Source: Chiloscyllium plagiosum | Taxonomy: Eukaryota | Direction: 5' to 3' | Assembly: GCF_004010195.1 (NCBI RefSeq) | Contig: NC_057719.1 | Coordinates: 7,781,974 to 7,845,973 of the forward strand | Length of the DNA stretch: 64,000 bases | In this document: positions 1 to 64,000 of the stretch, one piece after another | How the letters are laid out: the number at the start of each line of letters is the position of its first letter | Position numbering within the stretch: position 1 is the first letter of the stretch | Notes under the pieces: model-generated | Database searches by the model: none | What the model was told of the DNA's origin: nothing | What the model saw: only the letters and a program-made list of their open reading frames with translations | Made by a program: the position numbers and the translations under genes

Positions 1-69
1 TGCTGCGCTTTTCCAGCAACACATTTCCATCTCTGATCTCCAGCATCTGCAGACCTCACTTTCTCCTCA

Positions 70-280
70 GAGAGAGAGGGGGACCGAGAGAGAGGAGGAC
101 AGATAGAGAGGGGACAGAGAGAGGGGACAGATAGAGAGGGGTCAGAGAGAGAGAGGGGGGTGCAGAGAGAGAGGGGGACAGAGAGAGGGGCAGAGAGAGG
201 GCGAGAGAGGGGTGGACGAGCGAGAGGCAGGAAGAAAGTGGGGAGGGCAAGAGAGGGGGAGGGAGAGAGGGAGGGAGAGC
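70..280. repeat. GA-rich low-complexity repeat
   Basis: Irregular (GA)n/GGGACAGAGAGA runs; the overlapping ORFs 56-250 and 142-447 are artefacts of it. Confidence 0.9.
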
Positions 281-744
281 TTCTGAGTGGCTTTAGTAAC
301 TAACTTGTGCAGCTCAGAACTACTAAACTGGCTGGCTCTCAAAGACGTGGGTTCACATCCCCCTTCAGGACCTGAGCAGCCCTCCTTTGGAAGAAAGCTG
401 AGAGGGGATTGTGATAGAGCTTTAGAGTGTAGAGATAAGAGTTTCAAACATAAAAGGAGATTGGACTGACAGTGACAAAAAAAAACAGAAATTGTTTGAG
501 AAACTCAGTAGGATTGGCAGCAATTGTGGAAGGAGGTACGGAGTCAACTTTTCAGGTTGAGAAGAAAGATCACTAGATTAATTCTAGTGATCTATACATT
601 ACATTAATATATTATATCAATACATTAATTCTGTTTCTATCTCTGCAGATGTTACCAGACCTGCTGAGTTTTTCCAGCAATCTCTGTTTTTTTGTTCCAG
701 ATTTCCAGCATCTATAGTTCTTTGTTTCATTTTTGGACAGATGG

Positions 745-1351
745 GGGTTGTTTAACCTGGAGCAGAGGAGACATGATTGAAATTTATAAAACCATGGGGG
801 GACATAGACACAAAGGAATGTTTCCCCTTGAAGGAATCAACAACTGGGGTAGAGATATAAAGTAAGAGGCTGAATGTTTAGAGGGGATGTAAGAAAATTG
901 TTTTTCATCAAGAGGGTGGTCTGAGTCTGGCGCTTTCTGTGCGCGAAGGTGATAAGACACAGAGAGGCTGGGAATTTTTTTCCTGGAGGTTGAGGGGTGA
1001 CCTTATAGAGATTTAAAATACCATGACAGGCACAGATAAGGTGAATAGAAAAGGTCTTTTTCCTAGGGTGGGGGTGTTCAAAACTAGGGGGCATATTTTG
1101 AATGTGAGAGGACAATGATTTAAAAAGAGACATGAGGGAAATTTTTTTTTTTATACAGTGTGGTTGGTATGTGAAAAGAATTTCTAGAAGAAGTTGTGGA
1201 TGTGGATACAGTGACAACATTTAAAAAGACATTTGGATAAGTACAAGAATAACATGTTGGAAGCATAAGACCCGAGTGCAGGCAGGTGGGGCTACTTTAG
1301 TTTGGGATTATAGTTGGCATGAACTGGTTGGACTAAAGAGTCTGTTTCCAT
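745..1351 (+). mobile_element. Degenerate CR1 LINE 3' end fragments
   Basis: Similar to the other CR1 3' ends in the window (ggtgaccttatagag...gactaaagagtctgtttccatg); coding frame broken. Confidence 0.7.
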
Positions 1352-2800
1352 GTTGGAGAGACTGTTAGGTCTGAAGGTTGATAAGTTCCCGGGGCCTGAT
1401 GGTCGACATCCCAGGGTACTGAAGGTGGTGGCTCGAGAAATCGTGGATGCGTTGGTGATTATTTTCCAGAGTTCAATAGATTCAGGATCAGTTCCTGCGG
1501 ATTGGTGGGTGGCTAATGTTGTACCACTTTTTAAGAAAGGTGCGAGAGAGAAAGCAGGAAATTATAGACCAGTTAGTCTGACCTCAGTGGTGGGAAAGAT
1601 GCTGGAGTCTATTATATAGGATGAAATTACGACACATCTGGATAGTAGTAACAGGATAGGTCAGAGTCAGCATGGATTTATGAAAGGGGAAATCATGCTT
1701 GACTAATCTTCTGGAATTTTTTGAGGTTGTAACTCTGAAGATGGACGAGGGAGATCCAGTAGATGTAGTGTACCTGGAATTTCAGAAAGCTTTTGATAAA
1801 GTCCCACACAGGAGGTTAGTGAGCAAAATTAGGGAGCATAGTATTGGGGGCAAAGTACTAACTTGGATTGAAAGTTGGATGGCTGACAGGAAACAAAGAG
1901 TAGTGATAAATGGCTCCATTTCGAAATGGCAGGCAGTGACAAGTGGGGTACCGCAGGGATCAGTGCTGGGACTGCAGCTTTTTACAATATATATTAATGA
2001 TATAGAAGATGGTGTTAGTAATAACATTAGCAAATTTGCTGATGATACTAAGCTGGGTGGCAGGGTGAAATGTGAGGAGGATGTTAGGAGATGACAGGGT
2101 GACCTGGACAGGTTAGGTGAGTGGTCAGATGCATGGCAAATGCAGTTTAATGTGGATAAATGTATGGTTATCCACTTTGGTGGCAAGAACAGGAAGGCAG
2201 ATTACTACCTAAATGGAATCAATTTAGGTAAAGGGGTAGTAAAAGAGATCTGGGTGTTCTTGTACACCAGTCAATGAAGGTAAGCATGCAGGTACAGCAG
2301 GTAGTGAAGAAGGCTAATAGCATGCTGGTCTTCATAACAAAAGGGATTGACTATAAAAGCAAAGAGGTTCTTCTGCAGCTGTACAGGGCCCTGGTGAGAC
2401 CACGCCTGGAGTATCGTGTGCAGTTCTGGTCTCCAAATTTGAGGAAAGACATTCTGGCTATTGAGGGAGTGCAGCGTAGGTTCACAAGGTCAATTCCTGA
2501 AATGGAGAGGACACAGCTTAAAAATATGGGGTAGACCATTTAGGACAGAGATGAGGAGAAACTTCTTCACCCAGAGAGTGGTGGCTGTGTGGAATGCTCT
2601 GCCCCAGGGGGCAGTGAATGCCCAGTCTCTGGATTCATTTAAGAAAGAGTTGAATAGAGCTCTCAAGGATAGTGGAATCAAGGGTTATGGAGATAAGGCA
2701 GGAACAGGATACTGATTAAGGATGATCGGCCATGATCATATTGAATGATGGTGCAGGCTTGAAGCGCAGAATGGCCTACTGCTGCATCTATTGTTTGAAA
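1352..2800 (+). mobile_element. 5'-truncated CR1 LINE (ORF2 RT domain and 3' UTR) with an internal deletion near 2500
   Basis: Motifs PGPDG, NYRPVSLTS, FQKAFDKVPH, GVPQGSVLG, FADDTKLG, NFFTQRVV; same subfamily as 22389-25727. Confidence 0.92.
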
Positions 2801-3438
2801 GACTCTATGATAAATATAGAACTTCAAACTCACGCGGATTGTTTGGTGGAATGGATTGACAAGTGGCTTCAAGGTCGTGAAATGTGAAGTGATTCATTTT
2901 GTTAGAACAAAATTTGTATATGGATTGATAGCATTAAAAAGAGGCTACAATTGTAAATGGTGCACCGTAGCAAATGGACTGTTTTTCTTAGAGCAGAGAT
3001 GGCTGCAAGATGATTTGATAGAACTATTCAAAATCACGAGGGTTCCAGACAGTATAGGTGAGGAGAAACTGTCCAATTTGTGGAAGGATTAATGGATATA
3101 AATTTAATGTAATGAGCAAATGAGGCAATGATAACTTCAGGAAAAACCTTTTCACACAGCAAGTGGTTAGGGTCTAGAATACACTGTTTAAGAGAATAAT
3201 GAAGGCAGATTTGTTTTACATGATCAAAAAGGAATTTGATTGTTGTCTAAAAAGAAGAATCTGCAAGACTATTGAGAGACAGCAGAACAATGAAACTGCT
3301 TCTGCACTTTATTTATTAATTCACAGAATCATTAATTGCCACCAATCTGGGGGCAGGAGGTGGAGAGGAGAGAGAGAATGAGACAGACAGAATGTCACTG
3401 GATAAGTAATCCAGTGGCCCAAACTAATGCTCTGGAGT

Positions 3439-3617
3439 TGAAGAGTGTGGTGCTGGAAAAGAACAGCTGGTCAGACAGCATCTGAGGATTCCTGATGAAG
3501 GGCTTATGCTCGAAGCGTTGATTCTCCTGCTCCTTGGATGTTGCCTGACCGGCTGCGCTTTTCCAGCACCACATTTCTCAACTCTGATCTCCAGCATCTA
3601 CAGTCCTCACTTTCTCG
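3439..3617. mobile_element. Palindromic Penelope-terminal-repeat mini-element
   Basis: Inverted arms; 14-bp direct flanks taatgctctggagt at 3425-3438 and 3618-3631; decayed hammerhead core. Confidence 0.8.
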
Positions 3618-4754
3618 TAATGCTCTGGAGTCACAGGTTCAAATCCCAATTTGGCAGCTGGTGAAATTTAATTAGGGATTTGAAAGCTAGTCTCAGTTTC
3701 ATGGTCGCCATTAGTATTATTGATTGATATCTACTATCTTGCCTTATCTGGCCTACATGTGACTCCAAACCTACTCTAATGTGGTTGAAGAAGGGCTTAT
3801 GCCCGAAACATCGATTCTCCTGTTCCCTGGATGCTGCCTGACCTGCTGCGCTTTTCCAGCAACACATTTTCAGCTCTGATCTCCAGGATCTGCAGACCTC
3901 ACTTTCTCCTCATAGATACCTACAAGCCAGGCTTGAGCTAAGGTTCTAAAACCTTTAGCAGAGATGCAGCGCCAGCTCTTACCCCGAAGACCTCTCTCAG
4001 ACTACTCCCCTTATTCTTGCAAACAAGTTGTCTTTATACAGAAATTAGTGTTGAAATTATAAAAACGACAAATGTCAGATAAGCAACAATAAAATAGCAA
4101 AAGTTTGCAGAGGAAGAGAAACTCATTGATAGGTCTGTGTATACCTGCCTAACTAAGCTACATGCACGTCAAAATGGGAAACCTTGATCCAGCCAGGCCC
4201 CAACTGGCTGATTGTTTTGGCTAGAGAACCTTCCCTTTTAACAGTACATCAATACGATGGACTAGAATAAACTATGTGGAAAGGTCATGAGGTAACCTCG
4301 TTTAGCTAACATGGCCAGTATCATTGTCCTATGTAATGGCTCTTTCTTTTAAAATCATCTTAGATTCCCAGAATGTAAATTACATTTATAACCTTCCTGG
4401 ATCTCGAGCTCCAGGGAACAGTGTACAAGCATTCATGACAAGCCAGTGTTCACCCATATCAGACCATAAAGGGTTAATCTTTCCACCGGCTTACATCCTC
4501 TCTTTCTGTCTCTCTCCCTCTATGTCCCTTAAACCCTTCAGTCAGTGAATGTAATTTACAGAAGAATGTTTTCTCTCACTCAGACATGAATATCTTCCAA
4601 CTTTCAGCCTTTGTTTTTTCCTAGCTGAAAAATGTGTTGCTGGAAAAGCGCAGCAGGTTAGGCAGCATCCAAGGAGCAGGAGAATTGATGTTTCGGGCAT
4701 AAGCCCTTCCAGCAACACACTCTTCCTAGCCTCTAAGGGTAATGAGACATTCAC

Positions 4755-5049
4755 AGATCAGATTCCCTACAGGATGGAAACAGGCCCTTTGGCCCAACAA
4801 GTCCACACTGACACTCTGAAGAGTAACCTACCCATTCCCCTACCCCTCACACTATGGGCAAGTTAGCATGGCCAATTCGCCTGACCTGCACATCTTTGGA
4901 TTGTGGGAGGAAACCGGAGCACCTGGAGGAAACCCACGCGACACTGGGAGAATGTGCAAACTCAACACAGACAGTTGGGAGGTGGGAATCGAACCCGGGT
5001 CTCTGGCGCTGTGAGACAGCAGTGCTAACCACTGAGCCACCGTGCCGCC
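4755..5049 (-). mobile_element. tRNA-derived SINE (HE1-like)
   Basis: Head ggcggcacggtggctcagtggttagcac...ggttcgattcc with A/B boxes; CR1-like tail; absent from the other LTR. Confidence 0.88.
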
Positions 5050-5442
5050 ATCCTAGATGCAGCCAAGCTGAGGGAGTTGAGCTTCATAAATTCAAATCTG
5101 ATCAGTGTGGTATACATGAAAATGTGTCAAGATTGTTCTATTACATGCATATTTCACTCAGCTTATTAAATTACCAGTTATTTTCCTATTGAGTATGAAT
5201 TTTGTTCAGAATCTTTGGTATAAACCAGCAATTTAGTTGCCTGAAACCCTGCTGTGAAATATGCATGCCTCTAGCCTCCGGCATGAGAAAGAAGTACTTC
5301 CACACATTCTACAGGTGAACAAATGTTATGTATAATGTATAACGCCACCTTCTTTACACTGATCCATTGACACTAAAGACAGTTGTCCCCAGTTCTTCTG
5401 AACAAGCACTTTCCCGCATTCTCTGCAGCAAATACGTCACAT

Positions 5443-5895
5443 AGAGTCATAGAGATGTACAGCATGGAAACAGACCCTTTGGTCCAACCTGTCCATGCCA
5501 ACCAGATATCCCAACCCAATCTAGTCCTACCTGCCAGCACCTGGCCCATATCCCTCCAAACCCTTCCTATTCATGTACCCATCCAAATGCCTCTTAAATG
5601 TTGCAATTGTACCAGCCTCCACCACATCCTTTGGCAGCTCATTCCATACACGTACCACCCTCTGGGTGAAAAAATTGCCCCTTAGGTCTCTTTTATATCT
5701 TTCCCCTCTCACCCTAAACCTATGCCCTCTAGTTCTGGACTCCCTGACCCCAGGGAAAAGACTTTGCCTATTTATCCTATCCATGCCACTCATAATTTTG
5801 TAAACCTCTATAAGGTCACCCCTCAGTCTCCGCTCCAGGGAAAACAGTCCCAGCCTGTTCAGTCTCTCCCTGTCGCTCAGATCCTCCAACCCTGG
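5443..5895 (-). mobile_element. CR1 3' end inserted in the LTR
   Basis: RLGLFSLE/RGNFFTQRVV motifs, (ctctatga) tail, short cacat duplication at the flanks. Confidence 0.9.
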
Positions 5896-5921
5896 CACAT
5901 CTAAGGCTACACGCTTTCTCA

Positions 5922-5933
5922 TTCCTTTCTTTT
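5922..5933 (-). promoter_or_regulatory. ERV polypurine tract
   Basis: Minus strand AAAAGAAAGGAA directly precedes the TG that starts the 3' LTR. Confidence 0.85.
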
Positions 5934-6108
5934 ATCATTTCATGGTAAGAATACAACGTATACAAGTCCAATTAGTCCATTCAGTCCATTTGTATTTTCA
6001 ACAAGTCGAGTGCCACTTCTGGTGAGTCGTCGTCCGGAGAGCAGAGTCGGAAAGATATCTGATTTCGGCATAAAAGTTCCAACATGGAGGTACAGGAGTG
6101 AACAAAAG

Positions 6109-8520
6109 TTAATTAGCAAGATTCTTCTTTGGCTTAGGTGAAAAGCATTGCACGGTCCACTCCATACATAAGCAGCTGACAATGTATGTTCGTAGGATGA
6201 GACCAAGGATTATCAGTGCATCCCGCATGAACCACCCGCACAGTGACTATAGCCAGCAGGTAGACTCCATCCACATGAGGTAAAAACAATGACTGCAGAT
6301 GCTGGAAACCAGATTCTGGATTAGTGGTGCTGGAAGAGCACAGCAGTTCAGGCAGCATCCAAGGAGCAGCGAAATCGACGTTTCGGGCAAAAGCCCTTCA
6401 TGAGACAGTTGCTCTATGCTACTTTCTCCCCACCCCCACCCTCCTCTAGCTTATCTCTCCACCCTTCAGGCTCTCTGGCTTTATTGCTGATGAAGGGCTT
6501 TTGCCCGAAATGTCGATTTTCGCTGCTCCTTGGATGCTGCCTGAACTGCTGTGCTCTTCCAGCACCACTAATCCAGAATCCATCCACATGAATCAGACGA
6601 TGGTGGGGCAGGTATCTTCCCTGCGTCTTGACTCATTTGTTGATGACATTTGTGTCATATACAATGTCTTTAGAGAAGTCATCTATGTAGGTGCAACATT
6701 GTGGGCCAATGATAGTTCAAGTGCCTCCTTCTTTAACAAGAAGGAAATCTGGCACTAATTGATTCTGAAGCGTTGTCATTCAGGTTTCCTGTAGTTCTTT
6801 GTTCATTAGTTTCAATGCATGGGTGGTTGAGTTGGCTAGTTTCTCGATGTTGTATGTAAGGTCACCGATCTGATCTAGGGTCACCTCAACACCCAAGCCA
6901 GGAATAAGGCCTCCCATCAACCTAGACCACCAGGCTTGTTGATGGAAGAAGTCAGCAAGTCTCGTTTTGTTCTTCCTCTAATTTTTGTCCCATAGCAATT
7001 CACATATTGGTGGGCTTTCCATTTGTTATCTACCTTAGGGATTTTATAGTGGAGGGTAAAAAGTGGTAAGGTGTGCACTAAAGCACAATGTCCATTCCAG
7101 TCTTTGGGTAAATATGGGTTGGTTTTGTTTTTGCATAGCCCATGAAGGCTAAATGGAGTTCCGAGGGTGCACTTCTGTGAGTGAATGACGAGTCCACTCA
7201 GAGTGAGGGCTGAATCTTGGAGAGTAGGAGTACGACCAGTGTCTTTTATAACATTTTTACACAGTATTTGCTTCACTTGCCCCATGTTGTGCATATCGAA
7301 AGTTCTTTCAATGCACCATTCTACCAGTAGAACAATGTTAACATTGAATCCTGTAGGTTTGTTAGTGCACTTCACACAGTGATACACTTCTTCTACCGAA
7401 TGGGTTTTGTCATTGCAGGTGAGGGGTTGCATAGGTGGCTGAGTCTTATTCATACATTGTATATCAGAATGATGGAAGAGTGAGCGGCCAATGCATGGAT
7501 CAGGATGTTTAGCTTGAATAAAGAAACCATTCGCAATGGAAGGGAGATTAGGGTGCATAGTAATTTTCATCTTTCTTCACCTTTCCAGCTTGTCTTGTTA
7601 ACTACAGTAGTTACTGATTGCAGAAGCCATGTAAAGGTATTTCTGCCAGTAGCGGTAGGTCAGATAGGAGAAGGTTCCGTTGATAAGGTATTGGTTGACA
7701 GTCTCAGAGCCAAAGATGCTTTAAGGTTCTGCGATTTCAATACTATGTGTTCAATACCACAATTTGTATGGTTCATTTTGGGAGGGGAACAGGTAAACAT
7801 TTCAAAGTAACAGTTTTCGGCTGATGGAGTGGATGATGTTATGGGATCGTGTCATCTCATGACAACTGGCATAGATGTGTTGTAAGGGTGACACTAATGT
7901 TGAAAATGATGTTCGGATGTACAATGTGAATAGCTTAAATGAATTTCAGCTGGAAAGCTACATTCATAGCTTTCAACAGTATTGGTACAAGTTTCATGGT
8001 GCTGACAAATCCTATCTTCAGGGGGAGCAGTGGGGAAGATAATACATCAATCGTCATTGGAATATCCGGAAGGACCAATGCCATTCGCACTGTAGCCGTG
8101 ATTACACTGACATTCTACACCTAAATTGTTGGTTTTGTTTATGCAAGTGGCATCGGGGTGACAAGTGGGACACGTTCGTGTTCTCACGCAATGAAGGGTA
8201 GTAGTCAGAATCACAATAGGGGTAGTAAAACAGGTAGTGGTGAGCAGAGTGAGTGTTGTTAATTTCTGCTGTTTTGTGGTCATCGGGGTTGTCTTGTCAT
8301 GAGTGGTAGTAACAATGTCAGTGATAGTGATGGTGGTAGGTGATGATGTGGTCGTTGGTGCAGGGGCAAGAATCATTGGGCATCTAATGGTCTCATTTTT
8401 TCAGCATGTGGCATCCTCTGAAGTATTGTTTAGCTTGATAAAAGTAATTCCTGTGACATTGTTATACCACCTTAGTCACTTCTCCATTTGATTCATTAGC
8501 ATTGACACAAATTTGGTTCA
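6109..8520 (-). pseudogene. env: ERV env (gamma-type TM); SU region with Thr-rich and EGF-like modules; stops and frameshifts
   Basis: YLPKDWNGHCAL motif; furin site RTKR (~6962-6973); ISD-like LQNQLVPDFLLVKEGG followed by *TIIGPQCC (CX6CC with the first Cys turned to stop); hydrophobic ALIILGLIL anchor; stop at 6109-6111. Confidence 0.88.
6279..6578. mobile_element. Palindromic Penelope-terminal-repeat mini-element inserted in env TM
   Basis: Inverted arms; 13-bp TSD tccatccacatga at 6266-6278 and 6579-6591. Confidence 0.85.
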
Positions 8521-8570
8521 TGCAATCACGTTGGAGGTTTAGCCCATCGGAGATATTACAGATTGGCAGA

Positions 8571-9270
8571 TTACATCTGGGCTAAACCTCCAACGTGATC
8601 AGGGAGTCCTAAGGGCTTTCCATATACTAGTTCAGCCGCCAAGAATCTTGACTTTTTCTGGATCATGGTTCTCATATTAAGAAAGGCAATTGGGAGTACT
8701 TGCAGCCAATTAAGGCCCATTTCCTCGACCAACTTGCTTAGCTGGCCTTTTAAAGTACCATTGGCTCTTTCTACAATTCCCATTGCTTGGGGACGGTTGG
8801 CAGAATGGGATCTCTGATTCATATTCAGACTCTTACATAGTTTGTTGTTTATCTCTGCACAGAAGTGGGGGCCATTATTGGAAGAGACCGTTATTGGTAT
8901 TCCAAACCTGGGTATGATTTCCCTTAGTAGAATTTTACAGGTAGGTTTTGCTGTGCAGTCTACGGGGATAAGCTTTAATCCATCTACTAAATACAACAAT
9001 AATCACTAAGCAATACTTGTAATAATGGCATCTAGGTAATTCTGTAAAATCTAACTGGATAGTATCAAAAATTGCACTTGGCAAGGGAGTTTCACCTGAT
9101 GGACACTTTACTCCTTTCCCGGGATTATGCTTTTGACAAATTAGGCAATTTGCAGCTGCTTGTTTTGTTTTTTCTTGCGGGTGGGGATTCCACCAAGTTT
9201 AGAGAATTCTGTCCATCATTCCCTCCTTACCTACATGCGTACACATATGAACATAATCAACTAGAATAGG
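8571..9270 (-). pseudogene. pol: ERV integrase remnant, C-terminus missing
   Basis: HHCC (HMCTH...CLIC), IQLDFTELP, REIIPRFGIP, VSSNNGPHF (catalytic D mutated), GIVERANGTLK. Confidence 0.92.
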
Positions 9271-9350
9271 CAAAAGCGAATCAGGCAGACATGTCTGCCC
9301 TACCTGCGTAACCCAAAGCTCAGTATAACTATTTATATAACAATCGTGGT

Positions 9351-9800
9351 TCATCCATCATGGTTGTTTTTTGTCATCAGAAGCGCCCCCTTATGGGCCT
9401 GTATTTGTGCTAGGTTAGGCATGGTCGGGGTATCAGAAGAGGAAAAAGGAGAGTCTTCCTTTGGTTTCCTGTTTGTCATTTGAGTGACCGTATCTCTTTG
9501 TTCAAAAGCTGCCTTCTTAGCAGCCGTGTCAGTAGCATGGTTGCCTTTCGTGACATCAGGAGCATCGGAGGAGTGGGTAGAACATTTGATAATTGCCAAT
9601 TGAGAGGGAAGATGAATAGCGTGGAGCAGGTTAGCAACGTAGGCAGCATTGAGGATAGGGTTTCTGATGAGGTAAGAGAGCCATGCTGTTGTCAGAGTTG
9701 ACCAAAATCATGGGCACATCCAAAGGCATAGCGGGAGTCAGTTTGGATATTAGCTGACTTCCCTTTAGCAAGTGAGAACAACGGTGAGAACAACAAACTC
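9351..9800 (-). pseudogene. pol: ERV RNase H remnant
   Basis: ANIQTDSRYAFGCAHDFGQLW and AIIKCSTH...GNHATDTAAKKAA motifs typical of class I ERV RNase H. Confidence 0.9.
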
Positions 9801-9916
9801 TGCTTTTTGGGCAGAACAGGGTGGATTGATGGAATAAGCGTGGCCAAATCACCTGACCTGCACATCTTTGGACTGGGAGTAAACCGAAGCACCCGGAGGA
9901 AACCATGCAGACATGG

Positions 9917-10500
9917 CTTTTTGTGGCTAGCTGGTGTTCGTGTATCCTGGTGGCTAACTTTCTTCCTGTTTGTCTTATGTAGTGTTTGTGGCAGTCCTTG
10001 CATGGAATTTTATAGATGACATTGGTTTTGTCTATGGGTTGTACTGGGTCTTTTAAGTTTGTTAGTTTTTGTTTGAGAGTGTTGGTGGGTTTGTGTGCTA
10101 CTAGGATTCCAAGGGGTCTCAGTATTCTGGCTGTCATTTCTGANNNNNNNNNNNNNNNNNNNNNNNNNNNNNNNNNNNNNNNNNNNNNNNNNNNNNNNNN
10201 NNNNNNNNNNNNNNNNNNNNNNNNNNNNNNNNNNNNNNNNNNNNNNNNNNNNNNNNNNNNNNNNNNNNNNNNNNNNNNNNNGAAAATGAACAGGAAATGA
10301 CATCACCACAAACCCCGGGAACCCCATCCAGGAGAAAGATATAAATAGAAAGCAGGAGACAACAGCTTCGCTTCACTTGGAGGTTGCCACTGATGATGTT
10401 ACCTAGCCAGGTAATGAAACGTCTGGATATCAAACCTATAGCTCAGCGAGCAAACCTACACCCTAAACCTCAACCTGAACTACAAACCTTTACAAACCTT
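9917..10500. mobile_element. Penelope-like element: GIY-YIG fragment on minus, terminal repeat on plus across the gap
   Basis: NVIYKIPCKDCHKHYIRQTGRKLATRIHEH; terminal repeat with hammerhead motif at 10387-10426. Confidence 0.8.
10387..10426 (+). ncRNA. Minimal type I hammerhead ribozyme motif
   Basis: cca-CTGATGA-t-GTTACC-tagcca-GGTAAT-GAAAC-GTC-tgg: intact core, stem II and short stem I. Confidence 0.75.
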
Positions 10501-10604
10501 GGAGTCAGTATGATTGGAAAATTCATCAGGGCTAGCAAGAAGGAGGTCACCGACGTATTGAATTAGGGTAGAGCCTGCAGGAAATTCAAGTGATTCAAGG
10601 ATAA
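10501..10604 (-). pseudogene. pol: ERV reverse transcriptase catalytic-motif remnant
   Basis: Hand translation ILESLEFPAGSTLIQYVGDLLLASPDE (YVDD mutated to YVGD at 10546-10557). Confidence 0.85.
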
Positions 10605-11255
10605 TCCAAGATGGAGGATGGGCAAAACTTCTGGCTGTAAAAAGCTGCTCCTTTTTTTTTGAGGTATTTTAGGAGTTGAAGGTGATTTCCTTGAATTCCA
10701 GGAGCAGCAATTACCGTTTTATATGCTGTTGCATTGTTTTGGAACTTTGGAGAAAAATGAAGTCAAAACAACAGCACTTTTAAAAGGGAGAGAAACAGAA
10801 AAAGGCAGCACATGATAGAGAGAGAGAGAGAACCTTTGCTGTTTGAATTCATGTATTGTTGGACATCGGAGTGCCTCAGGGAAAATTAACAAACAGTGAA
10901 ATTCACAATAATCTTGGAAGAAGCTGTTTTTGAGAGATCACAGCACAGACACCGATAAGTGAATATTTTAAAGTGTGTCCTTACAGAAAGTCTGCAGTAG
11001 TGAGTATCGTGGGTTCTTTCTTGAGTATATCTTTTATTGAGATATGTCTCTTGATTAAACTTAAACATATAAGCTGTCAGTATTAAGTTAGCTTGGGGCA
11101 GTGTTTTGAAGAGGAATAAGACAGTGCTATTTTCTGGGTCTGTAGATTGGAAGAAGCAAAAATGGCCTTTAGTAGAGTGATATGCCCTTGTTGGACGAGG
11201 GAGTTCAGGGAGAGTTTACATGTTACTAAGGATTATATCTGCAATGAGTGCCGCT

Positions 11256-11293
11256 GATTCCTGAAGAAGGGCCTGTGCCCGAAACGTCGAATC
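11256..11293 (+). ncRNA. Minimal type I hammerhead ribozyme motif in a ~90 bp Penelope-terminal insertion
   Basis: GATTC-CTGAAGA-a-GGGC-ctgt-GCCC-GAAAC-GTC-GAATC; flanking ccgctgatt duplication at 11251-11259 and 11350-11358. Confidence 0.78.
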
Positions 11294-13249
11294 TCCTGTT
11301 CCCTGGATGCTGCCTGACCTGCTGTGCTGTTCCAGCAATAAAGTTTCAACCGCTGATTGTGAACCCTGTTAGATCAAATGGATTGGTTGGAGTGACAGGG
11401 GCAATGAGGAATTTACAAGAGCAAGGGGGTGTGATGGATGGCAGTTATAGGAAGGGAGAAAGGTTGCAGATACAGTCACTGAGATAGGTTAACTCCAGGA
11501 AAGGTAAAAGAGGTAGGCAGGTAGTGCAGGAGTCTTCTGTGGCTATCCCCATTTAAAATAAGTATATTGTTTTGGAAAATGTAGGGTGTGATGGATTTTC
11601 AGGGGAATGTAGCAAGAACAGCCAAGTTTCTGGTATTGCGACTGGCTATAATGCAATGAGGGGTATGTCATGTTCCGAGAGGTCAATTGTGTTAGGGGAT
11701 TCTCTAGTCTGAGGTACAGACAGATGTTTCTGTGGCCAGCAGCGAAAAATCAAAATGGTGTTTTGCCTCCCTGGTGCCAGTATCAATGATGTCTCGGAGA
11801 GGGAGAGGGACTAGCAGGAGGTCATCATACACATTAGAACCAATGACATAGGAAGGCAAAAGAATGAGATTCTGAAGGAAGAATATAGAGAGTTAGACAG
11901 GAATTTAAAAAGGAGATCCTCGAGAGTATAATATCTGAATTACTTCTGATGCTGAGAGCTAGTGAGGGTAGGGATACGAGGATAGAGCAGATAAATGCAT
12001 GGCTGAGGAGCTCGTGTTTGGGAGAAGGATTTACATTTTTGGATCATTGGAATCTCTTTGGGGTAGAAGTGACCTGTACAAGAAGGACAGATTGCACCTG
12101 AATCGGAAGGGGACTAATATACTGACAGGGAGACTTGCTCGAGTTGCTCAGGAGGATTTAAACTATTAAGGTAGGGGTGGGGGGGGGGGGTGGAGGTGGG
12201 ACACAGTGAAATAGTGAGGAAAGAGATCAATCTGAGACTGGTACAGTTGAGAAAAAAAAAGAGTCAAACAGTCAGGGCAGGCAGGGACAAAGCAGAGAAC
12301 AAAGTAGGACTGATAAATTAAACTGTATTTATTTCAATGCAAGCAGGGAAGGCAGATGAACTCAGGTCATGGTTAGGAGCATGGGACTGGGATATCATAG
12401 CAATTACAGAAATATGGCTCAGGGATGGGCAGGACTGGCAGCTTATTGTTCCAGGATACAAATGCTACAGGAAGGACAGAAAGGGAGGCTGGAGAGGAGG
12501 GGGAGTGGCATTTTTGATAAAGGGTAGCACTACAGCTATATTCAGGGAAGATGTTCTCAGAAATACATCCAGAGAAGTTATTTGGGTTGAACTGAGAAAT
12601 AAGAAAAGGATGATCACCTTATTGGGATTGTATTATAGACACTCTAATAGAGGGAAATTGAGAAACAGATTTGTAAGGAAATCTGTTATTTATAAGATAA
12701 ATAGGGTGGTTATGGTGGGGATTTTAACTTTCCAAACATAGACTGGGACTGCCACAGTGTAAAGGGTTTAGATGGAGAAGAATTTGTTAAGTGTGTACGA
12801 GAAAATTTTCTGATTCAGTATGTGGATGTATCTACTGGAGAAGGTACAAAACTTGACCTATTCTTGAGAAATAAGGCAGGGCAGGTGACTGAGGTGTCAG
12901 TGGGGGACACTTTGGGGCCAGCGATCATAATTCTATTCGTTTTAAAATAGTGATGGAAAAGGATAGACCAGATCTAAAAGTTGAAGTTCTAAATTGGAAG
13001 AAGGCTATTTTCGATGGTATTAGGTAAGAACTTTCAAAAGCTGATTGGGGACCGATGTTCGCAGGTAAGGGGACTGCTGGAAAATGGGAAGCCTTTAGAA
13101 TTGAGATAATGAGAATCCAGAGACAGTATATTCATGTTAGGGTGAAAGGCAAGGCTGGTAGGTGTAGGGAATGCTGGATGACTAAAGTCATTAAGTGTTT
13201 GGTTCAGAAAAAGAAGGAAACGTGGGTTCTAATCTCACTCACGTCGCTT

Positions 13250-13566
13250 TAGTTTAGATTAGATTACTTTACAGTGTGGAAACAGGCCCTTCGGCCCAAC
13301 AAGTCCACACCGACCCGCCGAAGCGCAACCCACCCATACCCCTACATTTACCCCTTACCTAACACTACGGGCAATTTAGCGTGGCCAATTCACCTGACCT
13401 GCACATCTTTGGACTGTGGGAGGAAACCGGAGCACCCGGAGGAAACCCACGCAGACACGGGGAGAACGTGCAAACTCCACATAGTCAGTCGCCTGAGGCA
13501 GGAACTGAACCCGGGTCTCTGGCGCAGTGAGGCAGCAGTGCTAACCACTGTGCCACCGTGCCGCCC
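13250..13566 (-). mobile_element. tRNA-derived SINE (HE1-like), full length
   Basis: tRNA-like head, central core, (aatct)n tail. Confidence 0.9.
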
Positions 13567-13608
13567 ATAGACAGGTGCTTGAGTTGGTGCTGTCTGCATC
13601 CCTTGTTT

Positions 13609-13916
13609 TGGGGGTGCCATAGTGGCTCAGTGGTAAGCACTGCAGCCTCACAGCACCAGGGACCCAGGTTCAATTCCAGCCTTAGTTGACTGTCTGTGTG
13701 GAGTTTGCACATTCTCCCAGTGTCTGCACAGGTTTCCTCCCACAGTCCAAAGATGTACAGGTCAGGTGGATTGGCCATGCTAAATTGCCCATAGTGTTAG
13801 GTGCATTAGTCAGAGGGAGATGGGTCTTGGTGGGTTGCTTTTCGGAGGGTCGGTGTGGACTGGTTGGGCCAAAAGGCCTGTTTCCACACTGTAGGGAATC
13901 TAATCTAATCTATCTA
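13609..13916 (+). mobile_element. tRNA-derived SINE (HE1-like)
   Basis: tggctcagtggtaagcac...ggttcaattcc head; (taatc)n tail. Confidence 0.9.
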
Positions 13917-14821
13917 ATATATCAGATATAGACAAGATAGATCAAATGAATCCTTAGAGTATAAAGGTAGTAGGAGTATACTTAAGAGGGAAAACAGGAG
14001 GGCAAAAAGAGGACATGAGATAGCTTTGACAAATAGAATTAAGGAGAAACCAAAGGGATTTTACAAATGCATTAGGACAAAAAGGGTAACGAGGGAGAGA
14101 ATAGGGCCCCTCAAAGATTAGCAAGGTGGCCTTTGTGTGGAACCGCAGGAGATGGGGGAGATACTAAACGAGTATTTTGCATCAGTGTTTACTGTGGAGA
14201 AGGACATGGAAGGTATAGAATTTAGGGAAATAGATGGTGACATCTTGAAAAATGTCCATGTTACAGAGGAGGAAGTGCTGGAAGTCTTGAAATGCATAAA
14301 AGTGGATATATCCCAGGACCTGATCAGGTGTACCCTAGAACTCTGTGGGAAGCTAGGGAAGTGATTGCTGGGCCTCTTGCTGAGATACTTGTATCATCGA
14401 TAGTCACAGGTGAGGTGCTGGAAGACTGGAGATTGGCTAACGTGGTGCCACTATTTAAGGAAGGTGGTAAGGACAAGCCAGGGAACTATAGACCAGTGAG
14501 CCTGACGTCAATGGTGGGCAAGTTGTTGGAGGGAATCCTGAGGGACAGGATGTACATGTATTTGGAAAGGCAAGGACTGATTAGGGAAAATCACCATGGC
14601 TTCGTGTGTGGGAAATCATGCCTCACAAACTTGATTGATTTTGTGGAGCAATAACAAACGGGATCGAAGAGGGCAGAGTGGTGGACATGATCCATATGGA
14701 CTTCAGTAAGGCGTTTGACAAGGATCCCCATGGGAGACTGGTTAGCAAGGTTAGATCTCATGGAATACAAGGAGAACTAGCCACTTGGATACAGAACTGG
14801 CTCAAAGGTAGAAGACAGAGG

Positions 14822-15120
14822 AGATCTCTAGTGAGTAGAGGGATACATAACCTATCAGTAACATCAAAGCGAAAAGAGAGCAAGATACAATTTTTCCACA
14901 CCATTGTGAGAGGTACAGCGTATGCGAAACAATTAGAGGAGCCATCAAATCCTTGTAGGGCTTCAACATCGCCTGAGATCTGAAAGTCAAAGGCATTTAC
15001 AAGATTAGTGGGAAGTGATGACACAGTGGCTCTCATGTCAACCATGAATTCATGATCATTAACATTAAGGGTCAGCATAGGTTCATCCTCAGGGCTAGTG
15101 GTAACCATGGGAAGATTCAA
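14822..15120 (-). pseudogene. pro: ERV aspartic protease remnant
   Basis: EPMLTLNVN..FMVDMRATVS (degenerate DTGA) and PLLTRDLL (degenerate LLGRDLL). Confidence 0.85.
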
Positions 15121-17840
15121 GGGAGGATGGTGACCTACATCAGGGAGTCCGGTTCGGAAATGGTTCTGTGCAGTAAAAGGGGCAAACTGCTGAGGTCCCG
15201 GGGTGGGGGTGGAATCGGAAGATCGCTGACTTCTTCCATTCTGGTGATCAACAGGGGGCTGCCTTGGGAAAGGGCAGTTCTTGGACCAATGTTCTGGCTG
15301 ATTACAGATGAAGCAAATGTCTGCTCATTTGGGGGCTCTTGGGGGTGGAAGAGGTGGGGAGGAATAGTAAGAGTATGTATAGCGACTAAGGGACATTATC
15401 GACTGTTGGGGAGGGTACATAGGAGGACCTCAAGGTCCATAGGAATGCTGTTGCTATACGGTACCAGCCCTATTGTCTTGCCATACTGGGTGACAGTATG
15501 AGGGTTCCATTCGATAGTCTCGCTGGGAAGGTCTGTTTGGAGTTCTGGTTTTGGGTCTAGCTCCTGCAGTTTGGGTAAATTTGATCTTGACCTTGATTGT
15601 TGAGGCCTTATTGTCGGGGTCCTTTAGTTCCCAGAAGTAACATCCTTCTCAGCGGAATTGTTCAACATCGGCACCTTGACAGTGCCTATTATAGGTTTTA
15701 ATAGCTTTCTGTACTTGTCAGGAAGGACAGTCAGACAAAAGCATTAAATTGGGTACTGACCGTCACCAGAGTAAGCACCATAGCAGTCCTTAAAGCAGAC
15801 GAGGAAATGCTCAGCTACTTTGCTTGAGGGAGGTTTACATGTTGATTGCATGGCGCACTGCTTAACAGAGGGAGGTAATAATCCAATCTGGTTGATTAGG
15901 TTCACCTGGGTGCATAAGCACGAGTTGGGTATGATTATTACATTGTCAAAGTTCTAAGAACTTAGTCCATTTTTCAGGGGAAAGAGTGCATTCTATGAGA
16001 TTAAGTAAGTCTTGGAGGCCGCATTGTAAATGGTCCTAGTCCTATTAATATAATTAATGAATCCTTCGAGATTCTTTCCATAATCTGGAGCCTTATTGAT
16101 GATGCTAAAGAGTTCATGAGGCTTCCAAGGTTGATAAAGGTTAACAAATGGATTTTGTCCCTGATTCTAGGCAAGTGGGTTAGGGACTCTTCTTGTTGGG
16201 AAATTTACCTTGACCATTTCATATCAGGGTGAGTGTGAGGCCTAACATTAAGGTCCCTAAACTTTGATTGTAATTCATCAATGTCTGCAGGATAATGGGC
16301 TGAGAAGTAGCAAATGGAGTTTAATTCAGATAAATGTGAGGTGCTGCATTTTGGGAAAGCAAATCTTAACAGGACTTTACACTTAATGGTAAGGTCCTAG
16401 GGAGTGTTGCTGAACAAGGAGATCTTGGAGTGCAGATTCATAGCTCCTTGAAAGTGGAGTCACAGGTAGATAAGTTAGTGAAGTATGCTTTCCTTTATTG
16501 ATCAGAGTATTGAGTACAGGAGTTGAGAGGTCTTGTTGCGGCTGTACAGGACATTGGTTAGGCCACTGTTGGAATATTGCATGCAATTCTGGTCTCCTTC
16601 CTATTGGCAAGATGTTATGAACCTTGAACGGGTTCAGAAAAGATCTACAAGGATATTGCCAGGGTTGGAGGATTTGAGCTATAAGGAGAGGCTGAACAGG
16701 CTGGGGCTGTTTTCCCTGGAGCGTTGGAGGCTGAGGGGTGACTTTATAGAGGTTTACAAAACTATGAGGGGCATGGATAGGATTATTGGCAAAGTCTTTT
16801 CCCTGGGGTGGGGGAGTCCAGAGCTAGAGGGTATAGGTTTCGGGTGAGAGGGGAAAGATATAAAAAAGACCTAAGGAGCAACTTTTTCAAGCAGAGGGTG
16901 GTACGTGTGTGGAATGAGCTGCCAGAGGAAGTGATGCCTGGTACAATTGCAATATTTAAAAGGCATTTGGATGGGTATAAGAATAGGAAGGGTTTGGAGG
17001 GAGATGGGCCGGATGTTGGCAGGTGGCACTAGATTGGGTTGGGATATCTGGTCAGCATGGACGAGTTGGACCGAAGGGTCTATTTCCATGCCATACATCT
17101 CTGTGACTCTGTGACTCTATGACTTATTTGTGGTGGGGCAGTGGCATTCCAAGGTCCCTTCGCAGGGTTTTCTTCATGTCTGAATCTGAGTTGATTCCTA
17201 GTGTGGATGGCAATGGGATTATGGTAACCATGATCATCCGAATTCTTCTATGCTGGACAGGAGAGGCAACTGAGATGAAAAGGGTGTGGGCCTTGGCATG
17301 TTCGTCCTTGGAATAGGAAGGGGGGGGGTTAAGGTGCTTTTGTTTCATGTTTGCTTTGGTTGGGGAACCTGAAGAGGGGGGGTGGACAAATTAAAAGGTC
17401 TCCTCCTCCGAATCTGATTCAAATTCCTCACTTGCAGGGGAATCATTGTCCTCTAATAATGGGTCTTTGGGATAGGTGGGGTATACGGAATTGTCCTTGT
17501 TGTCCGTCTGGTCCTGCACGTTGCAGCTACAGTCTGATTGTTATTTATTGGTTTCCTTTTCCTTTGGGGTCCTTGAAATTTCAGATTAGGTTGTAGTTCT
17601 CTTCCTTCTTTATGTTTTGCTATTTGTTCTCTTGCGAACTCCAATTCTGTTTCTAAATCATGTGCTTCACATTTGCGTTTTAGTTCTGTCCAATCTAATT
17701 CAAATCCTTCCTCAGTTAATGGACTGATACCCCTTTTAATACAGTTTTGTCTCCACGATGATTGCATGGATTTTTCCCATTTTTCTTTAGGAACATTTTT
17801 CCACACTGATATGGCTTCTTTCTTTTTATCCCAATTCAAT
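15121..17840 (-). pseudogene. gag: ERV gag remnant, interrupted by a CR1 at ~16290-17124
   Basis: Zinc knuckle CFICNQPEHWSKNC (15274-15315); YQPWKPHEL capsid-like motif; Pro-rich segments; position between the 5' LTR and pro. Confidence 0.85.
16290..17124 (+). mobile_element. 5'-truncated CR1 LINE inserted in gag
   Basis: DKCEVLHFG, LYRTLVRPLLEYC, NFFKQRVV; (ctctgtga)n tail. Confidence 0.92.
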
Positions 17841-17844
17841 TCAA

Positions 17845-18985
17845 TGTTACGCTATAACATAGACACCTACAAACCAGACTTGAGTTAAGTTTCTAAAACC
17901 TTTAGCAGAGTAGCAGCGCCAGCTCTTACCCCAAAGAGCGCTCTCAAACTACTCCCCTTATTGTTGCAAATACGTTATCTCTACACAGAAATTGGTATTA
18001 AAATTACAAAAACACCACATGTCCTTAATCAGATAGGCAACAATACAATGGTAAAAGTTTGCAAAGGAAGAGAAACTCATTGACAGGTCTGAATATGCTT
18101 GACTAACTAAGCTACACACACACATCAAAGTGGGAACCCATGATCCAGCCAGGCCCCAAATGGCTGATTGCTATGGCTAAATAACCTTCCCTTTAGTCCC
18201 TCATTATGAGGTACCGTTAGTCTAAACTATGTGGAAAGCTCATGAGGTAATCTTGCTCAGCTAAGATGTCCAGTATCATTGTCCTACAAAATGACTTTTT
18301 CTTTTAAAATCATCTTAGGTTTCCAGAACGCAAATTAAATTCATAACCTTCCCTGATCTCGAGCTCCAGGGAACAACCTACAAACATTCAATTCATGACA
18401 AGCCAGTGTGTTCACTTAAATCAGACCATTAATGGTTAATCTTTCCATCAGCTTCCATCGTGTCTCTCTCTCTCTCTCTCTCTCTCTGTCCCTTGAACCC
18501 TTCAGTCAGTGAATGTAATTTACCATTTTCTCTTTCACTCATGCATGAACATCTTCCAACTTTCAGCCTGTAATGGTACTGAGACATTCACGTCCCAGAG
18601 CAGTCAAGATGAGGGAGCTGAGCTTCATAAATTCAAATCTGATCAGTGCGGTATACATGAAAATGTATCAGGATTGTTATATTACGTACATATTCCACTC
18701 AGCTTATTAAATTACAAGTTATTTTCCTATTGAGTTTGAGTGTTATTAAGAGTCTTTGATAAAAACCAGCAATTTAGTTATTCAACTAAATGTGAAATGT
18801 GTGTGCCTCCAGTGTCCAGCGTGAGAAGGAAGTATTACCACACATTCTACAAGTGAACAAATGTTATCACCTTATTTACACTGATCCATTGACACCAAGA
18901 GCAGATGTCCCCAACTCTTCTGAACAAGCACGTTGCTGCGTTCTCTGCAACAAATGTGTCACATTTAAGGCTACACGCTTTCTCA
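17845..18985 (-). repeat. ERV 5' LTR (~1.14 kb; left boundary tentative)
   Basis: Direct repeat of 3911-5921 without its insertions; TG start on minus at 18985; candidate CA end at 17845. Confidence 0.88.
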
Positions 18986-18989
18986 GTCG

Positions 18990-20860
18990 AAGTGCAGAAT
19001 CAAGAAAGCTAATGGGATACTACCTTTTATTGTGAGAGAAGTTGCATATGAGGATGCTGTAGTTCATTTATACAAGGTATTGTTTTCACAACATTGAATA
19101 CTGTATGCAAATGTGGTCTCTTTGTTTAAGGAAGGATGTCAATGTGTTGGATGCAGTTTAGAAAACTGTAGGTTTACTAGATTGATACCTAGAATGAGTG
19201 GTTTGTTTTATGAGGATAGGTTGGACAGGCCAGACTTGTTGTCATTGAAGTTTAGAACTGTGAAGTGTTTTATTCATTCATGGGATGAGGGAGTTGCTGG
19301 CTAGGCCAGCATTTATTACTCATCCCAGAGGGCAGTTAAAAGTCAACTAGAATGCTGTAGGTCTGGAGTCACATGTAGTCCAGACTGGTAATGAAAGCGT
19401 GACTTAAGTGAAGTGTATGGTCTTCACAAAGTGGACATGGAAAGGATGTTTCCTCTTGTAGATAAATCCAGAACTAGGGGCACTGGTCTAAAATTAGGGG
19501 TTGGCCTTTCAGTGCAATTATGGGACTCTTGACTGCGTCTAAAATGGCCTGGCAAGCCATTTAGTTGCGTCAATTGCTACAAAGTCTGAACAAAGAAATG
19601 AAACCAAACAGATTACTAAGCATCGACCTAGGCACCAGGAAAGACAATGACAGAAACAGCCTTGTCAACGTTGTAAAGTTCTCCTTACTAACCTCTGGGG
19701 CCTAGTATCAAAATTGCGAGATCTTCTCACAGACTAGTCAAGCATTGCTTGACATTGTCTGTTAAGTATGATTCAGTGAGTATGACTATGTCCCAGACAC
19801 CACCATCACCATTCCTGGATATGCCCTGTCTCATGGCTTCAGGTCAAGCATGCGCAAGGAAACCTCCTGCTGATTACCACGTACCCAGTCTGACCTTGGC
19901 TGATGAATCAGTACTCCTCCATGGTGAACAACACTTGAAGGAAGCATTGAGGGGGCCAAGGATGCAGATTCTTCTCTAGGTGAGGGATTTCATTGTCTGC
20001 CACCAAGAGTGGCTTGGGCAGCAGCACTACTGATCAAGCTGGTCGGGTTCTAAAGAACGCAACTGTGAGACTGGTTACCTCACTACCTGCCACAGATCAA
20101 ATGTACTTGACCACCCTCTTATCAAGCTGCTGGCAGCAGATGTATCTGTCTATGATAGTATTGTAAGAATGACTACTGTACAGTCCTTGTAGAGATGAAG
20201 ACCTCCCTAGTCAGTGAGAAAATCCTGCATTTGACATCCTGCAATTGACATGTCATTGACCAGAAACACAGTGGCTACAAGAGCAGCGTCAGAGGCTAGG
20301 AGTGCTGCAATGAGCAACTCATTCTAACTTTGCATCATCGATAAGGCATAAGTCAGGAGTATGATGGAATACTCCCCTCTTGCCTGGATGAGTGCAGCTC
20401 CAACAATGCTCAAGAATCTTGACACTATCGAGGACAAAGCAGCCTGCTTGATTGGCACTACACCCACACGCATCCACTCCCTCCACCACTGATGCTCAGT
20501 AGCAGCAGTGTGTACTATCCACAAGATGCACTACAGAAATTCGCCAAAGATCCTTACCCAGCACTTTCCAAACCCATGACTACTTCCATTTATAAGGAAA
20601 GGAGCAGCAGGTATTTGGGCACCCACCACCTTGAAGTTTCCCTCTGTTCACAATCCTGGCTTGGAAATATATTATCGTTCCTTCTCTCACTGGGTCAAAC
20701 TCTTGGAATTTCCTCTCGAAGGGTATTGTGCATTAACCAACAGCACATGAACTGCAGTGGTTCAAGAAGCTCACTGCCACCACCACCTCAGGGCAATTAG
20801 AAACGGGCAATAAATACTAGCATATCAGCAATGCCTTCTTTCCATGAATGGATTTTAAAA
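18990..20860 (+). mobile_element. Old, fragmented CR1-class LINE remnants of more than one family
   Basis: Degenerate similarity to the CR1 3' region and to the LINE at 37560-39150. Confidence 0.6.
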
Positions 20861-22181
20861 AAAAGATTATTTGTCATAGCTGTGTGGATAGGTAAGCTTA
20901 TAGGAGCAATAATGGTTGAGAATGAAAGGTTGTAAACTTTTAAAATTGTTGGGATTTTTTTCTTATTTTCATGGAATGTGGATTTCACTGATAGCGACAG
21001 CACTTATTGTTAATTTGGAATTGACATTGAGAAGGTGGTGCAGTATGAGTTAAACAATAGATTTTGCTGTATCTCAGTACATGTGACAATAATAAATCAA
21101 AAGAAAATGTTACTTTTATTCAGGGAGTTCCAAAGTTCTGACCCAGTGACCACGAGGGAACAGTGATATATTTTCAAGTTCAGACTGTATGTGACTTGGA
21201 AGTGAATTTAGAAATTGGTGCCATAAAACAGAAAGTGGTGGAAATACTGAGTAGGTCTGACAATATCTGTGGAAAGAAAAATTGTCGTCTTCTTTCCCTA
21301 TCCCCGTATCAGTCGAAGCAAAATGCTCAGAGACACAGTAAAAATTTTACCTCCTTCATCTCTGTTCTGGGCCCTGGAGGGAAAGAGACCGATCACCCAT
21401 GTGCACCAGGACATGAGTTCATAGTCTTCTCTGGAACAGCAGTTTCTCAATGAACTATATAGTCATTTTACAAGAAGGAGCTTCCAGATAAGGAAACATA
21501 CATATCAATTGGGTGATCGTTACATTCACCAAGTGTCAATAGTAGAGATTAAGCCATCAGGTGTTATACAATGAATGACTGGCTTCACATAATGAATGCT
21601 TTTCACCTTGTTAACTGGCTTTACATACTGAATTCTTCTTCATCTCATTAAGTGGCTTTACATAATAAATGTTATTAACCTTGTTAACCCACTATGCTTG
21701 CCTCCAATACCTCATTGTTTACTGCAAGTTCTTATCTGATTTGAGTCATGCTTAGCTGAATCTTTGTTTCATAAAACTCAAAACTTAACTCTTTCCCTAC
21801 CTGCTTATACCTTATACACATTCTCATTCCCTTTTATCATTTCATGATACCCACTGAGATGGCACTACCAGCTTTCATAAGACTCTGACAGCCAGTATTT
21901 AAAGCAAGATATTGACACACAGTAAACAATGATTACAACAGCAAAAAATTAGTCCATTACAGTATACAGAATTTGAAGAATCCATGTGGAAAAAATTCAC
22001 CAGTAAAGTTCTTAAATCCGCAGTCCTTAGTAACCACTCTATCCCCCCCAAGTCGAGTGGAAACGAGCCAGTTCTCCAAGATCTCCTTCAGTAAAGTCCA
22101 ACCTGAAAACAAAATTCAGTCTGTCCTTCTGCATCACTCCACAGAGAAATCTGAATTCTTGGATAAGGGCAGTTAAAATAC

Positions 22182-22388
22182 TTAACAAAACTGACGAGAC
22201 TGCCATCCTGCCCGGAGATGCTTCAGATGAAGGATATCAGAGCATTTGAGCATGAAGTGCAGCAGCTGCAGCTCCAGCAGCAGGCTGGGTGAATGCAGCA
22301 TTCTTTGCTGCTTCTCCCCCTCTGCTGTTAAATGTAACAAAGCCAATTGGCTGCTGTGATGTTAGCTTGATCAGTGAACCTTCATATA
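22182..22388 (-). pseudogene. rbpms2: rbpms2-like processed pseudogene, 3' coding part (3' UTR probably continues leftwards)
   Basis: [28 protein letters not shown] / [26 protein letters not shown] / GWQSRQFC*; matches the recalled RBPMS2 RRM and C-terminus; no introns. Confidence 0.85.
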
Positions 22389-25300
22389 ATAATAGACAAT
22401 AGACAATAGGTGCAGGAGTAGGCCATTCAGCCCTTCGAGCCTGCACCGCCATTCAATATGATCATGGCTGATCATCTTTAATCAGTATCCTGTTCCTGCC
22501 TTATCTCCATAACCCTTGATTCCACTATCCTTGAGAGCTCTATCCAACTCTTTCTTAAATGAATCCAGAAACTGGGCCTCCACTGCCCTCTGGGGCAGAG
22601 CATTCCACACAGCCACCACTCTCTGGGTGAAGAAGTTTCTCCTCATCTCTGTCCTAAATGGTCTACCCCGTACTTTTAAGCTGTGTCCTATGGTTCGGCA
22701 CTCACCCATCAGCAGAAACATGTTTCCTGCCTCCAGAACGTCCAATCCTTTAATAATCTTATATGTCTCAATCAGATCCCCTCCCAATCTTCTAAACCCA
22801 AGGGTATACAAGCCCAGTCGCTCCAGTCTTTCAGCATAAGGTAGTTCCGCCATTCCAGGAATTGACCTCGTGAACCTACTCTGCACTCCGTCAATAGCCA
22901 GAATGTCTTTCCTCAAATTTGGAGACCAGAACTGCACACAATATTCCAGGTGTGTGGTCTCACCACGGCCCTGTACAGCTGCAGAAGAACCTCTTTGCTT
23001 CTATACTCATTCCCTCTTGTTATGAAGGCCAGCATGCTATTAGCCTTCTTCACTACCTGCTGTACCTGCATCCTTACCTTCATTGAGTGGTGTACAAGAA
23101 CCCCCAGATCTCTCTGTACTGCCCCTTTACCTAAATTGATTCCACTTAGGTGGTAATCTGCCTTCCTGTTCTTGCCACCAAAGTGGATAAGGATCCATTT
23201 ATCCACATGAAAGTGCATCTGCCATGCATCTGAGCACTCACCTAACTTGTCCAGGTCACCCTGTAATCTCCTAACATCCTCATCACATTTCACCCTGCCA
23301 CCCAGCTGATGAAATTTGCGAATGTTATTGCTAATACCATCTTGTATATCCTGAAGATAGATTGTAAAAAGCTGCGGTCCCAGTACTGATCCGTGCGGTA
23401 CCCCACTGGGCAGTGCCTGGCATTCCGAAATGGAGGGGTGGAGGAGTGTGGAAGGATGAGAGAATGCAGGCTGCGGCCCTATGAAGCAGGGGGAGGGCTT
23501 GCAGTTGGCCTGTGTGGGGATGTGGGAGACTACAGGAGCCTGGTGGGCAAGGGCTGGCTGAAAGGCAGCTGGAGGAACGGAGGGAGGGAAGCACGCACAG
23601 AGGAGGAAGAGCAAAGAGAAAAGAGAAAAAAAAGCCAAAGGGGATAAAGAGAAAGAGCAACAAAGAAAATGTGGCTGGCCAGCACGCCTTGAAGTAGGCA
23701 GAAAAGGCAGGGGCCAGCGCCTACAGCCATACTAGTCTGAAAACGCCCGATCTCGTCTGATCTCGGAAGCTAAGCAGACTCAGGCCTGGTTAGTACTTGG
23801 ATGGGAAACCGCCTGGGAATACCAGGTGCAGTAGGCTTTTTCCGCCAGCAGTGGCTGCTCAAGTCACCCCTCTGCACTTGTCTTGTGCCAGGCAATGGAG
23901 CGGCAGGTTATTTCTGCNNNNNNNNNNNNNNNNNNNNNNNNNNNNNNNNNNNNNNNNNNNNNNNNNNNNNNNNNNNNNNNNNNNNNNNNNNNNNNNNNNN
24001 NNNNNNNNNNNNNNNNNNNNNNNNNNNNNNNNNNNNNNNNNNNNNNNNNNNNNNNNNNNNNNNNNNNNNNNNNNNNNNNNNNNNNNNNNNNNNNNNNNNN
24101 NNNNNNNNNNNNNNNNNNNNNNNNNNNNNNNNNNNNNNNNNNNNNNNNNNNNNNNNNNNNNNNNNNNNNNNNNNNNNNNNNNNNNNNNNNNNNNNNNNNN
24201 NNNNNNNNNNNNNNNNNNNNNNNNNNNNNNNNNNNNNNNNNNNNNNNNNNNNNNNNNNNNNNNNNNNNNNNNNNNNNNNNNNNNNNNNNNNNNNNNNNNN
24301 NNNNNNNNNNNNNNNNNNNNNNNNNNNNNNNNNNNNNNNNNNNNNNNNNNNNNNNNNNNNNNNNNNNNNNNNNNNNNNNNNNNNNNNNNNNNNNNNNNNN
24401 NNNNNNNNNNNNNNNNNNNNNNNNNNNNNNNNNNNNNNNNNNNNNNNNNNNNNNNNNNNNNNNNNNNNNNNNNNNNNNNNNNNNNNNNNNNNNNNNNNNN
24501 NNNNNNNNNNNNNNNNNNNNNNNNNNNNNNNNNNNNNNNNNNNNNNNNNNNNNNNNNNNNNNNNNNNNNNNNNNNNNNNNNNNNNNNNNNNNNNNNNNNN
24601 NNNNNNNNNNNNNNNNNNNNNNNNNNNNNNNNNNNNNNNNNNNNNNNNNNNNNNNNNNNNNNNNNNNNNNNNNNNNNNNNNNNNNNNNNNNNNNNNNNNN
24701 NNNNNNNNNNNNNNNNNNNNNNNNATCTTTGCTATGTTATATTTTTTCTCTTTTAACTTTATATGTTTCTTAACTTCCCTCATCAGCCACGGCCACCCAT
24801 GCCTCCTCCTAGGATCTTTCTTCCTTTTTGGAATGAACTGATCCTGCATCTTCTGCATTTTACACAGAAATATCTGCCACTGTTCCTCCACTGTCATCCC
24901 TGCTAAGGTATTGCACCATTGAACTTTGGCCTGCTCCTCCCTCATAGCTCCATAGTTCCCTTTATTCAACTGAAATATTGTCACTTCCGATTGTACCCTC
25001 TCCCTCTCAAATTTCAGATTGCAGCTTATTGTATTATGGTCACTACTTCGCAATGGCTCCTTCACTTTGAGGTCCCTGATCAATTCTGGTTCGTTGCACA
25101 ATACCAGATCCAGAATTGCCTTCTCCCTGGTAGAACAGCAGCTGTTCTAAGAATCCATCTCAGAGGCACTCCACAAAGTCTCTTTCTTGAGGTCTAATCC
25201 CATCCTGATTCTCCCAGTCTACCTGCATGTTGAAATCCCCCATAACAACTGTAGTAACATTTTTGCGACAGGCCAATTTCAGCTCCTGATTCAACTTACA

Positions 25301-25727
25301 TCCAACATCCAGACTACTGTTTGAGGGCCTGTAAATAACTCCCAAGAGGGTCTTTTTACCCTTAGAATTTCTCAGCTGTATCCATACTGACTCTACATCC
25401 CCTGATTCTAGGTCCCCCCGTGCAAGGGACTGAATATCACCCCTTACCAACATGGCCTCCCCACCCCCGCTGCCCGTCAGTCTGTCCTTACGATAGCACG
25501 TGTAGCCTTGAATATTCATTTCCCAGGTCCTGTCCACTTGAAGCCACGTCTCAGTTATCCCCACAATATCGTATCTGCATATTTCCAAAAGAGCCTCAAG
25601 CTCATCCATCTTATTTCTAATGCTTCGTGCATTCATATATAGTATTTTTAATTTGTTACTGCCCTCACCCTTCCCATCAACTCCTATTTCACTCAACCTT
25701 ACAGCATGATCCCTTTTTGAGTTTTGA
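22389..25727 (-). mobile_element. CR1 LINE (endonuclease to 3' tail) splitting the retrocopy; interrupted by a 5S unit and a gap
   Basis: YMNARSIRNK, DIVGITETW, VMGDFN at 25160-25700; RT C-terminus and (ctattgt)n tail at 22389-23432. Confidence 0.9.
23719..23838 (+). rRNA. 5S rRNA gene (dispersed copy with spacer-like flanks)
   Basis: gcctacagccatac...gatctcgtctgatctcggaagctaagcag...ttagtacttggatggga...cctgggaataccaggtgcagtaggct; paired termini; TTTTT terminator at 23837-23841. Confidence 0.95.
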
Positions 25728-25848
25728 GTTAAATGATCGAAAGTCAAGGTAAAGTTCACGTGGTTTAATGTCCATAGGAAGGCCACTGACAAAAAAACAT
25801 ATAGACCCCCTCTTCACTGTTGTTAGCTTCTTCACTTTTCATGCTCAT
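25728..25848 (-). pseudogene. rbpms2: rbpms2-like processed pseudogene, 5' coding part
   Basis: MSMKSEEANNSEEGVYMFF then, after a frameshift, VSGLPMDIKPRELYLDFRSF; abuts the YEGSLIKL part once the CR1 is removed. Confidence 0.85.
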
Positions 25849-26046
25849 GACTGGGGAACTAATTGAATCCGTTGGATCAGGCTGTGGAGGGGTGAGGGGT
25901 GGTCCGAAGGCATGCTTTACTGTGAATGGAGAAACTCTAGAGACGATGTTAGCTGCTGAAAGTATCTTTGCATTTCCTCTCTCATTCCTTCCATGCCAAG
26001 GGGTTATCAGTATGAAGATAGTCACACATTTAACTACACTAAATTG

Positions 26047-26847
26047 TGACAAAAGTGAGGAATGCAGATGCTGGAGATTAGAGTCGAGAGTGTGTTGCTG
26101 GAAAAGCACAGCAGGTCAGGCAGCATCCAAGGAGCAGGAAAATTGACATTTCGGGCAAAAGCCCTTCATCAGGAATGAAGCTGGGAGCCTCTGGGTTGGA
26201 GAGATGATAAATGGGAGGGGGCTGGGGCTGAGTTGAAGGAAGTTGAGAGTACGATAGGTTGATGGAGGTGGGGATAAAGGTGATAGGTCGGAGGGAGGGT
26301 GGAGTGGATGGGTGGGAAGGAAGATGGACAGATGGGACAGATCATGAGTGCGGTGCTGAGCTGGAAGGTTGGAACTGGGGTAAGGTGGGGGGAGGGAAAT
26401 GAGGAAACTGGTGAAATCCACATTGATGCCATGGGGTTGGAGGGTCCCGAGGCGGAAGATGAGGCATTCTTTCTCCAGGAGTCAGGTGGTGAGGGAGTGG
26501 CGATGGAGTAGGCCCAGGACCTGCATGCCCTTGGTGGAGTGGGAGGGGACGTTGAAGCGTTCGGTCATGGGCGGTGGGGTTGGTTGGTGCGGGTGTCCCG
26601 GAGATTCTCTGTAGCGCTCTGCGAGTAGGCATGCTGACTCCCCAATGTAGAGGAGACCGAAACAGATACAGTAAATGACGTGTGGAAGTGCAGGTGAAAC
26701 TTTGATGAATGTGGAGGACTCCTTTGGGGCCTTAGACGGAGGTGTGGGTACAGCCTCAGTCCTGATGATGGGCTTTTGCCCGAAACGTTGATTTTCCTGC
26801 TCCTCTGATGCTGCCTGACCTGCTGTGCTTTTCCAGCACCACACTCT
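26047..26847 (-). mobile_element. Penelope-like 3' fragment with inverted terminal repeat
   Basis: GIY-YIG remnant VIYCICFGLLYIGES..LAERYRE; hammerhead-like cores at both ends; 13-bp TSD ctacactaaattg at 26034-26046 and 26848-26860. Confidence 0.85.
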
Positions 26848-27989
26848 CTACACTAAATTGCATTGGCCTATTTCAACATTCTCAGTCATCTGAAGTCTGT
26901 TACTTTGTTCATCATTTGATGAACATTATCAAGTTTTATACAATGCATAAACTTCTAAATTGTACTGCCTAAACAATTCAGTCAATTATAGACAACAATC
27001 AATGGCCATAAAATCAAACCCTCGGGTGATCCCATTCAGGTTATTCAAAAGTTATTTTCTTTTAACAAATTGATATTTGGCGAATGTGAAAGCTGTCAGG
27101 AAAAATATTTTAAAATCTGGAACAGTAAGAAAATGACAAAGTAATTCCTGAGCTTTAGTAATTGAAGAGGCAGTTTCAGTTCAGATTTAAATCTCAAATG
27201 TTTGTGGGAAACACATGCAGAATGTTTTAAAATATACTCTCCAAATAAAACAGTCAGAATTACAGTGGCAACTTTGGTAGAGATCAACATTTTATGATTT
27301 TGCAATATGAAGGGGGCCAATGAAGTCTTAATAATTAACAGAACTGAAACAGCTCAGCCTCAAGTTCTAATATTCTCTAAAATCCTAACAAAACATCAAG
27401 CTAAAAATGCCCTCTTTTTGTGAACACTTCGTTAAAAACACAGCAGCAAAGATATTTTAATACAATACTATCATCTGGCAAAAGCATGACCACTGACCAA
27501 CTGTTTTTTTTAACAGGCATTTTAGAATTTCAAACAAATCAGGGGCTCAGGGCACTCAATCAATTTGTTTAACAGTTACAAATTTGATAATTTTAAAAAG
27601 GACATAACTTTGTACAATTTCAATGTAAAAACAAAATCTGCCCTATTACATAGTCCACAAAACACATTGAATTGTGATCCTAATTCAAACAAGGCAAAAC
27701 AGCTACTTAAAAGGATTTTCTGAACCAGGATTTTAATAAACCAAAATATTGTAATTGTCAAACACTCACAGTATGGCACAATTTACATTGACACTCCCTT
27801 TTCTGACCCAAATATTAGTGCAACCCCACTTTCAGCATTTCTTGTTTTTTACAGTATCCTCTTGATTAAATTAGAAAGGCCTCTGAGTGGACCACGTTGT
27901 GCCGCAATCCAAGCCACACTCTTTCCCCCAAACAAAGACTCCAATTTCACCACCAGGACACTTTAACCCCTTTCTCACTTTGCTTCTCA

Positions 27990-28668
27990 CTGGGGCTTGA
28001 ATCTCGATTAAACACAGAGGACTTGAACCTCAGTTGAACCCTGGGGACTCGAACTTCAATTAAACCTACCCAGGGGACTCAAACCCCAATACGACGCGGA
28101 GGACTTGAACCTCAAATGAACCCATGCGACTTAGACCTCAATTAAACGCACCCAGGGGACTCAAATCCCAATACAATGTGGAGAACTTGAAACTCAAGTA
28201 AACCCAGGGGACTCGGACCCCAGTTCTGCGTGGAGGACTCAAACCTCAATTAAACCCAGGGGACTTAGACCCCAGTACTGCGTGGAGGACTCAAACCTCA
28301 ATTAAACCCAGGGGCCTCGGACCCCAATACTGCGTGGAGGACTTGAACCTCAATTAAACCCAGGGGACTCTGACCCCAATACTGCGTGGAAGACTCGAAC
28401 CTCAGTTAAACCCAGGGGACTCAAACCCCAATACAGCGTGGAGGACTCAAACCTCAATTAAACCCACCCGGGGACTCGAACCTCAATTAAACTCACCCAG
28501 AGGACTCGAGCCTCAATTAAACTCACCCAGAGGACCCGAACCCCAATACTGCGTGGAAGACTCGAACCTCAATTAAACTCGCCCAGAGGACTCAAACCCC
28601 AATACAGCACGGAGAACGTGAACCTCAATTAAACCCAGGGGTCTCAAACCCCAATACAGCGTGGAGAA
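27990..28668. repeat. Minisatellite, ~52 bp unit built from two related ~26 bp subunits
   Basis: Repeated aaacccaggggactc(g/a)aaccccaatactgcgtggaggactc(a/g)aacctcaatt. Confidence 0.9.
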
Positions 28669-28952
28669 CCCACACAAACAGCAAGCAAATGGTCTTTCTC
28701 TAGTGCGAACTCATTGGTGTCTCTGCAGGTTGGATGACTGAGTGAATCACTTCCTACAGTCAGAGCAGATGAACAGCTTTTCCCCAGTGTGATTGCGTTG
28801 GTGAATTTAATGTTGGGATAGATAAAGACATCCCTTCTCACAATCTCCACATTTCCACAAGCTCTCTGGCATTGCACTGGCATTTGGACATTTCAGATGA
28901 ATCTTGACAGACTCGTCCAGACACAGATAATCCTGTTTCTCCCCAGTGTGAA
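28669..28952 (-). pseudogene. C2H2 zinc-finger gene remnant
   Basis: Hand translation HTGEK...[50 protein letters not shown]; in-frame stops. Confidence 0.85.
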
Positions 28953-29614
28953 TGATACAGTTCTGATCATGGAAAGAAAAAGTGTTCCACGACCACAGGC
29001 TGTTTACCCTGCAGCTCTAGAATGTCCTGCAGCCACTCCATGATATCGCGGATCCTTGCACCAGGGAGGTAACATACCATCCAGGATTCATGTCGTTCTC
29101 CTTCCACAGTTAAATGCCAATGATATTCAGATCCTGATGACTCTGCTGACTGTAAAACCTTGTTTTTGAGATCCCGGTCTCAATTATTCTCAATTAATAT
29201 CCTGGTCTGGCCTACATGTGACTCCAGTCCCATAGTAATGTGGTTGACTCTTAACTGCCCTCTGGGCAATTAGGGATGGGCAATAAATGCTGATTATCCA
29301 GTGACGCCCTCATCCTTTTACATAGTGATGCCACTGTGCCTTGGTGATGGAGCGAGGGAATGTTGAACGTGGTGGATAGGACACCACTCGGGCACAGTGC
29401 TTTGTCCTGGAGGATGATCACTTTCTTTAATATTGCTGCACTGATGTAGGCGAGTGGAGAATATTCCAACACAATCCTGATGTGTACACTCAATTTGAAT
29501 ATCCAGGTCCTGACGAATTGAGTAATTCTGCCAGAATTCGGTATTACAATTACTGTGATTCCCATCTGACTGTCCACCTGTAATATCCCAACCGCATTGT
29601 GGGAGCATCTTCAC

Positions 29615-29962
29615 TACACAAACTGTAGCACAAGAAAGTCAAACAAAACCTTCTTCACAGGCAACAGAGAACAGCCAGGGAATTCCAAAGGCATGGCACT
29701 CATCCACAGATTCAATCAATAAGCACATCCACCTGGACCCAATATACCGGCCACTGCAGCGGACAGCTGGAACTGACAACCGGAAGCGGCAGATACAACT
29801 CACTATAAATACCGGAGGAAACATCACAGAAGCGCTTCACAGGAGGCTCCCAAGCACTGAGGATGTCACCTAGACAGGGGATGAAATGTCTGCAACACAA
29901 ATTCCCAGCTCGGCGAACAGAACCACAACAACGAGCATCCAAGCTACAAATCTTCTCCCAAA
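29615..29962 (+). mobile_element. Penelope-like 3' end and terminal repeat with hammerhead motif (29854-29893)
   Basis: AWHSSTDSINKHIHLDPIYRPL C-terminus; gca-CTGAGGA-tgtcacctagacaggggat-GAAAT-GTC-tgc. Confidence 0.8.
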
Positions 29963-30557
29963 CATTGAAGGCAACAGGACTTTGACATTGATCACTGGCA
30001 TCGTGTCCTGCCCCTCCAAACGTTCCCAATGCTTTGGGCACAGCGACACCGAAAATTACCGGTCTTGCACTACGATAATCCTTTTGAAAGGTGACATTAA
30101 CTTTGACTGTCTCCCAGTCTCTCCATGAGTGTTGCTGGATATACTGAATATTTCCAGAGTTTTGTTATATTTGAAATTTCCAGCATTTCCAATGTTTGCC
30201 TTTGTGTTGGTTGTGATGCTGTTAATAATCGCTGATGTGATTGTTATTCTGGATTGTAGACATGGGTTTGGAAGATACTGTCAAAGGGTCCTTGACAGTA
30301 CAGTGCAGTTGTTGCAATGCATCTTCTAGATGGTGTATGTTCTAATATCGCCTGATGCTAATACCGGGCAAGTCAGATTCCAGAGTGAAACATGGCTTCA
30401 CAGACTATAGTCTTATTTTTGAAAGTTGGTTATTGTGGTGGTCAGTCTCTGAACATATTCACAAGAGCCTGCCAATGTAATTTTAATGGAAGAAATCAAA
30501 GTTTATTCCACATGAGAAGTAAACATGAACCACATAAGAACCACATAAGAACATTGG

Positions 30558-30884
30558 TGGGCGGCACGGTAGCACAGTGGTTAGCACTGCTGCTTCACAG
30601 CGCCAGAGACCCGGGTTCAATTCCCGCCTCAGGCGACTCTCTGTGTGGAGTTTGCACATTCTCCCCGTGTCTGCGTGAGTTTCCTCCGGGTGCTCCGGTT
30701 TCCTCCCACAATCCAATAAATGTGCAGGTTAGGTGAATTGGCCATGCTAAATTGCCCGTAGTGTTAGGTGAAGGGGTAAATGTAAGAGAATGGGTCTGGG
30801 TGGGTTACGCTTCGGCGGGTCGATGTGGACTTGCTGGGCCGAAGGGCCTGTTTCCACACTGTAAGTAATCTAATCTAATCTAAA
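30558..30884 (+). mobile_element. tRNA-derived SINE (HE1-like), full length
   Basis: Near-identical to the reverse complement of 13250-13566. Confidence 0.92.
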
Positions 30885-31424
30885 CTTTATGAAACAGTCT
30901 TATTAGAAATATCAGAAATTCAAAACATTTTAGTGTCACAATCAAATCTCAGTGAGCAGTCACACTTTAAAGTTCCTAATCTGGTTGATGTGGCCATACT
31001 TGGTTTCTTCCCCAGTAAACTTTTACATCCAATCCATTATATCTCCTGATTAATGTTGTTTCATGAGCCCCTTAAATAAGCCACTTGCACAGCTGACTTA
31101 GTTCTTAACATGGATTTTGAGATCATCTTCACAGCAGACTTCCTGGGATTTTCTGTTATTGATATTAATCCAATCAGGACTAAATTTCAGCCAACACAAT
31201 TTTGGATGCTTGTAGACTAATAGCTCCTTTGCTGCTGTAGATCTGTCTGACAGGAGCCTTCAAACTTACTGATTGAAACAATCTGGATGATCCCCCTTTT
31301 CTAAAAGAAAGCTTTATCTCTATCATTAGGCACCTTGTTGCTAAGGCCTTTTTTTCTTTCTCTTTGTTTTCTAAAGCACTGAACTATTCACCTCAGTAGT
31401 TCTTTAAAATATAATTTAAATTAT

Positions 31425-32050
31425 AGGATAGTGAAGAAGGCATATGGTAGGCTTTATTGGTCAGAGCATTGAGTGTAGGAGTTGGGAGGTCTTGTTGCGG
31501 CTGTACAGGACATTGGATAGGCCTCTTTTGGAATATTGCATCCAATTCTGGTCTCCCTGCTATTGGAACAATGTTGTGAAACTTGAAAGGGCTCAGAAAA
31601 GATTTACAAGGTTGTTGGCAGGGTTGGAGGGTTTGAGCTATAGGGAGAGGTTGAATTGGCTGGGATGTTTTCTCTGGATCATCGGAGGCTAAGGGATGAC
31701 CTTGTAAAGGTCTATAAAATCATGAGGGGTATAGATGGGATAAATAGATAGAGTCTTTTCCTTGGGGTGGGAGAGTCCAGAGTAAGAGAGCATAGGTTGA
31801 GGATGAGAGGGGAAACATTTAAAGGGGCAACTTTTTCACACAGAAGGTGGTGCGTGTATGGAATAAGCTGCCAGACGAAGTGGTGGAGTCTGGTATAATT
31901 TCAACATTTAAAAAGCAGGTGGATGGGTATATGAATAGGAATGGTTTAGATTGATATCAGACAAGTGCTGGGAAATGGGACTAGATTAGTTTAGGATATC
32001 TGGTCAGCATGAACGAGTTGGACCGAAGAGTCTGTTTCCGCGCAGTACAT
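31425..32050 (+). mobile_element. CR1 3' fragment
   Basis: LYRTLDRPLLEYCIQFWSP and CR1 3' UTR. Confidence 0.88.
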
Positions 32051-32949
32051 TTTTATTGCTTGATGACCCTGGTACCACACTCAGATCTCAAAATTCAACC
32101 AAGTTGTTTCCTTTTTAACACAGTCAATTTTGGAAATACAAATCAAATTTAATTAATGATTCTGTCCATATTACAACCCAAATTTCCAAACAATAATAAC
32201 ATTTAATAAATGTTCATCATGCAAGCATGCTGCTGATAAAGTGTGTGAATGTGGAAGGAGGTAGGTAGGCACTATTGTGGCGCCGTGGTAATGATGCTAT
32301 CCCTGTACTGGGAAGTGTGGGTTCAGGTCTGGGATGCAGATCTTTAGAAAATAGGTGGCAGGTTTATATAGAGGATCTGGATCAGCACAGGCTTGGAGGG
32401 CAGAAGGGCCTGTTCCGGTGCTGTAAGGTTCTATGTTCTTGAAGTTCCACCTGCTCCAGAGGTCTGTAATAACATCGCTGAACAGGCTGGTTGGAAAAAT
32501 AGGTTGAAGGAGGTAGATGGGATGTGAATCAAGTGGACTGCATTATCCAGGATGATGTTGAGTTTTGAGTGTTGTAGCAGTTGCTCTCATTCTAGCATGT
32601 GGAGACGATTATGTCACACACCTGAATGAATCTTGTGGATAGTGGACAGGCTTTTGGGAGTGTGCAGGTGATGTCCTCTTTGCCGAATTGCCAACTTTTG
32701 ACCTGTTCTTGTATCTCCAGTAATATTAAGCTGGTCAAGTTCATTTTCTGCCTAATGATTATCTGAAGGATGCTGAGGGTGAGCAGTTTAGTGTTGCCAA
32801 TCTTGTTGGGAATCATGTGGTGCGAACATTGCTTGCCATTTTTTAATCCAAGTTTGGATACTATCCTGGTTTTGTTGCATGTGGGCATGATATTTTGATA
32901 CATCATTATTGAAGTAGCCATTGATGGTTCAGCCTAGGATATTACAGGG

Positions 32950-33585
32950 AATGGAATATTGTCCTTCATTGCTAGAAGATGGAGTTTAAAAACAGAGCGG
33001 TTATGCTCCAACTATGTAGGGTGATGATAAGGCCACATCTGGAATACTGTGTACAGTTTTGGTCTCCTTACTTGAGAAAGGTGTAATGGCACTGGAGGGG
33101 GTGCAGAGGAGGTTTGCTAGATTGATTCTGGAGTTGAGAGGGTTGGCTTATGAGGAGAGATTGAGTAGACCCAGACTATACTTGGAATTTAGAAAAATGA
33201 GAGGGGATCTCATAGAAACACATAAAGTATGAAGGGAATAGATAAGATAGAATCAAGGAGGTTGTTTCCTACAAACAACTAGAACTAGAGGGCATAGATG
33301 CAAAATGAGAGGGAACAGATTTCGGACTGATTTGAAGAGGAACTCCTTCACCCAAAGGATTGTGAATCTGTGGAATTCCCTGCCCAGTGAAGCAGTTGAG
33401 GCTTCCTTGTTGAATATTTTTCAGAGAAAGACAGATTTTTGAACAGTAAAGGAATTAAGGTTATGGTGAGCAGGTGGGTAAGTGGAGGTGAGTCCGTGAG
33501 AAGATCAGCTATGATCCTATTGAATGGTGGAGCAGGCTTGAAGGGCCAGATGGCCGACTCCTGCTCCTAGTTCTTATATTCTTAA
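32950..33585 (+). mobile_element. CR1 3' fragment (older subfamily)
   Basis: RPHLEYCVQFWSP-like segment; 3' UTR cctgctcctagttcttat. Confidence 0.82.
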
Positions 33586-34221
33586 CACTCTGAGGAGCTC
33601 TTGCAGCTATGTCTTGGGGCTGAAATGACTGACCTTCATTCTCAACCATTTTCCTCTGAATTTGAATGAACTAATCTCCTGCTGTGATTTCCTATGAATG
33701 CCACTTTGGTAGTATGAGTGTAAATAAAACTGTAAGTATGATGGACAATAACCATAGGGCACACATTGAAGTGCAATTAATTATGTGACAGCGCTGTCAC
33801 CTGCTGGTTAAAGAGTAGGCAAAAACAACCCACCCTCCTCCACTCCCATGAGAGAGGGCCTGACACATTAAATGCCCAACAGGTATTTAACTGGTTAACA
33901 TTAAGCATCCCATTGGGCAGAGATGTTAATTTATAATAGTAATTCAAAACCAAGGGGAGAAATACAACTTCACAACAAGGATGATTATAATTACATGCAC
34001 CAGATCAATACTCCACCAGCCTGATGTCCCTAGATACCTAAAAAGAAGTGTATATGATCAAAATATACCTACTTGATCATTGTAGTAGCAGATTGTCTAG
34101 TGCCACCCCCCACTGGTCCAGCAGGTTTCTTTTCTGGGCATGAAGACTTTTGTTCCATTTTGCCCAACAGAGTGAGATAGTTCATGATTCCCTTCATCCA
34201 TTTGCAGGATGCATCACCCTT

Positions 34222-34371
34222 ATGGCGGACTCATCAAGCGATTCAGACACGCACCTTCATCACTTTCGCAGGCAGCGAGGACCACAGAGAGGAGCGACTA
34301 AGGGAAGGAGCGGAATGCACAATGCTGATGATGTGTCTGAGAAAATAGACGCATTAGCAAGCACTTTACAG
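34222..34371 (+). CDS. cep128: CEP128 orthologue, first coding exon (acceptor at 34206-34207; exon from 34208)
   Basis: MADSSSDSDTH...VSEKIDALASTLQ resembles the recalled CEP128 N-terminus (MAESSSESDH...EKVNTITSTLQ); GT donor at 34372, phase 0. Confidence 0.9.
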
Positions 34372-35004
34372 GTACTTTGTTGGATTTATAAATGTCTTTA
34401 TGTTGCTTGTCATTCTTGGGCACTTGAAGGACAGCACAGTTTGTTTTAACCAGCACCTTATGAATCAAGACACTTGATAAACCAACAAAAATTATATACC
34501 TCAAATGCAATGAAGTTTACTGTATTATTCTGTCCAATTATATTGTAGTTTATAAATTCTTTTACCTCTATATAAGTATACTTGCTATTCAATTGAGTGG
34601 CCATGCGAAACATCAACAGTTCATTCAATTTCAAGATCATTTCTCCTCAAATACTGTAATCTACCATGATGTCTGAGTAGTCAGTTGAGGTTGTGAGTGG
34701 AGAAGGCTCTCTGCGGGTAAGTTTTATTTAAGACAAAGTTGCATTATTATTTAAGTGATTTATGTTGTAAATAAAGTATAACAGTGATGTGTATACCCCT
34801 TGCATTATGTTCCTATTATTCTGTGTTTTTACATTGTTTATATGGACCTCTTGATCATCTGGAATATTTGATCAATTGGCACACTCCTGGTCCTGTAGGT
34901 ACCGGATACTAATATGTTCATTGTTTTTAGAAACATTGAAACTAGGAGCAGGGATAGGGCATTTGGCCCTTCGAGCCTGCTGTGTCATTCAATATGATCA
35001 TGAT

Positions 35005-36195
35005 GTGAGGAGTCAGTGCTGGACTGGGATGGACAAGGTCTGAATCGACGAGTGTGGTGCTGGAAAAGCACAGATAGCTAGGCAGCATCCGAGGAGCAGA
35101 AGAATCGACATTTTGAGCATAAGCTCTTCATCAGGACTGAGGGGTTGGCCCAAGGGAGCTAGGAGTTAAATGGGAGGTAGGTGGGGCTGGGGGAAAGGTA
35201 GCTGAGAATGCGATAGGTAGATGAAGGTGATAGAGTGGAGGGGATAAGTGGGAAGGAAGATGGACAGGTAGGACAGGTCAAGAGGCCGTTGCTGAGTTGG
35301 AAGGTTAGATCTGGGATAAGGTGGGGTTAGGGTAAATGAGGAAACTGGTGAAATCCTCATTGATCCCGTGTGGCTGCAGGGTCCCAAGGTGGATGACGAA
35401 GCATTCTTTCTCCAGGCGCAGATGGTAAGGATTTGGCAGTGAGCCATTACCCCAGGCTGAATGCCCTTGACTGCTGGAGTGTTCCCCAATTAGGACGGAA
35501 CATTCCTGTTTGGCAATTGTTACATGATATCCATTCATCCGTTGTTGTAGCATCTGCATGGTATTGCCAATATACCATGCCTCAGGGCATCCTTGCTTGC
35601 AGCGTATGAAGTAGACAACATTGGCTGACTCACATGAGTAGCTGAAAATGTGTTGCTGGAAAAGCGCAGCAGGTCAGGCAGCATCCAAGGAATTCCTGAA
35701 GAAAGGCTCATGCCCGAAACGTCGATTCTCCTGCTCCTTGGATGCTGCCTGACCTGCTGCACTTTTCCAGCAACACATTTTCAGCTCTGATCTCCAGCAT
35801 CTGAAGTCCTCACTTTCTCCTCACATGAGTAGCTGTCATGTATGGGGTGGGTGGTGTTCCCACATGTAATGGTAGTATCCATGTTGATGATCTGACATGT
35901 CTTGTAGAGGTTGCCATGACAGTTGTGGTCGATGTTGCCCTGAAGGCTAGGTAGTTTGCTGCAAACAATGGTCTGTTTAAGGTTTCGCGGTTGTTTGAAG
36001 GTGAGAATGGAGGTATAGGGATGATCTTGGTGAGATGTTCGTAGTCATCGATAATGTATTGAAGGCTGCGAAGATCGTGACATAGTTTCTTTGCTCCAGG
36101 GAAATACTGGACGATGAAGTGTACTCTAAATGTCATGTCATGTGTTTGTCTTCTGAGGATATCATTGTGGTTTTTCACTGTGGCACATCGGAGCT
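35005..36195 (-). mobile_element. Penelope-like fragments (CxxC-linker region and GIY-YIG) with terminal repeat and a nested palindromic mini-element at ~35645-35819
   Basis: VQYFPGAKKL, NVVYFIRCKQGCPEAWYIG..LQQRMNG; nested element flanked by ctcacatgagtagctg duplication. Confidence 0.8.
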
Positions 36196-37368
36196 GGCGA
36201 TTGATCAGTTGGGCCTTTTATCCCAAACAGCACCTTTAGGTCTGTTGTGCTCTTCCTTGTCTGAGCAAATCCTGAGCAGGCTTGTTCCGGCTGTTCATCC
36301 ATCTCAGTATGTTTCTGTTTTCTCTTCACACTCTTTTATCCCTTTAGCCCTAAGAACTACATCTATCTTCTTGAAATCCTTAAATGTTTTGGCAATTTTC
36401 TGTAGTGTTTGCCTGAAATTTAAAAATGTAAAGGAAACTCTTGGAACATTAAATATGGGAAAGGGTTATGTAAATCAGATGTCAGTCTTTAGATATTACA
36501 GAAACTGTCAGGATGCTGGATAAGTAAACATGGCTGCAGCAAGAGTCTTAATATTTTTATGGTAGAGGTAAATAGATTCTTGGTGACCAAGGATAGAACA
36601 GTTATTAGGGGTAAGTGGGAATGTGGATTTGAGATTATAGTCAGTTCATTCGAATGGCCTACTCTTGCTTTTAACTCTCATGTTTATATATAATACCTTT
36701 TCAGTGATGTGTCTAAAATCCCCCCCAAAATGTGAAGTTTGTAATCATACATATACTTAAATCCAGGACCATTTGTAGTTCATTGAAATGCTTTTTAAAA
36801 TGGAGAAGTACATTTGGATGACTTTTTAAGGAATTACGTTAAGGATGTCAAATGATGTTTAAGCATCCTCCCAATAGATGTGGAGAGTGAAGGTATTTTC
36901 TTTGAATGATCCAGTGATCTGGGAGAAATTGAGTGCAAGGTGAGAGTAGTAAAATTTATGCAAAGAGGTTTTGAGAGTATTATTGAGAACTGGAGGATGT
37001 CGGTGTGAATTTAATTCCCCATTTATGGCAGAACTTGGATAATTACCTTTTTAAACTATTGTGTATACAACTGGCAATACTCAATTAAGCAATTATAACA
37101 TGATTATCTGTTTAAAAATCTTGTGATGAATTTGAGCTTCCTAATTTCAGTGCCTTTGAGGTAGCCCAACATGACTAGTGAGGAATTCACTGTGACAGCT
37201 TAGAGATATCTCTATTTCAGGCAGTAACCCCCGGTGATATCAAAATATAGATTGTGATTTTTATATGGCATATTTGTGTTAAACTTTAAATGATAAAAAC
37301 CAGCCTTAGCAGTGACTTGCTTTCTGTTTGAGGAGTTCAGGACTTTTTAATGTTTGAATGCATTTCAG

Positions 37369-37455
37369 GAAACCAGTCGAGATCTAACAAATGTTGATCG
37401 GATGCTTGGGCGTTATAGAGGCTACACCAATGAACAAATGGAGACAGTGGCACAG
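37369..37455 (+). CDS. cep128: CEP128 coding exon 2
   Basis: ag|ETSRDLTNVDRMLGRYRGYTNEQMETVAQ|gt; 87 nt, phase 0/0. Confidence 0.92.
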
Positions 37456-37559
37456 GTAGGTACTTGTGAAAGATTAATAATTTTATAAGAAAAACAACTC
37501 TTGCTTTATTTCCCCTTCTCCTATTTCAGTGTGAAACATTCACCAGCAGTGTGAATCGT

Positions 37560-39150
37560 TGACCATTCTAGGGGTACTGACAACATTCCGGCAATCAAAG
37601 ACTTGTGCTTCAGAACTAGCCAGGTTCTTCCAGTACAGTTACAACACTGGCATCTACCTGATAATTGTCCATGTAAACCCTGTACATGAAGAGCTGGGCA
37701 AATCCAACCTGGTCAGTTACCACTCCATCAGTCAACTCTTGATCATTAGTAAAGTAATGGAAGGTGTCATCAATAGGCTATCAAGCAGCACCTGCTCAGC
37801 AATAACGGGCTCAGTGGCACCAAGTTTGGGATTTGCTAGAGCCAGTCAGCTCCTGACCTCATTGCAGCCTTCGTTCAAACATGAGCAAAAGAGCTGAACT
37901 CCTGAGGTGAGGTGAGATGAGAGCGACAGCCCTTGACATCAAGGCTACATTTGATTGAGTGTAGCATCAAAGAGCCTGAGCAAAACTGGAATTGATGGGT
38001 ATTGGGGGGCAAACTCTCCGGTGGTTGGAGTCATACTTGGTGCATAGGGAGATGGTTGTGATTGTTGGAAGTCAGTCATCTCAGTTCCATGACACATCTG
38101 CAGGATCTCCTCAGGGTAGCATCTGAGGCCCAACCCTATCTTCAGCTTCTTCATAAATAACCTTCCCTCCACCACAAGGTCTGAAGTGGGGATGTACGCT
38201 GATGATTGCACAGTGTTCAGCACCATTTGCGTCTCCACAGATACTGAAGCAGTCTGTGTTCAAATACAACGAGACCTGAACAATATCCAGGCTTGGGCTC
38301 AGAGGTGGCAAGTAATATTTACTCCACACAAAGGCCAGGCAATGACCAATGAGAGACGTTCAAACCAGTGTCCCTTGACGTCCATTGGTGTTACTATTCC
38401 CTGACTCCCCACTATCAGCATCCTGGGGATAACCATTGACTAGAAGCTCAACTGGACTCACCACATAAGCACAGTGGCTACAAGAGCAGGTCAGAGGCTG
38501 GGAATTTTGTGGTGAGTAACTCATCACCTGGCTTCCCAAAGTCTGTCCACAATCAAGCTCAACTGGACTCACCACATAAGCACAGTGGCTACAAGAGCAG
38601 GTCAGAGGCTGGGAATTTTGTGGTGAGTAAGGCTTCCCAAAGTCTGTCCACAATCTACAAGGCACAAGTCAGGAGTGTGATGGAATACACCCCACTTGCC
38701 TGGATGGGTGCAGCTCCAACAACAATCAAGAAACTTGACACCATCCAGGACAAAACAGTCTGCTTGATTGGCACCACATCTACAAACATCCACTTTCTCC
38801 ACCGCAAATGGTCAGCAGCAGCAGAAATTCACCAAAGATTCTCAGACAGCACTTTCCAAGCTCACCACCGCTTCCATCTAGAGGGACAGGGGTAGAAGAA
38901 TCATGGGAACGCCACCACCTGCAAGTTCCCTTCCAAGCCACTTACCATCTTGATTTGGGAACATGTCGCTGTTTGTTCACTGTCATTGGGTTGAAATCCT
39001 GGCATTCCCTCCCTAAGGGCATTGTGGGTCAACCCACAGCAGATGGACGTCAGTGGCTCAAGGAGGCAGCTCACCCCCTTCTTAAGGGCAACTAGGGACA
39101 GGCAATAAATTCTGGCCAGCCAGTGATGCCCACATCCCACAAATCAATAA
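37560..39150 (+). mobile_element. Decayed LINE (CR1/L2 group, distinct family) RT and 3' end
   Basis: ISKVMEGVIN, MYADDCTVF, YKAQVRSVMEY motifs; internal ~75 bp duplication. Confidence 0.8.
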
Positions 39151-39379
39151 AGACAAGTGAGAAAACATCTCTCTTGAGCCTCCTGTTATTTTCATAGTCA
39201 GAAGTCTGCTGGAGCATGAGAAACGTATCATTTAATTTACTCTTTAATTATTCCTAGTTGTTCCACATCCTCCGTTATTAATTCCATATTTGCTACATCT
39301 TTGAGATGCTCTTACGTTACAATGATGGACCAAAATCGAGAGTGTGGTGCTGGAAAAGCACAGCAGGTCAGGCAGCATT

Positions 39380-39860
39380 GAGTCATAGAGATGTACAGCA
39401 TGGAAACAGACCCTTTGGTCCAACCCAACCCAAGCCCCCAGGCCATATCCCTCCAAACCCTTCCTATTCATATACCCATTCAAATGCCTTTTAAATGTTG
39501 CAATTGAACCAGCCTTCACAGCTTCCTCTGGCAGCTCATTCCATACACGTGCCACTCTCTATGTGAAAAAGTTGCCCCTTAGGTCTCTTTTATATCTTTC
39601 CCCTCTCACCCTAAACNNNNNNNNNNNNNNNNNNNNNNNNNNNNNNNNNNNNNNNNNNNNNNNNNNNNNNNNNNNNNNNNNNNNNNNNNNNNNNNNNNNN
39701 NNNNNNNNNNNNTGGCAACATCCTTGTAAATCTTTTCTGAACCCTTTCAAGTTTCACAACATCTTTCTGATAGGAAGGAGACCAGAATTGCACGCAATAT
39801 TCCAAAAGTGGCCTAACCAATGTCCTGTACAGCCGCAACATGACATCCCAACTCCTGATC
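39380..39860 (-). mobile_element. CR1 3' fragment spanning a gap, nested in a Penelope terminal repeat (39336-39910)
   Basis: LYRTLVRPLLEYC and RGNFFT motifs; flanks rejoin as ...ggcagcat|ctgaggagcaggagaatcg. Confidence 0.82.
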
Positions 39861-41096
39861 TGAGGAGCAGGAGAATCGATGTTTCGGGCATAAGCACTTC
39901 ATCAGGAATGAGGCTCCAATGACGGAGCAAAGGACTATGCTGCTTACTGGACAAAATCTCTTTGTTGCAGTCAGGTGTATGGGTGGGGTCCAGTGGGTTG
40001 GTCATCAGGGACTGTGCTGATCTGTGAGGTGGAGGGTGTTGTGTCAGCTTTGTTGTAGGTCATTTTAACTGCCATCCGCTGTTGCGAATGCTCCAATTAA
40101 GGATCTCAGATTTATTATTATTCAGTCGTGGGATAGGGGTTCTGGTCTGGGTGGGTTACTCTTCGGAGGGTCGGTGTGGACTTCCTGGGCCAAAGGGTCT
40201 GTTTCCATACTGTAGGGAATCTAACCTTATAAACAAAGCCCTTCATTTGCCTTTGTAAAGCTGGACTGAGATATTGGAGCGAGTTGGTTCACTCTTTCAA
40301 AGAACTAGCTAAAAATTAATGGAACAAGTCTCCTCAGAATGGGTTTTGTGATTGTGACAATACCCACCATTTTTAAGAAGAATCCGTTAAACCCGTTAAT
40401 TACTGTTGTATACTTGTAAACGTGTTTAAAATTGCGACCTTTGTGGTCTGACCTCCCATACTTTGTTTGTTTTCCTCTTGTGCTTGCATACCAGCTTAAA
40501 AAAAACTTTCCTGAAAAAAAATCAGAAATTGCTGTAAAAACCGAGCAGGTCTGTTTCAGGTCCAGTAACCCTTCCTCAGAGCTGAATGGACTTTGAACTG
40601 ACAAAACTTTCTGATTTTGGATTCAAAGACACTTAAATTATGATAGATTCTGTTATGTAGTAATTCCCAACATATATTTTGCAGCTGAGTTTTATGGAGC
40701 TGCCTTTTTTTTGGCACTTGCTCTCAGCAGTGCAGATGCGAACTGACATAAAGCCCAATTAGGCTGAAGAATCCTGGCACTTTAAGATGGAGGATTCCTT
40801 GGCTTTTTTTTAAACATACCATGGACATCGGATTGTTTTGTGAAGTTCAGTCTCTTCTGAATCTATTACAAGATGTTTTAATGACTTTCTGGTAACTTTT
40901 ATTCAGTAAAGCCAGTGGTGAAGTATCATCACACAGCATAGATATGTGCTGGAAATTCTTAAACAATTAAATAATTGATTAGTTCTGAAGTGGCATTTTA
41001 AATGTCATAACCTTAGTTTTGGCGCAGTTGTGGAAATTATATTTTGAATAAAGTAACACAAGAGATTTTAACCTAAATTTCTCTTAATATTTGAAG

Positions 41097-41214
41097 CTAC
41101 GAGATGATTTGGAACAATCCATTGATGAGTTGCGAAGTCAGCGATTGAGCAGACAAGCTGGACGTTCAATTCCTTCTCTTCGTACAAGTGACCTTCAAGA
41201 TAACTCAGCAACAA
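41097..41214 (+). CDS. cep128: CEP128 coding exon 3
   Basis: ag|LRDDLEQSIDELRSQRLSRQAGRS...DNSAT+A|gtaag; 118 nt, phase 0/1. Confidence 0.92.
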
Positions 41215-42961
41215 GTAAGAAAAACCTTCTCATAATGAGACTCTAAGATGGTGGAATAGGTTGTTCTTTAAATTTTATGTCCATACAAACCATTACAAGC
41301 AAAATACCGTACTTCATTGCAGCTGTTCCTTCTGTGATTTTTCTTGCATGATCCTGAGGAGGGTGGGCTGTTTATGGTATAAATGTGGCATCTAATGAAA
41401 TTCCTCCAATTATAAGTTTCTTTCTTCTGAAGCCTGGATGAGTGCAGCTCCAGTACTATTCATGAAGCTCGACACTGTCCAGGAGAAAGCACTCTGCTTG
41501 ATTGACCACCATTCCATCCACAATCTGATTCTGTCATCTTTTGATGCGGCAATCCATGAAGGATTCCTTTGACAGCTCCTTTTTAAACCCACAACCTTTA
41601 TCTGGAAGAATAAGGACAGCAGAAGCACACTGTCACCTGCAAGGTTACCATCAAGTCACACATTGTCCTGACTTGGAACTATCTCTTTGATCTTGCAACA
41701 GTGAAGAAACAATATCCTGGAACTTGCTTCGTAACAGCGCTGTGGCTATCTGTACCACATGGACTCATTCAAGATGGAGGCTCACTACTAACTTCTGATG
41801 GGCATTGAGGGATGGCCAATAAATGGTGGCCTATTGGTGATGCTCACATCCCATGAATGGGAATAAAAAAGGCCACTGAAGTATGGTTTGTTATTTGCAT
41901 GAACTTGGATCTCAATGAATCTAATAATATCCTTCTCTGCATCCATTCACTGTCCAGCTATTGTGATGGGGACCCTTGCTTGCCTTTCCTATCAGCCCAA
42001 ACTCCATTCTAATTTGTAGAAGGTTGACTGTCCAACCGTAGCTGTTCAGTGGGTTATGGGTTAACCATGATGGACGGCACCATACTGCGGTGTTCTCCAC
42101 TTCACTTGAGCCTAAGCATCGTATTGAAGCCCTTCTGCAAGTCTCTGTATACCACGTAAATTGCATTGCCTTTTTCTACTGTTTCTATAATTACTTTTTT
42201 TAAACGTAACTTGATATTTTTATTTCATATTTCCACTTTGGTGTACAGATGGTCTTTTTGACTGTCTCCTTTACTGGTGCATTTTGCATCATCATTTTCC
42301 TTTAGATTCAGGCTGATCTCTTTGACTGTCTGTGGCATCTAAGTTTTAGTTTCTGTTTTTTAGAGGAACATATTTCTCCTGGATTTTGTTGGTCTTTTCT
42401 GTTGTTCTACCTTTTTGTCAGTATTTTGGTCCATTTTATCTTCCTCCATAACAGTTGTAATAGTTGGTTGTTTTGTATTATGGTGTGCTTGTGTCTGTTT
42501 CCTGTGCATCCCATCCCCAACCCCACAAATCTCCTTAGCTAGCACCTTCTTAAACTCTCAACCTCTATCACCTCTAAGAACAAGGGCACTCAGAAGCTTG
42601 GAAATACCTTCACCTGCCAGTTCATCCCCAAGTCAGATACCATCCTGACTTAGAACTGTGTTGCTGTTCCTTCTCTGTTGCTGAGGCAAATTTAAGGAAT
42701 TTACTTCCTAACAGCACTGTGGGTCTACCTCCACCAGATAGACTGCAGCTGTTCAAGCAGATGACTTACTAAACTTTTCATTCCTCCATTTTATTCCTGT
42801 TGATTAATATTCTTTCCAATGAAATTTCCCTCTTTTACTAAGTTAAAGTCATTTTTGTAAACAGTTCAATGTTTCCTTGAATTATTTCCAACTTTTTAAA
42901 ATTGCGCTTGCTAGTTGAATGTGTTTGATCAAGTAAACTTATTGTAGTATTACTTTTCCAG

Positions 42962-43083
42962 ACAGTCGTCTGTACCGTACTACCTCACCCCTCAGGGACC
43001 CTGGAGAGTACCGAGGAACGGACCGTAGAAGATCCAGATCTGCAACTGTGAGATTTGTAGATGACCTGGAGCCATTGAATCAC
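42962..43083 (+). CDS. cep128: CEP128 coding exon 4
   Basis: ag|(N)SRLYRTTSPLRDPGEYRGTDRRRSRSATVRFVDDLEPLNH|gtatg; 122 nt, phase 1/0. Confidence 0.9.
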
Positions 43084-43744
43084 GTATGTTAAAATATTAA
43101 ATACATGGAGTGTCAATTTGCCCATCTGAATCTTTCTATTGAAATCTAGAGATCTCTGACCTCCGCATCTATTTGTCCATGGTGCCTCTTGATTCAATGT
43201 TTATAATTTTCTACAAATTTATTATTTTATAGTTATCTACCTTCAAAGTCCTTACTAATTTCTTTTTTTCTGAGGAATGGAGTGACTCGGGCTGTTTCCA
43301 GACGAAGGGCTCCTGCCCGAAACGTCGATTTTCCTGCTCCTCGGATGCTGCCTGGCCTGCTGTGCATTTCCAGCACCACTCTAATCTTAACTCTAATCTC
43401 CAGCATCTGCTGTCCTCACTTTCGTAAAGCTGGTGTCTGCCCTCCCATTTCAAAGAAGAGAAATGGATTTCTGGGCAATACTTACCTCTTAGCCAACGTA
43501 ATAGGGGAAGATTGTTTGATCATTCTGTTCTTGCTGTCTCTCCTTGTATGCAAAGTGGCTGCTGTGCTAGTTACATTACACTTCAAAATTACTTCATTGG
43601 CTGCACAGACAATATTTTGAAATTGTGGAAGATGCTTTAGAAAGGTGGAAGTCTTACAAAAGGTTGGAATTATGATGAAATAGTGAAAAAGCAACACACT
43701 TGTTTATTTTGTAAAAACTGAAAAAAATCCCTCCCCTCCCCTAT

Positions 43745-44335
43745 CAGCGCATCCGCTGCACCCGATGTGGCCACCTCTACATTGGGGAGACAGGCCGCCT
43801 ACTTACGGAACGTTTCAGAGAACACCTCTGGGACACCTGCGCCAATCAAAGCAACCGCCCCGTGGCAGAAAACGTTTTAACTACCCCTCCCACTCCGCCA
43901 AGGACATGCAGTCCTTGGCCTTCTTCATCGCCAGACCATGGCAACACGACGCCTGGAGGAAGAGCGCCTCATCTTCCGCCTAGGAACCCTCCAACCACAA
44001 GAGTTGAATGCAGATTTCTCCAGCTTCCTCATTTCCCCTCCCCCCACCTTATCTCAGTCCTAACCCTCCAACTCAGCACCGCCTTCTTGACCTGCAATCT
44101 TCTTCCCGATCTCTCCGCCCCATCCCCTCTCCAGCCTAACACCCTCACCTTGACCTCCTTCCACCTATCGCATTCCCAACGCCCCTCCTCCAAGTCCCTC
44201 CTCCCTACCTTTTATCTAAGCCTGCTTGGCACACCTTCTTCATTCCTAAAGAAGGGCTTATGCCCGAAACGTCGATTCTCCTGCTCCTTGGATGCTGCCT
44301 GACCTGCTGCGCTTTTCCAGCAACACATTTTTCAG
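43745..44335 (+). mobile_element. Penelope-like 3' fragment (GIY-YIG and terminal repeat)
   Basis: IRCTRCGHLYIGETGRLLTERFREHLWDT followed by the same terminal repeat as the palindromic mini-elements. Confidence 0.88.
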
Positions 44336-45264
44336 AAATGTTCAACAAGTCAGGCAGCATCTGTGGACGGTGAAAGCGAGTTTACAATTCAGGCTGACGA
44401 CCATCTAGTCTGTGAAATGTAGAATCTGTTTCTCTTTCAACAGCTGTTGCCTAACCTGAGGATTTCCAGAACATTCTGTTTCTATTTAAGATGTACAGCA
44501 GCTGAAGTATTTTACTTATACTTGTGTCTATTGACTGCCTGGCTTTATACTAGTATTTAACTGTTGGGTTAAACAGTTCTGACTGCATCACATCACCAAC
44601 ATTTCAATTCCGTGCTCTCTCTGTACTGGGAGTGCTTCTTTCAGATGCTATGTTAAGTTGGGGCTCCATCTACTTGTTGAGGTGTGTTCTATCCAGGGCT
44701 TTGCATCAAGGCTGAGGCTTTTTCTTTTCATTTTTAATAAGTAATTTGGAATTGGCCTTTTGGTAGCTGCAGGTTGGTTGTTTTATTTCCAGCTTTTGCC
44801 CCTCTTTACTGTTGGAGAACGTACAGAGTAGAATATTTAAATTGTGACAACTTCTACCTGTATTTCCTGGACTTTACTTAGTGGATTGTGTCAAAATGCT
44901 GTGTACACACTGCTTACCTGTGTACAGCCACTATACAGCTAAATACAGACTGAATGCTCGCTCCACGTAGCTATGATTTTCAGTGGTTTGATTTAAGCAT
45001 GCTGATCTCAACACGGCAATGAATTTCTGAATTTGTTAGGCACCTAGCTACACAAAAATGTACATACGTTTAACCTCTTTTTCCTTATATTTAGAAATCA
45101 GTGCCATCAAATGTAGCTCCTCAGCTCAACAAAGATCTTCCATGTGTGTTGCTGTATCGAAAAAAGCAGTGATGATTAAGCAACTGATCTTATTTCTGTA
45201 GAACTGATACTGGAAATTGCAGTGTAAAACAGTGATCCAAATAAGACGTCTGATTTTCCTGCAG

Positions 45265-45356
45265 GTACACACCTTGCATAGGTCAGTAAGAGATTTAAGG
45301 AGTGACCAGTTTCGCCTTGGAGAGGAATTTGATGAGGAAGTAGCAAAGCGGAATAG
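45265..45356 (+). CDS. cep128: CEP128 coding exon 5
   Basis: cag|VHTLHRSVRDLRSDQFRLGEEFDEEVAKRN+AG|gtatg; 92 nt, phase 0/2. Confidence 0.92.
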
Positions 45357-46237
45357 GTATGGATTCCTCTTTTCTCCTCCATTGGCTACTCATTAGCAGG
45401 CTGTGTACTTCAATACTTAAAGCTCTTAGCCTCCAGACAGCGATTGACTTAAGAAAACCAGTCAAGTTATCAAAATTGAAACTTTGGGTGCATATATTTC
45501 AACCCATGGCCTTCTTTCACTGTTGGCAACTCAACAAATCACATTACAGTGCATTGCCTCCCTGTGCAATTCCTAAAGCTGATTGGATGGCTCTTAACTG
45601 ATCCTCCAAATAACCATTGTCCCCCATTATTAATATTTTCATAATTAATAAATTTAAATCAAGTTCAAGTGCATATTTATGTTTTAAGATATTTGATGTT
45701 CTCTATGTGTTTACTTACAATATCATTTTGGAGCTTAGTCTTTAATTCCTGAAATGGGCCCTTAATCAATCAAATTGGCTTTTTGCCTCTGTGGAATGGA
45801 TTGCTAATTGCGGTGGCAGCTTGTCCCTAGGAGAGTAGCCTGGAGGGGTCAGTGTCATCAGGAAGCCATCGTGACCCACTGCTATCTGAATTTCACAGTC
45901 TCTAAAGCTGCCTCTGTGGAGCTGGGAAAATTTAACCCTGTTTAACCAGGTATGCACAGCAGGAACAGATCAAATGTTCTGAGTAAATCTGATGTTTTCT
46001 GTTGATCAGCCTTGCTGTTTACTCCCTCTTGGTTCTGTCTTGGTGGACCTCTCAACTGAATATCTCTACTCTGCCAAGCCTGAGGCAGGAAGCAATCATT
46101 AGTTTTACACTGCTAAAAGTAAAATCTCTTGGGTGGGGTAGTTGGTGTGAGGGGGGGGTGTTAGATGGGCTGAATTTTAGATTGCCTGTCAGGTTTGTCT
46201 TCAACATAGATGATGTAAACATTTTTTTCAAAAACAG

Positions 46238-46310
46238 GACTGATTCAGAGACTCGAAAGGCTGTGAACTCCATATCAGAGAAACTCCGAGACATGTCCAG
46301 GACAGAAACA
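46238..46310 (+). CDS. cep128: CEP128 coding exon 6
   Basis: cag|G+TDSETRKAVNSISEKLRDMSRTET|gtgag; 73 nt, phase 2/0. Confidence 0.92.
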
Positions 46311-49199
46311 GTGAGTTCTGAACATATGTTCAACAAAAATGTGATCATTCATAGGTTGAAGCATAGCAAAGCAGGCAACCATATTGTGCTATCTTAACGC
46401 AAGTGGATTTTGACATATTTATTTAACCAAAGGAAATAATTGTTTTCATTCATCCTAGAATTATTGTGATCTTAATATGTTGTAATTGCATGTAAGCTAG
46501 TCAGCTGTTGAACAAAGTAACAGACAATGGGAAGATTGTATTTAATTTCATGACAAAATCCACAAGTGTGGAGACTGAACTTCATATACAATTGTAACAA
46601 GGCTGGACAGACTAGATACAAGGAGGATGTTTTTCCTGGTTGCACAGTCTTGTGCCAGAGGTCATAATCTAAGGATATAAGCTAGGCCATTTAGGACTGA
46701 GGTGAGGAACCATCCCTTCACTCAGAAGGGTAGTCAATTTGTGGAATTTGCTATGGGAAGGCTGTGAGGCCACAAAACTTTTCATTGTTGTAAGCATCTC
46801 AAGGGATGTGGAGAGAATGCAGTATATGGAGCTCATATTGCCATGCTCATATTGAATGGTGGAGCAGACTCAAAAGGTCACATGTCCAGCTCCTAGTTTC
46901 TATGTTGATAACATGTGGAAAAACACAAGGCTTGGAATTCCAACAGGTTATACAGACCAAAGATGCATTGATGAAATACCTTAAGTATCCTCCTCCTTAA
47001 GTTTCTTGCCTGAATGCAGGGTTGGGCAAGGAGCTAGGTGTCAAATTGTCACCAGCCAAAAGAGGGATCGAAACCCATACAATTGGCACCTGTTTTATCC
47101 ACTCTGGCTATCCAGCCAACTGAACCAAACAGCCCTCCAAGGAGTCCCGAGTTGCTGTGGCTGTAAGCTATGAATAGCGTAATTGAGTCTTCAATTTTCT
47201 TTTGACCATAGAGCTGACCAGGTATCTCTCCCACTTGTATCACCTGCGGTTGGTGTATGTTAGGTTTACAGGTTGATATTCGACCTATTTGGATTGGGAA
47301 AGAACTTTCCAAAGCTCATAAAGTCCTGGAGGGGTCTTGAGTCTATTTGTTCTAGCTAACAGAAGCATTAGTGCCTTTAATTATATGTAACAAAGAATGA
47401 TAGCAACCTGAACAAAGCCCTCTCCCTTGTCTGCTACATGAATATATTCTTCAAAAACTACTTAATTCTTTTTGTGTAACACATTACCTTTCCCTCCATT
47501 TTAAAATTATTTTTAGTAGCAGCTTTTATTGGAATACTTAGATTGACACTTCAATAATCCTCAAGGAACATGAGTCAAAGACGACTAGATGTATCTTTAA
47601 TCTTTAATTAACTTGAATTTCTTATCAAAGAGCTATCTGGAAATTCTTTATCTCCCAACCTGAGTAAGTGCTCATTGCCTGAATTTGATCTGCTTTAAAT
47701 CATTCCAAATTATGTTCATGTAGCCACCACCAGTCCTCATCTAGTCTATTGATTTATGATTTTGGCAAGGGGTTACAAATTCAGTGAAAGTCAGGTGAAA
47801 AATATCACCAATTGAGGTTTCATTCTTTGCACAATAAACATGCAGTTATAGTCTCAAAGTAAGAATCTGCAATATACTGAGATAAAAACCCGAGAGTTTA
47901 ATCTGTTGTTATGAAGGCAGCGTTTTTTTTATTTTCAGGCAGTGGGTATTGCTGGCAAGGTTGGCATTCATTGCCTGTCTCTAGTTCCCTGAGTGGGTTG
48001 TCTTCTCCAACAGTTTGGGCATCTTCCTTCCCCCACCGGATTCCTGAATTTGTCACCAGGATGCCAGTACAATAAGACTATCTGTTGCATTCCCTTTTAT
48101 TGATACTTATTTCTAAAATAAAGGGCTTCTTCCTTGCTGGTGAGGCGCCTCATTCCAGATTCAGAAGAAGTTTGTATTTTGAAGGAGATTGCAAGATTAA
48201 TTTCAAAGGCTTTTCATGTTCTTTGTATATTTGGAGAGCAGACACCACCATAAATTGCTGGAAGCTGTAAGGATATGTGGCTTCTTGTAAGAGATAAAAT
48301 GGTCTTGAAACTTCAACATTCTAGATGGTTTTTTTAAACTGTTTCTCTAATTTTGCAAAGTACTTCTAGTTAGTATCTTAGAATGCTAAAGGAGTAATGA
48401 GCATGGGAAGGCCATTCAGTTCCTCCAGTGGTTTTCAATTCAGTTTGTTATTGGCTAATCTGTGTCTTGACCCAGGTGACTGGTCTGCCTTGAATGCCCT
48501 TGACTAACAAAATCTATCAATCAAAAACATTGACATTTTCAATTGACCTCCAGCCCGAACAGTTATTTAAGTGGGAATTTAGGGCCTGCTCTATGTAAAG
48601 AAATGCTTCCTGGCATCACCCTTTAAACAGCCTTGCTATGTTTTAAAATGGTGCTTCCTTGTTCTGGATTCCACTAGCAGAGGAACTAATTTCTCTGTGA
48701 CTCTGGTGACTGTGCCATATCTGGGAATTAACCCCAGTCCCTGTTTTTTCTCTATAGTTCTGCAATTTTTTTTCTTTTCCAAGTATTTAGCCATACTCTC
48801 TTGAAAGTTATTTGAGTTTGATTTTTAAATCCCATTCTGATGGAAAAAAAAAGCTCATTTCCTCTACCTCATTCTCTTTGGCTCTTTATTTTTTTTGGCT
48901 AGTTAACTTAAACTATTTCCTCTGTTGATCATTTTGCCTTCGGAAATAGTTTTGGCCTTATCAAAGCCTTTCATAGTTCATGTATCTTCATTAAGTCTCT
49001 CCTCGACCTCTAGCTAAAGGAAAACAGTTCTTAACTTATCTGTATAATGGAAATCTCTGGTTATAATTGTAGCAAATATTTTTTCCACTATCATTGAAGC
49101 CCTGATATTCTCTCGAAAGTGTGGTGTTGAGATTTGGGCAAGGTATACCTGAGGCCTCACCTTATTAAAAGTTTAAAATTGCATCCTTGATTTTGTGCC

Positions 49200-50105
49200 A
49201 ACAGGAGCAGAATTAGGCCATTTTAACCTTTAAACCTGCTGTGCCATTCAGTGCAATCATGGTTGATCTGTGTGTGTTTTGAAATCCACATTCTCATCCA
49301 CCCCCAAAGACTTTTGATTTCATTTCCTAACCAGTGTATCAACCTCTTCCTTAAAAGTACTGAGAGTGTTCACCTCCAGAGAGTTTCAAAGTTGTACAAA
49401 CCTCTAAGAACATATTTCCTCGTGTTTTTGTCATAAAACGGCGCTACCTAATTTTAAATGCTGTTCTTTAGTTCTGCACAAGATGAAACATCCTCTCCAC
49501 CTCCATCTTTCCGAGATCTTTCAGGATCTTGTACACTTCAGTCAAGTCACTGCTGGCTTTTCTAAACTTTAATGGAAGCAATCCCAGTCTGACCAACCTA
49601 TTCTCCTACGACAACTCTCTTATTCCAGGTATCAAACTTCCTCTCAACTGCCTTCAATGCATTTATATTCTTCCATAAACAAGGAGACCAAAACTGCACA
49701 CTGTATTTGAGGTGTGGTCTCAACAATGCCATGTATAGCAGAATATAATATCCACACTTTTATGTTCAATTCCTCTCATAAAGTGGCTAATGAAAAGCTA
49801 TTCTTTTATTAATTTCTTCCTATACCTGCATGCTAATTAGTGACTCATGCATTAGAACACCCAGATCATTCTGTATGTCAGAATTCTGCTGTTATATGAT
49901 TGAGTCTCATTGTTTTTTATTCTTCCCACCAAAGTGAACATCTTCACATTTTGCACATTATAACTCCATCTGTCGCTCACAACCTGCCTATATCTGTCTG
50001 CAAGATCTTTCTAAAATCTTCACAATATACGGCCTACCTATCTTTGTGTAATCTGTAAATTTAGTGACCATGTTTTGTCTGTTCATATTTAAGTCATTGA
50101 TATTA
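49200..50105 (-). mobile_element. Old CR1 3' fragment
   Basis: Degenerate RPHLKYSVQFWSP-like segment and CR1 3' UTR on minus. Confidence 0.7.
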
Positions 50106-51076
50106 TAATAACTCAGGAAACCCATCTGGAAAGGATCATGCAAACCCCAAAATAGAGCCACTTTTCATGGTGTACACAGACTAGTCCCAGGCCGGGACGG
50201 GAAGTTCTGTAGACCCATCTGCTTTTTTTTCCCCTTCTTGGATTCAGAAGTGCTGTTATACAGCTGAACGCTTTTTGCTATCAACAAATCGTGGTGGTAT
50301 TTTTTCACCTCTACTAATCACCGCCAGTAAATTACCTGTGTTTCCAGTTGCTGAGTCTGCTTTTTTTTTGTTTTTATATTTGCGATTTGCTACCACACAA
50401 AATTAAATGGTTTTTTTTATGGTTCATGCGCAGGAAAACTCAGATCCCTGTGCAGTGCAGTTTTCTTTGGAAGCTCGCTCTATTTAAATACTTGTCTGCC
50501 TTCGGATTCTTTGTATAAATGTGTATGATCTCACACTTTCCTAGCAAGTGCTGTGTAAGTACTTAAGTTACTCTGCTAGAGTAGGAGATTACAGAGTTTA
50601 TTATAATGCTGGAGAGGGAGGACGCATTAGAGGGGTGAAGGATAGAATTTACTTAGTTGGAGGCAAATAGCAACAGAGGTTTTATGTCACTCCTGAGTGT
50701 ATTCTATAGGCTGCCAAATACAGGGAAAGATACCTTTATCCATGCAAACCACTCTTCCCCGCTCTAATCCTCCTCCGCCTTCTTTCTCCAATTGCCCACC
50801 CTCTTCCCTTGGCTTTCCCAATCTTCTTTCTCCAGCTTTCTTTTCTCATCCCTTTGCCCACTCCACTTTCTCCCCATAGTTTTCCTGTCCTTTGTTACCA
50901 TACTGATACTAAAGGGGGTAGTGTTAGAGGGTGTAGCAAAGGTTCGTGGCAAAGTTGCTGCAATAGTGGACTTTAGTTATGTGGATAGATTAGAGGATCT
51001 GGGACTGCTATCCTTAGAGAGGAGTTGGCTGAGAAGAGATTTGATTAAGTTGCTCATATCCATGAGGAACCATTAT

Positions 51077-52050
51077 AGAGTCATAGAGATGTACAGCATG
51101 GAACCAGACCCTTCGGTCCAACTCATCCATGCCGACCAGATAACCCAACCCAATTTAGTCCCACCTGCCAGCATCTGGCACATATCCCTCTAAATCCTTC
51201 CTATTGATATACCCATCCAGATGCCTTTTAAATGTTGCAATTGTACTCGCCTCCACCACTTCTTGTGGCAACTCATTCCATACATGTACTACCCTCTATG
51301 TGAAGAAGTTGCCCCTTAGGTCTCTTTTATATCTTTCCCCTCTCACCCTAAACCTATGCCCTCTAGTTCTGGACTCCCCCACCCCAGGGTAAAGACTTTG
51401 TCTATATACCCTATCCATGCCCCTCTTGATTTTATAAATCTCTATAAGGTCACCCCTTAGCCTCCGATGCTCCAGGGAAAACAACCCCAGCCTGTCCAAC
51501 CTATCCCTATAATTCAAATCCTCCAACCCTGGCAACATCCTCGTAAATCTTTTCTGAACCCTTTCAAGTTTCACAACATCTTTCCGATAGGAAGGAGACC
51601 AGAATTGTATGCAATATTCCAACAGTGGCCTAACCAATGTCCTGTACAACCGCACCATGACCTCCCAACTCCTGTACTCAATACTCTGACCAATAAAGGA
51701 AAGCATACCAAATGCCTTCTTCACTATCCTATCTACCTGCGACTCTACTTTCAAGGAGCTATGAACCTACACTCCAAGGTCTTTTTTTTTCAGCAACACT
51801 CCTGAGGACCTTACCATTAAGTGTATAAGTCCTGCTCAGATTTGCTTTCCCAAAATGCAACACCTCCCATTTATCTAAATTTAAGTCCATCTGCCACTTC
51901 TCAGCCCATTGGCCCATCTGATCAAGATCCCGTTGTAATCTGAGGTAACCACCTTCGCTGTCCGCTACACCTCCAATTTTGGTGTCATCAGCAAACCTAC
52001 TAACTATATCTCTTATGCTCACATCCAAGTCATTTATATAAATGATGAAA
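51077..52050 (-). mobile_element. 5'-truncated CR1 LINE
   Basis: FADDTKIGG, LYRTLVRPLLEYC, RGNFFT; (ctctatga) tail. Confidence 0.93.
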
Positions 52051-54015
52051 AACTTTCCATTGGCAGAAAGATGGCCGATGCATGGACTTAAAGTGAATAA
52101 TGAGTGTTAAGATCTGGAACACAGTGCCTAGCAGCTCTGATCAGTGGTGGCTTTGAAAAGATTGGAAGAGGAGAAAAAGTCACAGTGCAATGGGGAAAAG
52201 GCAGTGGAGTGGGAAAACCAGATTACCTTAGCACAGAGCCAGCAGCAACACAATAGGCCAACAGGTCTCCTGTGTTTTCGCAGTTCCATGACTTTGTGAT
52301 CTATGTAGCTCTCTGCTACCATCTTGTGAGAGTACTGTGGTATCACACTTAAGGAGCAGGTAAGCATTTTATGCTGTTAATTTCTAGATAAATTCTCCAT
52401 AAGAATGTTCAGCACCCTGAGCAGGTTAATGATGTAGTGTTGAAAGCTGATCATATGGGAGATATAAAACAATTATATATCTCCAGTATTGCTGTTCAGA
52501 AGAATGCATCAGTGAGTGAGGTGATGTATTTTAGAATTAGGTTTATTGTCACGTGTACTCAAGTCACAAAAGAACAGGAGTACAGTGAAAAGTGTATAAT
52601 GTTGCCGAACACATGGCATCATCTTAGGTACAAAGTAGCAAAGTGCAAATCTCTGGTACAATAAATAAAAATAACAAAGAAAAAAGTTATAGTGCATTAC
52701 AGATATGCATAGTATAAGTTAGGAAAATAAGAAATAAAGCTAAAAAGATATTCTAGTCTTTCTATGATGGCTTCCACGTGGTCTGATCAGGCTCCACTGG
52801 TTACCAGCTAGTAGTCATCTTTGCTCCAGGCCCGCTGGCCTCCATCTCTGCTCTGCTCTGCTCTGTTCCTGCTCCTCTCCGTCTCGGCTTGGCTCTGCTC
52901 CGGTCCGGGTTCGCTGACCTCTGTCCCTGAGCCACTCCGTCCCTGCTGATCTCCGTCCCCGTTGATCTCCATCCTGCTTCGCTTTGGGCACGCTGAGTGA
53001 AGAGGAAAAGATCAGAAGAGAAAAATGTGCGCAATAGAGAAAAAATATAAGGACAGCGAACCCGGACCGGAGCAGATCTGGCTGGTGCGTTCTATTTTAC
53101 CATCTTGGAATCATTCATTTATCTTATTTATAGGAAAGACTGACTTGTGTTTATATAGGATGTGTCACCTGAAAGGAATTGATGATAAACGGGGTCCTAG
53201 GGAATTAGAATTGCTGATGAGTAACTGTCTCACTTCTGTATCTCTGCATTTGTACGCTGATTATGTATTTTAGTCAATATATTTCTCTTCTACTTTCCAC
53301 CAATTCCTCTACAGAGATTTTCCATCTTCTTAAGTTACTCTGCTAAATCTTATTCCGGTATTAACTGTAATTGCACGCTTCACGAAATGCCAAATCAGAC
53401 TATACAGTAATTAGCAGAACCCAAAAAGTTCCCCCTTTCCAGTTTACTGAGGTGTCATGATTGATTGTTATTTGTTGAATCCGATACAGTATACAATCTA
53501 TACTTTGCTTCAAGCACCGTTAGGAAATCAGCACCAAAGCAATCCTTAGAGTTCCATATTCACCCATCCATTTTTGCTCTTGGACTGTCTATTTCATTTC
53601 TTGGATATTGAAACCTTAATGACAGAATTGCACCTTCTCTCTTGAGGTTGCAATCAGCAGTGGTCAAAACTTACTATCCTTTTGTTGCTACTAATTTTTA
53701 ATTGATAATTGACCATCCTTTGCAGCTGATGGCTTATTCATGACTAAATTAGAATCTTCTTTTTTTTTAACCCAACTGAAAACCTTCTGCACTTGAATTC
53801 AGATTCCAGCCTAACAAATAATTACAGTTAGGTGGCAGACCTCAAAACTCTTTATGTGGACTAGATATAAACTGAGGAGTGAACATTGTGTTGTAGAAGT
53901 GTCTGTACCCAGTGAGAATAATGTCTGTTGCATTTACTTTTTTAGCACTGTAATAACTGGCCTTGTGCTAGTGGTAAATGCAAACTTACTTAATGCTAAG
54001 CCCTCTCGTGCACAG

Positions 54016-54132
54016 GTTTCAGAGAGAGTTGAAAGGCGCCTGCAAGAAATTGAAAAGGAAATGAGAACGGAAAGACATTTGGCAGAACGTCGTGAAGACC
54101 AGCTTGGACACATGGCTGTACAACTGAAGGAG
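54016..54132 (+). CDS. cep128: CEP128 coding exon 7 (gene continues downstream)
   Basis: cag|VSERVERRLQEIEKEMRTERHLAERREDQLGHMAVQLKE|gtgag; 117 nt, phase 0/0. Confidence 0.93.
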
Positions 54133-54619
54133 GTGAGACATAGTCTTCACATTGGAGGTGTGAAACATTTGCTGGTTCTGCAGGAAAGGTAGTCATCTGT
54201 TCCAGTTGTTTTGGTTTCTGAACAAACTTGAGAGTCTTTCGGCAAGGCAACATGAAAGGGTTCACTGGCAATGATCATGATTTTGAAAGCTATTACATGA
54301 AGTCCAACATTTCTACTTCAAAGGAGAATAGTGAATTAAGTTACTAAGCAGTGTTATTAAAGGAAATAGTGTGGGAGAATATTTTGACTTTAGGCTGAAG
54401 AAAGTAATAGCACTGATAAGGTGTCTGTCACATGCACCGCCTTATTTTCCCTTCTACTGCCTTCATGTACTGGGAATTTTGGTAATAAATAGGAAAGCTG
54501 CCTGCTGTCCACACCATGGTTGAACATGTCCCTTCTAAATGGGTTCCAGAAGACATTAGATTAATTTTCCCAAAAGCAAGAGATTGAGAGGTATTGACAG
54601 ATGTAGTGGAATGTTCCAA

Positions 54620-55530
54620 CCATAAGATGTAGAAGCAGAAGTTGGCAATTCAGCCCATTGAGTCTGCACTGCTTTTGATGAGTTCCTGACTGATCTGATA
54701 ATCTTCAACTTCACTTTCTTGCCCTATCTTTATAATCCTTGTTTCCCTTGCCAATTAAAAATCTGCCTTTCTCAGCCTTGAATGTATTTAATAACCCAGC
54801 ATCGACAATCTTTGCAATAAAGAATTCCACAGATTCACTATCCTCAGAGATGAAATTCCTACTCCTCTCTGTCTTAAGCATGCAATCCTTATTCTGAGAT
54901 TATGTCCTCTGGATTTAGACTCTACCACAGGGCAAACCAACCTCTCCTTATCTACCTTGTCAAGTCATATAAGAATCCCTCTACTAAGAATCTTGTATGT
55001 CTCAATAAGAGTGCCTCTCATGTTTCTAAATTTCAATGAGTACAGGCCCAATCTACTCAACCTTTCCCCATATGACAGTTCCTCCATATCCTGCATCATC
55101 CTTAGGAATCTGCTTTGGAATGCCTCGAATGCCAGTATTTATTTTCTCGAATAAGGGGCCCAAAATTGTACTCCAGCCTGACTGGTCCTTTGGATAGATT
55201 TGTTCTGTTTGAAATAAAGGCCAACATTCCATTTACCTTCGCTATTACATGCTTAACTTGGATTCTAGCTTTTTGTGATTCATGGATGAGCATTTCCAAT
55301 TCTTGCGTAACTTTTTGCAGTCTCTCTCCATTTTAAATAATAAGCCAATCCTCTATGCTTCCTTCCTTCACATTTTCCCACGTTATTTTTCAACTGCCAA
55401 GTTTTTTCCCACTCACTTAACCTGATCATATCCCTCTGCAGACTCTCATTTTTGGCATCCTTACCACCTATTTTTGGGTTGTCCACAAACTTAACTCGTA
55501 CATTAACTTTCCTCATCTATGTCATTGATG
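54620..55530 (-). mobile_element. Old CR1 3' fragment
   Basis: KFVDNPKIGG, LSEWEKTWQ, VNGMLAFI motifs. Confidence 0.78.
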
Positions 55531-56568
55531 TATATTGCGAATAATACTGCTTCCTTGGTAGCTGAAGTTAAATATCGTTTTTTAAAATGATTACTTTTTA
55601 TTTTCCATTATGTCTATTTTCTTTTGCTATGTGTAATGTTCCCTTTATATCATGTTACATATTGAAAATGGAGACCCTATTGGTATGGCAGTATAGTGAT
55701 AAATATTAATAACGTGCACTTTTAATGAAGAAGATAAGTGTGCCCATTTATATAGTGATTTTTCAAGGCTGAATACCACCCCAGAGCTGTTAAATTACTT
55801 TTGAGGTATAGTGACAATTGTTATGTAGACTAAGATGTATTAGTCACCTTGACTGCATTGTCTTCCCATGAACAACATTGTGATGAATTAATAGTCAATC
55901 TAAGTTGGAACTTGAATGTATTGGTTGCAAATTCTTCGCTGTCTCGTTTAGGGAAGTGTCATGAAATTTTTTTCGATTTGATTGTGGTGGTTAGGGTGTG
56001 ATCTTTGTTCAATCTCGTGTTTGTGCCAAAGCAATTGTAGAAAATTTGAACATTCACATAAATTTTGATTTTTAATTATCAGAATTTCAGTTTTAAACAA
56101 AAATTAGATACTCTTTGTTTTCTAGGCAATATATAATGAAATTTATCCCATTGGGATGTTGGACACCCTTGTAAACAACTATATTGAAAATCTAAGATTA
56201 CTGTCCAAATGTTGGTGGAAATCAGGAATATTTCTAATTGCTATCATTGTATTTGGGATGTGAATAATGTTCCAGGTGCCTAGATGGTAATAAGGTGCAA
56301 ATATGTAATATCATACTGAGGTCGCCAGTGTGCCTGGGTGTTTAGGCACATTGTCTGCTTTGAGGAGCAATGTTCCAGAAAAGATAAAACTCAATTAATC
56401 CTGGGTAAAATTGTTTAACATTTTAGCTTTGATTCTGATTTTGTCGTCAATAAAATACTGTTTTAAAAACTTGAGTAATTGTCAATCATGTGTACCCCAA
56501 CCTATGGCCCAAAAATCCTGAATTTTTCACCTGGCTCCTGTTAGACTTGAGAATTGGTTTAGTAGGGG

Positions 56569-56790
56569 TGAGAAAGTGAGGACTGCAGATGTTAGAGATA
56601 AGACTCGAAACGTGTGGCGCTGGAAAAGCACAGCAGATCAGGCAGCACCTGAGCAGCAGAACCATTGCTGTTTCGGGCATAAGCCCTTCATCAGGAATGA
56701 CATTCCTAATAAAGGGCTTATGCCCAAAATATCGATTCTCCTGTTTCACGGCTGCTGCCTGACCAGCTGTGCTTTTCCAGCGCCACACCT
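56569..56790. mobile_element. Palindromic Penelope-terminal-repeat mini-element
   Basis: Inverted arms centred near 56700 with decayed hammerhead cores. Confidence 0.82.
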
Positions 56791-59042
56791 TTTGAATCGG
56801 TTTATTGGGAGCAATCTAGAGAATCCTTTCTTTTTTTACAGTTGCTCTTTTCTGATTTAAACTATAATGAACAACTAAGTTGCATAAGCTCTATCTCTAG
56901 ATGGCTTAAAAAGCAGGCATTTGCAGAATGGTCAAGTGAAATGTCTCCCAGACATCTTTATTGTGACGGGGAGTGCCGAGTTTTAACAAATGTTCATTTC
57001 AGATGCAATTCAGCATCTATAGTATTTGGCTATTGTATTAATCTGAAATGATCTCTGAGCCTGGAGCAGAACGGGGATTATTTTGTTGTATGTTCAGCAG
57101 GAAACTGCTGCTTCTGGCTTTCTGTTTCTGAGCAGAGTATACTCCCTAAACACTAAGAGAAAGGTGGCTACCACCTTAGCATATACCTGTGACTCTTCAC
57201 ACTTTGAGTTTTCACTTTCCTGAGAGCCATGATGCCTCTGAGCTTTTGTCTTTTCGCTTCAGATAATTGCATTTTCAAAGCTTGATTTTATAGCTGTGTT
57301 TCTTCTCTATTTATTTCCTGCCTGTTGTTTACTTTTTGCTGCTTTTACCATTTGCCCTGAGTATCCTTCTTAATGAACTTGAACAATTCCCCACCTTCCC
57401 TTCACATATTGAACCTGATCTGGGACTGGAGCTTCTCCATGTCAACCGTCTGCCAGTCAAAGCGTACTTTATTGCAGCCAGGGGCTTCCTTTGTGGACAC
57501 TGCAATATGAAAGCTGCAAATGTCGAGTGTGACTGGTATTATCTGCCAGTGTGTAGGTGGTGACCATCTTTGCCTTGTGCACTGGTGGCCATCTATGACT
57601 GTTATGGTGGGAGCCACCTTTGCCAGCCATCTTGGCTTTTGTAGCGTATACTGCGGTCAGAAATAGATAGCCTGAATCATCAGTTCCGGGGTGAATTCAG
57701 GACCATGGCCAGCAATCATATAGTAGCAGACATTATTGGCAGTTCCCAAGAACCGACATGGACTTTAACACTCAAAATAGACCTTCTACAGTTTGTGAAG
57801 CTTTCTGGTCTCAAACTTGACTTTCACATGACTGTATGGTATGCCAATGAACAAAACTGCATTAATGCCTCCACCCAACTGGTGCACTGAAATTAACTTC
57901 ACTATCCTTCCCTGGGTTTTGTTACTTGTACGGCTTGTGTTTTCATGATAAACCAGCAATTTTAATCATCTTTTTGTTCTGTAGTATCAGTCTGCGACTG
58001 ATTAGATTAATGAATTTCACTTTGATGTGGGATTTGAGTTCAGAGTCAAATTCCATTCCCATTAAAATTAATAAAACAAAAATTATCTAATATGGACAAA
58101 GCTTCAGATATTTGGCTGAAAGATTTAGCGTTTGCAATTTTTTCTGCAATGGAACAAAGTAAATCTATTCAAACTGGAGAGTTTGTCTCAGAGCTTGGGT
58201 AGGTGGATAGGTTTAAAGCTAGTTATTGCCTGCTTTCCTGCATTCAAATTTCTTATTGTGTCTTGTCTTTTTTGCTCCTTTGGAATTTCTCTAGCAGGCT
58301 GAATTCCCAAGCCAATATGCTATTATGAGCTCCATTTAAATCAGCTGGATCTTTACTGTTCTGACCTGTGAGATGAATTCATGCTCTAGGAAGCTGACTG
58401 CAGCACAGATGTCTGCACGCGTGGATGTGCATGTATGAGTGAGAGATTTGCTCATACATTTTTTGAAGTTGTACAGATTTTGTGGGACCAATGATGGTTT
58501 ATGATCTACTTAATGGTGTTATGCCACAAATTACTCTGTGCATGCACCCAAACTGTTTCTGGCCATTTTTGAAGTCCGCAAGCCTCTTGATATTCAACAC
58601 AAATGGCACATGTGATTGAAAATGAAACTGATCTTGAAATTTTTCTTTAAGCATGCCATAAGGTTAAAATGAACAAAGGACAGGGGAGGGGGGAAGTGGG
58701 TCTCATCAACATTTAAAGCTATGACTCATTACATGGATAGAAAACAAGGTCAGCCAGTTTGAGAAAAGATGTAAAGAGTAAAACATTACTATTAACTCTT
58801 CAATCCATATTTCTGTAAGCATTATTACAATTGCTAACATCTTGCACTTAATAGTACCATTGATACCAGGAAATTGTTCAACCTTTTCTGGGAAGGAATG
58901 ATTAGAGATTGAGGGTTGGAGGAGGATGGATTGTGACAGTATCTAAAGGGAATAGGTTTTGATGAGATTGAAGGATTTAAGAGCAGGAAGTAAGAGGGAA
59001 GTTGTGTTATTATGGTCATGTCACTGGACTAGTAATCCAGAA

Positions 59043-59182
59043 GAGGCAAAAGTGAGGACTGCAGTTGCTGTCAATCAGAATCTAGATTAGAGTGGTGCTG
59101 AAAAAGCACAGCAGGTCAGGCAGCATCTGAGGAGCAGGAAAATCGATGTTTTGGGCAAACCTCAGGAATCTAGAGTTCTTCT
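59043..59182 (-). mobile_element. Penelope-terminal-repeat fragment inserted in an old SINE-like repeat
   Basis: 14-bp TSD ctagtaatccagaa at 59029-59042 and 59183-59196. Confidence 0.78.
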
Positions 59183-60429
59183 CTAGTAATCCAGAATGCC
59201 AGGCTAATGTTCGGTGGTTCAAACCCCACTATATAGGTGATGGAATTTGAACTCAATTTGGAAAAATAAAGTTTGGGATAAAAAGCTAGCCATGTGGTGA
59301 CCATGTCTGTTATTTTAAAACCCATACGATGGAAATCTGCCATCCTTACTTGCTTTGGCCTGTGTGACTCCAGATCCACAGCAATATGGATTGACTCTTA
59401 AGTTCTCTGGGCAATAAATGCTGGCCCAGTCAGTGACCCCAATACCTGATGAATGAATTTAAAACAAGGCTGAGGCATTTAGTGTCAGTCTTTGTTCAAT
59501 TTCACCGCTGACACAGAAGGTTACAGGTTCAGCTCACACTTCGGGGAGGTGCAACTGTGTGATCAAGACTGACACCCCAGTTTAGTATTAAGGCAATGCT
59601 ACACTGTCTTAGGTTTTGGGTGAAATATCAAACTGAACCTGATTTACCTTCTCAAGGAAAGGCCAGTACTTCTGCCGTACTGTTGGAAGAAAAGCAAAGG
59701 AATTATGTTCCATCTTCTAATGAATATCATTCCAACAGAGAACTCAGTTGTTAACTCGTTGCTGTAAATGGAAAGTTAATGTATATAAATTGGCTGCTAT
59801 GTTTCCTGTGTAAGAGAAATTAAAAATATACTTTTTTGACTGTAGACCATTTTGAGATGACCCTAAGTCATGAAATCTGCAGTACAAATGCAAACCTTTA
59901 TTTTTCTTTTGTGGTGAGGGTTCTGACACAGCCAAAATAGCTCAAAAATGGAGCAAATAGAATAGTGAAATGCAAAAAATGCCGAGAATTGAATGTGGTG
60001 AAAGGAAAAGGACTGAATGATGATGTAGGGACAGGCATCTTGAGGCTATAAATCAGAAGGTTTCTCAAAAATTGATGTGCACATGGACACTGAGCTGGTA
60101 AATGTTGGAAAGGACCTGAGCTTATAAGGGAATGGAATGTGATCTGAGATAGGATAGAGATCTTGAATTTGAAGAAGTGTTCTGAAGAAGAGGCATTTCT
60201 GACATGAAATGATAGCTCTTTTTCTCTCTCCACAGATGCTGCCTGACTGCTGAGTTTCTCCAGCATTTTCTTGTTGTTTCATCTTTCCAGCACCTACAGT
60301 ATTTTGCTTTAATTTGATGGAATTTTCAATGGTTTCCAGTTGGTGAAGGGTGAACTTTAGGAGTCTCCAAACATGCTGCAGGACTGATGACAACACATAT
60401 TTAAACACTTTGCAAGGTGTAACTGTTCA

Positions 60430-61095
60430 ATGAGACCTGGGTGTCCTCATGTAGTTGCTGAAAGTAAGTGCGAGGTGTAGTAGGCAGTAAAGAAAGTAAA
60501 CTATATGTTAGCATTCATAACAAGAGGATTTGATTACAGGTACGACGGTTACACAGGACTTTGATGAGGCCACATCTTGAATATTATGTGCAGCTTTGGT
60601 TGCCTTATCTGAGCAAGGGATGCTCTTGCTATAAAGGGAGTGCAGGCAAAGGATTACCAAACAATTTCTGGGTAGCAGGACTGATGTATGAGGAAAAATT
60701 GATTCAGTTAAGATTCTGTTCACTTGAACTTTGAAGAATAAGAGGGGATCTCCTAGAAACCTATAAAATTCTCGCAGGGCTAGACAGATTAGATGCAGGA
60801 AGGATGTTCCTGATGGTGGGGATCATCGTTTAAGGGTAAAGGGTAAACCTTTTAGAATGGAAATGAGGAGAAATTTGTTCACCCAGAGTGTGGTGAGCCT
60901 GTGGAATTTAATACCACAGAAAGTGGTTGAGGCCAAACATTGTGTTTTCAAAAAAGGAGGTAGATACAACTCTTAGGACGTAAGGGATCAAGGGACATGG
61001 AGAGGGTGTGATTAGGATATTGAGTGTGATGATCAGCCATGATCATCATGAATGGTAGAGCAGGCTCAAGAGGTCAAAAGGCCCACTCCTGCTCC
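60430..61095 (+). mobile_element. Old CR1 3' fragment
   Basis: RPHLEYYVQLW and RRNLFTQSVV; tail ctatgtttctatgt. Confidence 0.8.
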
Positions 61096-62354
61096 TATCT
61101 TCTATGTTTCTATGTCTCGAGGGGCTTTTAAGAATGAGACCAGCATTGTAAACATGGAGGTTTTCATGAATTCAGTGATTGTTTAGGCATTACTTTGGGG
61201 GTAGGGGAGGGAAACAGACCTTAGTAACCCATCCTCTGGTGGAGCACAGAATCACTGACAGAAACCTATGCATTTCAACATAATTCTATCCGTGTGTGAA
61301 CTCCTGAAGTTGTTGGTCAGTTTTGGTGGAGTAATAATGGCAAATTCTGACAGTTTGTCTTATTATCTTCAGAATCCAGTCCATAATTTTATATTCCCTT
61401 TTGATTCAAATATGTTTCCTTCTCTTAACTTTGAAAGCTCTGTCTGTTGCTGGAGTGTCTGTTTTATGAGAATTGGCAACCTTGTCTCTGTAAGCAGAAA
61501 ATAAACAATGCTTCAGTCAAATCAAGAAAGTTTATAACGTCCAGTAAAGCCATTTTTGGTCTGTGTCCATGGGGCCAACACAGAAATGGTAAATCATGTC
61601 AGTATAGGCAGGCTGTTGAGCTTGAATCTCTCATTGTCCTTAACAACATCTGCATGTGCACTTTGCAGTAGGAGCTGACTGTGCAAGTTGGCTTAACGTC
61701 TCGATTTCTTCAATCCCCTTCCCTCAACCCTTTCCTCTGTAAAAACTGTCTTTTTTTCATTTTTCTGTATTTTCAATTGAGTTCTAAAATGGGAAAAGGT
61801 CTGTTTTAAAAACCGATTAAAGAAGATTTACTACACTTTTAAAAAGCAAGTTACTTGATGCTCATCGTAAGTGCTGTTTACGCGGCTGTTTGTTCAAGCA
61901 GCAGGCCAGGTTGTGTTAGATGGAGCCAGAGGTGTGCATGATGGGAGATTTGGCCAGCAACGAGCAACTGATTGTTCTATAGAATGGAGACCAGTTGTCT
62001 ATGATAAAGGCCTTCTGCCTGTCAACAACTATATGATTGGCTCCCAGGTAGCTGAACAGTTTGAGGATGTTTGAGAAGAAGCCATCGGAGCTCTGGAAGT
62101 GAATCTGCTGTCCTTCTTTCTGCAGTGAAGAAATACCTCGATTCTGAAGAAAGTAACTTTATTTTCCCTTAGTTGCTGTAAGCTGTTAATTTTAATCAGA
62201 AATTTTAAGTAGTGACTCTGTGCCTCCTGCAAGTAAGTAAAAAGTACCTGGAGAAGGAAAATTGAGGAACAGCAGGTCTTGGCTGGCCAAAAGGATCATC
62301 TTAGCAAACCCTGGGGTCAGGCACAGTTGACCTGCCTTGCCAGTCCATAACGCC

Positions 62355-62359
<5 letters not shown>

Positions 62360-62390
<31 letters not shown>
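62360..62390. repeat. (GT)n microsatellite
   Basis: About 15 GT units. Confidence 0.95.
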
Positions 62391-62395
<5 letters not shown>

Positions 62396-63201
62396 CACAC
62401 AGGATTTTTGTAAGCAGGGTTAGAGTTTTAACTAGTGGAATTTAATATCAGTGTTTCATAATTGTGTACCTGTAGCTGGAATCCAATTACTTGTAGTAAA
62501 TAGCAATCGTTAAGTACAGAAACCTGATCCATTTTTTCAGTTAACCTGGTTCAAAGGAACATAAATTTGGAAATTTGTGTACTTTTATAAGTTCTTTAAT
62601 TTTGTGATTCATGCAGAGTAGTGAAAACTTAATTTCCAGTATGGTCCCCCATGAGGGTGGAATCTCAACCTTGTTGAATCTGTGCTAAGTGTCATACTTC
62701 AGCCGTTTGCTAGCCTGAGTGTTGAAATTAAATGTTTTTCAGGAGTGGAATTTGGACCTAGGTGTTCAATGTGCCTCAATTTTTTTTTACAACGTAGAAC
62801 ACATTAATCAAATGGCAAAATTGTCTGTTTTTGCACTTTGTTTTGCTGTGATTGTGTGTGTAACACTCTCCCCTCTGACCCAAACACTGCTGGTGTTGAG
62901 TCTTACTTTGTCTCCAAACCGAATGCAATGTGGAGGTAGTTGTTGCATTGCCTGAGGCCTCTCTTACAACTGAGACTGTAAACTGAAGCATCTCCAATTC
63001 TTAGGTAGATGTGGGAAACTCAGGGGCACAACATCAAAAATGAAAAGGGAGTATCCAGGCCACTATTTAACCCACAACCAGCATCTTAAAATAAATGATT
63101 ATCTGTTTGTTTATTTCATTGCTGTTTGTGGGACTTTGCTGTGTGCAAATCGACTTGCATTTTCCAACAGTGTGACTGTGACTAGGCTTCAATAGTATTT
63201 A

Positions 63202-63441
63202 CTGGATCAGTGGTGCTGGAAGAGCACAGCAATTCAGGCAGCATCCGAGGACAGGCAAAATCGACGTTTCGGGCAAAAGCCCTTCATCAGGAATAAAAGG
63301 AAAGGCTTTTATTCCTGATGAAGGGCTTTTGCCCGAAACGTCGATTTTGCCTGTCCTCGGATGCTGCCTGAATTGCTGTGCTCTTCCAGCACCACTGATC
63401 CAGAATCTGGTTTCCAGCATCTGCAGTCATTGTTTTTACCC
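63202..63441. mobile_element. Young palindromic Penelope-terminal-repeat mini-element with hammerhead cores on both strands
   Basis: Perfect 98-bp inverted arms at 63202-63299 and 63306-63403; 15-bp TSD cttcaatagtattta at 63187-63201 and 63442-63456. Confidence 0.9.
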
Positions 63442-64000
63442 CTTCAATAGTATTTAATTGAGTGTCAAGTTAGGGTTCGGGTTTGTGTCGGGTCATCTTG
63501 AAGTCATGAAAAGCGATGCATAAGTACAATGCTTTTTCTTTTCTTTTTCTTCATTTCCTTCAAGCTGACACTCAATACGAAACACCAGCAATAGAAATTA
63601 ATTGGTTTCAGTCTTTGAGCACGGCAATGGAAAATAGGACTGTTTTATTTGAATAGACATTGCTAATGGAGGTTGTGTGGAGGATATTTCCTTACTAGTT
63701 TGGCTGTCAGTTTTTATTAATTTGTGTCTTCATTTATGTTTTTTTTAAATTAAAGATATTGTGGAGAAACAATTGAGTTTGTAATCCTGCTGCTTTTATT
63801 TTCCATTTTGCCCTCTGCTTCAGAAGAAAGTAACCACCAGGGGTCACTTTATCTTCATTGCTGGGAGATTTGCTTCCTTTGGGCTTCTGTTGACTTATTC
63901 CAGCATTTTAATGCCCCCCCTCAAAAAAAGAAATTATCTCATACTTTTCAGTTAGTCAGCTTTTAAACAACAGTGGGAATACCTTATGAACTGACTTCTT

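Follow-up and report, generated by a model that had tools for sequence, protein, structure and literature searches.

An Envelope Gene Carrying EGF-Type Modules and a Mucin-Like Stalk in a Decayed Endogenous Retrovirus of the Shark Chiloscyllium plagiosum

Does the envelope (Env) of a shark retrovirus carry EGF modules of its own and, if so, from where could they have come and what might they do? This question is raised by a stretch of 64,000 nucleotides of the Chiloscyllium plagiosum genome (contig NC_057719.1, hereafter the window), in which a decayed endogenous retrovirus (ERV) lies on the minus strand with an EGF cassette in its env gene. The first-pass annotation of this DNA had described a Thr-rich stretch followed by two EGF-like modules, interrupted by a single stop (8047-8049) and each keeping five of the six EGF cysteines, and all of these are indeed found in one minus-strand frame where it had placed them. 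To this we add two features that it did not contain, an upstream Cys-rich module (E0, 8581-8380) and a Cys domain of ~85 residues after module 2.

The env gene stands in an LTR-gag-pol-env-LTR context, as is proper to a retroviral Env (Table 1). The two LTRs (17845-18963 and 3911-5441) align at 81-82% with gaps and 14.4% mismatch and, because repeat insertions flank them, neither a primer-binding site nor a target-site duplication is readable at the provirus ends. Two 88%-identical LINE-like 3' fragments (window 5440-5897 and 16657-17113) sit in opposite orientations inside the provirus, beside each LTR side, and a tandem array with a 26/52-nt period occupies window 27992-28675. The copy in the window has lost ~390 nt, including the end of the integrase and the env signal peptide, and its env is further damaged by several stops and frameshifts. 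A contig of the same organism from another study is identical letter for letter over 7854-8171, and these lesions are therefore real and not assembly errors. Regarding affiliation, the closest named relatives of the integrase and of SU are found in sharks, a chimaera, amphibians and teleosts; those of the RNase H-integrase part are shark and amphibian ERV proteins, and MLVIN_C is present.

Table 1. Features of the provirus in the window, listed from its 5' to its 3' end.
Feature	Position	Strand	Remarks
5' LTR	17845..18963	-	~1.1 kb; pairs with 3911-5441
gag/pro remnant, zinc knuckle	14761..15324	-	Pfam zf-CCHC above cut-off
pol remnant (RNase H and integrase)	8597..9772	-	frameshifted; integrase end deleted
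~390-nt deletion junction	8582..8597	-	from blastn against other copies; bridged by an independent contig
env module E0	8380..8581	-	eight Cys, rich in N-glycan sites; 17-nt deletion near 8464 in the window copy
Thr/Ser-rich mucin-like stalk	8173..8379	-	~70 residues; 40% Ser+Thr in copy L002
EGF module E1, EGF_3 type	8062..8172	-	Pfam above cut-off; score reached by 0/1000 shuffles
EGF module E2, calcium-binding type signature	7921..8058	-	signature columns; 0/1000 shuffles; EGF_CA below cut-off
In-frame stop inside E2	8047-8049	-	private to the window copy
Post-EGF four-Cys domain	7663..7920	-	~85 residues, between E2 and SU core; no Pfam family
SU core	6962..7660	-	homologous to fish gamma-type Envs; ends in furin-type site at ~6973-6962
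TM	6076..6961	-	ISD, membrane anchor and CX6CC in sister copies; interrupted by a repeat insertion
3' LTR	3911..5441	-	repeat inserted

The EGF nature of the two modules was examined with several profiles. The read-through translation of 7897-8400 (-), in which the stop was written as X, reaches 32.8 bits with Pfam EGF_3, above the cut-off of 28.5 (E 8e-8), and the HMM check that the first-pass annotation had proposed thus spoke for EGF; the matches of EGF_CA, EGF and hEGF to module 2 stay under the Pfam cut-offs. EGF_3 also passes its cut-off in three of six other EGF-region frames scanned. A profile built on 29 host cbEGF modules of the same genome scored E1 and E2 of the window each above all of 1000 shuffles. 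Across the family, E1 has the spacing of an EGF module and keeps all six cysteines in 7 of 18 copies, while E2 does so in 8 of 19 and displays, in column counts over 22-23 copies, an acidic N-terminal motif and C-x-N-x4-Y-x-C. Among the 21-23 copies that have a codon at the position, each of the 12 EGF cysteine columns holds Cys in 70-91% (67-95% for all 24 cysteine columns), and the Atlas features of the pair pointed with high confidence to EGF/cbEGF, as generic clusters. E1 and E2 are, as far as their sequence tells, EGF-type modules. For E0, the score with the host-EGF profile was reached by 133 of 1000 shuffles, which is not significant, and the sole Pfam lead was EGF_STAB1-2 (E 0.05-0.08). 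Two AlphaFold2 models (pLDDT 28 and 37) were unusable for fold. In the PDB sequence search, the EGF pair matched only fibrillin-1 (E 0.14) and the full query had no match; protein database searches gave no match for the 357-aa frame of copy L002, nor for the EGF pair among longer proteins.

The first-pass annotation had reasoned that a host retrocopy received after integration would be lacking from other members of the family. The cassette was instead found throughout: at the DNA level, 33 candidates yielded 34 matches. Of these, 25 span >200 nt of it (at 78-100%) and represent 24 loci, which is a lower bound. Integrase lies within the 1.5-kb flank in 18 of these 24 loci, and the sequence continues into SU in 22. 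Moreover, the same annotation had envisaged that a family consensus might place the cassette out of frame with SU; judged by the spacing over the whole family, one frame runs from the signal peptide through the Cys module, the stalk, the EGF and the cbEGF into SU, the majority-occupied columns of the 24-locus alignment being a multiple of three in six of six segments. Frameshifts are nearly all private, the sole one common to as many as three copies lying in a C run, and a shared frameshift initially suspected between E0 and E1 dissolved into scattered private indels. Although no unbroken env was seen among the copies examined, long pieces of the frame survive: copy L002 is stop-free over 357 aa (signal peptide, eight-Cys E0, 70-residue stalk, E1, E2 and four-Cys domain), in L013 (368 aa) and L022 (340 aa) no stop interrupts the frame that crosses the EGFs and enters the SU core, and L003 keeps the frame from SU over the cleavage site into TM. 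Ten N-glycosylation sequons are present in at least half of the copies. The cassette also occurs, at 90-99%, in contigs of two other organisms, and the family therefore predates their split or infected all three. One RNA run (X21), sampled to about 2%, yielded 0 matching reads. Near-duplicate copies (L019/L021, at G000:C8 81.24 and 81.26 Mb, and L074/L076/L085/L088) suggest that proviruses, once integrated, were amplified segmentally or in a satellite-like manner.

Searched as protein, the EGF pair returned 87 matches, more than 50 of which cover just the last third of the query. The fetched matches represent a form that is 540 nt shorter and keeps the frame, E0 being joined by its first half to the second half of E2; this lineage thus carries one hybrid module and is without one entire EGF and without the calcium-binding half of the other EGF. 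One of its members, L071, reads from the signal-peptide region to TM in one frame interrupted by stops only, and the post-EGF four-Cys domain is conserved in both lineages. A tree was built from 55 copies with their inserted repeats masked. All 20 long copies fall into one star-like clade (support 0.985) and all 32 short copies into another (0.986), the mean distances being 0.149 (long) and 0.142 (short) within and 0.198 between lineages; L012, L063 and L065 were dropped, and L016, L020, L023, L025 and several short-type loci were left aside. In a third lineage (L079, L081 and L110), at a DNA distance of 0.41, the same SU core is preceded by a hydrophobic stretch at the N-terminus, a Ser/Thr stretch and a single module with the spacing 7-5-8-1-10. 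Compared with E2 of L002, this module outscores all of 1000 shuffles, and by the host profile it is only weakly EGF-like (score reached by 5 and 60 of 1000 shuffles). Its presence, together with the Ser/Thr stretch, indicates that capture is older than the long lineage for at least one module. Three further matches (L102, L106 and L107) have a short stretch like the second half of E1 and no other env marker; they were set aside as probably due to chance.

While the tree by itself leaves gain versus loss undecided, we infer that a deletion between similarly placed sites in E0 and E2 turned the long form into the short one, because in five of six copies checked the two modules agree in 10-13 of 18 nt at the junction, the E2 of the long form has a complete calcium-binding N-terminus, and the outgroup spacing (5) is that of long E2 and not of the short hybrid (4). 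The single-hybrid-module lineage has spread at least as widely as the long one, and the full pair is therefore dispensable.

The first-pass annotation had also proposed to look for selection among copies, and here the outcome was divided. Once CpG columns are left aside, the comparison of the long with the short lineage gives a pN/pS of 0.25 for the module halves that both have (6 synonymous and 6 non-synonymous changes, p=0.014) and of 0.33 for the whole shared N-terminal region (p=0.001). Within the family, selection was not detected in the block found only in the long form (E0 C-half, stalk, E1 and E2 N-half), where the ratio is 0.59 for shared variants vs 0.75 for singletons (p=0.64). These ratios argue that the module halves common to both lineages have been under protein-level purifying selection in a replicating virus. 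Taken with the single clade of all 20 long copies and the occurrence in other organisms' DNA, this between-lineage selection also indicates that the cassette was acquired by the replicating virus and not after integration.

Regarding the rest of the protein, a profile search of 1.84 billion proteins with SU found 11 entries, i.e., ten fish-type Envs, to which the SU core is homologous (E 2e-23 to 1e-4), and one teleost multi-EGF protein. None of these ten Envs has a Pfam EGF match. In the shark Env the SU core starts just past the post-EGF domain, ~320 residues after the signal peptide, whereas in P0009/P0019 the same core stands directly behind the signal peptide with no EGF extension; P0004/P0005 have unrelated N-termini and then an extra basic site. 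The homologous core without extension in these relatives makes the EGF arm an N-terminal add-on to a self-sufficient core. Inside the core lies a long Cys-rich region of its own. The canonical CXXC is not kept at the start of the core, where the CXXC of P0009/P0014 has a counterpart for its second Cys alone, as is the case in alpha-like Envs; a different C-x-x-C lies ~25 residues downstream. A furin-type SU/TM site is present (R-T-K-R at ~6973-6962 in the window frame), and no R-x-K/R-R site occurs between the EGFs and the SU core in the four natural frames checked; the arm would therefore stay on SU. TM is of the gamma type, with ISD, CX6CC and membrane anchor in the natural frames of L002, L003 and L069; Pfam HR1-HR2/TLV_coat remain below cut-off, and profile matches are to syncytin and GP2 structures.

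Other members of this Env clade show N-terminal peculiarities of their own. The extra basic, furin-like site before the SU core in P0004, P0005 and P0014 suggests a cleaved N-terminal domain. In Astyanax mexicanus ('syncytin-A-like' P0007/P0017/P0018), residues ~35-125 resemble an Ig V-set domain (Pfam 22-23 bits vs a cut-off of 26 for P0007/P0017, and a weak PDB match to the Otk Ig region), and this N-terminus possibly represents a second host-domain capture in the same clade. P0012 has a ~120-residue insertion between SU core and TM (residues ~230-350), Ig-like by eye, with no Pfam match.

Where the modules came from was sought in the same genome. The EGF fold and the cbEGF signature are animal features, and the cassette block is intronless, which would fit capture from a spliced mRNA; an animal gene is the likely source of the modules. 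The capture of a host EGF cassette into Env, as proposed at first pass, hence stands for the virus-borne (24 loci, one clade), EGF-type and in-frame character of the modules and falls short on the donor, which was not found. Matches in the host genome reached E 0.18 at best, and the scores of 57 sampled host EGF modules form a continuum with no clear donor among them; the SUSD1-like pair suggested earlier retains a weak Atlas lead, of fairly high score, for the whole frame. A multi-EGF gene gave the top E1 scores, yet at a generic level, and was rejected as donor; this host gene (L099:5746-7947 and L100:2426-5122, G000:C9 ~28.62 Mb) has large exons (734 and 899 open codons) with tandem cbEGF repeats. 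At G000:C19 ~5.67-5.99 Mb, one strand carries a cluster of ~90 single EGF_3 exons, nearly identical to one another, which form a very long EGF-repeat gene or a gene array.

We favour, with rather better than even confidence, the reading that the window holds a decayed ERV with a one-frame env (signal peptide, Cys module, stalk, EGF pair, Cys domain, SU and TM) whose N-terminal part is likely a host-captured accessory arm serving attachment or shielding. The modules would have entered env by recombination with a spliced multi-EGF mRNA. Each SU on the virion would then bear a glycosylated arm outside the fusion core, in which E0 is followed by an extended stalk bearing O-glycans, an EGF pair stiffened by calcium and a linker domain. 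The EGF pair may bind a cell-surface or matrix partner, as a second receptor or a matrix component, and the arm may screen the core from antibodies, while the SU core would bind the entry receptor and trigger TM, fusion not being triggered by the arm. This architecture of env was in place in the 24-locus clade before its copies spread, and the short lineage would have arisen later by the E0/E2 deletion. Attachment or shielding is the most likely function of the arm; the parts compared of bioRxiv 2024.03.17.585361 propose the same accessory attachment role for newly captured domains.

The EGF modules could also be the primary receptor-binding domain (RBD), taking the place of the gammaretroviral N-terminal RBD, with changes in module number having altered receptor use. 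Their position is that of the gamma-type RBD (PMC9967133, passages compared), at least one module is kept in all three lineages of the genome, and the shared module halves have been under purifying selection; against this, the SU core with its internal Cys-rich region stands alone in relatives, and the short lineage tolerates the loss of a whole EGF and of the calcium-binding half of the other. We consider this role unlikely. A still less probable proposal, which we would call doubtful at best, is signalling mimicry, virion-bound or shed EGFs engaging Notch-pathway, adhesion or growth-factor receptors and modulating immunity or proliferation instead of entry. A Thr stands just before the third Cys, four residues after the second, in 19 of 22 copies for each module, a position that we take to fit the O-fucosylation consensus. 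The cysteine spacing and the missing Gly-x-Arg-Cys before the last Cys are at odds with ErbB ligands, the arm has no second cleavage site for release in the frames checked, and no donor was found; capture of a host gene, OGFr, is nevertheless described for fish retroviruses in the parts compared of bioRxiv 2021.11.23.469661. Finally, a host retrocopy or exon block inserted into one provirus after integration and passively copied, or a chance or convergent Cys pattern, would suit the near-neutral within-family variation of the long-only block and the lack of an intact copy among those seen, but is very improbable and in our view largely refuted by a block in frame at both ends with no poly(A) or duplication seen at its edges, viral-type N-sequons, homologous modules in two other lineages, between-lineage selection and the want of a close host match.

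The reading as a captured accessory arm has one close precedent. The first host-derived RBD reported, in the parts compared of bioRxiv 2024.03.17.585361, is the IgV domain of a SIRP, taken up by an alpha-like Env. As in Env-Dbi/Env-Per ('RBD-C SIRP-like'), described there, a host-type extracellular domain is fused in frame at the SU N-terminus of a gamma-type Env without canonical CXXC, acquired by a replicating virus and with a proposed accessory attachment role. Env-Dbi/Env-Per have one IgV domain with an identified mammalian donor, whereas the shark Env has EGF/cbEGF modules and a mucin-like stalk, their number varies by lineage and the donor was not found. The fish gamma-type ERV Envs (P0004 from Hemiscyllium ocellatum, P0005 from Callorhinchus milii, P0007 from Astyanax, and P0009) share the homologous SU core and TM but have absent, unrelated or Ig-like N-termini and no Pfam EGF. 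With filovirus GP and the gammaretroviral RBD and proline-rich region, the likeness lies in TM homology and in a class I fusion protein whose stalk is flexible or heavily O-glycosylated; in filoviruses the mucin-like domain extends GP1 at its C-terminus (bioRxiv 2021.11.05.467493, parts compared), and the literature passages compared report no EGF modules in filovirus GP or gammaretroviral Env. Our search of openly accessible papers and preprints found no EGF-bearing retroviral Env. 'EGF' does not occur in PMC8672886, PMC9967133, bioRxiv 2021.11.23.469661, 2023.10.07.561363, 2021.11.05.467493 and 2024.03.17.585361, and its matches in PMC12813294 are to EGFP. Two cases of EGF in a viral setting are of another kind. 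Engineered EGF-Env fusions, in which EGF is displayed on a retroviral Env, are laboratory constructs, and the EGF-like growth factors of poxviruses, ErbB ligands with an EGF fold, are not part of a fusion protein.

The origin of retroviral receptor-binding domains is an open question, for which the one clear published host capture that we found is a mammalian IgV domain. The EGF/cbEGF and stalk arm of the shark Env would be a second host-domain capture, structurally unrelated to IgV, and three lineages differing in module number would make both capture and remodelling traceable in viral fossils. It also suggests that annotation of decayed ERVs overlooks such captures. A broader view, which we hold tentatively and think more probably wrong than right, is that the fish Env clade is a modular display platform tuned by recombination, with repeated capture of host domains (EGF/cbEGF and mucin stalk in sharks, Ig-like in teleosts), and that the EGFs are receptor-binding or immune-mimicry domains forming a new class of host-derived RBD. 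Together with the Ig-like lead in teleosts, the shark Env suggests that domain capture has been recurrent in the diversification of fish Envs.
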